From Phallusia mammillata (Eukaryota): DNA of 64,000 nt. Under the pieces are notes generated by a model. It made no database searches, was not told the origin of the DNA, and worked only from the letters and a program-made list of their open reading frames with translations. The translations under genes were made by a program, and so were the position numbers. The DNA is taken from NCBI GenBank assembly GCA_965637545.1, contig OZ281495.1:23002001-23066000 (forward strand), given 5' to 3'. Within the stretch, counting starts at the first letter, position 1. Each line of letters starts with the position of its first letter. This document shows, piece after piece, positions 1 to 64,000 of this stretch.

Positions 1-406
1 ACGTGCTTAAAAGCAGACCACAAGTCACACCACGTTGGTGGTCACACATTATATTGTTCTTCTGCTTAAAAAGATCTAGACATAAACGTTAACATTCACG
101 CATGGTGAAATCAAGATTTGGTAAACAATACAACGACAAACAATGCTAAAACCGACATTACTCTGGGCTTTTTCAGCTTGGAAGCAGTAGAACTAATTCA
201 CCAGCAAACCCTTGGTGAAAACAAAATCGACTCTAGTCAAGCTTTATCAAAGAAATTGCATTCGAAGAAGCTGATGCTAAATAGGCGAAATGTATGTGCC
301 TTATAACTAGAACTGGCTGACTTCTTTTTAACTTTCATTGGCTTTTACACGGTAACGCAAGGTCTTTAATACGACAAAAATTCAGAGGGAAATATGTTAT
401 TCGTAC

Positions 407-3400
407 CTGTGTGGCAATGAAGGCGGAATTTTTCAATGTCACAGGTACTGCTGAGGATGGAACGTCACGTACAGCTTTGCTTGGGGATTTGAGAAACGCG
501 CAGTTCCTCACGTAATTCGCGTTAATGTAGGTCGAGAGTGCGTCGTCCTCTTCATCACCGGGACAGCTTTCCAAAACCACTCGGCTATGTTCGTCTGTAG
601 AAACATATTAAGGGTTAAAATAATTTTTGTTAGAGGACATCTAAATTGAAACTGATAGTCGCTGGCTATAAACAAGTTTTAGTGAGGAGTTGGTAAACTT
701 TTATTTTTGTTTAACAACGCGAAAAATGACTATTAGGTGCAGAGGGAGAAAAGTAAAACAAAGTAATCTAACCAAAAGTTATGAAATACACTGCACTGAT
801 ATATTATAGAACTTTAAGAGCTTTTTATTTGCTCAAAATAAACGTTTAACATTTTGTTCGTCTGTGGGTCAACTGAGCACAGTTTCAAATGCCTATTTGT
901 CATGCATGATATTTGTTTTCATTTGTTTCCTTTTGGTGCGCGGTACTTTCGATGATACTATTATTTCCCGTAAAATCCCTTGGTTAACAGCAGTGTCGCG
1001 TTTTCGGTATTTATTCACACATTATAAATAACCACGCCTATAGTGTGATTCAAACTCTCAACGCCAACGTCAGTTCTTCCCAATAGGGAAAGTCCCGCGT
1101 GGTCGTGACGTACTTGGCAAAATTGTGCGGTAGCGATTCTTAGTGCCGTGGCCGGCGATGCTAAAGTGTTTCTCCGAAGGATGGTTCATAGGTATTTCCC
1201 AGAATTCCTTCTGCAGTCGCGTAAGGTCACACGCCTTGTTCTGAATCTCGTCCGGCAGAAGCGGAGATGAGGCTTGTTGGAGATAGGTCAATGGCTTGCT
1301 GCAGAACAAAAGCAACGTATTTTGATCACACCCATAAAAAACTTAATCACAATATTGATTTTGCACTCAAAATGCATATTTCTGCATGTTTACATTCAAA
1401 AAAACAGCCGATCATTTAAAACCATTTTAAGACAGTATATTGCTCCCATACAAATGGACTTCAAAATATTTTTAATTACAATAAAATCAACCTTTCAGGG
1501 CTCGTTTGGCAAGTATATACAAGGTTAATATTATGCCTGACAGCAACAGCTTATAGGCTACATATTGCAAGAAATTGCTACCTGTTTTAGTAATTTTAAA
1601 TTTTAGTTACTTTTGAGTATACTTACGGTGATTTTGAGGTAGCAGGATTGGAAGAATTGGATTTCTCGCCAGCTCTTAGTGAAATTGTCAACGCAACATT
1701 TGATCCTCTTCTGCTCAACAAAATAAAAGTGTTAACATTATCAGTAAACATGTGCAAGTTTTTAAACAGAAAATCTTATAGTATGCACCTATGAATTAGG
1801 CTAAAACCAAGATGACTCAATTTGTAGGTAAACATGTCATCTTTTCACAAATATATGTTGAATTGGATAATTGTTAATGTTGTTTGACTTGTTTAAACTT
1901 ATTTTATAAGAAACTATGTATTAAACTGCAGTTATTCATCACAACCTTAGCTGAGTTGCTCCTTTTGAAAAAAAAACATGCATACAAAAGAAACAGCATC
2001 AATTATATAACTTATTTTGCAATGATCTAAACTGCCTCACTAAATTTACGACACTATCAATATTAGAAAACAAATGTTACCTTTCTAAGAGCCCTGGTTT
2101 GGTCCTGGACTTCATACTTTTACACAACAGGGGAGCAATTTTGTCCTCTGCTTCAATAGCTGCATTACACACGCTTCTATAATCGCTGTCTCCAAGCACA
2201 TAGTCTGCAAACAATGAAAATATGCATAATTAGGTCATTTTTAGTGCATAGCCTTTGTTTAATACTATACAATCACAGGCAATCAAAGTTGTTAAAGGCT
2301 GTAATATTTTTACATTACAAGACAATTTAAAACCGTGCTTGTGATACAGAATCAGTACAAGACAAAAGCAAATGGAAACCAACAGGGTGAGTGTATTTCG
2401 TATTTGGGCGCGCGAGTTACCGCAGCACGATACCTGTCACTGCTTCTAAATAATTTACGCGGCGACCTGGTTCAGTGGCGGGTGAAAACCACGAGTGCGA
2501 TAACCAGCATGCAAATCGTTCCAACTACACCCCGACTTCCGCCAGCTCGTTACTAATCGGATTCAACGCGAAAGGCGCACTTCCAGCGGCGATGCAATTA
2601 CGGATGATTCGCTCGCCGTCGTACGCAGCAGCATCTGGGCCAGCACTGGGCGGTTGGAGTCCAGCGCTTGAGCCTTACACGCCGCGTTGATGACAGGAAA
2701 GAGTGACGTGCTAGCAGCGCACTGCTGACTCAACCCAGCCCAAGCGAAAATAAATTCTGCACAACGCGCCTCTCTTACAGTTAGATAGGCAACGTATACT
2801 CTTACTGACGCATGACGCCATACCTTGCAGAATGCTATTTATACCACCCACTTGCGTACAGGTCCATTAATTGAGAACCACTGAACGCCTAAATGCTTCC
2901 CAATAAATTTGAATAGATAGCTATATATCAACCCGTTAATGGCCGTTTTACGCTTTCATGCAAACCACACAGTGCGTAACTCTCCCAGCCACATTTTCAC
3001 CTCTGGTTGCCTGGCCTTACAAACACAGCGTACGTATAAACAGCAGTGAAGGGAAACATGGCTCGATGTGCCTGGAAATCCTATCTTAAAACTGACTACT
3101 TGTTCCTCGCTTAACTTCCTATTGAATGCTACACAACCTCTGCTAACCAAAAGCAACTATTACTTACCCACTATAATACAAATCAAAATCTGGAAGCTAT
3201 AGGCAGCAGCTAAAATCGCTTGGCCATATTGACTGAATGTCACGAAGCCATTGACAAGACAGACAGCTATCTGCGTCCGTATTCTGCTGACACCTGTCAA
3301 GAATACTGGCGTACAATTGGCACGATCGATCGGATGTGTTTCGTCATCTGACGCAAACAGCCTTATGGCCTCGTTTCGTTCTGTGGTGAAACAAGTGCTG

Positions 3401-6400
3401 TATTCTGCCTGTCCGCGCTTTTACTGTCCATAAATGCCGCCCCAACCTACTATGTGGGCCCGTGAGTCGTTCGAGCCTCTATAAATACGCTTATACGCGC
3501 AGTGATGCGAGCTAAAGGCGCCACACGACTGACTGCTGTCTCATGGACGCTTCACCCCTGGGTTTAAAAACTGACTGAAATTTTTTTTCCCACAAAAAAC
3601 ATTTAAAACTGAACATACATGCAAATCGCACCCCCGCTGCTACACGTGCGAAAAGGCTCAAGTTGTTCCTGCCCGTGCTGACATGCCGAAGCTGTTCTGC
3701 TTATCGCGGATATGGCGCAAGCGCGTTTAGTACGTCACCTTTCTTTTTATTTAAATGGTGACAATACCCGTTGCTATGACTACCGCTGGTGCGTTTACGT
3801 GTGCGTATTACAGTTTATCCGACGATTGTGTGTCACCAACACAGGATGTGCACTTGCTGTATTGCATTTACAGCGTATACCATCTGTTAGCAAATACTAA
3901 GAGCGTAAGATACGTCGCCATTGCGCAAATCTTACGCAATACAGCAAACACTTTGAATATAAGGAAGGTTAAATATAAACCTTACAAGTTGTTTTACCTG
4001 GATCAGGAGTGTATGGTAGGCGCTTCAAGGCAGGCACCGTCGTGTTTTGAAAGGCCACGGATGCGGCCAAAAACTTTAGGGTTTTCGGTCGTTCGCACAC
4101 CGAATTGTCGAGACTTCTGAAAGAATTGTTCAGCGGCTTCAACGCGTGAATGATGACGTCTTGTTTCGAGTCACGTGGACTCGGAGGCGACGGCGGCGGC
4201 GAGTGACTTGAATTGGTAAAAGTGATGTTTTCAGCAGAGTGTGCGCTTCTAAACAAAAAGTAACAACAATTAAGGCATGTCGATGACGGTGCATAGTAAG
4301 TGTGCAACGTAGCTTTATTATAGGAACGTAAGCTTTATTATAGGTCAGCAGGTTTAGAGTGGTCAAAGTGCAAATTATGTCCAACCAAGGTGCAAGGCAA
4401 GACTTTGTTTTGACACAAAAGAGATTCTACTGTAGCACATGGTTTACTACAGCTATCAAGAATGCTTAAACGTTTCCGTAAACGTGAAGGCGTCATTCGA
4501 TAACAAATTACACTGTGCGCAAACTTATTGTTATCTGAGCATCTACCGTCGTCCTTGGTTTCACTTACCTCGTGGACGAATCGATTTCGGTTTCTTGCAC
4601 GATCTGCATGTTGGATTTATTGCAAATTATCGGTTTTATTCCACTTAACGGCACGCTTTCCTCATACTGTGCTTCGTCAACAGTTGGCGTCAGGTTGCTA
4701 CTTCCCACACTATTGTAATATTTCCAAGTTCTATGTGCGCTAAACGTCTGCAAAGAGATAAATAAGATGATAAATGTTATCAAAGAGCTGCATTGCTCCT
4801 TACACCATTATCTATTACGTTCCAAATTTATATCAGCGTTAATTTTAACGCCAGTAGTCATTTAAGGAACTCTAATATGGTAAGCTAAGATGACAAACAT
4901 TCATATGGGATAAGCCCTAAAGCTTTCATGCAATGGGCTTAGCGTACTATGATAACTATTTATTCATAAATTTGCCTAATGTATCCAACACTGCTGCATA
5001 AAATCACTTGAACTGGACGTGCTTCAGCAAACAACCTCGCTTGGAATGGACAAACTTGCAACAACCACAATGTTTACAGCTTAACTGCTACAGTGACCAT
5101 TCTTTTAACAACGCGCGAAGTCAGCTTGGCCAATGCGCAAATCAACACCAGCTTTAAACTTGATACAACACAAATACGCATTGTGCAGTTATGTGAAGCC
5201 TTAATAAGCTGCCTCTTTTCCAGTGGTTTTCAACCTCGACCCTTTACAGTTATCCGATTACTCTTCAACCCTTTCGAGAATCTTAAATTCAAAAACGAGT
5301 CTTTATGGAAACGGAAAACTCAACTGTTTTTCTTATTAAATGCTAGATTTTGTGTTTTCACTTTCCTGTAGTCATGAATTAATGAACCGTCGCAGTCCTT
5401 TGCTTCACTTGTAAGGAGAATTCAATAATAAGGAAAGATTTACTACGTTAACTGCTATTTTTTAGATCTCACGACGTCACAACAATTGCTCTACGAAGAC
5501 AGAGATTATATTAGCTCCGAATTTACTAGAAACACAAGAAAATTTACTATCCAGCTATAAACGCACTGCTGGTCCTCTGTTTTGAAATGCGGTACACAAA
5601 CAAACCACGCAAACTGCCAGAACCGACGCCCACCACAAAGTTGTAGGTTTGTGGCCGAGCAGCTGCCACCAGAAAAGCTGCTAAGAAGACAAACAACGCG
5701 ATGTAAGGCCCCTGACGCGTTGTAAACAGCAGAAAAACGAGTGGTTTACGTGGGCAGTTAAGTCGCATGTTATCAATACAAAGCTGCGAAAACTTACAAC
5801 ATCGTATTTGCACAAGGTACGGCAACTATTCTTCGCGCAATCGTTGAATCCCGCGCGACAAGCAATGAAAGGCCACGACTGATAAGTTCTACTTGCACTT
5901 CTTCTAAAACTTCCTAACACAGATACACATTTCTAAGCTACAATATTGCCTTGGTGCGAGTAACGCTGTTTGCTTGATCTGTAACTTCGGAACAATGTCC
6001 TTGCTTGACTAGTTGGCTGGGAATATAGGAAACTACGTGTTATGTCCGACCAAACAAGCAACTAATACGATCAATCACTTTAACTCGTGCTAACTGCTGA
6101 CCGCATGAAGTGTCCACTTGAGAAAATTGGCGACCTTAGGATCAAAATTGGCTGCTTGGGAGCGGTCCTCGCCTCAAAGTGCTTGCGTATTAATTAGGGT
6201 GAGAACGCGAGGCGGTGCTTCCGCCTTGACAGCAGGTGGTGACTGTGGCGACCAGATCAGCGGGTGACTGTGCACCAGAGATCGATAAATCCGGGCGCAG
6301 ACATAATTCCCAATTTCCTTTGCTTGTGGTGGTTTACTCAAAGAGAAACTAAAGGCCTTGTTTGTACTGAAAGATTTTTATTACGAGGGTTTAAATAAAA

Positions 6401-9400
6401 CCTGAATATTATACAGACCATAAAAATCTGAAATACATTTTTTTATGCCAACATGACGACAAACAAATGTCGCGCTTGATGAAATACCGGAGACAATACG
6501 GGTCGATATAATGAACGAGATTCACCGCAAACATGTTTTCGACATTTGAGCGCCAGTCATACCTGTCTTTCGGTTAAGAATCTACGACAAGGAAACGAGT
6601 CGTGAGCATATCCCGTGGCACACGTTTATGACAACTCTAAACGTGAATAGAAACTGCTACCTGAACCCTTGAAAGGCAAATCTACTCAACTGACAGCATA
6701 CCATAGGTTTCTGCCACTATGGTTCACTGTACCCTCTGTGTATGCTGGTGCACCTCTCCAACTGCGGGAAGACATGCAACTTAAACTGCACTCAACAAAT
6801 CTAATAGCTCGCTTCCAGCCGTTGCATTCACAATCATAAGTCAACCAAAACAATCGACTCCACTTTCACTTCAGCAATATAAGCACAAAACGGTTAGAGA
6901 ACAATAGATGGCGTCACGCTTCCGGTCACGTGAGAGCCAGCGCTGCGGTGAAAAAAGGGGTCGACCGCTGCCATTTCCTGCATAATTCAGAAGGGGGAGA
7001 AATGCAAATCCATTTCTCGTCGCGACGGAAGCTCATTTTACAATGGACTCGGCGGCCGTAAGCGGCGATTACTGTGGAGTGCGATCGGAAGCCCGGAATA
7101 ATGGAGTAATTAATTGGGTTGTGAGCTTGCAAGGAAAAAGCGGGACGGGCTCGAGGCTGCCGAGGACGGCGTCGTTTGAAGGGCGAAATATCCGCCTGCC
7201 GCGTAATTGACACATCCAGTAAAGTGTCAAGCGACAGAGGCAATACAGTAAACACGATTAAATAAACTACATCCGCAAACGGCGGTTTGAACTTTCAACG
7301 ACTGTTGTTGGGTGCAATAGGCAATGTTGTTTTGCATGTACTGCAGACACAAGCGCAGATATATTATGTGTACATAAACCTTAAAAAATCATTTAATAGC
7401 CATCATAGGGGTAAACGTCCGGTCGATAAAATATAGCGCACAAAAATATCATTCTGAAATATATAATGTTGGCTAAAAACACAGCGACCAGGTGTATACA
7501 TCTCATAACCCCACCTAGCGAGCAAAATTAACAAAAACTGTTCGTGGAGAATGATTTAACTCAAAATATAAATACTTTACTCTGGAACCAATCCAAAATG
7601 TAACCAAAAATCCCACACACTTTGTTACCGAATGAAGTCAGCCAACAGACTTCATTTGAGACTGCGACCCGACGGTGAAAGTTTTAAACCAACAATGTAT
7701 TATAGAAATACAACGTCACATGCACAATATACAACACTAACAAGTTGAAATAACCAACCGAAACTCCTCAATAAAGTAATAAAACAAAAATAAGATGCAA
7801 ATACTTAAAAGCAAAAAAAAGCATGTGCTACTAAAATGCCTTTTTGTTTGGTGTGGACTTTGCAACACTAGCAATTGTACAATAATGGATTATATTCTAA
7901 ACCCGGGTGGGGTTTTAGCTTGCATAGTGGAATGAATTGCCAATTACAATTGTAAAACTATGCACAAATTTTCATTTAAAACTCAAGAACAGCCTCTAAG
8001 AAAAGCAAACAAATAACCGATTGCAAGCGAATAAAAGTTTCAATTCAGCATACAAAGCATTGGCTGCAAACAAACACAAAACACTGCGCCAAACCTTCGA
8101 ACAAAAACAATTACCTTTGGACAAAGCGGTAATCACCAAACAAAAAAGAGTTTGTGCGCCACAATTCAAAGAAAACTGCTATTGGCCTTACTGCCTTGTT
8201 TGATGCTTGCAGCCCTTTTTGACAAACGCACGCCAGGGGCAAGGTGCTGCTGGACTTCGCAGTTGCAAAATTACCGACTAATTACAGTGACAAGCTGTCA
8301 CAGTTTGCGCGACAAAGCAAGACTAATTTAGTTGAGCAAAACGACTTCCTGTAAAATTATGAGGCATTTAAATTGACGCTAATACACCTGGCATTTATTT
8401 TAAGCGCCGTAACGATGACAAACGGTTATGGCATTCTGGTTACAATTTTTTTTAAAGCGGTACAGTTATTTCTGTAAAGGGTTAAACCACAGACTAACGA
8501 TTTTTCGACGAATTCCTCCAGTAACAATTCAAAACATTTTCATTCCTTCCTATTATACTGCATAGTAGATGCTAACCCGTGCTAAGGTCGTTGAAAATGA
8601 GGCCTTTCATCAAATTCACAGGTCATATTCCCAGAGCTAAAGTATCTACTTCCAAATCACATTTGAAAAGGAAATTCCTCCCCTGAAGTTTTAAAATTTC
8701 TCCTGGTTGGGAACCTCTGAGTTATAGTATCCAGCTTGTATACTGGGTACAAATACATTAAAGTACTACAGACAAACGATCTATTTTGCAAATCTTTTTA
8801 TATAACATATGATTGTGAAAGGTACCTCAGGGTCAAACGGACAGTGAGCTTCTTTGCAAAAACCCAACTAGGGCTTAAAATAGCTTCGAAAACTTTTCCT
8901 GGCGACACCAAATCATGACCGAATGCTTTTGTACACAACTGTGTCGTCATGTATTTTTTACGCTTAAATGAATGTGACACACGGAACGCTTTGGGCAGTT
9001 TCGCGCCGAGTTGAAGCGAGTATACCACAAACACAGAAATAGAAAATGCAACTTTCCGAATAGAACATCAACAAAGTTGGTGCTAAGGGTAATTTGCCGA
9101 AACTGTATGAACGCATTGCATACGACTTTCGCAAAGTCACGTGACACAAAATTTGACTGCATACTGTGACCTTCTTTTAAAGCCATTTTAATTTGTCATA
9201 AATCAGGCTCTTTCAGGTGGTTTTAAAACCATATAATACAAAAAAACTAACATTACAAAATATCTAATTTTCACACCACATGATTTTAACGTCTTGAAAC
9301 TGTGAAAAGAACAGCAAAATGCGAAACTGGTCTTTTATGATCCGTTCCATGGATGCAGGAAAACTACCCTAGACTAAATGTGGAGAAATCGCATTGAACA

Positions 9401-12400
9401 ACAATCGATTAGAAAACGAGCAGGCCCGTTTCCAGGCGCATTGAAAGTAAACTCGTATTCAAAGCAACAAGGCGGACGATGATTGAGGGATTAATGTCGG
9501 CAGCAGAAACAACGCAAATATTGGGCCGAGTAATTAGTAAAGAAACCCGATACCTTTGTCCGGCTTGGTAAAAATCGTGGGAATGGATCGTCATTTTAGG
9601 ATTTCAAAAACATGATATTTACATCAAGAAACCACAAACCGCCGGTCTGGGTTTGGAAAATAAGCCTGAAAGCAGTGTCATTGGCAAAAAGTTCTCTATT
9701 AGGAAACTGCTGTACTTAGGGTTAGCGCAGTTTACAGGTCCATGAACACACATACGCTTGTTTGTAATACGCAGCAGAGAGCTAGCTGTTTCTTAACTTA
9801 TTTTCCGTATGCGAAAAATCAAACGAAGTAAGACCTAAAAATATTGCCGTTGAGAAATGTATTCAAATTTCGAATGTTTTTCAATATAGTTTAATGCATA
9901 TTTCCTGAGTACTTTCCTTGTGCCCTAAGATCGTGATAGTAAAGGTGGGGAAACCCTTGGAACACCCCTTAAAGCAGCGGTTCCCAAACTGGGGTCCGCG
10001 GTCCTTTAGGGGTCCGTGGGGCAATTTTTTGGGGTCCGCGAAGCGGTTGAAGTAATTCTATAATCTTTTTTGGCGTCAGTTTGTGCCACTAAATAAGTTT
10101 AAATCAAAGTAGAATTGAGAATCGACTGTCTCCATTGCTAAACAATGGCCTTTATTGAATGACAACTATCAAAAATGCAATTGTTCGCGCACAATCGTAA
10201 TGTTTTTTGTCCTGTTTGTGATGTCATATGCTGTCTTTGTATGATTGTTATGCGCAATTTTGCATAATTAGCTAAAATCCTGCAATCAACTTTAGTTTTT
10301 ATGAAATACACATTTAGGCTTAAGGACCGCGAGCCCTCGAAATAATGGCAAAGGGACCGTTTTGAAAAAAATATGAAAAAGTTTGGGAACCACTGCCTTA
10401 AAGGAACTCCCGGGAATTTACTTTACTCATGTCAAAATCCAAACGTTGAGCCAAGCATCCACTTTTAAATCAGTCATTTTACTTCACGACGGGTTCCGAG
10501 AATGAACATTTGTTCAACGTATTACACAGGTTTTTTCGTCTTTCCGGAGATGGCACTTTAAAACATAAAGTGTAGACCATTCGTGAAAGTTCAGTTTTTA
10601 ACCTTTTTCTGTGCCCTATACTTCATGAGTTTGGTCATACTTTTTAAAAAACGTTTCAAATAAATGCGGATCACAGATACGTGAGCTTTTGCGACACCAA
10701 GCGGACATCAAAATTCATTACTTTGTACCAGCCATATTTGGCCACCTAACGACGTTCATACGAATAATAAATTCCATATTAAGGCGAATGACATTCGATC
10801 AAAGTATAGACACCAAAAAAGCTTGTTGATCTTATATACGAAACGTAAAAATGCTATCTGATGTTATGCAAGTAACGTTTCTTGTTTTATGTAATTTTTT
10901 GTTTTCACAAAGTTCTGTCAAATGCATTGGCGTATTTCTTGTAAAATTATGTGGTGAAAATTATTCAAACTTGACGAAAGATTTCAAACAAGTTTGTAAA
11001 CTTATCGTTGTGTTGCGAAAATTTAAAAATGCACAATTCCAGGATGGCTATCTACTGACATAAATTATTTACACGCCTTGGTCACATTTTTAGCCCACGA
11101 GGCCATGGAGAAGTTACCTTTGCGAAACCCCTGTAGCCTTACAGCCAAACTAGGTCACTATGCCAAAAGACAGTTGTAGTGTTTATGAACTGCTGCTTTT
11201 TTAGGAAACAATGTTCGTGCAATGCAACACAGCCTTCTGTAAATGAAATCTGTAGTTTTGATTGCGCAGTACAGCGTCACATCCGAATCGTGTTCAGTTG
11301 TGGCTATAATCAAATTCTAATTGTGAGTAGAAATACACGCAAATCTATCTCCAAGAATTATTGACTTTTGCACGCACAATGTAGGCTACTTCGAACAATA
11401 GTGTTTTTACATGCAGTTATTTTAATTCTTGATTTTGCATTGGAAAAGCCAGCAGTAACCAAAAGAGTAGTTTTAACTAAAAAGCAACAAACAGTTGGTC
11501 CTAAACCTCTTCAGAAGAAATCTTGATCCATTGACAACAAAACAAATGCAGGTATTATAATTCGTGTTTTGGGGATAGCCAAGCGGTAACGAATACAGTA
11601 GTAATAAACTAACAAAACCCAAAGCTAGTCTTGAAATTTTACAACAGAATCCATTGAGAAAAAACAAAGTCTATTAAAAAGGTCACAAACCATTGATCAT
11701 GGCCTGTGCCGCCGTCAAATGATAATCAAATATTAATCAGCCTACATCACGTATATCGATAAACTGCAAACTCGCTGACAGCAAGTTTTACTAGAAACGC
11801 GAAACATGTTGTAATGTGTGCTTAGCTTGTCAGCGTGTTACGCGTAATTTTATGGTTAAGGGGACAGTATGAGTAAATTTGGTTGTTCGATAAAGAACCA
11901 GTAAGGAAGTCACATGTTTCTGCCAAGAAATCATGATGCTTTAACTATAGTTCACAACAAACGGAAGTTGGGTACGTAATATTGGAAAGTTTTCGGAAAC
12001 TTTCATACAATTAACTTTTGAATAGCTTTTATGGAAATAGTATATTTTGAAATCAGCTGTTTGGCGCCTAATATTTTGTAATTTCGAAATATTAAAACTG
12101 CCATAAATTCATTGCACACGTAATTCTAGTGACGCACATTTTAAAAGCTTTAACTGATGTATATTAATCCTAACAAACAACTAAACACCAAAAACACAAA
12201 AGTGCTACATTCAAAGATAAATTCCTACGTCCTTACTGTACAAATTCCGGTAATACTTTTGAATAGAAAACTGCTTTCAGGCTGGTTTATTTGTTTCATT
12301 TGGGGATAAATATGTATCGGAGATGTTACGATTGTGGTCACTGTTTTCCCAGGCACAACTACAATACACCGGAGCCAGTCGATGAGTCACGGCAAAGTTG

Positions 12401-15400
12401 CGAAACAATTGTGAAATTCGACCAAGCTCAAACAGCGAGCCTTTCTCACGAAACACAGAAATACATTTGGCGATCGCTGCGCAACGGCAGTTTTGCTGTA
12501 CAAAATGCGTGGGCTTTTGGCCACAACTTTGCCGTAAGCAAATAAAGGATCTTTGGGGAGTTTCGAAACCCAACAACTGGGTCAACTTTTAACCTTCGGC
12601 AGCTATCAGCCCTGTGACGTTACACAGGTTGTCGTCTCTTAAAGTGGGTGGAATATAGGGGACGTTTGTACGTTAGGTATGGGTATGGCATAAAATGACT
12701 GTACAAAACCGTTTTTCGTATTTTAGGAACCAGCAACAAACCAATCCAGAATCTACAGAGAAGGTTCAATCCCAAAACAAGTATTCACGAACGATTCTCT
12801 TTACAGAGTCGCAACCTGAATTACACTGTGGCCGATGTTGTATTACATTTCGCGTATATTGTTGTACGAAGCCGCAAAGGTTGATGTTGATCTGGTCAAA
12901 AATAAACCGTTACGCACACTTGGGAACTATACACGCCCGACTGGCGGTCATTCAACACCGCAAAAACATAGATACAATCCCGACACAACACCAAAACACA
13001 GAACAAGCTCTGACGCACGAAAAAGCTTGAGCAATTGAGCGCGTACGGACAGGTTAGAAGGTGGAACGCTGGGTGTGTCATTTGTGTGTGCGCTGGGTAC
13101 ACAAGCCTTGCGCTCCATGAATGAAATTTAAAGGCACCGTATAGGGTCAAAGGATAAACGCGGGGGCACGCAGCAAATCAAATCGACCTGATAGCGGACG
13201 CGTGCTGGCAAATAGTAAGCCTGGTTAAGATGTAACCAATTGCGTCGGACAAGTTTCGGGGTTTAGCTAACCTGGTGCAATGTTTGCTGAACCGGCTCTT
13301 GTGGTATTTTGCAATAAATAGTTTTAAATGAAATACAATACGAGTTATTTTTACAATTAAAGCCTATAACAGCAGGTCCATCGATGGTAACTGATTCTTT
13401 ATATCAGCAAAATCCGCAAACACCGCGTGCAGCCCATTTTCAAACATAAAACTGTGCTTTTACAGAAATCGTCCTGAACCAAAGTGTCCCCATTACAGAC
13501 GATTCAAATTACGGATAAGAATCGATATTATTTACATTACATCGTAAAACGAAAATCACACACTGATTAAAGTGTACTGAAAGCTTCAGTTTGCCATTTT
13601 CAAACATATTCAACGGGTAAACAAAAATTTACCTAAGATTGAAATGCTGTGTATATAACTCAGTAACGAATAACAACCAAACCAACAAAACAATCTTGCC
13701 ACTTAATTTTTGAAACAACACACGGTATGAATTTTACGTAGGTTCATAGGATTCCTTGCAGTATTTAATCGAATCAACATTGCGTACATCCGAGACAATA
13801 CTTGAACATTAAGATTGTACGACAATAATCGCGCTTGTTTGTAGCTAGACACAGGAAAGTATGAGACTAATGTACAACCGACAAAAATACTCTTAAACAC
13901 AAATTGACATCAAATAAGATTGTAGCAATACTTCAAGCCATTGGACGTCACACAGAAATTGCTTCGCCGACCCCAGTTTCAAAACCAATGATTTGTTTGA
14001 GTGTTATCAGTTCCTTATTTAAACTGAGTAACGTTTGAACAACAAAGCATGTCGCTTTTTACGTCTATTTGTGCCGTTATTTTCCTCATTAAACTTATGA
14101 GTAGATCCGTATATAGTGTTCTAAACAGAGAAATATTCTAGTTCTATCTTCTGGTCATGTCGCTTTTGTCGCGTTTTTTTTTGTCCGGCTATGCATTATT
14201 CACCAACGCAAGATCGCAGTATATTTTTGTAACATGCAGCAAGGAGTTGAGGTACTTAGGGTCAACCGATTACGTAACACTTATTACGGCGCAAGCTTTC
14301 ACTGGCAGTCGGCGACACAATCAAATCACGTGGAAATGTCATTTGCGCAACATTTCCTGGACACGAAGGGCTTGTCAGTCGAGCACGAAGCAAGCTGAAG
14401 CTGATACACGCGGTTGTGAGAAAAAGACCCGATGCCGTCGAGTTTAAACGCTTATCCCACTGTCACTATGTAGTTGCACAAAATATGTTACATGTCGAAC
14501 CAAACATTGTAAAACTTCAGCCTTTTGTAAAAACACACTTATGTACAAAATTTTGCAAACTTTTTTGGAAAATTGGATAATGCTGTGGAGACATTATAAC
14601 CTGAATTAAAATTTGTTGAAGGTCAAGCGTTTCGAAACAGATTTGTATTAAAATTGTAAAAGCAAAGACGTGTTATGGCATACGAAACACAACGCACAAT
14701 GGGCATTAAGAGCTCTGTATATTTAACCAAAAAATAGTCAGGGTAAAATTCTGCAGCAGTTGCATAGCATCATGCACATCAAACTGCTTGCTCAATTAAG
14801 CTCCATATCAGATTTTGTTAAATTTCTGCGCAGACTGGTGCCCTCGGAAAACGGGCATCATTAACTTCAAATAGGAAATTGTTTCACTGCATGGGAGAAA
14901 TGTCAGGCAAATGAGCTCATGCGCTGCATGCTTGGCAAAACAACATCAGTCATTACAAAACTTGGCGTCAATGAAATTTGAGGAAAACACCATACATGGT
15001 ACATGTGTGCTTTCAATCTGCTATGAACTAGTCGAATTATTCAATTATTCAATCATTCAAACAGTTGTGAATAAATATAATACCACTTACCAGAATAACA
15101 ACTATGGCAATGCATGCTATAGGCACAAGAATAGCGACCACCAGTGATGGAGCATCAGAAACAGGCGACTCTGTTGCACTTTCACCAGTGTCAAACACTT
15201 CATGTTCATTGTAGCTTGGATTAACTCCTCGCAATTCGGGTACAAAATCTTGTTTTCTGCCCTGTAATTTAAAAATGTATTGAATATTTATCTAACATTA
15301 CATAAATTTCAACAGCAAATTCATGAATTTGAACAGCATCCTCAATGCCCTCAAATCATTGCTTTTATTGACTTGAAATAATTACACATATATATTTCCC

Positions 15401-15543
15401 ACAATAAGCAAATACTAAACACTGGTATGTTAATGTACATTTAAACTAATACCTACATTAATGCTTGAAAAGTTGAACTGATTCACTTCAAAACTGTTGG
15501 ACATGTTTGAAAAAACTTCATTCTGTTGACCATGTGTCACCAT
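407..15543 (-). CDS. PTPRR: KIM-family receptor-type tyrosine phosphatase (PTPRR/PTPN5/PTPN7-like); 3' part of the catalytic domain lies beyond the left edge
   Basis: Frame-consistent GT-AG exons 15543-15457, 15261-15091 (TM SLVVAILVPIACIAIVVIL), 4747-4569, 4248-3998, 2204-2081, 1710-1627, 1298-1114, 594-407. Spliced product contains the KIM GLLERRGSNVALTI and PTP motifs EFWEIPMN, HGTKNRYRTILPNEHSRVVL, STYINANYVR and AFIATQ. Exact vertebrate paralogue cannot be assigned; start codon is less certain than the internal exons. Confidence 0.9.
1627..2204 (-). CDS. PTPRR: Kinase-interaction motif (KIM) exons of the phosphatase
   Basis: Exon 2204-2081 ends GGG CTC TTA GAA AG|gtaac; exon 1710-1627 starts A AGA GGA TCA AAT GTT GCG TTG ACA ATT. 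Together GLLERRGSNVALTI, matching the MAPK-docking KIM (GLQERRGSNVSLTL) with the PKA-site serine. Confidence 0.9.
9975..10395. mobile_element. Non-autonomous hAT-type MITE (421 bp)
   Basis: TIRs CAGCGGTTCCCAAACT / AGTTTGGGAACCACTG; exact 8-bp TSD CCTTAAAG at 9967-9974 and 10396-10403. Confidence 0.92.
11090..11133. mobile_element. Orphan hAT-like terminal sequence (truncated MITE end)
   Basis: Ends ...TTTGCGAAACCCCTG (reverse complement CAGGGGTTTCGCAAA), similar to the TIRs of the other hAT MITEs; no partner TIR or TSD found. Confidence 0.35.
12312..12819 (+). CDS. Possible small nested gene, antisense within the phosphatase intron (unknown product, ~104 aa in the simplest model)
   Basis: Acceptor ctgctttcag at 12280, ATG at 12312, 74 open codons (MYRRCYDCGHCFPRH...AWAFGHNFA) ending at GCC|gtaagc (12533). 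Acceptor cgtattttag at 12726 continues in frame to TGA at 12817-12819. No recognised homology. Confidence 0.35.
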
Positions 15544-17548
15544 TGTTGTGTGCCAAATGTACAGTTGCTTCAGTCATAAATTAACAGTGACACACAAAGA
15601 TTAAACCTATAAACATTAACTCTTCACACATAAGAACAATATTTCTTATCAGCGTAACACAGAAACAGTGAAAATTAATGCAACAGCTTGTTGGATTGCA
15701 TATATTTGATTACTATGAACCTTACAACACAATTGATCAACTGTTTTCTGCCATAAAGGTACATTTCTTAATGTCTTAAAGTGGCATCTTAACTGATATT
15801 AGGTACTGAGTAGTTTTATTTTACTAGTCTACACCAAGCCACAATGGTGACATTTTAACAGTAATCTTTTAACCAAACAAAAACTTTAAATCTGGTATTC
15901 TGGTTTAACACAACTGAAAAACAAAACTGTGATTAATGTTTTAGCAATTTCACAATACCATTTTCCAACCAACATTTTTTCATACATTTATCAGGCACTA
16001 AACTAAAAACTGTTCTTAACTGGGCCCTACCATGCAAAATTTGTACATTTTTGATTGCCACACCAATTTACAACTTGCAATATTTTTAAACTGACACATA
16101 CAAAAATACGTTTTAGTTTTCTGAAAAATTTGAGTAATTGCTGGTATATATTTTTATCATTTTGCTAAACTAGCCATGTTTTGAAATGTCTTGCAACTGC
16201 AATATTTTGCTGTCAAAATCATTATTCACAAATAACACAAACAAGATGCAAACCAGCAAGATATCTTTAATCATTAAAATTGATATTAGCAGCCATGTCA
16301 TCGCACTGGCTGCAGCCCTGACGTGACAAAAGTCAACTAGATTTTGATTGGGCAAGTGTTTTGACTTTTGAGCTTTTTACGTTTTGCCCATTGAACAAAA
16401 TTGGATAACGTTTCACACACATTCAAAACAACTTGGTTTTAGGTCTCGGCCATTGTGTCATGAATCTGTGTGAAACTAAGGGGGATTTTCCGCCAAGTCT
16501 GTTTTCGAGAACTCTCAAAAATTATAAATTAAAACAGGCCTGTTCGACAACGTTTAAAACTATTAGTTTATTATTATTAGCAAGGATGGTATTATTTACC
16601 TCTGCCTTTAGATAACACAGCAGAAACTAAACATAGCTTTTTTGCAAAACAACTTTCGATGACAACATAGCCTACGCCTCTCCTCAATTAGCCTACCCAG
16701 ATGCAACGTTTACATGCCCTCTTTTTTGCATTTACTCTTTGAACTATTCGCAAAGTATACTAAAACAACTATTAATTCGTGCAGCCCACCAAACGTGTAC
16801 TTGTTGTGTTGATGCACAACAACAATTTTATAATGTTGGATAAGAACGGCAAACATTTTAAGGAAACAAGTTTAGGCCTACCTTTGAAACTTATCTTTCC
16901 TAATCCACAAAACGCAGTTCGCGCGTACATTATCAGCAAAACAGACCCTACGAATGCAAATTGGAGTTATTTTTCAACGATTGTTGTGAGACTAATAGCG
17001 TAATTCTACTCGTGACAAATGTTTCCCGTAATTTCTATTTCCCAACAAGGAACTAACTTCTCTTCACCGAAGGAAGTCCCGAGATGATAAATCGTGTAAG
17101 TCGTTTTCTGGCGGGTAAAATTGTCTGCGCTGGAATAAGGTGGTGTAATCTCGAAATGATTGCGCTGTTTTCTCAAAACGTTATTCTCACATTAACAGAA
17201 AAACTAAGATCGCGTCACTTGCAATGGGAAACTAAATGTTCGTTCCCATCAGAAGTATAAAAAATTACTACAATATCCCTTCTACTACTTTTAAACAAAC
17301 ACTTGGGTTACAAAAATGTATTTCAAACTGTCCAAAAAGAGGCAAATAACATTCAGGCACAATAATAGTGTGGAAAACATAGTGTCTGTTCTTGTGTGGC
17401 ATATATGTTTAGAAGCCTAGTTTTAATTTGCATTGGTCGCAAGTTTGCTATAACATGGTGTGTTGCGCAAACTTTCGCAAAATTATCATATGCATACAAA
17501 AACAATAGGAACTTGAAGAAATTGCAGTATAGTGGGAAAGTCTCAAAA

Positions 17549-20500
17549 TTATGTGAGAGGTAAAAACACAGCCATGATGACCAACGCGGCAATAGTTATG
17601 AGCAAAAATATACTGGTAACTGCTATAGGAATGCGATAGCGATCGGCAGTTTGTACGATTTTTCTGTAAGAGCCACGTTGCTTAACGATGCTAAAGTCCA
17701 AACCAGCTTCAATATCAGGTTCAGCTTGGGCACTTTTGGAAAGTAAGTCTGGTGACAGCACTAATTCATGCTGCTTGTAGCTATGACTCTGAATAGTTGC
17801 TTGACTGCCTTGCTCAACTTCACCATAACTTCCCAAACTTGTGTGACGGACGTGAACTTGCTGTGACTTTACTTTTATGACAGCCACGGATGAAAGTTTA
17901 CTTGATGCTGATGTCTTTTTACTCGTAGCCTGGGAAATTTCTGGGTCTGTTGATGTGCAAACTTTGTCCATATTGTCAATAATTTTCGAGATGTCCGCTG
18001 CGAGGGTCTTTTCAGTGGAAGCAAAATGTTCTCTTTGATTTTTGTGGTCATTTGCGAGTTCAGAAGGTGTCCTAGTTTTGTCATGGCTAGGTTGTGATTG
18101 GCCAGTTTTTGTCTGGCCTTTAAGGGATGAGCGAGACGATGTCGAAGATGATCTGCGGCGCAAATGGTGAGGAGTCTGCAACGAAACCATTCGCAGAGGT
18201 GTAATCACTTGATCAGTGACAGAAACGCTTTCTCTGAAGCTTTTTCGTGACAAGCTTGGCGATGAAGACGGGGTTGAGGATAAGGTAGCTTTTGTCATGA
18301 GCTGCGGGCTGCCACGGCTAATTCCCACGGTAGGCGGGAAGTTAATCATCACTTCGTCACTGCAATGCATATTAGTGGATGCCGCTGCAACCACATCGCT
18401 GTCGCTCAAATCAAGCTCCTTGAATAGTTTTCTGTTCAACGAAGTTGGTTGCTGGTCAATAACACCGCAGGATGTGGGAGAAACGTAGTCCTTGTAGAAG
18501 GTAAACGGTTTCAATACTTTTACTTTGGTACCAGAAGATGGATATTCAAAGGTAGACTGCTGTGTGTACGAGCCGAATGTGATGTTTTCGTATGAAGATT
18601 CAACAGGTTGGTTGCTCGCATCGCCAGGACTTGCAAATGAAAGTGCGACATCCGACCTTTCAAGACGAGAAACAGGGACTTCTGTGTTTATCTTTTGGCT
18701 GACTCTGTCTTGTCTTGTATCCGTTTCCACTTGGTCCGTATCCTCAGCCGCCCCTTCGTCCAGTTCGTCGACGAACGCTGTATGATACAGTAGCGAACCA
18801 ATGTCGTCATCAGCAGTGACGTCATATGCCGTGTAATATTCGTTTTCGCTGGTCGTGTAACTTTCGGTACCCGTTGATTCGCGACTGTTAGCTGTAAAAA
18901 ATGACGGAATGTGTTAAATACATTGTATATCTTTACCTGAATTTAGAAATCAAAAATAGTTTTTTTTTTAGTTTTTTTTTTCCACGGGGTTCGAACCCAG
19001 GACTCTCCCGGGGACGAATCCCGAATCCCGATCAGTTTTTTTTATGTCTGTATATGGGTCAGGCGCGCCAGACCGTTCGGCCAAGTTCCAGTTTTGCGAA
19101 TTGAACTCTGTCATTGAGCTTTGCTGCCTCATGTGGTTATTTCTATACAACCAAAGTTGCCTGTTAGGCCTTTGTCTTGTGCCCTTTGTTAAGCAATAGT
19201 GTTGTTAAGTTCAGACAAACACGTATTATCCTGACAAATAATATTGTGACAATGTCCTAACTGAAAAAACTTGAACTTGGGAGTAGGCAAGGAGTAGACT
19301 GAAAACATAACCAAAATTTACCGTTCAAATCTGATAAACTGGCATGCGAGTCATCCATTGACAGCTTTGTTTTTCTGACTCTTTTTCCATCTTTCTTTGT
19401 GTCGTCCAATCGCTTTTTTACCGGCGTCTGATCTAAAGTATCGACGACCACCATATCACCTATCTGGAAAACAATTGTAATTGCTGATAAATATTACACA
19501 TTATTAACTGAATTTTCTATAGTTTTCTTAATTATGTTTTTAGACAAAAGTTTTGAGCTATTTTACCTCCGTCAATTTCACTTTTTTATATCCAGCGACT
19601 CGTACACCGAGCCGTTTGCGTGGCTTTTTGAAAACCAGCGAAAAATGCTTGTACACCATTTTAACTTGTAACACTTAACTCAACACTGTAATACAATGGG
19701 AACTATTTCAAATTAACCCTAGTCTAAGATTTGCATAGCTTTTGTACCTCTTCGGTGACGACCTTCTTTCTTTTTCGCTCGTCTGGTACTTGGTCGATCA
19801 CAACCATATCTTCCTAGAATGAGAAACAATAGATAAATGAATTGTGTCACCCCAGGCGTTCTGCAGCAATCGAACCTCGCCAACATGCAAATCGCCTTTA
19901 TCGTAGATAACATCTTTTCAATGCGTGCATGGTTTACAGTTAATAACAAAAACAGTCTAGCGGCAAATGGACTTCAAAAACACAAACAAAAGCCAAGCGA
20001 AAAAAATCGAAAAAGCAACGTATCATGAAAAACAAACTGTTCCAGCCAAACAACAAAAAACAAACAAATTTTCTTTTTTTTCTTTCTTGTTTTTAAGTCC
20101 AAATTCGTTAGCAATGGACGTCTTAAGTTGTTTATGGCGTTGGACAAAAATTAGCACTATAAGCACGAAATTCATTATTATATTATTTGCATGTGCCCTA
20201 TATTTTACGTTTTAGTTCAGTTAAAAGTGTTTGCATATTGTTAGATAATATAAACCACTGGTAACAAACATCTTAAAGCGCGCATCGCGCTATCAGGAAG
20301 GATAACAGTCAAAAGGTTAGACACATAATTAAATATCACAAAATAGCTGTACAGCCAAATACATACCTGCTCTTGCATAGAAACGTTTCCCAACCTTTCC
20401 TCTAACAAATGCGTCCTTTTTTGGTTGCTTTTCATTTTCCCTAAATTATATGAATTGTACTGTATTTCCATTTTGCAATGTTTACTTCAATACCAAACGC

Positions 20501-21693
20501 AACTTACGCATTGTGGTGCTGTTTTTCTCGGGTAAGTCTTCAGGTGTTGTGCCACTCGATAGCGAAACGTCAACCTAATTAAATAATAAGTTTGTTATTT
20601 AGATAATATTTAGATTACAAGAAATATTGCACGATTTGTTGTTTTAAGAACTATAATCGGATAACGATTTGTTAACAGTCTGTAAACGGTGTCTTTAGAA
20701 GTGTAATCAGTTCCACCTGTTCAATACAGCTGCTTTTTACAAATATACGCAACGCTCTGTTTACGAAGTTGTTTGCTGCAAGGTAAGGTGCAACAGACTA
20801 TAATCACAATATAAGAAAAGTCGCCATTTTATATTACGTCAATTGAAAGTGAAAAAACACAAGTGTAATAGATTGTAGGAAATCTCCAACAGCGGCCGGC
20901 GGCGCAACGATTAATGTAAACATCCCATCTGAAGGTGAAAATTCCACGACCACGCAAAATCGAAATAAATATCAACAAATAAATACCAACCTGTGGCTGC
21001 TTGTCTGTTTCCTGCAACGTAGTAATCTTGATTGCAGTTTTGATCGCGGTACGTCTCCTGTGCACGAACAAGTTTTTACTGGTTTAGGATTTGTGTTTTA
21101 ATGCGTACTAATGTTTCAAACGTCTGAATTGTAGCCGCAATCCAGTTGTCTTCTTAAATATACTAAACACCAGAGCAGTTTTGAAAAAAGAAGTCTTCTT
21201 ATTTGCATGCGTAAGAATCAAGTTTGCTGATTATATTTCAGTGCACGTGCCATTATGCAAATGATAAGGGGAGAGCGCTTAATTGGCAAATAACAAGTGC
21301 CCCTACGATAAACTCTCATTTGGCAGACACGTGACCACGCATGCGCAGGTAACAATGATAGTTGTTTGCGGTCGGGCGGCTACTATCTCCGTTTTTCAGC
21401 GACCTATCAATGATACACATTGCGTATCTCTAATGACCCAGCGGGTACTGACGCCTTTTCTTGCTCACTGCTTAGATGTAAACATGTTTGTTTCAAAACC
21501 GTTACGTCCAACACAAAAATTTTAGCTTGTATTTTCAGACCAAGAAACGTTCTTGACAGAGACAAATGCTACATATAAGTTATACGTAAACTACACCAAA
21601 AACACAATTCTAATGTGTTGTGACACAAAATGTTATTTTGGTGATATATTACGTCAGCGAATAAACTTACCGTTCAAGAAATTTTTCATCCAT
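17549..21693 (-). CDS. Uncharacterised ~612-aa Ser/Thr/Lys-rich tail-anchored membrane protein
   Basis: Eight phase-consistent exons: 21693-21671, 21057-20991, 20574-20508, 20440-20367, 19813-19748, 19623-19567, 19463-19322, 18891-17549. In-frame TAA upstream of the ATG. C-terminal hydrophobic segment IPIAVTSIFLLITIAALVIMAVFLPLT-stop preceded by basic residues. Confidence 0.85.
18962..19090 (-). repeat. tRNA-derived SINE or tRNA pseudogene (Leu-like head) with A-rich tail
   Basis: Minus strand: A-box-like TGGCCGAACGGTCTGGCGCG, B-box GGGTTCGAACCCC, then A10-CT-A9 tract. Acceptor stem does not pair, so not a functional tRNA. Confidence 0.5.
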
Positions 21694-22379
21694 GTGTCTT
21701 TTTTTTTACTTTCTCATGCCCCTGTTAAACTGACAAGATCTCAAATGAGGTTACAATGTTCCCACAAAAATATCCTAGGAAATATTCGACTAAACTATTT
21801 CTCATCTCTGTCTAAAAAGCCGATTATTTGTTAGAACTTAGTGTTAATTATTTCTAAACTTGCTGCAATATACACTCAACCATTCGCAAAAGGGTTAAGC
21901 TGTAGGCCTATATGTTTTTATTTTGTTACACGATGAGCATTTACTTCTGCAATCGGGGATGATTCGAATATAGTGATTACTATTGGTGGTGGCTAAAATG
22001 TAGTTTAGTTTGGCTTAAGTAATTTATGCACTGAAGGGGAACGTTACTGCATGCATATGTGCGGCCACTGCTGTAAACGCCCCTTTTCCAATCTTGAAGA
22101 TATGTGAAGTCAATCAAACTTTAAATGTAGAATCTCTAATCTACATTACTTCAAAGTTTAAACAAATATGTTTGGGGACGTTACTGTAACCTAGTAGGCT
22201 GTAGCTATAGTACTGATGTCGAAATTAGTGATCCTATTCTTTGCAACGTAAAATCGAAAAAAAAACGCTTTGGTGCAGTGTGTTAGAGCGGTGCTAGAAG
22301 AACAAGTTTGGAAAAATTAGGTTCGATCTATAACTTTTGTTTGTGCGATACAAAAAATTAAAACTCACTTTGATGACTC

Positions 22380-22935
22380 GAGCTTACGCAACCAATTTGG
22401 AAATGACTTGCAAACGTTACTCCAAGTTTTGCTTAGTGAAAAATCGCCGAGCACACCCACTAACACTCATCTTTTACATTTAAAACTTTGTTATTGTTAA
22501 TCAGGTTTCTTCAATAAAACAACAACATATTTCAGCTGGCGAACTGTGCCTGGTCTAGCTTCACTTGCGTTACAGAAAACTACCCACTCTCTTATCTTGA
22601 CTATTAGAGCGTGTCAAACCATGTTTTTAGCAAGTTGCCAGTGGTATGCAGCGAAACAATGTTGCAACGGTTTTTGATTGGCCCCTTTTTGTAAGCGTGT
22701 TCGCTTTACAATACGAAGCCAAGGCTATAGGTATTGTAAAATATGATAATCCATTCTTTTGTTGCCGAATGCCAATAGCGAAGTTCGAACTTGTTTAAGT
22801 TTGTTTGTTGCTAATTGGAGAAGGTCCGTAAAACATCTCACATGACAAAAGTGTAGCCTACAACGGATAACACTTGATTTGATATCCAATTTGATCGGAT
22901 AAACTACTCACGGACGGTCTTTCCTGGCAACCCTG
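22380..22935. promoter_or_regulatory. Putative bidirectional promoter between the tail-anchored gene and CLAMP/SCAPER
   Basis: Divergent gene arrangement; outward-facing GTAAGC donors on minus (22387) and plus (22691); reverse CCAAT at 22677-22681; RFX X-box-like CTTTCCTGGCAAC at 22919-22931. Confidence 0.4.
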
Positions 22936-23079
22936 CGAAGAACATTATTGTTGGTTTCATCAATCTATTTATTGTTGTGGTATATATTTTTTGGTTTCAA
23001 ATAAATTTCTCTTTTCGCAAATAAATTTTGAAAATTAATTACCCAAACGTTCTGTATTAAAGCGTGGGAAAATCTTTGT

Positions 23080-23575
23080 GTGCCAACGGCCCCAAGAAAA
23101 TTTTTTTGTTTTGTTTTATTGCCCTCTCGTGGATTAAAGCACATAGCGACAGTTTTGCTAAAGCAAACTTCGGTTGAAAGTTATGAAAACGAATTTGATG
23201 TAAACAAGTCCAAACTTGAAGTATTTTATGTTGATAAAGCGCACCGAATGCATAATTTGGCAAGATAATTACGGCTGTTTAAGTGACGTGATTTATGAAT
23301 GTAGTTGCACCTGGCAATCGTCCATTGTGCCAGATTGGAAAGAATGGCCTGCGCGGAGGATTTATCCTCCGCGCAATATTTTATGCTTTCGTATAATTTT
23401 GTGTGTTCTATTAATCCGTACATATTAAACCAATTACAAGTTTGCTTGCGTAAAACTTTGGGTTCAAAAATCACACAGCTGATTGTGTCCAAATTTATAA
23501 GTAAGTTTGAATCGTTCAAAATTAAATAGGGTCTGTAGACTCTGCACCTGCTCGCTGCTCTGTAGTCTGTAAGAC
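23080..23575 (+). mobile_element. Decayed Penelope-like retroelement fragment (GIY-YIG endonuclease region)
   Basis: Broken frames give ...LSDVIYECSCTWQSSIV...ARRI and FKIK*GL*TLHLLAAL*S. These resemble, with the expected spacing, the PLE pattern SNVIYxFSCxCxSxYVGxTxxRLxxRI and FSILxxGxxxxHLxALEA as I recall it; multiple stops and frameshifts. Confidence 0.5.
23351..23374. repeat. Perfect GC-rich inverted repeat
   Basis: GCGCGGAGGAT-TT-ATCCTCCGCGC: 11-bp arms with a 2-nt spacer. Confidence 0.9.
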
Positions 23576-23696
23576 AATATTTTTGAAATTTATGTGTTTC
23601 AAATTTTTTTCCTTTATTAATTGTTTAATGAAACCCTAACATCAGAATTTCATTGATATTGTTGATGTTTCAGAAACTTATAGAACATGAATTAAA

Positions 23697-24596
23697 ATGG
23701 ATTGGGTAAGCTCAGCTGAAATACGTCACATTTCAAAACTTCCTAAATCCAAAGGCCAGTGTCTGTTAGGTCGACAACTAAGACTAAACATCTCTGATCT
23801 GGATGAAGATTTGCGGTCGGGTGCCTTACTTGACTATTATTATGATGTTATGCAATTTGTTGTTTCTCGTGGTATGCCTTGGCATGAAGTTGCCAATGCA
23901 ATGACATTCGCTAATGACTTTTTCAGAAGCTTCATTCACCTGACCCTCCCAAAGTCTTTGTGTGCATTACGAGAACTGAGTACACAGTATGTTGAGCAGC
24001 AGAAACTTGGGATTGAAAACATGAAAAAGCTTGCACAGTACTTTACAGTGCATGTGTTGGCACACCACAGCCTGTTTCAGTTTGTCTTTTCCAGGGAGCG
24101 TGACTGTAAGAGCAAACACATGTCTCTTGAGGTTCAAGTTTCTGATGCGCCGAAAGAGCTCAGTTTGTCCAAAACACTGAAACTGTGGGAATATGAAAAC
24201 AGAGTCCAAAAAGTCAAGTCAGAAGAGAACAGGAAACAGATGGAGCTTAATAAAGAAAGGGATTTGGCAAAGGAGAAAACCCAAGCCGTGGAAAAAGAAA
24301 TTGAACATCAGCTTGCGAAAAAAGAAGAAGTTGGGGAAGTGGATGTGAAATCAATGACTGAGTTTCTCTCTGCTTTGACTGCAGAGGAAGTGAATCTGGT
24401 CCATGATGAAGTTGGTTTTGAAATCAAGAAGATGAAGCAAGCTGCTGAGATTGCTGCTGATCTTCAAGCCATTCCCATTCCACCTGAACTGCAAAATAGC
24501 ACACAAAAGTTACCATCGAAAACTCAAATGAAGGTGAAATCATCTGCTGGATCTCGCAAGTCATCTGGCAAGGGGTCTCCAAGAAAAAAGAAGTAG
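23697..24596 (+). CDS. C8orf74: CLAMP-domain (C1a-32-like) protein, C8orf74-like; intronless CDS, 299 aa
   Basis: Single 299-aa ORF. Motifs RSGALLDYYYDVMQFVVSRGMPWHEV and YFTVHVLAHHSLFQFVF resemble C8orf74/CABCOCO1 (RRSILLDTLYESIIFAVGKGFPWVEV ... HYKLYQYVL); C-terminal coiled coil and basic tail. Confidence 0.75.
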   Translation: MDWVSSAEIRHISKLPKSKGQCLLGRQLRLNISDLDEDLRSGALLDYYYDVMQFVVSRGMPWHEVANAMTFANDFFRSFIHLTLPKSLCALRELSTQYVEQQKLGIENMKKLAQYFTVHVLAHHSLFQFVFSRERDCKSKHMSLEVQVSDAPKELSLSKTLKLWEYENRVQKVKSEENRKQMELNKERDLAKEKTQAVEKEIEHQLAKKEEVGEVDVKSMTEFLSALTAEEVNLVHDEVGFEIKKMKQAAEIAADLQAIPIPPELQNSTQKLPSKTQMKVKSSAGSRKSSGKGSPRKKK

Positions 24597-24842
24597 CGGA
24601 CATTTGCTGTCAAGTGCTCTGTTTTTTTTTAAGTTGTCATATTTTGTACATTTTTTACATAATTTGGTCATGAACACACTGTGAAAATGATTATTATTCT
24701 GTGAGATTGAAAATGTTTCATTTGTGCTCATTTAAAGTTTCATATTTTTGTGTAGATTCTACATTCAGCCAAATATTCATTATGCTTGGTATCATACAGT
24801 TAATTGTTTAATATAGAAAATTGTGTGTGCAAGCCAAAAATA

Positions 24843-27800
24843 ATGAACAGGGCTCGTGAGCGGGATGAAAGCACAAGCAGCAGTGGAAATGTGTCTGTTG
24901 CCTCCGTTGGTGGAGGGCGAAAAAGAAACAAAAATCAAGCCAATAAGGTTTGTGTTGACTTTTTTCAGCAAGTCCCAACAGCACAGCTAAACTGCTTGTA
25001 TTAAGTGTTGCTCATCAAGAAGTGTGTGTAATGGTTTTGTTTTTGACCGCTATTTTGTCTTCTAGCCTCCCAATCCAGTGACGGTGGAAAAAGTTCGAAT
25101 GATCATGGAACAAGAAGGTCGAAGTGCAAGAAATCTTGTATCTTGGAGTATTCCTCTTGACACTTATCTTTCGAAGGGTAGGTACCAGAGCTAAGTTTGG
25201 GTGTGTTGCAGCAAAATTGATTTAACTTGAGATATTTGTTACAGCCAAACCTTCCAAAACATCACGCCATCGAAATCAAAGCAAAAGAGCACAATCTTGT
25301 GAAAGTGCTTTGAGAAAAATAAATGCTGAGCCTAAAGAAAAATATGTTGAGAGGTCATATTCAGGTGAAACTTGATGAAACAAATTAACATATTCTAATT
25401 TGTGCTGTTTTATTACACATTTTAAACACAACCAACAAATTTTAATCTTTTAATCTGTAAAAAGTCATGTAAGGTACTGTTATAAGTTACAAATCAAATC
25501 ACTTTTATTTTTTGCTCAAAAGTTGTGATACAGTTTCCCATTTCTGTTTTGTTGTTTGTAGTGCTACACACAAAAAAAGTTTTACATTAAAGGTGACAGA
25601 AAGAAACAGAAGAACCTTCCAAATGAAAGTTTAATGGGACAAGCATCTGGAGGCCCCAGAAAGAATGTCAGTATCAGGGCACGGTACTGGGCATATTTGT
25701 TTGAAAACTTGCGCAGAGCAGTGGATGAGATTTACACAACTTGTGAAGGAGATGCAAGTGTTATGGAATGCAAGGTAGTTGACCAATCATAGTTTGTTTG
25801 CTCCTACTTAAATAAACATTGTCAAACCATGGATAAGTTACTTCAGTAACACCAAATTTCTTTTTAAGGCTCACTGTTGACCCAATGCATGGACTTTGCT
25901 TAAGTCTGATAATAAATAATTTGACTTCCTTTAGACTTGAGTTATCAGTCAAAGGACTTGCACTTGACCAGATGCAATTTAATAAGGCATAGAAAAATAT
26001 GTGCCTTTTGTATTTTGCAGGAAGTTTTGCTTGTGTTGGACAACTATAGACATGATTTCCAAGCTCTTATCAATTGGATCAAACTGCAGGAGCGTCTGGA
26101 CAATGCTGGTATTCATGACAGGTCAGCAGTTTACATGAAGCTGATAAATTAGGTGGCACTTTTTACAAATTCAATAGCTTCTGGTTTGTGTCAAGGGAGA
26201 TTATTCTATAATTTAAAAGTTAAAAAGTTGGCCCTTGGGCTAATGGCAAAGGAATGCAAAGCTACTCAGTAATGATATCACTATTTAAAAATATTAATGC
26301 AAAGTAATGTAATATTAGTCTTGTGAGTGATGTCACTTTGTTTGTGATACAATTGACCATGACAGTGGAGATAATAAATAAGAAAAGCAACTGTGCTAGT
26401 GTTAAAGTTTGATTTAGGTTTAATAAATTACTGCAAACACATAGAAACAAGTGACAATGCACTACAGCTGAGCTTTGAGAAGTGCAGTAGTCGCTGCTTG
26501 ATTCTAAGAACTTAACTAATGAGGTAAATCAATCCATCTCTAAACAATGGTTTATCAAGATTATGTCCTTAAATACACCAATTCCTCTAAATGTGTATGT
26601 CAACTCAAAGTATCATCAAAATGTTTTGTCATGTTTAGACCTACATCTCTGGCATGGGAAGTACGCAAATCATCTCCTGGGCGGCCTCGCCAAAAAGTGA
26701 CGGCCAAAGTGCCAGAAGCATCAGCTGGCAGAATGTCATCACTAACCTCCGACACCAAAATTAACAGGTTGCTTAACTTTTCCAAAGCGGCTGATGTTGC
26801 CTCGCTCAACGCTTCTTCTGCTGTGTGTTTGCCTTCCACAGTAGAGCCAATTAAGGGGTGTGTAGAGCTTGCTTATTCCAATGATACTAACCAATACGCA
26901 ATTTATTGGTGTGTTTATGTTGTTGCATGCTATCATGTTGGGACATTTATATATATATTGGTTTTTATGTTCATGAAGTTAGTTATGGAAAGAGACTTAA
27001 CACATTTTTGCCATTATTTTTGCACGAGCAAGGCAACTCAACATCATTTACTGAAATTTGGATGAAAAATGATAAAATAGGCTTGAATAATTAATATTGT
27101 TGAGCTGTAATCAATTCTAATTGAAACAGTTTGTGTACATTTTATGCTTTTTTGGTTTTTAAGGCAATTTTTTGTTTGAAGTGGATTTGAATTTTGCTTT
27201 TTTGCTTGTAGTTTATGAGTCAGTAATGTGTGGTGGCCATATTTAATTCATTGCATCATGTTGTTTTTGTAAAGTGCAATAATTTTGTCTGGAGGTTAGA
27301 CTCCATATGTTGGCTTGGCTGTAGAAGTTTATTATTGCCCTAAATAACTGATTGCAAATGTAGATGTGTGGCAAACCTCACCTAAGAATGTCATTTCTGT
27401 GCAGCACAACACATGTGATTGGAAATCTAACCATGCAGCATGCAACTGTGACGTGGGCTGACAGAGTCAAAGGCGTTGCTCCTGTTCAAATTGAAGTAAA
27501 ACGAGAAGTTGTTGCCACTGAAAATCTGGATGTTTCTGAAACATATCCCAAACAAAACCCAGCCGATGGTAAATAAAATTTGAATATTATTAAAAAAAAG
27601 AAATATTTTACCCTTGATCAGAATTTCTCTTTTATTTTCTACATTTGTTTCTTTTTTCTTGTAGTTTAGCTTCTATTTTCTCAGGTTTTTTGGTTTGACT
27701 TTTAGTTTGTGTTTCTACCCAACATAGCGATCTTTTTTAAAAATTTCTGCTGTACTGTATCACAATGGTTATCTCAGTTCTCAGTATTATTTTCAGATGA

Positions 27801-30800
27801 TGGTGGTGAATGGGAGACAGTCTCATCACGAACTAGACAGTCCAAGCATTCAAAGAACATCAAGCATGAAGCACAAGTACTAAAAAACATTGCCAACACA
27901 GCAATGCAACATCACACCAAACCCATAAGACTCACACCAGAAAAACCTGCTCCAAAACCAGATACAGGATTTCTGAACCTAGTAGTTGACCATCTCATTG
28001 AATCTGGTTCACCAAAACTAACCAGAGAGCAGTTAAAGACTGAGGTTGACAAGTGTTTGGAAGTAACCCCTGTACAGTTTATGAATGATTGTGATGCAAA
28101 GGAGTCAGATAAGTTTCAACATGATGCCACTGAAAAGTTGACCTTCGCTGGGGATTTTCTGCAAGGTCAAGGTGATGGTCTTTGTGATTTGGATGATGCA
28201 GAAGCACAATTCTTTAAAACTGGTATGTTGCTGTTCTTGTGTGGTCTTACTAAACTTTAATATATAACAGTGTTCTAAGGTTAAAGTCATATATATATAT
28301 ATATCAGTGTTTTTCAACCTTCTTTGAGCCACGGAACACTTTATACTTTAAAATATGTTTGCGGAACACCAAACGAAATTTTGATGCATTGAAAAGTAGA
28401 AACTAGTTACCTAAATACAATATTCGCCTGGCACTGACTTTTCGGTGATTCATCGTTTTCCGCGCAAGCAATTATGTTGAACGTCAGAAAATTTGTTGAA
28501 TCTCGTGTCGACTGAGACAGCGTTTCAATGTTTTTTGTTTTTTTGAAGATCACCCAAAGCTAAATTGCCCCAACGGTCAGCAATTTACCCGCGATTCAGC
28601 TATTTCATTATTAGACAACGAGTCTTAATATTACACAACAATAAGAGAAGCCAATCACTACAAAACATTCCAATCGGGGATGGCGGATAATTATTTTCAT
28701 AAAAGAAAACGCCTATTGTATTAAACCAGTGATATTCGGCCGGTGTTTGACATAAAACACAATTCAAACCATAGAAGTCTAAAGCATTAGAATCCTATAT
28801 TCAAACCAGCAAATTTCTCGCGGAACACCTGACGATCTTTCACGGAACACTAGTGTTCCGCGGAACACCGGTTGAAAATCACTGATATATATATACATAT
28901 ATATGTTCATTGGTTGGAAAAGATTGTTTTTATCTAAAGTTTCATGATTTTAGAAGGTTTCTAGTGCTCTAAAAAAAAGAGACATTGTTATGACCACTTG
29001 CATGCATGGGTCATTAAAATACATTGTACAATTATGGTATCCAGCCATAATTCAAGCATTAGCAAGAATAATTTTACTTCACGTAAATCAAACTAACAAT
29101 CCCAATTTATTTATTTAAACAATTATGTTTGTTTGTAAACACAAAATTGTTATACATTTTTTACTATTATTGTTATGATTTTTGTGTAGTACAAGATGAA
29201 AATGCTAAAGTTCCGGAACAGGATAAAACACTTGACGAGCTGCCTACCCTTGAAAACTCTTCAAAACCTGTAAGTAACATTGTTTATCATATTCGTTAAT
29301 ACACACTATCACTTTTTTATTTTGGTAATAGATTATTAAACCTGATTTGGTTACCATGGAACAACTGAAGCAACATGACGAGTCGATCGCAGCAGCTGAG
29401 GAACAGGAGAGAGATTTGAGAAGACAAATCCAGGAAGTGGAGGAAGGTAAACCTGGGGGAAGAGACACACCTGAAATTGAAACTGACAGTGTAAGTTGAT
29501 GTTAATACACAGACTTGTTTAAACAAATCTATCAATACAAATCTGCTTTGGGTTTGGCAATGTCATGTGGTAACCAGCCAAAGTATTAACAGACAGGCAA
29601 TGTTGGTGTGGACTTGTCACACAGCTACAAAGAAAAGCATTGTCATGACATTCAAATGATTTAGTCGTTGAAGCTTTATCATTGTCTTTACACTTTTACA
29701 AACTAAAAGTAAAATATGGTTAAATTCTGTATGTGATATGTTAAACTGATAGTGATATACATTTGTCTGCAATCTGAATTATAGTTAATGGTATTGGTGG
29801 GTCATGTGTTTGATGAAGTGTTACAATTAGGGAGTGTAAATGCTTGAATTAAAAAATATATTTGTAGTTTATTAAACTAGTTGAATTCATTGTGTTTTCT
29901 GTACAGGAAAGTGCAAGAAGCAGTATGGGAGCAAAAGATATTGGACAACTGGACAAGACTACCAATGGTCCTCTTGAGTGGTCGGAATTTCTTGCAAGAT
30001 ATGATTGTATGTTTTTGTTAATGCTTTAGTAACAGCATACATAAAGATATGAGTGTTAAAAAAGTATCCATTTTGTTGAAACAGACACAGAAATGGGACA
30101 TAATAGCTGGTGTGAATTGGTGGAAGAGGAAGAATTGCGTGAACCTGGACGTGCAGTGCAAATGCATGAAAAACTCTCATCACCATCAAGAAAGAGGTAA
30201 CAAAAAAATTCACACAAATAAAAAGCCTTTTTCATGATTAAGAAAAATGTTAAAACAACATGTAAGTCCAAAATTCAGGAATGGGAGCAGTCATCTGAAA
30301 ATTTTGAAAGAATAGGTTTTTATCCGGAATAAGACATTACTCTCCGTTTGGAATGAATTAAGGAATAGACCCCTAAACTCTTTTACTCCATCAGTCTGTT
30401 ACGCTGATTATTTCCAATCAGAAGCTTTTCCGTCACTCAAATAATATGTTGTGTTGCAGTAAACGTCATACAGTCATCCTGTAACAAATTACGAGTTACC
30501 TAAGGTGGGCGCCAACTCCCTGAATTGAAAGCCTGGTGTTATCAAATATGTTTTACAGAAATACAGATTAACTTAAACATTAATAAACATTTCAATTCGA
30601 CTTAAACAATATACTTTAGGCTTAACGTTTTTTAAACTAGTATTTATTTTATCAACCAGCTGGTTGTTGGATTGTCAGTATAATTTTTTATCTCAAAAAA
30701 TGCGTAAACGTAACTTAGAAAATATCGAAAGATTTTATGTCTTGAAATCATTAGAACTCCAGCCGAGTCGAAGCGCAAACTGGAGGAAAAACATCGAAAG

Positions 30801-33800
30801 GCGGAAGCTCGTCGTTTGCAGATGCAGGAAGAAAAAACTCATCGCATTCACGAACTGACCGAGAAGGTTCAGGAGGTTGTAAGTTGGAAGAACGATCTCA
30901 TCCAACGCCAGAAACTTCTGCTGCAAAGTTACCACGATGTAAGTTATGTTCGATTTCTACGCTGATGATGACGTGAGCATTTGCCGAAACGTTTGGTTAA
31001 TAAAGCGTGTTTCTTTTAACTTGTTTTTGCAATTATCACCCAAAACTCGATTTTTTTCCTTGATTTCAAAGTTTTTCACTTTTTGTTCTTGACGATTTAA
31101 TAATGTAGATTTATAAATCTTGAAGGTTTGTTGGGTAACAAGTACTTCCAAAAACTTGGTAGGTTATTGGGTGAAAAAAATAATTGTTGACAACCAACAT
31201 ATAGAGTATGTTCTTATTTTCAGGAAAAGCTCGCCCGTGCTGAAGAGATGCGAGCAATGCAGTTGCTCAACATAAAGAAGAAAGCACAAGCCGAGGATAC
31301 AAAAGTCAACGAAATTGCTTTCATCAATGAATTACAGGTATCTACCTATCTCAACCATTGGTTTTCATTCTTTTCATCATTGTGGGCACTTGTCCGAAAT
31401 CATAACTTCTTTGTTTTTGACACCATTAAGTTTCTTGGTGACAAACACAGAGTTTGAGATAGCGGTTAGTTTTGTGAAAAAAACGCTGGTAACGGGAATA
31501 AAACGTTTGGTAATTCTTACCTTGATCAAACATCTGACAGCACGCATCATCAACCTATCAGTATCTTGCATTATATATGTCGATGTTTGGTACCGAGTAC
31601 TAACGTAATTGGTTTGCTTCACCTTAAAACACAAAAATCAAATCAAAAAGCCCGAATAACCAGCCAATACAAATTTCTCCTTGTTGGACAATTGGTTTTC
31701 AATTTCAGGAACAGAATAAACGTCACGAGGTGTTGATGCGCATCGGTGAACACGAGGCTCGTATGCAGGAAATTGAAATGGAGAGATCAAAGCAGATGGA
31801 AATGAAAAATGCAAAAGAAGAAATATTTAAAGTAATCTTACCATTAAAGCACTTAGTAAACGTAACGTTGTTGGCTTTTCATTTCTATATTAATTTTAAA
31901 CTGTTTTATACAAAATAACTGTAGATTCGTACACTTCTTCGTTGCAAATTTTGTTTCTTTTTGGACGTTGTCTCGAAAATTATGCTTCCAATACCTTATT
32001 TTTTACCAGGAGCGCAGGAGAGCGCTTGAGAAGGAGCGTCAGGAGCGAATAGAAGAGCTCAAAGTGAAGAGGAAAGAGCAAGATGCGAGAATCGAACAAC
32101 AGAAAATCGAAAAAGAAAAAGAACGAGAAAAGATAGCAAAGGAACGGGCAAGGTGGGATCTTTCGAATTTTCATGTGCCTGTATATTGGGAAAAGTTTGA
32201 AGTTATCATCATTGATTTGCAGAGACCGAGAATTGCGATTGTCCGCTCGCAACGCAGCCCAACAAGAAGCCGTCACCGAATTGCAAAAGAAAATCCAACT
32301 TAAGGTATGAGTATATACGTTTTTGTCGAAAATAAACAAAGTACTGCTTGTGGTCTGTTGATCTGTTCCAGCAAGTTGTACGACATACATTGGCGAAACT
32401 ATAGCAAAACCATTGGGAGTACCTGTGGTAAAGTTATGTTAACTTTTCTGTTTTGCTAGAGAAAAATTATCTCAATCTGAAATATATCCATTTGCTCATT
32501 TGGATATATTGCTCACAAAGAGATTACCAGTAGTCTGCACATTCGCAGTTTTGAAATTAATCACTTTGTTTATAAACAAAATCCAGTACAGTTCTGGCAA
32601 TATACATCCACGTCTTATACTTTAAATTTAACGTTAGTACTTGGGTCTTGCAACGTTTTTTTTTTTATTTTAGCACGACGAGAGCGAACGTCGCCACCAG
32701 GAGCAACTTGAACACAGGAAGGAGAAAGCTGTTGAACTGAGTCTCGGTCGTTTTTCCACAAATCCTGCTCCTGGTGTTGCCATGACACCATGTCCTGGTG
32801 CTGCAAGCATCCCAGTCCCTTCCAGACTCAGGTATACTCTAATTAGAGGATATGTTATTCAACCAAACAAAACCATCTTCGTCTGTTATCGCAACTACAT
32901 TATACATATAAATATTTAATTGTATTTGAACGGTTTGTACCTTGGCAGTCTTCAAACCATATTCAGGACTTATGCAATTTGACCACAAAGTTTGACCACA
33001 TTTTGACGGGTAGTTAGGTTTTGTAATACCATTTAACACAAGTTGGCCCGATGTATCTTCACTTATATTGAGAATAAATAACGTTCCTGTAAGTAAACTT
33101 TAGATCACAACGTATACATGTTGCGGAGTTCAAGGAAATTTTTATAAACTTAAAAGCTTCTAAGCAAGTATCCTTTGGCAACACCTACCTGAAGCCACTG
33201 CCAACCATATTTGATGCCGATTTCTATTTGTAGCACTGGAACAAGTGAAGGAGACGGCGTCAATGTAAGTTTGATTGGAGAAGAAACAGTTGCTGTACAA
33301 TATGACAGGTGGGTTAATATATCTTACTCTTGCCGCCATATTAAACTCTTAGCTGTGCGGTTACTCTAACCAAATTCATTGTTTTCAGGGTTTCTCAGAT
33401 ATCCATCCAGGGAAAAGGCGACGCTATCGAGCCCTCTAGCGCTTCGCGTGGTAGCACAAATACTTCGCCGAGGTCCCACATCGATGAATGCAAAGTATTT
33501 GAACTTTTTTAGAATTTTTAACATCTTTGCAAACTTCTTATTTTTTTGCTTGGTAGGCGTTGAAAGAGGAAGCAGAACGACTCAAGGAACGACAAAAAAC
33601 GATGAGAAAACGAGCCAAGAAATTGAGGATTCGAATGGCTGCAAGGTAAAATATTTATTAAGAGTTTGTTTTATCATGGTTCCAAAGAAGAGTTTATACC
33701 AGGGTCTTAACTCTGTTTTCTAGGATACATTTTTAACTTGATATTGTTGACTCAAAAAAAGTGGAGCAGTTGCATTGTAAAAATTTGAAGCACGTTTTTC

Positions 33801-36800
33801 TAAGCCATTTCAACAATTTTGGTTTTTTAACGTTAAACAATTCTCAAAAAAGGATAAAGGTCGAATTATTTTACATAATTTTGAAAATGGAAGTTGATAT
33901 CGTATTTGTTTCGTATGTGTGTGGAATGAAAGCTGACCTTAAAATATTTGTCCAAACTTTTGCAGGGGTAAAGAATTTTTAAAGCGAGTCGAGTTAAAAG
34001 CTCCAACATTAAACGGAACCAACAAAACCAAGTAAGTTTTAATAGCAAAAGCCCTCTTTCTATCTCATGAACAACTATTTACCTTCTATCTTAACAACAG
34101 GGTGGTCCGACTCATCAAAGACGCAAACCGTCAACTGACCAATCAGAAGGAGTGCAGTGGACCGTGGCCAGCCAATCGCGTCACCGCATTCGATCGAACA
34201 CTGGGCGAGATTGTTCGCTGTCTTGAGAAAGAGGTTTGATAAAACAATTTTCCACATAAAATCTGCCATTCGCATTCCTTGATTTGACCCTTAGGTTCAA
34301 ATTGCTCTTATTCTTAAGAGAAAGTGACAGATCAGATTAAGGGGTTTAGAGATGATTGCTCATGGCGCCGATTGCCTGGAGAAAATTCCCGACGTCTTGA
34401 GCGTTGTTTACAGTTGGCGCTTCGCATTTCGCCGGTGTTTGGCTTAAATAGGCATAAATATGTGATCGACCTGCAGCGTTCAAAGTCGTCCAGGTCTAGA
34501 GTTGTCTGTATAATGATCGAAGCAACCAAACCCGTTGCGTTAATTTTGAGCCCTTGTTTATTTTGCTGTCTGGTTTGCGATGATTTGTTTTCCGGGTGGC
34601 TACCCCCTCCCCCTTGGTTGCTTTTGCAGGATGTACCCCCATCGTTGCCCCATACCCCCAACCAAGTCAACATCATCCCACTCGAAAAACACCAGTAGTA
34701 ATACCCATACCTATGTATGTCAATCAGATGTCACTTATGCTTTAAGATTCTTTGTCATGATCTTATTGGTTACGTTTTTGGTCACAAATGTCGCGTACAG
34801 CCATTGTTTAACAAGACAGACAGTTTTTTTTCTGTGATGTGGAGCACCTGCTTTAATGTTGTATATAAATAGAACAATTGGCCCAATTCTCTTCCTTTAT
34901 ATTGATCGGATTCTTTTAGCCACTTTCCCTCCCGGGTCGGCATTGAAAAGGATTAACATTTTCCAAGCCCACCTCACATGGAGTGGCGGAAATAATTGCT
35001 TCTTCGGTTTCAACCATCACCTGTCTCCGTTCGATTCGATCTACGTCCGATGCCCCCCTGCGTTTACGTTCCGTGCTAATTGCGGTTTAGTCCCAGTGTC
35101 TCTCGAAGACCTTATATGACCAAACTCCAGCTAGCTGTGCTTGAGGCTGAACGTGATTCATCTTTTTTAGGGCCTGTTTCCAGCTATTTTTGCTGCGCTT
35201 GATCCCAACGAGAGTTGAGCCCCGATCATGTTTTAGGGTGCTTTGGGTATCTTGTGTACAGCTGACGATTTTTTTTCGTAAACGTTTTTTATTATTTGGC
35301 GTTCATAAAAAAGGAAATTTTGCGAAACAGAATTTTTTTGAATACTAACATATGAATGTAACATTTCTCAGCTGATAATTTTAGCGCACTTAAATTAGTC
35401 TGTATTTCTTATTAAAAACCACTGCGGATATCGATTTTGCCCACAAAATGGCATCGTTTAAAATGATAAAAATATAACTTAAATAACTCGAATCGTCTGT
35501 TGAGCATCCGTGGATTAGGACGATTTTTGTATTAGTACATCTTTATTAATGTAACTTGTTACAACATTCACTTGAAATTTATATGTTCTACCACAGGCTG
35601 CAACAGACCAATCAGCGTTTAGAATCGGAGGAGGCTTTGAAATGCTAGAAAGAATTTTCGAGATTTATTTCCGCGGGGATTCAAACCCTGATTTGCCGGC
35701 AATCTTGCCAGACAGGTTTGCAAATGCAATGCTACAATTTGTTTGTACATTTCTGTATTGCATGTTCTAAATGAACGTTTTGCTTGTTAAGGTTACTTGG
35801 CAACGCTGCCTCCTGCTTTCGATTTGCGTGCGCCGGTAACCATGACAACTGTGTGTATGCTGTGTATTCAAACCGTGTGATGGGTTTGGTTGATGCCCTT
35901 CTGCCGCAAATATCAGTAAGTTGATATGATAACAACATAAACATCTGTAAAACTCTTTTCTACGCCCTAAACTATACTTTTGACAAACATTGAATTGTAT
36001 ACATTTATTGTGTTTTTTTTTGGTTCAAAAACATGCTTTTTCAGAAAAATGAGGTAAATAAGTGGTCACAATAACAGCGAAAAACGTCTGTAAAACTTTT
36101 TTCAACGTTCTAAATTACAACTTTTAACAAACATTTCAAGTACATTTTATTCAGCCATTTTAGTCAAAGCACTTTTTATCAGAAAAATGAGGTCGGAGAA
36201 GCGACAAAATCAAACACACCACGTGCTGCACCTGCCAGCCAATCAAAGAAAACCACGTCGTCTTTGCCGAAGGTTGACAACATGTTTGACCCGGCATCAC
36301 CATCATTACTTCGTGCCCTTGCTGTCACTCTAAGCATGATGGCTGGCAATCCACCTACTGAAGAATCTGTAAAGCCAAAGTGGGTCGTTTGACTTTGTTT
36401 AATTTATTGATTTAAGAAATTATTTTGCTGCTTTGTCTGAAAAGTTTATTGCCCCTAAGACGATTGCACAAGAAAACAACAACCTTGATTACTTTTGAAA
36501 TCTTAAATTGGTATGAATGGATGACTAAATGTGTTTGTAAATCTGAATCAGTAGCTAATCAGTTTTCTTTTTATATTTCTCACCCGAAGAATGTCAAATT
36601 TACCACTAGATTTGAAAAACCCCACGGCAAATTATTTGGGGGAAATTGTTACTTAAACGTGAGCAACTCCGTTTTTGTTCAATTTTTTCTGCAGCTCATG
36701 TTAAACAACATTTTCCGTACAGAAGCTTATGACAACAACCCGATGTTTATTTTAATTTCCAGAAGCAAATCATTTACTCAAATGATTCCGGCGCCGAACA

Positions 36801-39800
36801 ACGAACATCGCAAAGTCCTGGAGGTTTACCTTAACCGTGGTCTTGATGTTATCAGGTCAGTTGATTTTCGTTCATGATCTTGGTCCTAATATACCACCAC
36901 TGTGTTGTTCTATGATCGACTGATTGTTGGTGGTTCACGTAGCAATTTGCGATGCTAGATCTGTGGTTAGATCTGTTTGTTTGTCTGCCTACGTATCACC
37001 TTACCGCAAAAATCGCAATTACTGGCACGTTTTTTCTTTTGGTCTGTTTGTGTAAAAACCTATACAGAGATAATTTGCTTGGCAAAGATAAGGTTTTTTT
37101 TAGTTGTTAGTCCAGAATTTACATTTGTATACTGGCGACACGTTGTTATGTTTTACACTCTGAAATTGGCATGTATCTTCTTGCTGAAGATATTTAGAAC
37201 CATGTATTGTGTGCCTAAATACATTTGTAAACTTGTTTTGCTTTTTCATGTGCAAAGTAGGCTTATAACCTTACATATGCATTATATTGAAATTTGTATT
37301 TTCTAACTAAGCGCACCATGCGTTTACATGCTTAAAGGTTGCTGGAGTAACCGTACCCTATGTAAAAATCTCAAAGGGTCGCCTTTCTAAAATATTGTAC
37401 ACTAGTTTATTTAGTTTTTATCAAATTTACAGCTACATCGTTGCGTCCCGTGTTCTCGATGTTCTCGGTCAATATCTCAGCAATGTGCGACACGAGGTGG
37501 CGCCCGGGAGCAACTTGGCGGCTTTTGTCGAAAGCGGACTGAAATTTCTTGAATCGGCCACGTCCTTTGTTACCATGAGGTTACTGTTGTTATTAATTTA
37601 TTCGCGATCTGTTGTTAAGTGACAATCCCTTCAACTTTAAGCGCGTCAATACTTGTCTTGACGTATGTACTGCTAAATTACGTACTTAATGACGTACGTA
37701 TAACATACGTACTGCTAAGTTATGCATGTTTTTTGCTACTTTGCATTTAAAATAGAAGGCTTTTTTGGTATCATTCGGGCCTCTATTTTATAGATTTTGT
37801 TGAATTTATATTCCAACACCTTTTGTACTGAAATTTACGTTTGCGTGTGTCTAATTGACGAAACCTCGTTTTTTTTGCCGTGAAAAAAATCATTAACAAT
37901 CTCCATTTTAGAAACCGTCTGTCGGCCGACAATCACCAGCATGCATCAAAACACAAATCAGCTACAAACAACAACAAGACTACGAGCTGTGAGGGCGATT
38001 CTGCAGTGAACCAGTGGGACAACGACCCCACCCAGCTTCTGCCTACACTTCAGCACACGGAATTAATGGGTATTGTGTCAGTTCTATACGGCCTCCTGCT
38101 CCATGGCGCCCCCGAGAGACCGACGACCCTGAGATCAGCGGCCGAGGACGAGCAAAGAGCTTCGATCCAACCTCAGACCCTCAATGTGGCGCTTGCTGTG
38201 ATGAAAGTTCTCAATGCGGTTGCTGAAATGGATTTGCGCCTTCTACAGGTGTGTTGGTTGGCTAAGTTTAAATTTAAACCCAGTCAGTTTTTTAATAGGC
38301 AAGATCGAAGTCATTCGGTATTGCCATGCAAAAACACCACACATATACCTTATGGCAGTGACGGTATAAGGTGTTGAATACTATTTTTATGCCTCATTTG
38401 TGCGACCCGTTTGTATAACCTACTTGAATATATGCTTTTTATCCAAGATCCCGAATATAACTATAAGGCCCAAACAGAATAATGTACCTACTTTTGTGTG
38501 CAAAATCGAGACAACTCCGAAAACCCAAATAAATGCGTTTCCAATTTTAACAATGCAAAGTATGCCACATACTTGAACAAAAATCGAAATTTCAAATGTC
38601 GAAGTCGTGCACAACAAAACCACTGCAGACGTCTGACTGTTTTCTACTTTCCGCTCATCGGATGTTGTGTTACCGCCTGTACCGGAGGTTGAGAATCAGT
38701 CTCATTTTCGGCCCGGAATCGCTCATATCCCTAGGGGTCAGCGCAACCCACATCTCCGGCATTCTTCCTACTTTCTGCCGATGTTGTTGTTGCGAAGATG
38801 GGCAGACAACCCGGCTCTCTGTGGCTGATTCAATTGCGGATTGTGTAAACAGAGTCTCAGGCGGTCTGCTTGTCAGTCGCCTACAAAATTGCAACTTGGT
38901 TAAATCGGAGGAATTTTTTTGCATAGTTTGAATTGTTTTTCGGGATTTGCATTAAACTTTTATCTACCTGGGTGCCAAACCGTATGCAGTGTCTTGAAAA
39001 CTTTTTGTAGGTGTTCAAAACGAGGCCTTGTAGAAACTAAATTGTAGAAGTACGCAACGAAGAAAGTGATACTCTGTACCTGATCATATGCTTGCATTTT
39101 TGAGTTAACAGTTTGGATGATTGATGACATGTACAGGACCATAACTTAAGTGCATTATGTACGAAGATTTGACTTGAAGCAGAAAGCACTTAAAACCCAA
39201 TCCTAAATTTATTTGCGAAACTAATTTGGTCCCCATGTAATTCTCTTTACGTTAGTAACACTCTTTGCACATATTTTGTCAGAAATTGAAAAAAATCACT
39301 GACAAAATTCATGTAGCGGTTATAGAGGGTCGCAGGTGGTTTGAACCGACCCTCGCGCCTCTAAGTCTAATCATGTTGTGGCGACAATATGCGGGGGCGC
39401 CGACTGCAAACGCCAGGGACGCCTAACACTAACTTCATAAACCATTACCAGCCGCTTGTGCGCCGGTAACATATTTAGGCCCACAACATCGTGCTTGCTC
39501 TCGAGCGACCTCTGTCTGCTGAAGCGTGCACGGTCGCTACGATCTTTCTGTTGACGCAACACGCTCACATTCATCGGGAATGTTACCAAGTCGAGCCACA
39601 TCGTTTGGTGTCTGGTTTCGTTCCGATCTAACCTTGAACATCAGAGCCATGTTTCAGGCGCATGCTCACTTGATATTTTGCCGTATGCGTTACTTCAAAC
39701 AGTGGCTCGACGTTGATGCATTGGAAATAGTTTGAAAGCACCTACGGGAGTTATATATCGCACGCCATTGGATCGTGTTGCTGCCTATGTTTGTATGCCG

Positions 39801-42800
39801 CGTTTACTAAACATTTGAACGTTTTGACACCGTACAACGATTTATAAACATTGATCACTATATGTTGCCCTCTGTCTGTGCTATTTTCGCAGTATATGGC
39901 CACTTTTCGTGCTGTGGTGTAAATCTCCCTAAACTAAGCGATTTGACATGATCATCAAATCTCAGTCTTTAGTCAGTTAGGGGGGGATCACATGTGACTA
40001 AGGCAAGTTTTTTTTAGCTACAAATCTACAAAAATGACTTCAATATTAAAAACACTTGCCCTACACTTTACATGTTCATGTCAGGAAACAAACAACGAAA
40101 AAAAACATTGTTTTGTTGCAGGCTAGTCTCGGAGCAGAGGGAGTTTCATTGGAATACCGGCATATTTGCACCTACCTACTGTGGTACTGTGTACAGGGAG
40201 AGCACACTGAACTGCTGCATGAAGTAATTGTGTCTGTTGGTCACTTCACCCTGGATAATCGTAACAACCAGGTAGGGAAGAAATTTTCCTTCAAATATTT
40301 ATGAAACGTTCATTTTTACGTCCGTGGGATATAATTATTACGATTTCGCAAACATATCGCAAAAATGAGTTTTCAAAATACATACCACAATAATGAAACC
40401 TAAAATACATTTTGGTTTAGACTCTATTCACTTTGCTTGTGCCACACTCGTTTGATTTCACGAACTTTATTACATAATTTCGACATTGGAGTATAAGTAA
40501 AAAAAAAATTTTATTGGATTTTTTAGATATACATTTTAATAGCGATGTGTTACTGCAAAAAAAGGTTGAGATCCAATATACAAAGGTTTCTTGCTCTTAC
40601 CTTGAAAGTTGTGTGCGATATTCCGGTTTCATAAATATGAAGAAATTTTTGTATATAACGTAATGCTTACCAATACGGGTATTTACTGCAAATATTTCAC
40701 CCTATCTTACAAAACACAAGTGTTTCCGCATTTCCCAACAGTATCAATCTTATGTTTACAACGGAACATGCGGCTCTTGTTCCGTCATATTCCAAACAGG
40801 GGGTCGCACACGGGGTTACGACTTGGGTCGGCCCCAACTTCCCCCGTTAACCCACGCTCTCGAAATCCCGACACCCCAAAACGCGACTTTAACGGATTTC
40901 AAAACGCAAAGATGCATCTGCTCGAGAAAGCCGCAGTTTCCTATACCTTATACACGGTTCGTCGGTCTCGATAGATGGCATTGTCAGGAGGCCTTGGCGC
41001 GACGTCCATGTATCCTATTTCGGTCATCAATTTAGCCTTACTCGAGATAAAGCGTCCGGGGTTGTCCATCGTGCGACGGAAGAAGTGGACAGCTTGACCA
41101 CTTGTGTGACGACAGCTGTGTTTGGCGTTGACGCGTTAATCCTATGTAAATGTTTGAGGATTGTGGGTTTTTGGCTTTGGATCTGACTGTGGTGCATTAG
41201 TCACGGCTTCTTGTTGAGATCTTGTCTGAGTGGAGTATGGGACGTGATTGTGCTCCAAAGTTTTTCGTTTTTTTTCTTGGTTATTTTTTGCAAAGTTTTA
41301 GATTCTTTTGTCTTCTTGCAATGGGATGCAAGACTAGATTTGCTGGTTTATGTTCCAGGCAAAATACATGCCCTTCGTAAAATGGAGAAAAAAATTATTG
41401 TACTTAAAAGCGATGGCTAGTAGTGTTCTTAGGAATAGATTGTGATCTGTAACATAACGTTTAAGTAAAATTGATTCCAGTTTCAGCATACTTCTTGTTT
41501 CACCACAATCGTCATGACACGTAAATAATTAAATACCCGGCCGGAGAGATGTATTTGCGTACAAGAGTGCGTCGACTTTCTTACATGCAAATCAACAACT
41601 CGGCTGTACACAGATTCTCCATAAAGATTATTAAAAATTGTATTTATTTTACACAAAACCACACAAGTGTGACTTACACTTGTCTACCATGCTGGAATTC
41701 TTGTATAAACTTCGACTTCACACGCATGAAACCGTTACATCACCGTTCGTGTTTGTGCCCCCCTGGAAAGCCGCTTGTTAATGAGCAGACTGGCTGCAGT
41801 ATGTTGTAACCAACACCTACCGCACGTCAGTCTTTATCACAAGATTTATGTTCGCCGTCCTCAGTAACGGAAACCCTATAACCCCAAAGATCCCACCGTC
41901 TGTCTTCGCCCTTGGTCGATGCCAGACGCTCGTTACCTGCCTGTACTATAGACTCGTGATTGTTCATCAGCAGGTGTGATATCAACTGCAAAAACAAGCT
42001 GTTATTTAACCCCATGCTGTTATTTAAGAAGCGGAAAATCGCCCTAGTTATGCAGAGCCCATCCTAATCGTAGCTAACTTATTTCCGCCTTTACCTTTGC
42101 TAAAACGGCACTTCACCCCCAACGATGCATTTAGGTAAAAACCTGCCTGATTTAAAGACGTAATTAGGTGCATGGGTTACGAATTACCAGGATTCCTGGC
42201 GGGGTGACTGGCGGAACGGACAATTTTCTTGTTCATGGTTTCGCGCGTGACACCCCATCCAGGGGGCCAATTTTCGATGTTGGGGGTCGAAGCAGCCTCA
42301 GGGGAGCCAAAAGAGGGGCCGGTGGGTGTTTGCACATAAACACACAAGCGCGTCGTAGCAGTGTGCCCCGCATAAAGGGTTAAACCAACACTTTCTGGTC
42401 GACCTGTAACAAGCTTAGGCGTTTTGTGTCGACCTTACGAGCGCTGCTAACGAAACATTGCACCACCGCTTGACACTGATCCGTTATAATCATGCACGCT
42501 ACGTCTTCTTGCTTTTCACTCTTGTTGTTTTTTCAACTTCGCACTTGGGGTGATATCGTGAACGATAATATGGTGGTAAACGCTCTCGTTCGCAAGTAGC
42601 TTACAGCAGGTGTCTACAAATACTTCTGGCGCGACCCACAGGCCCCTGCGACCCTTGTAAGCACACAAAAGTTATTGCGAATGAATACATTTTTTCCCTT
42701 GTGATAGTTGTAAACGCGGGTTACTAAGTTTAATAAAATAACTCGTACTAATTACAGGAAAATACCGTTTTCGTGCAAATCTCTGGTTTTGATGCAAACT

Positions 42801-45800
42801 TATTAACAATCAGCACGTATTATGCGTAATTTAGTCAAACTGTGACATAGAAACATACATTAGAAAATTCGTTCTGCGACAATAAAACAATCTGCCACAA
42901 ACGATAACAGTAATAAAAAACAAAACAGATTCTCTCGTTGTCTATCCCGTACTTTAACAAACTAAAAATTGCGTCAGATTTGGTCATTTATACATAAACA
43001 CATTTAGATTTTTGCGACCAAAGTCGAACCACTCTTTATGGATCCCCGACTTTGTTTCGATTTCGTATTGTTTGAATTTGAATAGCTTAGCGTTTTTCTC
43101 CAAGCAATTTTGATTTCCCATATTCACTACGCAGTGTCCAAACAGCAAAGCGATTCTTAGCAGGTGAATTTTAGGTTACATACATTTTGTTTATTCGAGG
43201 TCTGCTTAAAGTGATGGCAATCATAGATGATGTAAAGTGTTGATCTTGGCCAAATTATACTTTTTGTCTGTAAATACCCACAAGATTGGGGGTCTATAGG
43301 TCATTGCGATTTGTGGAAACAATGGGACCTTTGTACACAAACGGCGCTTGACCATAGGCGAGGGTTTCAATTGGGTCGTTAGCTTTATACTGCCTTTATA
43401 ATTGGCGTGACAAGTGAAGCACCCGGAATTCGCAACATGGCCGTAATAGGCTTGACATCAGCTGTCGCACCAAATGCCTGTTAGTCCAACAATTGGCTTT
43501 CGGCAAAGTCCAGTGATGGGGACGATTGAAGATTCAGTAAAGGTCAGAGGTCGCGCGGGTTGGCGTGACAACACACACCGGACAGGCACCCTCGCTGGGA
43601 GTCTCTGTCTTCCAGTGGCCGTGACCTGCCGACGGACGAGTCAGCTATCTCTCAGCCTCATCTTTACCCACCCACTCAATCCGCACCCCGTCAGTGGCAC
43701 CGGAACACGGATCACCTCAAGGTCTTATTTTCTCATCCTCAGCCCCGGCGCGCCGAGCCCCGATGACAGATGCACCGTGGACAGCCCACATAGGCACAAC
43801 CCTTCATGCTCTGCCGCCTCCCGTCCACCCAGCTGTCCCTCGCACCACTGACCGTGCCACGGGCCTGAACCCCCCAACCGCTGTTCGTGGTCTGTTTGCA
43901 AAGATACATCGCGTGCCCGGCCATTGATTTTTAGGCTTCGGCCTTCTTGTGTTTCGCGCTTGCCCAGTGCTGTTGCGATATTTATCTGCTTAGGGGTCGC
44001 GTTACCGAGCGCTTGACCGCACGGACTCCGACTTGCATGGTGGTCGCCACTGATTGATCCGCGGCACCGAATCTTTGCCTTAAAGTTTGGTCCATTTTGT
44101 GACCTGTGCCATATTATGTAAGCAATTAAAGTTGTTTTGTGAATGTCTCAGTTAAGTTACTATTACCGCAGCTTCGATAATATTTACCTATAGGGATTTA
44201 TAGCTTCGATAGGGATTTATAGCACACATTTTGTATTTTTTGTGAGGCATACACAATTTATCCCCAGAACATTCATAATCTATAGACAGTTGACAGAAAA
44301 CTCAAACATACTCGGTCTCACGCCCAAAGCATTTTTCTTGTTTTAAGTTGGGACACTGGGTTTATTCCACTGGGGAAGAGTCCTAAATTTAGCAGAAATA
44401 CATCTGTTTAAACTAAGACGAGATTAAAATACGCAGCCTTGCGGGCAAAGTGGTCGAACTAACTGCTTGGCCATCCTTGCAATTTTGTGCGCAGTGTGCA
44501 ACTGAACAAACATATACTCTATACAACGATTTTTGCTCAAAACCCCACTAAAACCCACACGAGACTTTTTTACTCAATATTTGTTCATGGCTTAACATTG
44601 AATCCAGCAGTGACCCGTTGTGGATTAAAAGGTCACACTAGATTTGAATGTCACTCGGGGTCAAAGGTGACTTGTACTTTGTATAGCTTTTGTCTTGTGT
44701 TGTTGCTTCATGGGGTTGCATTTCGTCATTTCACATAGCAACACATGCGTAGAGTTGGATGCATGAGTGCTACATCATTGGTCGAAGTTTGACGAACGTA
44801 TTTGCTATGCGGTTTTCTTAGCTGTTGCGGTGATTGGAACTCACACATCAAGTAACACCAGTTGCATATTGCATTAAGGCCTGTTTGGCAGAACCTGTTG
44901 TGTGAAGGTTTCTCTAAAATTTTGGGCAAAAATGTTTCCTTAGATTTTTCTGAGTTTTTGGTAACAAGGATTTTTGTAATCTGTCGAGTATATATTTTTG
45001 GGTACTTGTAAAAGATAAATTAAAACAATAAAGTACTTTAATCGAAACATATGGTGATGCTAACAACTAAACCTTGCAGCCAACTAACAGTTTTACTCTA
45101 TGTGTTGCATTGTCCGTCAGTATACACAACACGGTCTTCTTTCGACCTGTACTGAACCCAACCGCTGTGGTGCAGCTTGTCCCTGGGAGGATTGTATGCA
45201 GAAGATCGTGCGGTGAAAGTGGCCTTGTCATCCACAAATGTTTGCGGTGAAACCCTACGCACGTCAATCAAGCAATTGTCGTCATCGCTCGCCCACGGGG
45301 TCAGGCGCAATACATTAGGGAGCACGAACAATGTGCGAACTGTTGCTACACAGTCGAGCCCATAGTTGATTTCAATTCGCCAAATTAGTTGCCACCAACT
45401 TGTTTTGCTGCCGTGGACAGCAAAAGACAGGCACTGTTTTGTGGCACCAGTCGCTCCTCGTCGGGGCACCGGGGTAAAGGTCGCGGTTAACGGTCTCGTT
45501 ACCGTGTTTGGCAACTTCGAGCCACCGCGGCCGCCATTGATAATCTTGACACAACACTGTCCGAACATTACTTGGTCCCACAAGAATCGCATGCAGTCTG
45601 AGTTGGAATTATTTGCGTACACACAAGGCGAAGTCATCGCCTGTTTTCTTCGGCGCCCTGACGAGCCGATAGAATTGACAAACCGTCGTTGACTGCGGTC
45701 TAGGTAATGTGATGGCAAAACAAGCTTGGCATTTGCATTGGTCGTTCGTCGACTGCCGGCGGTTGAAACTTTACTCCCAACTCTCTGATTGTAATGTTTT

Positions 45801-48800
45801 TTAGGCGCCAAAACTCACATCGCATGTTGTCAAACGTCGAACCGCCGCTGCAGTTATTTGTTCTCGGGCGTTTCGAGGTAACTAAAATCCATAAGGTGTC
45901 GCTGCTGAGCTGTGTTTTTACTCGTGTTATTCCCAAAGCTAGATTCTTGCGCAAAATGTTATTGTTTTGTGAATTTAAAAATATTTAGAAAACCGCGACA
46001 TAACTTGGCTGGACTTAAACTAATTATACAAGAATATGTCGGTTATGTTTAAATAATTATTCTGTGTCATATTGTTAATTAAACAATTATTGTGCGGTCA
46101 CCATTATTATAATCAATATTGCATTAAGATCCGAATGGTGGTTTTACCAACAGTTTAATTTTAGGTTGTTTTCGACGGTTTCAACCAGTGAGTAAATTTA
46201 AGCGGAGCTGTTTCTGCAACTTTGCTTACACTGCTTTTGCTTTTCATGTAGATTTTGAAAGTTGGCCATTTTTAAACGGACTTTCTCGTGAGTACTACAG
46301 TTCGGTAGCGCCTATTCGAGTACTTTTTGTGGCGTTGACGCGCGACAAGCTGTTTGTTCTGGCGTGTTTCGCTTGTCACTGAGATGAGCCGATCACCGGC
46401 GTCATTCTCCAACCAGGCAAGTTTCCTGTGCGTGATTTCAGGACAGCGCGGCAGCTTATGTTACCGCCCATACATGCTTGCACGTTCCGTCACCGTGCCT
46501 CAGTTTTATTGACTGTGGAAAACTGACTGAGAGGCGATGAAGGATTTGCCGTCAGCAGGTAGCACGCATCGTAACATTGTTGCTGATTGAAACGATTTGT
46601 TCACCCGTGCGTCTGATGTTTTATATGATTACCTGAATGGAAAAAGTTGTGACATGAAAAAGGGTGCATGTACGGTTTAAATGCCCATCGTACTGTTGAT
46701 TTGTTTTATTACTTGCCTTTTCCCTCCTGAATATCTTTGTGAACCGTATGCTTCCAACTTTGTAAACAAAATTGCGCAACTTTCAAAAACTTTATCACCC
46801 TTGCACTCAATGTCAAACATAAGACTTTGTTTTAATCGATGTTGCATAAGTTTTGCTGTCTTGAAGTTGAAATCCTGCAGTCATCTACTTTATCACATCA
46901 AAGTTTACTTCTCAACGTTTAAAATTCACTTACCAATTACAAAAATAAATCATGCGAGTTTAACATGCCTGCACCAATTATCCGTGATTTCTCGCGCAAA
47001 AGTACATCTGGCTATGCCACATTGAAACCAAAAGCTCGGAAGACTGATTGCTTGTTGCAGTGACGCTTCCCCGGTCCTCAAACACGCCGCCACCGCTCAT
47101 TGGTCAAATTAATATCACGTGGTTGTTGATGTTTTGACTTGCTCTTGCCAAATGTTTTGAAACCTTAGACAGGCGTTTAGTGCTACAGAAGCGAAAATTT
47201 TTTTGGGCGAGATTTTTGTGGTTTTGTGTGCGTTTGTTTTACCGTTTTCTACAGGTGTTATAACTTCCGTAATTGCCGGTTTCTGAATTCGAACCTACAT
47301 CTGTTGATTGACGCCCTTTGTTTTTGCATTTCGCTCCTTAATGTTGCTATCGGAGTTATCGTTAGAAGCGAGTCCATGAAATACCGAGGCCGTTTCGGTT
47401 TCCCACTGCACGTGTCAAATTGGAGATCGTTTGTGCGCGCAATTCTGTTGTTTTCAAAATTGTGGTTAGCGTTTCAAATGTTAACACCGTTTACTAAACC
47501 CAGAAAACCTTACAAGCCGTCAACTCACCACTGAAAATATTTGCCATAAAACGTTAAACAAATATTTTTGGTTTCTTTTCTCAACAACGTTTCTTTTTCT
47601 CAACTATGGTTTATTAAAATGTCCTCATGTAAATGCAGTAAACTTCGGTCAATTCGGACCCGTTTGGACAAAAAAAGTGTTTTGTTTAAAAATTAACCGA
47701 TGTCGGTTAGTTAAAGCCTTACCACATTACAAAGTTTTTTTCCGAATTAGGCGAAGATCCTGGTTTACCGAATCCAGTTTAACCGAGATTTACTGTGATA
47801 CAAGGTAACTTATAATTGGTATTAATCTTTTATCATATTAAATTGCAGAACATTGTTGATTCCGGTGCACAACCCACTGTTCTCCAGCAACTATGTCTGC
47901 TGCCGTTTGCCTACTTCAGCAGTGCTAAACCCATGCGGATTTTGCTTCCTACTCTTATCGCTTGTTGCCACGACAACCCGTCCAATCTGACCATCATGGA
48001 GCAAGAAGCCAGCGCGTCTTTGCTGATCAATTTTATACAAGTAAGAAGAAATGTTTTGAGTACTTTAGGGCGGCAGTCATAATTTTTTTGACTAAAGTCA
48101 TTTTACTTTTAAACCCTGTTTCTTTAAAACGTTTTAGTAGAATTTTTGTTTCAGTAAAATGTTTTGTATAAGGTTTAGACCAGCGGTGCGCAACCTTTTT
48201 CGTCGGTGGGCCATATAACCAATTTCAGACATGAAGCGAGGGCCACACAATGTTTTTCATGTACCGTATTTACGTTTTTTTACCCTACTGTTGGTGCGGC
48301 TTGCATTATAATGTCATGTCGACTATATTTCCACACCCCTGCGTTTTGTTTTATTTTGCATTTAAAATCAAGTTGAAAATGTTGGTAGAGCTACTAACAC
48401 CATAACGAGAATCACACCCAAAAGTCGATTGGTTATATCTCCAAAAATGCTCACGGTTAGGGCTATTAGGGTCGGGGTAAGGTATAAGCACTTAAAATTC
48501 AATAAAACTAACCCAAAAAATTAGTTACTAATGTAAAAATGTTATGTAAATATTTCCCAATCCAACCCATTTCTAGCCGCTAAATAAAAATTCAGTTCTT
48601 TACGCCCCCTTGTGAAAGCGAAGTTGTGATTCTTGTTATGGTGTTAGCAGCTCTACCGAAAATGTTAGGTGCAGGTAAGTTTCGTCGCAACACTGTCTTT
48701 CACAACAAAGTAATTGTTTACTAGCCAAAGAAGTATATTACGTCACATTCGGTATAGATGCGCAACAACCACGTAGTTCGAATAGAAGACCACAGGTCTC

Positions 48801-51800
48801 AGTTAATCAAGTTCCAAGTGCTGGTTTAGCTTATTCTTGTTACGTATAGCAACTTAGGAGATTTACTGAAAACTAGCGGGGATTTTTTGCTAAAATGTGC
48901 ATTTTTACTTGCTCTGAATCAGAGTGTTGTTGGGCGCCACACTAAACGACTGGACGGGCCGGATTGTGGCCCGCGGGTTGCACACCCCTGGTTTAGACCA
49001 TCCACTAATTGATCTTAATGAATATCAGAGTAGAATTAGAGTATACACAGAACGGCTTTTTTGACCACAATACACCTTGATTATGGTATTTTTTGTTTTT
49101 TCGCTCACTTTCATTCATGTTTAACGATAAACGTATTTCGGTATTCCCTGTTTGATATTCGTCTATCGTCAAAAAACAAAACAATAGCCATCCCTTCACA
49201 ATAAATTTAGGTTGCATAGAAAAAGAATCAAATTTCGCTTCATCGGCACGTGCCAAGCGCGTATCGTGCGTCAGCAGCCATTTTACCCTCCCATCATCTA
49301 TCTCTGTTTGCGCCGTGCTTCTGGTTCGAGTTTCGTGCAAAAATGGGCAGAAACGACCACACATGGTTTCATTGAAAGCGGCCAATGCTTCGGTGGCACA
49401 AGGCTATCGTTTGAAGCATGCATTTAAACAATGAGCTTCAACCTCACGACAGGGCGTTTACTCTTTCCAAGATTCAAAACTGTGGCGACCCCGCATAGGA
49501 GAATTGGCCGAACTGTGGTCACAAATTGTTGTCCCACCCCCGTCTGCAACCACAATAAAGCTTAGACTTTTTGCTCCAGAGTTTTCTCCCAATTGTTGGT
49601 GAAGTCCTGTTGCGCCTTCACTAATTTACTTTTTGTATGGAAAACGTTTTTATCACGAAATTTAAACTGGCTGTGTGTTACTTATTGTTATCTATCCAGG
49701 TATTTTGACAATTTTGACCGAAATAAACTTTATAGGATGAACGTACGTTGCAAAATACATAAGTTTTGAACAAAATGTGCTAATATTGGAACCACTGGAA
49801 ATATTATTGTTTTTAAATAACTTTAGGTAATGTGTGCGTCTATTCTTATTAGTCCAGTTTTTCAGTTGTTATCGAAGCAGATTCTCAACATAATTACGGA
49901 ATTTTGGGCAGAAAAGCTTATTTATTGAAAACGTGACACAAAGCACAAATGTAACAAATGTTTTTTATGTAAAATTCCAATACATTCCCAGTCCGAAAGA
50001 CTTGACCTATTGGGAATATTCAGGCAGAAAATGGTGATGACTTACTATTTAAAAAAGTTCGAAAATACTTTTGCCACATTCCCGGCACACAGTGATGCGA
50101 TCGTTTACTAATATTTGCGAATCCATCACCTTACCGTGTTATTTTAACCTTCGGCTCGCGGTTCCAGCCCTGGAGTGCCTGACGCGCATCTTTTGACGCA
50201 AACTCTCTGATGGTGACCTCATCGGGCGACTTTGATCATCCGTTTATTTGCGTGCTACAAGGGGAGACTTTGTTAAGGACCTGCAGATGTTGTTTACATG
50301 TTAGATGCTTGATCTAACCAACGACAAATCTGTCAGCAATTGTTTTGTCGAAAATAGGGAAAACTGTACAAAACATCTTTTTGTTTTTTGTAACAGTCGA
50401 CTTGCAAAACAGGATGACAACTTATGTGGTATGTATATGGTTACGTAATGTATTTCGAATAATAGAATGCAATACCACAAGACGTGGAATGGAAAATATT
50501 AGAATGAAAAATATAAAATAGAATCAAAAGATTTGTCATAAACAGTGATCGTCAATGACCATGCTGTCTCTGGGAGGATCTGGTACCTTTCAGTATAATC
50601 ACTCTTAGTTTAATGCTACGTGAGATTGCGTCGGACAAATAACACAAAAAATTTCGAGGGTTTAGAAATAAAGGGAGATGAATCTCCCTAAATTTTGCAT
50701 CAGCTACATAGTTTCGTCTCAGCAGACCGACAGTGCAAACAAAACACCTTATACTCTGTTATTCCCCAAACAAGGAAACAAAAGGTGCGTTGACGAATCT
50801 TGCCCCTGAAACACCCCAAACTTCGCACATCGCTACATTGAAACCACATCAAAATGCCTTCGTGTGCCCCCACCCAAAACACACCGACCCTGGCGCAGTG
50901 TGTAGTCACGACACTTGCGACCGCACCTCCCGGCCGAGACCTGCTTCCAAGTAATGGTTTCACACTTGTCTGTCATCCGGATTGTCCGAGTTGTTTCATC
51001 GCGACGCGCTCGTGACAACGCGCACAAGCCACCCGTGTTGTGTTTATGCGCCAGTCGTTAACCCCACATTAAACCCCCGCTTTGTCGCTGCACGGGTGAG
51101 GGCGCCCCCATGGCGCCTTCGGGTGGCCTCACCTCAGGGTCCCGACCCCGTTTTTCAAGCCCCAGTCGACAGGTTCTTCGTTTGCCGAACGTGACCGATT
51201 TTGCTACATCGTCCGTACAGTGAAAGTTACACTTAACGCATGTTGATTGCTGTGGCGCGTTTAGCGTTGAAGCCCAAACACGCGGCCTGCGCCCGAAAAT
51301 GGAACATTCCTCTGCTTGTTTGCCGTTAGGTTCTTCCGCCGCGACCCCTAATTGTAAACCTACACCCCTCTTTCCCACGCCGTCCCCTCACCCCCACCCA
51401 GCGCTAGCGATCCAGGTTCCGTTTCAGCTCCAATGACCCCTTGCTGTTGCTCCAACTGTCAATACTTGTGTATACAATTAGGAACCAACGTTTGGGGAAA
51501 AAGCGAAAGCAAACACTGAGGTCTATGACGGCCGTGACAACACTGTGTGTGCGTTTCTTGCATGCAAAACCGACGTATACATATGTATACATATGATCCT
51601 TGCGCACAAAAAACTTTAATTACTTTTTTACACGTCGGCAAAAATGCTTTATTACTTCCGAGGTACAACAGCGGTTTGTTACGGGCAGTTTTTTATGTTG
51701 ATAAATTATTTGCAATACAAAGAGGTTATTGCAGTCACGTAGTATTGTGGTGACACCGGTAGCTCGCAAACACTCAACAGTATGAATGACCGCCTTGTTC

Positions 51801-54800
51801 TGCGAGCTATGTGGCTCAACATTTATAGTCTGTTCTATCCCTGAAAGCCAGCCAGGTTTGTGAGCCATCAAGCATCCCTCCACAAGCCAAGCGGTCAGGC
51901 CTAGATTTTTCTTGATTTCCTTAAAAGCCCATCCCACCTCTGTCATGCTCGGTTTTCAGCGGCACGCGCGTTGTTAGGAGCTGCCAAACCCAGAAAGTGC
52001 GGAATGAATGATGGCCCGTTTTCGTTCCTGTTTGCCAGAACATGACATAAGCCATAGGGGCTTTGGCAGCGTTCCATCTCGACCGCCGTCCTATTGCGTT
52101 CTGTCGTAGTTTATTTGCGCAAGATCGCCCTGTCCCACGCATCGCCAGGTGCCTATGGCTTCTTTGGTGGTCGCTTAAATCCCTCTGTCTATTTACGAAG
52201 TTGTCGAATATATGCCGCTGTCCCCTTCGTTCCTCGGTTAGTTTACAGGACCTCGCTTTAGAAACTCGCAAAGAATGCGGTCGTTTTCCGGTTGCAATCC
52301 CGAACATGTACGTCGATGTATCACGTTTCGCGCGACGCCAAGGTGGCCAAGTGTTGCGTTTCGCCCGCTTAGCGCCTTGCCTGGCAAACGCGTGCCACAT
52401 GAAGGGTGCCGCGCCGGGACCTCTTGCCCTTGTCCCGCGACGGACAAAACAAATCTGATTCGGCATTGGCGCGACGGGAGCACCGCGGCGCGCCCAGGCC
52501 ACCGGTAAGCCGAATTCGAGCAAGATACCACCCTGGAATCCCAAATCAAACCGCTGTAAGTTTACGACCCTGCAGTCAGGTCCCACCCAAACACGTCACA
52601 GCTGACGCAAAGCCGCGATATCGAACTCAGGGATAAACGTTCCACTCTGCTCGGATTAACGTCGTAGATGCAAAGCACCTGATCATACCTTTCTTCCGCG
52701 AGCGAGATGATCCTCCGCTCCCATCTCAAGTGGTGTTATTGATGGCCTTCCAGTCCCCCGCGCGACCGCTTGACGGAGTCTAGCGACCCCAAGATACTCG
52801 AACGCAATCGCTCGGTCACCCGAAAATGACATCACAATGTTTGCCTTTGTCCATTGCGTATTGTTGTGATTGCTTATCTGATCCCGGCGTTTCGAGTCTT
52901 GCCCTTTTTGTTCGCATTGAGTCAATGACGTCAGGCCGTCGCGGGCAATGTATCTTTGCGCACTGTCGCCCGAGATTTCTCACCTATTTTATGAGTTTAA
53001 TAGAGGTTTTCCTGCGTTAGTGCTTGGGTCAACGCAAAATTTACCCGTGTCACTTATTGCGACTGAAATATGGAGGTTTGTGCAAACAGGTAGAATAGGT
53101 GATGACGGTTGAGCACAATTCGTCTTCATCACACTTACTTCGTAATACCACCTCTAGTTTATTAGCACCATAAATAATAAATAGTTGGTACACCCTAAAA
53201 AATATTCATTTTTTTATCCCCAGACGTTTCTCGAAGAGAGTACGGAAAAGCAAAAAACTAAAAAGTCGGACAAAAAGCGAAACGGAATTCTAGCTGGTGA
53301 GATTAAATGTTTTGTTTTTGAAATAAACCTTTACTCTGTGTTTCCTCAAACATATATTTGGTTTCTGATAAAGGTAAAAAAATCCACAGTGTTGCACTCA
53401 AGTTCAAAATTGACCATATCCACCTGCAGTATTGTTGACTCATACAACGCTTCCGATGATTTATTTGCGATAACCGCCAATAGCATAGCAACACGCCCCG
53501 CCCATCTGGGGCAAACCACGACCGATCCATTCTCCACATATGTTTTGCTGTTTATGCTCGGCTCGTGTCCGCGCATTCCGTAGTTGACATATCGCGGCTA
53601 ATTAACCAACACCAACAAACGCGAACTGTTTCTCCCAGCCATGGTTATACCCTGAACCGCCGTATTATGCAAAGCCGCGTATTATTTTTCTTGAATTTGC
53701 GGAGCTAATATCCTAGGGTTTACATTCTTTACCATAACCTTAGGGTATGGACGCTATAGTAACTTTTACCCAAATGCAGTTTATATGGGATTAAGTTTAG
53801 TTTCACTCTACTTTATGACCCCTGCCTCAGTAGCCAGTAATTTCATGCTGTCAGTTCTTGGCTAGCGCTTCTTAAAGGCCTTCAAAGGGCATTTGCCAGC
53901 CAAGGAGCTGTGATAAGAATCAGCCTTATCTGTCGTGCTTGTCTGTTGCGGGCACGCATTTGTTTTCCAACCAAGTGCCTTGCAACAGCCACGATCGCCG
54001 CGCAGATTGCGAGTTATTTTTATTCGGACGTGCACTACCATCTCCGGTGTAACCGTTCTGCATCCATAGAGCTGTACAGGAGTTCATTATTTCAAGGACA
54101 CGACGATGTGTGTACTGCGTGACGATTATGTGTATCTAAAATATATTTCCTGAATAACAAGCGCCTGTAAGTCTTTGTTTTTGTTAGACTGATACATTTT
54201 TCTTAAAAATTTGCAAAAAACTATGTTTAAACTTAATACATAGTATTTTTAACCCCCAAAAAATATAAAAGTAAAGAACTAAATGTTTAAATGGTGAAAA
54301 ATCCTGCAGACACTGCACACTGTTGCACACCTACAAGGTCTCATGGAAAAAAACAGCTTTTTTTCTGAAGTCGCCTTTATCTTGAATTTCCGCATTGTTT
54401 GCTGCGAAACCGTTTTGTGCCTTTCATTTCCAAGCTTGTTATCAACAATCTCACTCTCACAGCTTAAGATAGAAATGTGGCCATCTGTGCAGCAGATACA
54501 GTCATTTCGAAACCCGCCTTGAGAACTTGTTTGTTTAGCGACAAAATCTCGTCTCGCGTATCAAATCGTGTTGCGCGAATTCCCTGCATCCTTGTTAAAC
54601 ATCTTCTGCCTTCGCCCCCTGCTTTGATAGCGAAGTTTAAGCGGCATGAAAAATCGACGCGAGTTAATCAATTATCGTTTCTCACCCGACTTGACGGACG
54701 TTTGTCGAGAGGCCAGGAAAGCCCTGAAAGCTGTCCGTGTGAATCGACTTCGTCACGCAGATAGTAACAGACTTCTGAAGGTTCTTGTGTGTTTCATGTT

Positions 54801-55542
54801 AAAACGTTGCTTGTGTGTTGTCTGTTGTAATAGCTTAATAATGAAAAGAGGCCTGGCACTTAAAACCTTTATGTTTGTTTTGTTTGTATTTTTTTTCTCT
54901 AAACTACAAAACACCAACAAAGTAATATACGTTAACCAATTCTTTAACTTGTCCAGCATCCTCTGAAAAGTTAGAATTCAAAATTATAGGTCCCTTTACC
55001 TGAAGGGGCCACATATTGTTATTGTCCGTATTTCGTTTTTTCTTTCCTTGTTTAGTCTAACGCTGGTTTGTTCTGTGCACTTGGTCAAGAAATGGTGCTT
55101 CAGACCTATTTAAATTTACACACATGTTACTTACCAAAGATCCTAAGTCGACTCCGGATGACCCAGCGGTTCACCCACAAGCCCCCCAAACATGAAATTT
55201 CACAAACGGTTGTTTGCCAAAGTGCATAACTCAGGAGTATTATACTTTGCTGGCTGGTGCACTGTAAAGAAATTCCGAATTTACCATAAATTTGCCTTAT
55301 TGTGGCTTCTAATATGTCCCAAACAACAAGGCGTCTGGTATATTACTGTATTGTTATGCAGCATATTGTTTCCACTTGTATTCAACTGCTTGAACAACTC
55401 AATAATGACAACGATAAACTTATCCAGTGTAAATTTTGCTTGTGCAGACTTGGATCGTGGCACGTCCCTGGTCGACCACCCGCTCTTTACTACGGATTAC
55501 TTGAACAAGTCTTGGACATTTTTCACTGACAAGCAATCTTGA
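24843..55542 (+). CDS. SCAPER: S-phase cyclin A-associated protein in the ER (~1530 aa, 32 coding exons)
   Basis: Phase-consistent exons 24843-24947, 25066-25177, 25245-25364, 25593-25774, 26021-26121, 26639-26857 (or -26908), 27405-27568, 27797-28222, 29190-29269, 29332-29490, 29907-30006, 30085-30196, 30755-30938, 31224-31337, 31709-31831, 32010-32152, 32223-32304, 32674-32831, 33389-33494, 33557-33645, 33966-34031, 34101-34233, 35597-35715, 35792-35915, 36183-36379, 36763-36855, 37433-37579, 37912-38248, 40122-40271, 47849-48040, 53224-53296, 55448-55542. Diagnostic motifs: EGRSARNLVSWSIPL, RARYWAYLFENLRRAVDEIY, RPTSLAWEVRK, MHEKLSSPSRKR, KVNEIAFIN, LGAEGVSLEYRH, LLHEVIVSVGHF, PTVLQQLCLLPFAYFS. 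The last two exons are supported mainly by phase and weak similarity. Confidence 0.96.
28305..28884. mobile_element. Non-autonomous hAT-type MITE (580 bp) in a SCAPER intron
   Basis: TIRs CAGTGTTTTTCAACC / GGTTGAAAATCACTG; subterminal CGGAACAC repeats; 8-bp TSD ATATATAT inside a (TA)n tract. Confidence 0.9.
35941..36193 (+). repeat. Diverged ~140-bp tandem duplication of an intron 3' end plus the first 9 nt of the exon
   Basis: Both units run from (a)c[a/g]tctgtaaaact...acaaacatt... to ...tcagAAAAATGAGgt (35941-36055 and 36083-36193). Confidence 0.8.
48181..48990. mobile_element. Non-autonomous hAT-type MITE (810 bp including a nested insertion)
   Basis: TIRs CAGCGGTGCGCAACC / GGTTGCACACCCCTG; exact 8-bp TSD GTTTAGAC at 48173-48180 and 48991-48998. 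Confidence 0.92.
48384..48657. mobile_element. Mutator-like MITE (274 bp) nested inside the hAT MITE
   Basis: 32-bp TIRs GGTAGAGCTACTAACACCATAACGAGAATCAC / GTGATTCTTGTTATGGTGTTAGCAGCTCTACC (2 mismatches); exact 9-bp TSD GAAAATGTT at 48375-48383 and 48658-48666. Confidence 0.85.
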
Positions 55543-58500
55543 CCCCTGAGCGGAAAATGTCACAACACAATTTCGAGCCATTTACACTATGCGCGTTCCA
55601 TGTTCCTGTAAGTACTAATGCACATATAAGACACTATAAGTTCGCTTTCTTATTTCTTACAAGTTTTTGTTGCTTTGCAGTAGTTCCTTCGTTTCTTAGT
55701 GTGTACACTTTTTCGTTGATATATTATTTTTCTATGGATTTTCTTTATTTTAGTTTACACGTGTGGCCGTAAGGTATATTTCTTTGCTGTGTGTATCTGA
55801 CTGAGTCGATTGCGTGGTGGTTAAGGACTGTAAACGCATGCTGGTGCTCCCTATTTGCCTAAGCTGTGAAATGTTTTGCCAAAAAGCACTCAATGATGAA
55901 TTTGGGCATTCTATATTAGTATTGTAACTCATAGCAGTTTTATGTGTCATTATATACCTTACTTAAACCTTTTTCGGTATTTGTGCACTTTAAAAGTGTT
56001 GTTTATGTTGGTAAATAATGCGATGAAGCATGGGGTCCTACATTGTTGGTCATTTCGGATACATTGCATCATCTAAATACCGTTGCTCTGACACCTATAG
56101 ATGGGAACCTGTACCGTATTGTATAAGTTACCGGCGATTTTCATCCGTGAATTGTTATTGATCTGGACAAAGTTTTCCGAATATACTCACTGTGTTGCAC
56201 GTTTGCCTATTGCATTGGACAAGGTATATGATGTGACAGTGATTAATCAACAAGATGAGATGATGTTGAGTGGCAAGTGCAGACGAAAAAACAGCAAGAT
56301 ATGTGTTTCTGTTGCTGGGTAACTCATCTTGCTGTTGTGTGATCTGTAATCCATTATGCTGCAAATAATTGAGCGTATATGTCAGTTGCTTGTACTGTGG
56401 TGCATTTTTAGGGACAGGAAAGCATATTAATTCACTAAGTATCGACGTTCCCGTTGTCAATTATCCGCGTTCTGTGGCTGCTGGTTGCTCGAGCGCTCTT
56501 TTATCTCAGCGAGCGGCGCGCCCTTGGGAACGCACTTAGGCGACGTGGCACGCATCCCATGGAACTGGCGAGATGTCTCGAATGACACTACAGATTATCA
56601 TCCCAACCCTGCCGCTCATGCAGTTGAACGTGGAGTCGAATGCTCCATCGCGACGGCATGTGCCACAAAAAGCACTTATAACGCACGCTAATGTCTCCCA
56701 ATAATAGCCTGAACGGTGCTAATGTCCGATAACCCCCATCGCGTCGCGTTAGACTTGCTCGTGCGTCGGTCGATTGCGATGAGACGACCCGTGCGGGCAT
56801 GACACTCGCGATCTGGGAAGAAATTATCTTCCAATTCAATTTCTAATAACCCATAAGGAAGTCGCGTAGATTCTGATGCCCAGACGGAGACGTATACCGC
56901 GAACAGCAAGTCCATACTTAGTCCACAGTGTCAGCAACAAGGGAACCTAGGATATGCAGTCACAGGCCAGAAGTAATTGAGAACATGTATTTAGCAACTT
57001 TTGTAATGATGTCCTGCCGGATGGAGCCCTTTACGTGGTCACCTGGACCGGTCGATACTCAGCAGGTGAGGAGGAATGTCTGTGGTGCGCTTGGCGAGTT
57101 AATCGCTCGATTCTTGCCGCTGCTTCTGTTTCGTGTTTGCTGCAAATCGAAGCTTTCCGCCGGCACATGCGACTTGGCTGTTGCGGATCGAAGTCGTCCC
57201 CCGACATGTTGCTATTTCGGGCGAAATCAATCGAGTCCCGCCAGATTTGTGTCGATTAACGTCGCCAACTGACTACTGAAGCTGTTTATGCGAACCCCAC
57301 ATGAATTAACTAATAAGCAACTTTATGCTGATTTAAAAACAGAATATGTGGAAATTACGGATTGCATTGTAACAAGTTTGTACCTTGATTATAATTGCTG
57401 CTACATCAGGCAAACTGTTGTCATACTCATATATATCATGTATATTATTCATGTACTTACTAGTATAATATAATCTGATCATTACCTTCAAAGTAAAAAA
57501 TATGAACTGAATCCAGTCGTTCATTTCTCGCAAATTGCCTTTGCCTGGTTCGGTTTACAAAACAATATATATTTCATGGTCCAAAGCTCTTCGCGTGGAG
57601 TTTAGGACAAGCTTTCCCTTTTGCTTGAACAAGCTCCAGGGAGGTGTATTTGTACGCGCCAAATTGTCTCATCTTCGACACGTCGCACCCCTTATAACTC
57701 AGCCACTGCTCCGATCTCTTTCCCGCTTTTATTTCACTTCGTGGCATCTGTTTTGACAATCGGGGCGTGTGGAATCGTAAGTGAAAACAATAGATTCAAA
57801 TATATTTGCTAATTTAATCTGACGTTTGATTGAAATCCTTTGATCAAACTTGTCAGCTGTAAACAAAATGGCGGCGCCAATATGGTCACAAAACAGCAAA
57901 ATGTGCCCAGAGCATTCTCTTGCATTGGCAGAAAAATCTTAGAATGTTTTTGTATGGCAAAAAAAGTGTAGTTGTCAGTGTGTGAATTTGTTTGGATGTA
58001 ACTAAAGTTTCTTATAGGGATTTTTCACTGACAGTCCTCTGCTTGGTACAAAGTCCTGCTTAAAAATATTTTTTACGACTATTGGCATAACTTGCATACA
58101 AAATTAAGTTGACATTTATTTACAACAAAGTTGATTGTAAATCATTTGTAAATCGGATAAAAACTGCAAAGGTGATTGTCGGTGTTGAAATTAGTGTTTA
58201 AATCAGTAGTTCTGATAGACAATACTATTTCGGTCAAAAACTGGAGGAAAAAAAATACTGCCTGTCTTGTCCATCGTTAACCACCGTGTCCGGCTGTACA
58301 TGTATATTGTACAGCTGTCCAAACGTTTTCCGGTTTGACCGACTTTCGCTCTTTTTTCACGCCGGATTTTCCCTCGTCGCGCATTAGGCCTAGAATTTCC
58401 GCTCTCCTATAAATTGTTGTCACTCGCTTCTTTCTTCTGTGCTCGGCATCGAAAAGACCCAGGTCTGTTATCTCGCTGGCCTTATGCTGCCGCAGCAGAA

Positions 58501-61500
58501 CGAATGCATGGACAAAATCGATTAATGCGACGCTATTGATCGCTGATTAAAAGCTGCCGCCTTATCAATCATTTAGTAAGAGGCTTTTGGACTTCGGCCC
58601 TCCCAATGACGGCCGAGCATCCCTCACTCGACTTTGATGTAAATTTTGAGCGAGCCCTGACGACATCGCATTTGTCACCTTGCGCGATTGTTGAGCCAAT
58701 TCCTCCAACAGATTTTCATCAACCGTTCAAATCTGCCACCCTTCATATCCCCAGTGACTTCTGACGAAAATTAACTGCTTGATTTTGTTAGCGGTTTTGG
58801 GTCCGATGTAATATGCACTGCGTACTGACGTGTAACGGCTAGATATTGAAAAACGTACATGCAGTCTTATTCATATCATTTGTATTAAATATGTGCTTTT
58901 TGCTTGTTTATGCAAACTGAAAATAAGCTTGTATTTATGATGTAAAAACTTTATTTGAAAGTTTTGTTTGATTGTGTTGGCACTGATCAAACGTTATGTA
59001 CTTAGTTTACAAAACGCGTTTTGAAAATATATTGCTCCTCACGGATCACTTTCAAATCACCACAACTCCCCATCAGTGGCAAGTCAAGGTTCATTTCCAT
59101 TCATTCCAAAAGCAGCTACGCTCCAACGTTGTTGTGTCTCGTCGTTAATACTGCCTGGTAAACTCCAGTCTCACTGTAGCGAATTTTGCCTTGCATCGTG
59201 GCGTCAGCTCGATCCCATAGAATAACGAGCATCCATTCGCACCTTATCGCGTGGAACAGAGCAGAGCTTTAGGTGCTGTTTGGAGCCGGCTTAACTTTTG
59301 GCCCGTGGCATATTTGAGCCAACGCAATTGGTTTTGTGTATAAGCCGAAGCGTTGCTGCTAACGAAAGGCGGTCACTCTTCGCTGCGGTCTGTTGTCTCT
59401 CATCAAGCAGGTAAAGAGATCTTTATCGCCGCCAGGCTGCGCTGTTTGTATGCCGTTGCTTGTTTGTGATCGATGGCCAATGCAACAAGCGTTATGTTAC
59501 GCCCTGCTTCAAAAGTGGACAGCGTTTACAAACAATCTTAAAACCTTTGCACGTCAGTTAGCGCTGTGACTAACGAGGTTGTAGGAATGGACATTCGCAG
59601 CACCTTGTATTTCAATCGCTATGGATTTATCGTTTCTTGTGCTTCTGTTTTAGGCCTAATATTTTTTACAAAACACAAAAAAATAAAAGTTTATGTTCAT
59701 ACTAAATTACCGTTTAATTGTGATTAATGAATGCGCACATACTTGTGACTGGCGCATATGCTACAATGATCTGTATCTGCACAACTGGTAAAAACATAAA
59801 TTCTAGGAATTGTAAAAAATATTTGGTGGCAGGCATGAAAATATTATTATTTGCTTTGATACCCGATACGGTCCGTAGAAATCTAGCGGTGTTAGTTGCG
59901 ACACGGATGAATGTAGTGGCATGACGAACCTATAAGCGCGAATCAAATCAATCAGCGTCGATTTGATGTGCATCGGAGCGAGGCAAGTTAAGGTAATCAC
60001 GCGTCGAATCAATGCCCCGACGCGAACCCGTGTCACAATAACGACAGTTACTGTTTGATACGACATGGCCGATATCTACTAATCGATTCAACTTTCAATC
60101 ACACTTTTCTTTGAAACAAAAAACAAGAATTTTTTTTATCTTTTTATTTTGACAACAAATTGAAATAATGACAAACAAAATAACACATTTGGCCGCTTGG
60201 TGCGCCAGAGCAACGCCTGTTTCGAAAAGGGATATTTTGTAAGTCAAAGTCAAATCTGTTTTGCAAACCGTGTACATGCGAGATGGATGTCGTTAAAGGT
60301 TAATCTGAGTACATTAAAACCTGGGCATACGCTTATTGTTTCACACTATGGACGTAATAGCTGGTTTCGTTAAGCAAATTACGGGCACACGGCGTCATGC
60401 GTTGCGGCTGACTTAAAGTGCGCCGTGCTGCCAATAATCCAGATCATATACGCAGGCTATTCCCTGGGTTGCTTACTCTAATCGTACATGCTTAGAGGGT
60501 TTAATCACTTTGACGTGTGCTTCAACCAAACTTGGAAACCTAATCACTTGTAAGCGTCGACAAAAAAGAAACAAGTCAGATCTGCACCTCAACAAGGATG
60601 CGTCAGTGGTCCTTTGTCGAAGAGCGTAACGGGGAAAACTGGAACAGGCAGCGTTGGCAATTGGCCGTAAACCTGTGCGCTGCACGCGCGTTTGCCGCTC
60701 AATTACAATATCGCCTTCCATACCAACGTCCGATATGGGAAAGTGATACGAGCGACGCGGTATGCGGCCGGCCCCAAGGGGTCGAGCGCACCGGGGTGAA
60801 GACACGCCCTTGAGCGCGGCAATGCGGGGGTCGCCGCGCAGTCTTAAGTGCGGGACGCGTTTCGTGTGTGGTGCTGTGTCGACGGTAAACACGCGATCGA
60901 CGCTTGGGTTAGGGGACGTGCTTCGATCCGGTGCTTTTTGTAACGACCTGTGCTGAGCGCTGTGCGGGCGATTGTTTGTTGGTTCACGGCTTGTCGAGAT
61001 GCAGGTATGTCTTTAAAGTAGGCATTTGTCCGATCGAGTGCCTGGGTGTGCCGGGTCGAACTTTAAACTTCTCTTGTTGCTGTTTTTGTAATCGCGACCG
61101 CTTCGACTAAAGCCATAAAAACGTGACAAATCGTCTGCAAGGCTCATACATCCGAACATGCCAAACGATTGACAGCAGCTTCCCGTTTTTAGCGACGTTT
61201 ACTGTGGAATGCTTTGTGTCCCCGATGTTATAAAAGCCTGACCGGATTTCGTGGTGCGATAAGCCAGCGCCGCTGCCGTATAAACTACACCCCACAATCT
61301 ATACAATGTAACAGGACTTGCTGCGCCTATGTTGACCTTGGACTAGGGCCTGAAGCATTGGGACTGGAGCCCTTAGCCGCGATGAACAAAACGATTATCC
61401 CTTGCTCTACCATTCCCGCCTTCGCCATCGCCACAATGAATGGACACAGAAGCAAGGCGCCCTTTGACAAACAACTGCCTGGCCGTCGAACAATGACGGT

Positions 61501-64000
61501 TTATCTTCGCGAGCGATCGCAAGGACAATGAACAAAACTGCCCTGAAACTTTGTTGTTTCAATGCGACAAGCGTGTGAGCCAAAAAATCCGTTTGATATC
61601 TTTTTTCGTCTGCCCCACATGTCAGGAGTGCGGCGCGAATGTCCGTTGTTTACTCGAAAGTATACAACGGTCACGTATGTTGACACAAATGGCCTCCTCG
61701 ATGTGAGCCGCTTTGAAATGCCGGCCTCAACGCATCTCACTGCGGAGATGTGATTTTCGTATCCTGCTTTGGGTTGCGCGGTGTCAGATTTTTGAAAAAT
61801 CTTTGAACAATTTAAGCCATATAGGTTGTTGCAAAACAAACAGCAGTAAAAGAAGCCAATTTCCGCAATAGAGAAGTATTCTAAACGTAGGCACGATCCA
61901 ATCGCTGTTGATTTTTTTGTAGGGCGCCTAGTTTACTGCCCTATGCCGTATATATGTTCTTTAAAAATGCCAGTTTACCGCGCACATCCGCTTCTATAGA
62001 AAGCATAAAACGCGCTAACACGACAAGAGGAAACGCGTAACTACGTAAGACAAACAAATTGGGAAATGCTATGCTATTTTTATTTAATTTACACTATAGG
62101 TTAAAACGACAATGCAAATTCAACAACTTGTGTGGAATAATTGTTTGCTTTGCAAAAACTGCTGCATGCTTTTCTTAGTCAAACTCGATCGGTTTCCGCA
62201 CTTTTGTCGTTCGAGCGGTACCTTTCATTTGGTGACGTAATACCGGCTTGGTACTGTGGGTCGCTGATCTTTGGGTGCAACTTCGTGTCGTGTTTATTTG
62301 TTCTCACCTCGGCCCGATAGGAAAACGGACCCTCCTTCCATTCTTTCGCCTCGTGGGGCCGCGTCAATGCACCCCTTGCATTGTTACTTGGCCCTACAGC
62401 GCAAAAACCCGGGTGCCAGGTTACCGCCAGTATTCGGTGGCTGAGTGCCCGACCCTTGATTTTTCTAAAGGAAAGATAAACCATGATGAAGTGTCCCATC
62501 TTAATCGCATTGTTGCTGAAACAACGAACGCACTCGGGATTTTGACACGTTTCGAGTTGTATCTGACACTCTTGTCGCTAATTCAGCCATTGTCCCGCCC
62601 GTCGGGGTCTGCACGCCCCAACACCCACGCAACCCCATGAAAAGTGACGGGGCCGCAATCTGATCCAACCCCTATTGTTTCCCGTTCGAGTGGGTTTGTC
62701 TTTTGCGGGATAGTCGGCCGTGTATGGTTTACTTTTCGCTCTTTGTGCGCTCCAACGCCCCGATGTCCCGTGCTCGGCACAGAATGGATGAAATCCCCAC
62801 GTTTTGCCACAAAGTTTATCTTTTGCCGAGTGTAACAGTGCAGTGTCGATGTTTTTTTTTTCTCCGACTCGTTTCTGACAAGATCTGCCACGGGAAAACA
62901 GGTAATGCACACCTTACGCCTTTGTTCGGAATCAAATCAAAAACAAACCATCCAAGTCTTTGGGGTTTCACGTCTCTTTTGTGAAAATGTTTGTTTTAGG
63001 CTCGTGCTACTTTGTAGTTACGATTGCCGACCTCTCGTGTTGCTTCGCTTACTAACACGAGCAGCATTCAGTCGATTTTAAATCGCCCCCGTTAGAGGTG
63101 TTAGGTTCGCCGCTTCGTCAACATCCGAAGATCGGCGATCTGGATGTTCCCGGGCCAGTTCCGAGCTCATGTCTAGCACGCAACGTCTGCAGTATCAGTC
63201 GTCGCCCTGCATGCGTTCCAGCAGTGGCAACCTGATCGCCCTCGTAGCCTTGCGACGCGCACTAAATGCCGGTTCTCAAAGCGACCCTAAAAATAACCCA
63301 CCGGAATGACAGCCTTGCAATCAAGTGCGGCCGGTCAGAAACTCTCACACCACCCGCATTGCACCTGTCCGACCTCCTGTATGCTCTCCAAGCCGACGCC
63401 GGAGAGACTTGGTCGCTTCCAGGCGGGCCCAGGCGCCGAGTCGCTCTCAGGAGAAGCAGGATGCAAGTGGAATCAATTGCACAGAGAAGAATAACAGCGG
63501 CAATTTGATGCTCGCCGGTTGACAGACGCCCTTGAACTCAATGCCCTACGATCACAATTAATCTGTGATCGGATAAAAGCCATGGTGCTACTTCCTGTTT
63601 GGTATTGACACCTCGCGTGAAGAGCCACCGCCGGCTTGCGACAACTATTTGCGGTTTCCCTTGTGCATTTCAAGCATTTAAGCTTAAAACTATTTGAAAA
63701 CGCTAATGGATTGCGTAACAGTTTGTGCGCCGAATTGGATTCCAAGTTTTTAAGCATTGGAATTCTTTAGTGATGATGAATATTGTGATATTGCATCTTT
63801 GGTCCATGGATTTCATGTAAAGCCGAATCTTTTTTACTTTTTTTAACCTTTTAAGCATCTAATGCATTTTATGAAACTTGTCTGCTACCTTTCTGAAATT
63901 CAAAGCTATTTGCAGTGTGTCAACAAATTAAACAAAATGGCGAGACAAAAACGAACCTTTCAAACAAAAACATCAAGAGATAAACTACATATATCAGATA

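Follow-up and report, generated by a model that had tools for sequence, protein, structure and literature searches.

A conserved phospho-FFAT-like motif in a disordered, tail-anchored ascidian protein: a predicted VAP client from Phallusia mammillata

A 64,000-nucleotide stretch of the Phallusia mammillata genome (contig OZ281495.1, positions 23,002,001 to 23,066,000 of the forward strand), referred to here as the window, contains a minus-strand gene for a protein with a hydrophobic C-terminus and the short string EYYTAYD. This string resembles the FFAT motifs through which proteins bind VAP. The locus therefore raises the question of whether its product is a docking partner of VAP and, if so, whether it would tether two membranes. 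A preliminary description had viewed it as an orphan protein of 612 residues with the architecture of a membrane-contact tether. Here, we consider the gene, its relatives and the conserved motif, and weigh the partners that this motif might serve.

Gene structure and product

The Phallusia gene is real, expressed and spliced. The spliced RNA contigs of four studies place six exons on the minus strand, from 21163, the outermost 5' RNA contig end, to 17303 (Table 1). The product has 542 residues and matches the deposited Phallusia mammillata protein P0001 exactly; this protein and the RNA contigs are concordant in exon structure. The coding region ends with the stop codon at 17551-17549. Hence, the gene model of the preliminary description was 70 residues too long. 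Its start at 21693 is unsupported because no transcription was seen among the RNA contigs from 21234 to 22800 and because 21250-23600 is missing from RNA-like runs; the ATG lies at 20511. A repeat in intron 5 was negative in a tRNA scan.

Table 1. Features of the Phallusia gene, in window coordinates (residues refer to the 542-residue product)
Feature	Position	Strand	Description	Evidence
Exon 1	20991..21163	-	Non-coding 5' UTR; in-frame stop, no ATG	RNA contigs and joints, translation of the assembled mRNA
Exon 2	20508..20574	-	Start codon 20511-20509; frame open from the first base of the exon	RNA contigs, translation
Exon 3	20367..20440	-	Coding	RNA contigs, translation
Exon 4	19748..19813	-	EDMVVID at 19813-19793, copy 1 of a conserved acidic-VVID-type motif	RNA contigs, alignment
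Exon 5	19322..19463	-	GDMVVVD at 19460-19440, copy 2 of the acidic-VVID-type motif	RNA contigs, alignment
Exon 6	17303..18891	-	Coding up to the stop codon, then about 246 nt of 3' UTR	RNA contigs
TTSEN + EYYTAYD	18821..18856	-	Residues 108-119; phospho-FFAT-like core with S/T/E-rich upstream flank	Alignment, scoring
LLYHTAFVDE	18764..18793	-	Residues 129-138; second Y-x-T-A-aromatic motif, in 5/6 species	Alignment, scoring
EVMINFPP	18332..18355	-	Residues 275-282; E, I, P, P invariant in the family	Alignment
DISKIIDNMDKV	17960..17995	-	Residues 395-406; conserved short helix DI..I[IN].M.D[IV]	Alignment, AlphaFold2
Tail-anchor TM helix	17558..17632	-	Residues 516-540; best 21-residue GRAVY 2.81; uncharged tail LPLT	Hydrophobicity, AlphaFold2

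Disorder, tail anchor and ascidian relatives

The prediction of a disordered protein with one transmembrane (TM) helix at its extreme C-terminus has been borne out. In an AlphaFold2 model built with the family alignment, the pLDDT stays below 50 outside the TM helix (residues 515-538, pLDDT up to 93) and a short helix spanning 392-404; for the protein in the ESM Atlas, it is 0.31. The sole hydrophobic window comprises residues 511-540 of 542, with no signal peptide and no other TM segment. Pfam recognizes nothing significant in the Phallusia protein; matches to LUC7 and YwqH were far under the cut-offs and were rejected, and all feature and structure matches for P0001 in the ESM Atlas stayed below useful scores. 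As modelled, the protein is a series of several short conserved motifs on a flexible stalk of about 500 residues, which presumably lies on the cytosolic side.

As in tail-anchored proteins, the only TM segment of the Phallusia protein and of four orthologues lies at the extreme C-terminus. In these five species the anchor has a GRAVY of 2.6-3.0 and a tail charge of 0 or -1. A hydrophobic TM domain combined with a low tail charge favours targeting to the ER (PMC5450235). Such rules, which are those of mammalian cells, predict that the Phallusia anchor belongs with ER-directed tail anchors (GET/TRC40 clients), its parameters pointing to the ER and not to mitochondria or peroxisomes. The hydrophobic span of 25-29 residues could also permit export to later compartments, such as the plasma membrane. 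Inter-organelle VAP tethers of the ACBD5, PTPIP51 or MIGA2 type are anchored in a non-ER membrane. As for the proposed contact tether, the disordered spacer, the motif and the anchor are all in place, but the anchor signature is of the ER type, that is, of the same membrane as VAP. VAP binding could therefore occur in cis instead of between organelles, which makes this part of the preliminary description doubtful.

The Phallusia protein is not an orphan, since ascidian orthologues exist. An exhaustive phmmer/HMMER search among 1.84 billion representatives revealed five relatives at E <= 5e-4, namely proteins of Ciona intestinalis, C. savignyi and Styela clava and the products of two further contigs, taken as ascidian; it revealed none outside tunicates. 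Overall identity within the family is about 23-37%. Word-index protein searches returned only the query itself or a Ciona isoform. These blanks, with candidate lists crowded by low-complexity words, weigh little; it was the exhaustive search that found the family. A metagenome scan for [TS]SENEY[YF]T yielded no species beyond the known family members.

The relatives differ from the Phallusia protein at the N-terminus. Pfam detects an N-terminal CH domain in the Styela and Ciona orthologues, and that of Ciona is of the GAS2 type (match to PDB 9kbx at E 8e-19, versus 5e-5 for the next CH type); in the ESM Atlas, the Styela protein (P0003) retrieved generic CH clusters only. One of the two further contigs (L001) has CH exons upstream of the family gene and the other (L002) has an exon for the end of the domain. 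In the window, which is free of assembly gaps, tblastn and a profile search found no CH exons, and judging from these 64 kb and from contig-level RNA, the Phallusia transcript is without a CH domain. A similarity in an alternative frame at 19850-19731 (RYGCDRPS, compared with RYGIEPP at the CH end of the relatives) was judged to be due to chance; the frame that the RNA supports at this place codes for the conserved EDMVVID motif.

That the orthologues of Ciona, of Styela and of a third species start with a GAS2-type CH domain suggests that the ancestral protein probably joined this membrane to actin. It is conceivable that such a link is still the main role of the family, as in calmin, with the short motifs being regulatory and the CH-less Phallusia product being a truncated isoform or a derived form, competing for partners or for sites on the membrane and tethering nothing. 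Calmin, which has CH domains and an ER anchor, has been described as an ER-actin tether (PMC10849733), the CH domain and the tail anchor occur together in Ciona, Styela and L001, with the CH-end exon of L002 in agreement, and a CH-less Ciona gene model (P0004) exists as well. We nevertheless consider this unlikely. Besides the missing CH exons, there is no RNA upstream of exon 1, and the CH-less protein retains every short motif under selection, so that these motifs must matter without the CH domain.

The conserved block and its candidate partners

EYYTAYD (residues 113-119, at 18841-18821) is flanked by ESTGTESYTTSEN upstream and by an acidic stretch downstream, as was originally described. 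It is part of SENEY[YF]T[AT]x[DG], the best-conserved block in the family, whose S, E, N, E, Y and T do not vary among six species. Within the core, E1, Y2 and T4 are invariant, position 3 is Y or F and position 5 is A or T, while D7 is present in 5/6 species; one species has G at this position and is devoid of the second motif copy. Conservation of the motif and of the TM segment, for which a check across tunicates had been proposed at the outset, is apparent among ascidians: the motif is kept in the six species while its flanks diverge, the opposite of the pattern that was to refute the reading, and four orthologues have the TM segment.

FFAT scores were computed with the penalties tabulated by Mikitova & Levine 2012; for Y at position 3 that table can be read as either 0 or 0.5, and 0 was used. 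EYYTAYD scores 3.0 conventionally and 2.0 with a phosphorylated T4; Y at position 2 is suboptimal and costs 1 unit. The block scores 2.5-4.0 and, with phosphorylated T4, 1.5-3.0 in the orthologues, and it is the top FFAT-like site in each of the six species. For the upstream flank YTTSEN the charge value is 2.5, at a penalty of 1, and would rise to 4 if S/T are phosphorylated. In composition-matched shuffles the phospho-FFAT score was reached in 0.4% (P about 0.004) and the conventional score in 3.7%. Acidic, S/T-rich low-complexity proteins often hold FFAT-like strings, and EYYTAYD might be such a chance match in a disordered protein, devoid of any specific function. This is largely refuted by conservation and now hardly credible: apart from the shuffle statistics, the string occupies the same position on both sides of the Ciona/Phallusia-Styela split, and its codons differ synonymously, at third positions, while the peptide is retained.

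On this basis, the leading reading is that the Phallusia gene belongs to an ascidian-restricted, tail-anchored, almost wholly disordered scaffold family in which EYYTAYD is a predicted phospho-FFAT docking site for VAP; we assign it, as a joint figure, a probability of about 0.4. Phospho-FFATs, as ligands of VAP or MOSPD2, have a seven-residue core close to E-[FY]-[FY]-[ST]-[AC]-x-[DE]. They have S or T at position 4, as in PTPIP51 (T), and bind VAP only once phosphorylated, and most of the carriers tested are membrane-anchored (PMC7705450). The Phallusia site has such a core, an acidic or phosphorylatable flank and a conservation among orthologues above that of its flanks. Furthermore, it lies in a region (residues 56-140) modelled as coil with pLDDT below 50 and thus unstructured, which tail-anchor topology would place on the cytosolic side.

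Conserved, best-scoring and unstructured, the site is what the phospho-FFAT interpretation of the preliminary description requires; on the other hand, conservation extends to residues that FFAT rules leave unexplained, namely the invariant S-E-N before the core and an aromatic residue or His at position 6. This may point to a different or an additional partner. In the former case the block would be a docking site for, for instance, a kinase or phosphatase, a PTB-type domain (N-x-x-Y/F) or another phospho-dependent reader, its FFAT likeness being incidental and the real unit being the Y-x-T-A-aromatic element, present in two copies and introduced by the invariant S-E-N-E. We regard this as a tentative alternative that deserves serious attention. 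It would agree with the second copy, 17 residues on, being a poor FFAT (score 5-6), and with the high base rate of FFAT-like matches, 2,079/20,373 human proteins scoring <3 in a phospho-FFAT scan (PMC7705450). It accounts less readily for the rank of the first copy among the FFAT-like sites of all six species, and paired adjacent suboptimal FFAT-like motifs are known from PTPIP51/RMD3. Moreover, on an unscored comparison, no named alternative motif class fits equally well. LIR, clathrin-box, B56, SH2 and ITSM readings were likewise compared by eye with the consensus patterns and rejected as misfits. Used as a profile against the PDB, the motif block retrieved nothing.

Another signalling role, as a MAVS-like adaptor with the S-E-N-E-Y block as a TRAF6-type site (P-x-E-x-x-aromatic), is very improbable. 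Human MAVS is a disordered, tail-anchored protein of about 540 residues with a PEENEY TRAF6 site, encoded near SPEF1 on 20p13, and in size and architecture the Phallusia protein is similar. However, all species have T or S where the TRAF6 motif has its key proline, a CARD is absent and the orthologues begin with a CH domain, the exhaustive search gave no match to such proteins, and the neighbouring open reading frame has no Pfam family.

If EYYTAYD is a VAP site, the following course may be envisaged. The anchor would be placed in the ER via the GET/TRC40 route, and the invariant T at position 4, in a CK2-type context (T-x-x-D), would be phosphorylated together with S/T of the flank. The phosphorylated SENE-Y-[YF]-T-[AT]-x-D block would then dock into the MSP domain of VAP, coupling in cis within the ER, or in trans should the protein move out of it. 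For a protein that remains in the ER, VAP binding would join no two organelles. The CH-less Phallusia product would act as a membrane and VAP adaptor only. A much more speculative extension, which we think improbable, is an ascidian-specific membrane-cytoskeleton coupler in which the tail anchor, the GAS2-type actin-binding CH domain and a phospho-switched VAP motif would anchor or move the ER of the cortex, or its junctions with the plasma membrane, for instance as the egg reorganises; the Phallusia form would keep the VAP and membrane roles, uncoupled from actin.

Should the motif bind VAP, the family would represent a VAP client that is specific to its lineage, gated by phosphorylation, based on a tail anchor and, in most ascidians, joined to an actin-binding CH domain. 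It would also mean that FFAT-type contacts can arise in young, disordered, taxon-restricted proteins. Should it not bind, the Y-x-T-A-aromatic element with its two copies would stand as a short, well-conserved motif awaiting its partner. Ascidian eggs and embryos are simple to image and inject.

Comparison with known systems

The combination of a tail anchor, an FFAT-like motif and a CH domain was found in no paper or annotated protein, while each of several known systems shares part of it. PTPIP51/RMDN3 is likewise membrane-anchored and has two adjacent suboptimal FFAT-like motifs in a disordered stretch. One of these has T4 and binds VAP only when phosphorylated, whereas VAP binding of the ascidian protein is predicted. 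PTPIP51 differs by its N-terminal TM segment in mitochondria and its TPR domain, compared with a C-terminal, ER-type anchor in ascidians, and the exhaustive search found no sequence homology between it and the Phallusia protein. The peroxisome-ER tether ACBD5 also combines a tail anchor with an FFAT-like motif whose VAP binding is tuned by phosphorylation (PMC8759595). It has, in contrast, an acyl-CoA-binding domain and a tail charge of +4.9, which directs it to peroxisomes (PMC5450235); the Phallusia tail is uncharged and the protein has no folded domain.

Calmin (CLMN) is organized like the Ciona and Styela orthologues, with N-terminal CH, a long disordered middle part and a C-terminal ER anchor (PMC10849733). 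Its actin-binding domain is a tandem CH, as opposed to the single GAS2-type CH of ascidians and to none in Phallusia, and homology between the two is confined to the CH fold. With GAS2 and GAS2-like proteins, the likeness lies in the CH domain, which in the Ciona orthologue matches GAS2 best. GAS2 proteins combine CH with a microtubule-binding GAR domain, which Pfam did not find in the family proteins, and they are not known to be membrane-anchored. Finally, Protrudin (ZFYVE27) is built differently, with membrane hairpins and a FYVE domain, and is not homologous to the ascidian family. It is, however, an ER-resident protein that binds VAP through an FFAT-like motif (EFKDA-E), and thus provides a precedent for VAP binding within the same membrane.

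Gene model and transcript

Contig-level RNA data from four RNA-like runs, belonging to four studies, span five GT-AG introns of a gene on the minus strand (21163-17303). The assembled mRNA, of which 2111 nt are seen, has a single long frame from the ATG at 20511, and its 542-residue product agrees at every position with a Phallusia mammillata database protein that takes its name from Ciona LOC100177226. The preliminary description had modelled 612 residues from a start at 21693. That start is unsupported, since exon 1 is non-coding with an in-frame stop and no transcription is seen further 5': no contig from the RNA-like runs maps to 21234-22800, and 21250-23600 is without RNA-like reads. That this latter stretch is absent from the small RNA-like runs and complete in both genomic runs supports treating the small runs as transcriptomes.

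Coordinates of the Phallusia gene, its surroundings and related contigs
Feature	Position	Strand	Remarks
Exon 1	21163-20991	minus	RNA contigs; non-coding, in-frame stop
Exon 2	20574-20508	minus	RNA contigs; ATG at 20511; frame open upstream of ATG
Exon 3	20440-20367	minus	RNA contigs
Exon 4	19813-19748	minus	RNA contigs
Exon 5	19463-19322	minus	RNA contigs
Exon 6	18891-17303	minus	RNA contigs; stop codon 17551-17549
EYYTAYD	18841-18821	minus	residues 113-119
Single-base difference	17900	plus	inside last exon
Intron 5 repeat	18970-19090	minus	B-box-like GGTTCGAACCC, then A-run
Other frame of exon 4	19850-19731	minus	reads ILGRYGCDRPST
Upstream ORF	23697-24596	plus	299 aa, uninterrupted
L001 gene	1149-8193	plus	Styela-like ascidian
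L001 CH-domain exons	1149-2604	plus	
L001 small motif exons	~6037-6721	plus	
L001 last exon	6913-8193	plus	
L002 last coding region	9275-11005	plus	two ORFs

At position 17900 one run (X1) has G and the other three agree with the genomic A, which is probably an allelic difference. At the repeat with the tRNA-like B-box in intron 5, RNA contig depth rises suddenly and many contigs run out into unrelated sequence, the pattern expected of a dispersed SINE-like element; no tRNA is called there by ARAGORN, and its 24-mer occurs once in the window. The upstream ORF, about 2.5 kb away in divergent orientation, matches no Pfam family (cut-off E <= 0.01). The spacer at 21.2-23.6 kb shows no transcription in the RNA-like runs and could be a promoter region common to both.

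An ascidian family with a C-terminal anchor

The protein is disordered, as first described, with a single hydrophobic segment at residues 511-540 of 542. AlphaFold2 with the family alignment gives a pLDDT below 50 for 481 residues, and only the terminal helix (501-538) and a short helix (392-404) are confident; the ESM Atlas model concurs on disorder (pLDDT 0.31), and Pfam finds no domain.

Contrary to the preliminary description, it is not an orphan. A word-index search returned only the query, while an exhaustive phmmer search of 1.84 billion representatives gave five relatives: Ciona savignyi H2Z9P1, a Ciona intestinalis fragment that clusters with the 619-aa LOC100177226 product, Styela clava LOC120346308 (791 aa), and last-exon ORFs on an SRA contig (L001) and on metagenome contigs (L002/L003). 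The search gave no match outside tunicates, and no paper names any of the accessions. Overall identity to the Phallusia protein is 23-37%. The orthologous gene on L001 looks complete, and had been split into separate ORFs by a prokaryote-style gene caller. On L002 what is probably a very short intron, about 50 nt with the end tttcacag, separates the two ORFs.

The anchor is also conserved. In five species its best 21-residue GRAVY is 2.6-3.0, its uncharged span is 25-29 residues, and only four uncharged residues follow it (with one D in L001). A long uncharged transmembrane span favours ER exit in other tail-anchored proteins, and the protein may also reach the plasma membrane and form an ER-PM contact in trans. 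ER targeting is favoured when the TMD is hydrophobic and the tail weakly charged or missing; a strongly positive tail is required for peroxisomes, and lower TMD hydrophobicity for mitochondria (Costello et al. 2017, PMC5450235). From these parameters we infer insertion into the ER.

The CH domain of the relatives

The Styela and Ciona proteins have an N-terminal CH domain (Pfam E 1.5e-11 and 2.9e-10), which in Ciona matches GAS2 best (9kbx, E 8e-19 versus 5e-5 for the next CH type). On L001 the CH exons share the strand of the last exon and precede it by about 5 kb, and L002 has kept the exon for the CH end, RYGIEPPHSVKEE. In the gap-free Phallusia window, CH exons are found on neither strand by tblastn or a three-species profile, and there are no alternative CH first exons within 43 kb upstream. 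Because the frame of exon 2 stays open on the 5' side of its ATG and one Ciona model lacks the CH domain, alternative first exons are conceivable elsewhere. That the family is mainly a CH-driven actin linker, of which Phallusia has a truncated form, is unlikely.

The other frame of exon 4 has a weak likeness to the relatives' CH end RYGIEPPSSV (tblastn E 2.4 and 16), judged to be chance since the RNA-supported frame there encodes the conserved EDMVVID. CH-less forms of the Ciona proteins P0002 and P0008 would start MGGKLSS... and ...MGTSFTK..., in which the glycine at position 2 could be a candidate N-myristoylation site.

A conserved FFAT-like block and its possible partners

Several short motifs are conserved in the family alignment: an acidic-(V/I/M)3-D motif, present twice in the N-terminal part (EDMVVID and GDMVVVD), and a related third copy, E[IV]MI[ND][FY]PP, which by eye resemble SUMO-interaction-type strands; a short helix DI..I[IN].M.D[IV]; the block [TS]SENEY[YF]T[AT]x[DG]; and, 17 residues after it, L[LM]YHTA[FY][VM][DE][DE]. 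The L002 orthologue has EYYTAFG and two E[VI][MI]IDFPP copies, and is without the second LYHTAF motif.

The block contains the EYYTAYD of the preliminary description, flanked by ESTGTESYTTSEN on the N-terminal side and by VTADDD...VDELDEG on the C-terminal side. Six species share the S, E, N, E, Y and T of the block without exception, the opposite of a motif lost between conserved flanks. Third codon positions vary between Phallusia, L001 and L002 with the peptide unchanged, which argues for selection on the protein and not on DNA near the splice site. T116 (T-x-x-D) and S110 (S-x-x-E) lie in what we take to be CK2-type contexts. The E-N-E-Y could presumably also be read as the TRAF6-type site of a MAVS-like adaptor, but with neither the key proline nor a CARD this is very improbable.

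FFAT-likeness was scored with the coded penalty table of Mikitova & Levine 2012 (Table S2A, 2012 version). The conventional score, and that with T4 phosphorylated, is 2.5 and 1.5 in Styela, 3.0 and 2.0 in Phallusia and the L001 species, 3.5 and 2.5 in both Ciona, and 4.0 and 3.0 in the L002 species; in every species the block is the best or joint-best site of the protein. Among 5000 shuffles of the cytosolic portion, 3.7% yield an equally good site by conventional scoring and 0.4% by phospho scoring, and a chance match is hardly credible. In yeast, 2 suboptimal elements left targeting just visible, and at about 2.5-3 or more it was gone (Mikitova & Levine 2012). It is conservation that carries the argument. 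Phospho-FFATs with S/T at position 4, a T in PTPIP51, bind VAP only when phosphorylated, and most tested carriers have a transmembrane anchor (PMC7705450).

Some features lie outside the FFAT rules: the invariant S-E-N, an aromatic residue or His in position 6, and a second copy of Y-x-T-A-aromatic, which scores 5-6 as FFAT. In the L002 species position 7 is G and this copy is missing. RMD3/PTPIP51 offers a precedent for two suboptimal FFAT-like motifs side by side (Mikitova & Levine 2012). That the pair serves another partner is doubtful, yet a serious alternative. Our leading, though tentative, reading, with a probability of about 0.4, is an ascidian-specific tail-anchored scaffold presenting a putative VAP-docking motif gated by phosphorylation; the ancestral protein would have been coupled to actin via its GAS2-type CH domain, and Phallusia would express a CH-less form.

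The nearest functional systems are PTPIP51 and ACBD5, with a membrane anchor and a regulated FFAT, and calmin, with a CH domain and an ER anchor (PMC10849733); GAS2 shares CH homology only, and none of the four is related in sequence to the disordered part by exhaustive phmmer. The earlier comparison with ACBD5, PTPIP51 and MIGA2 is not directly transferable because those proteins sit in other organelles and this anchor is predicted to be in the ER. The case would gain in interest if the protein localised to a membrane other than the ER, or if the coupling of CH and VAP proved genuine. Protrudin is ER-resident. It has an FFAT-like motif (Mikitova & Levine 2012). It meets VAP in cis, as the Phallusia protein would if it resides in the ER.
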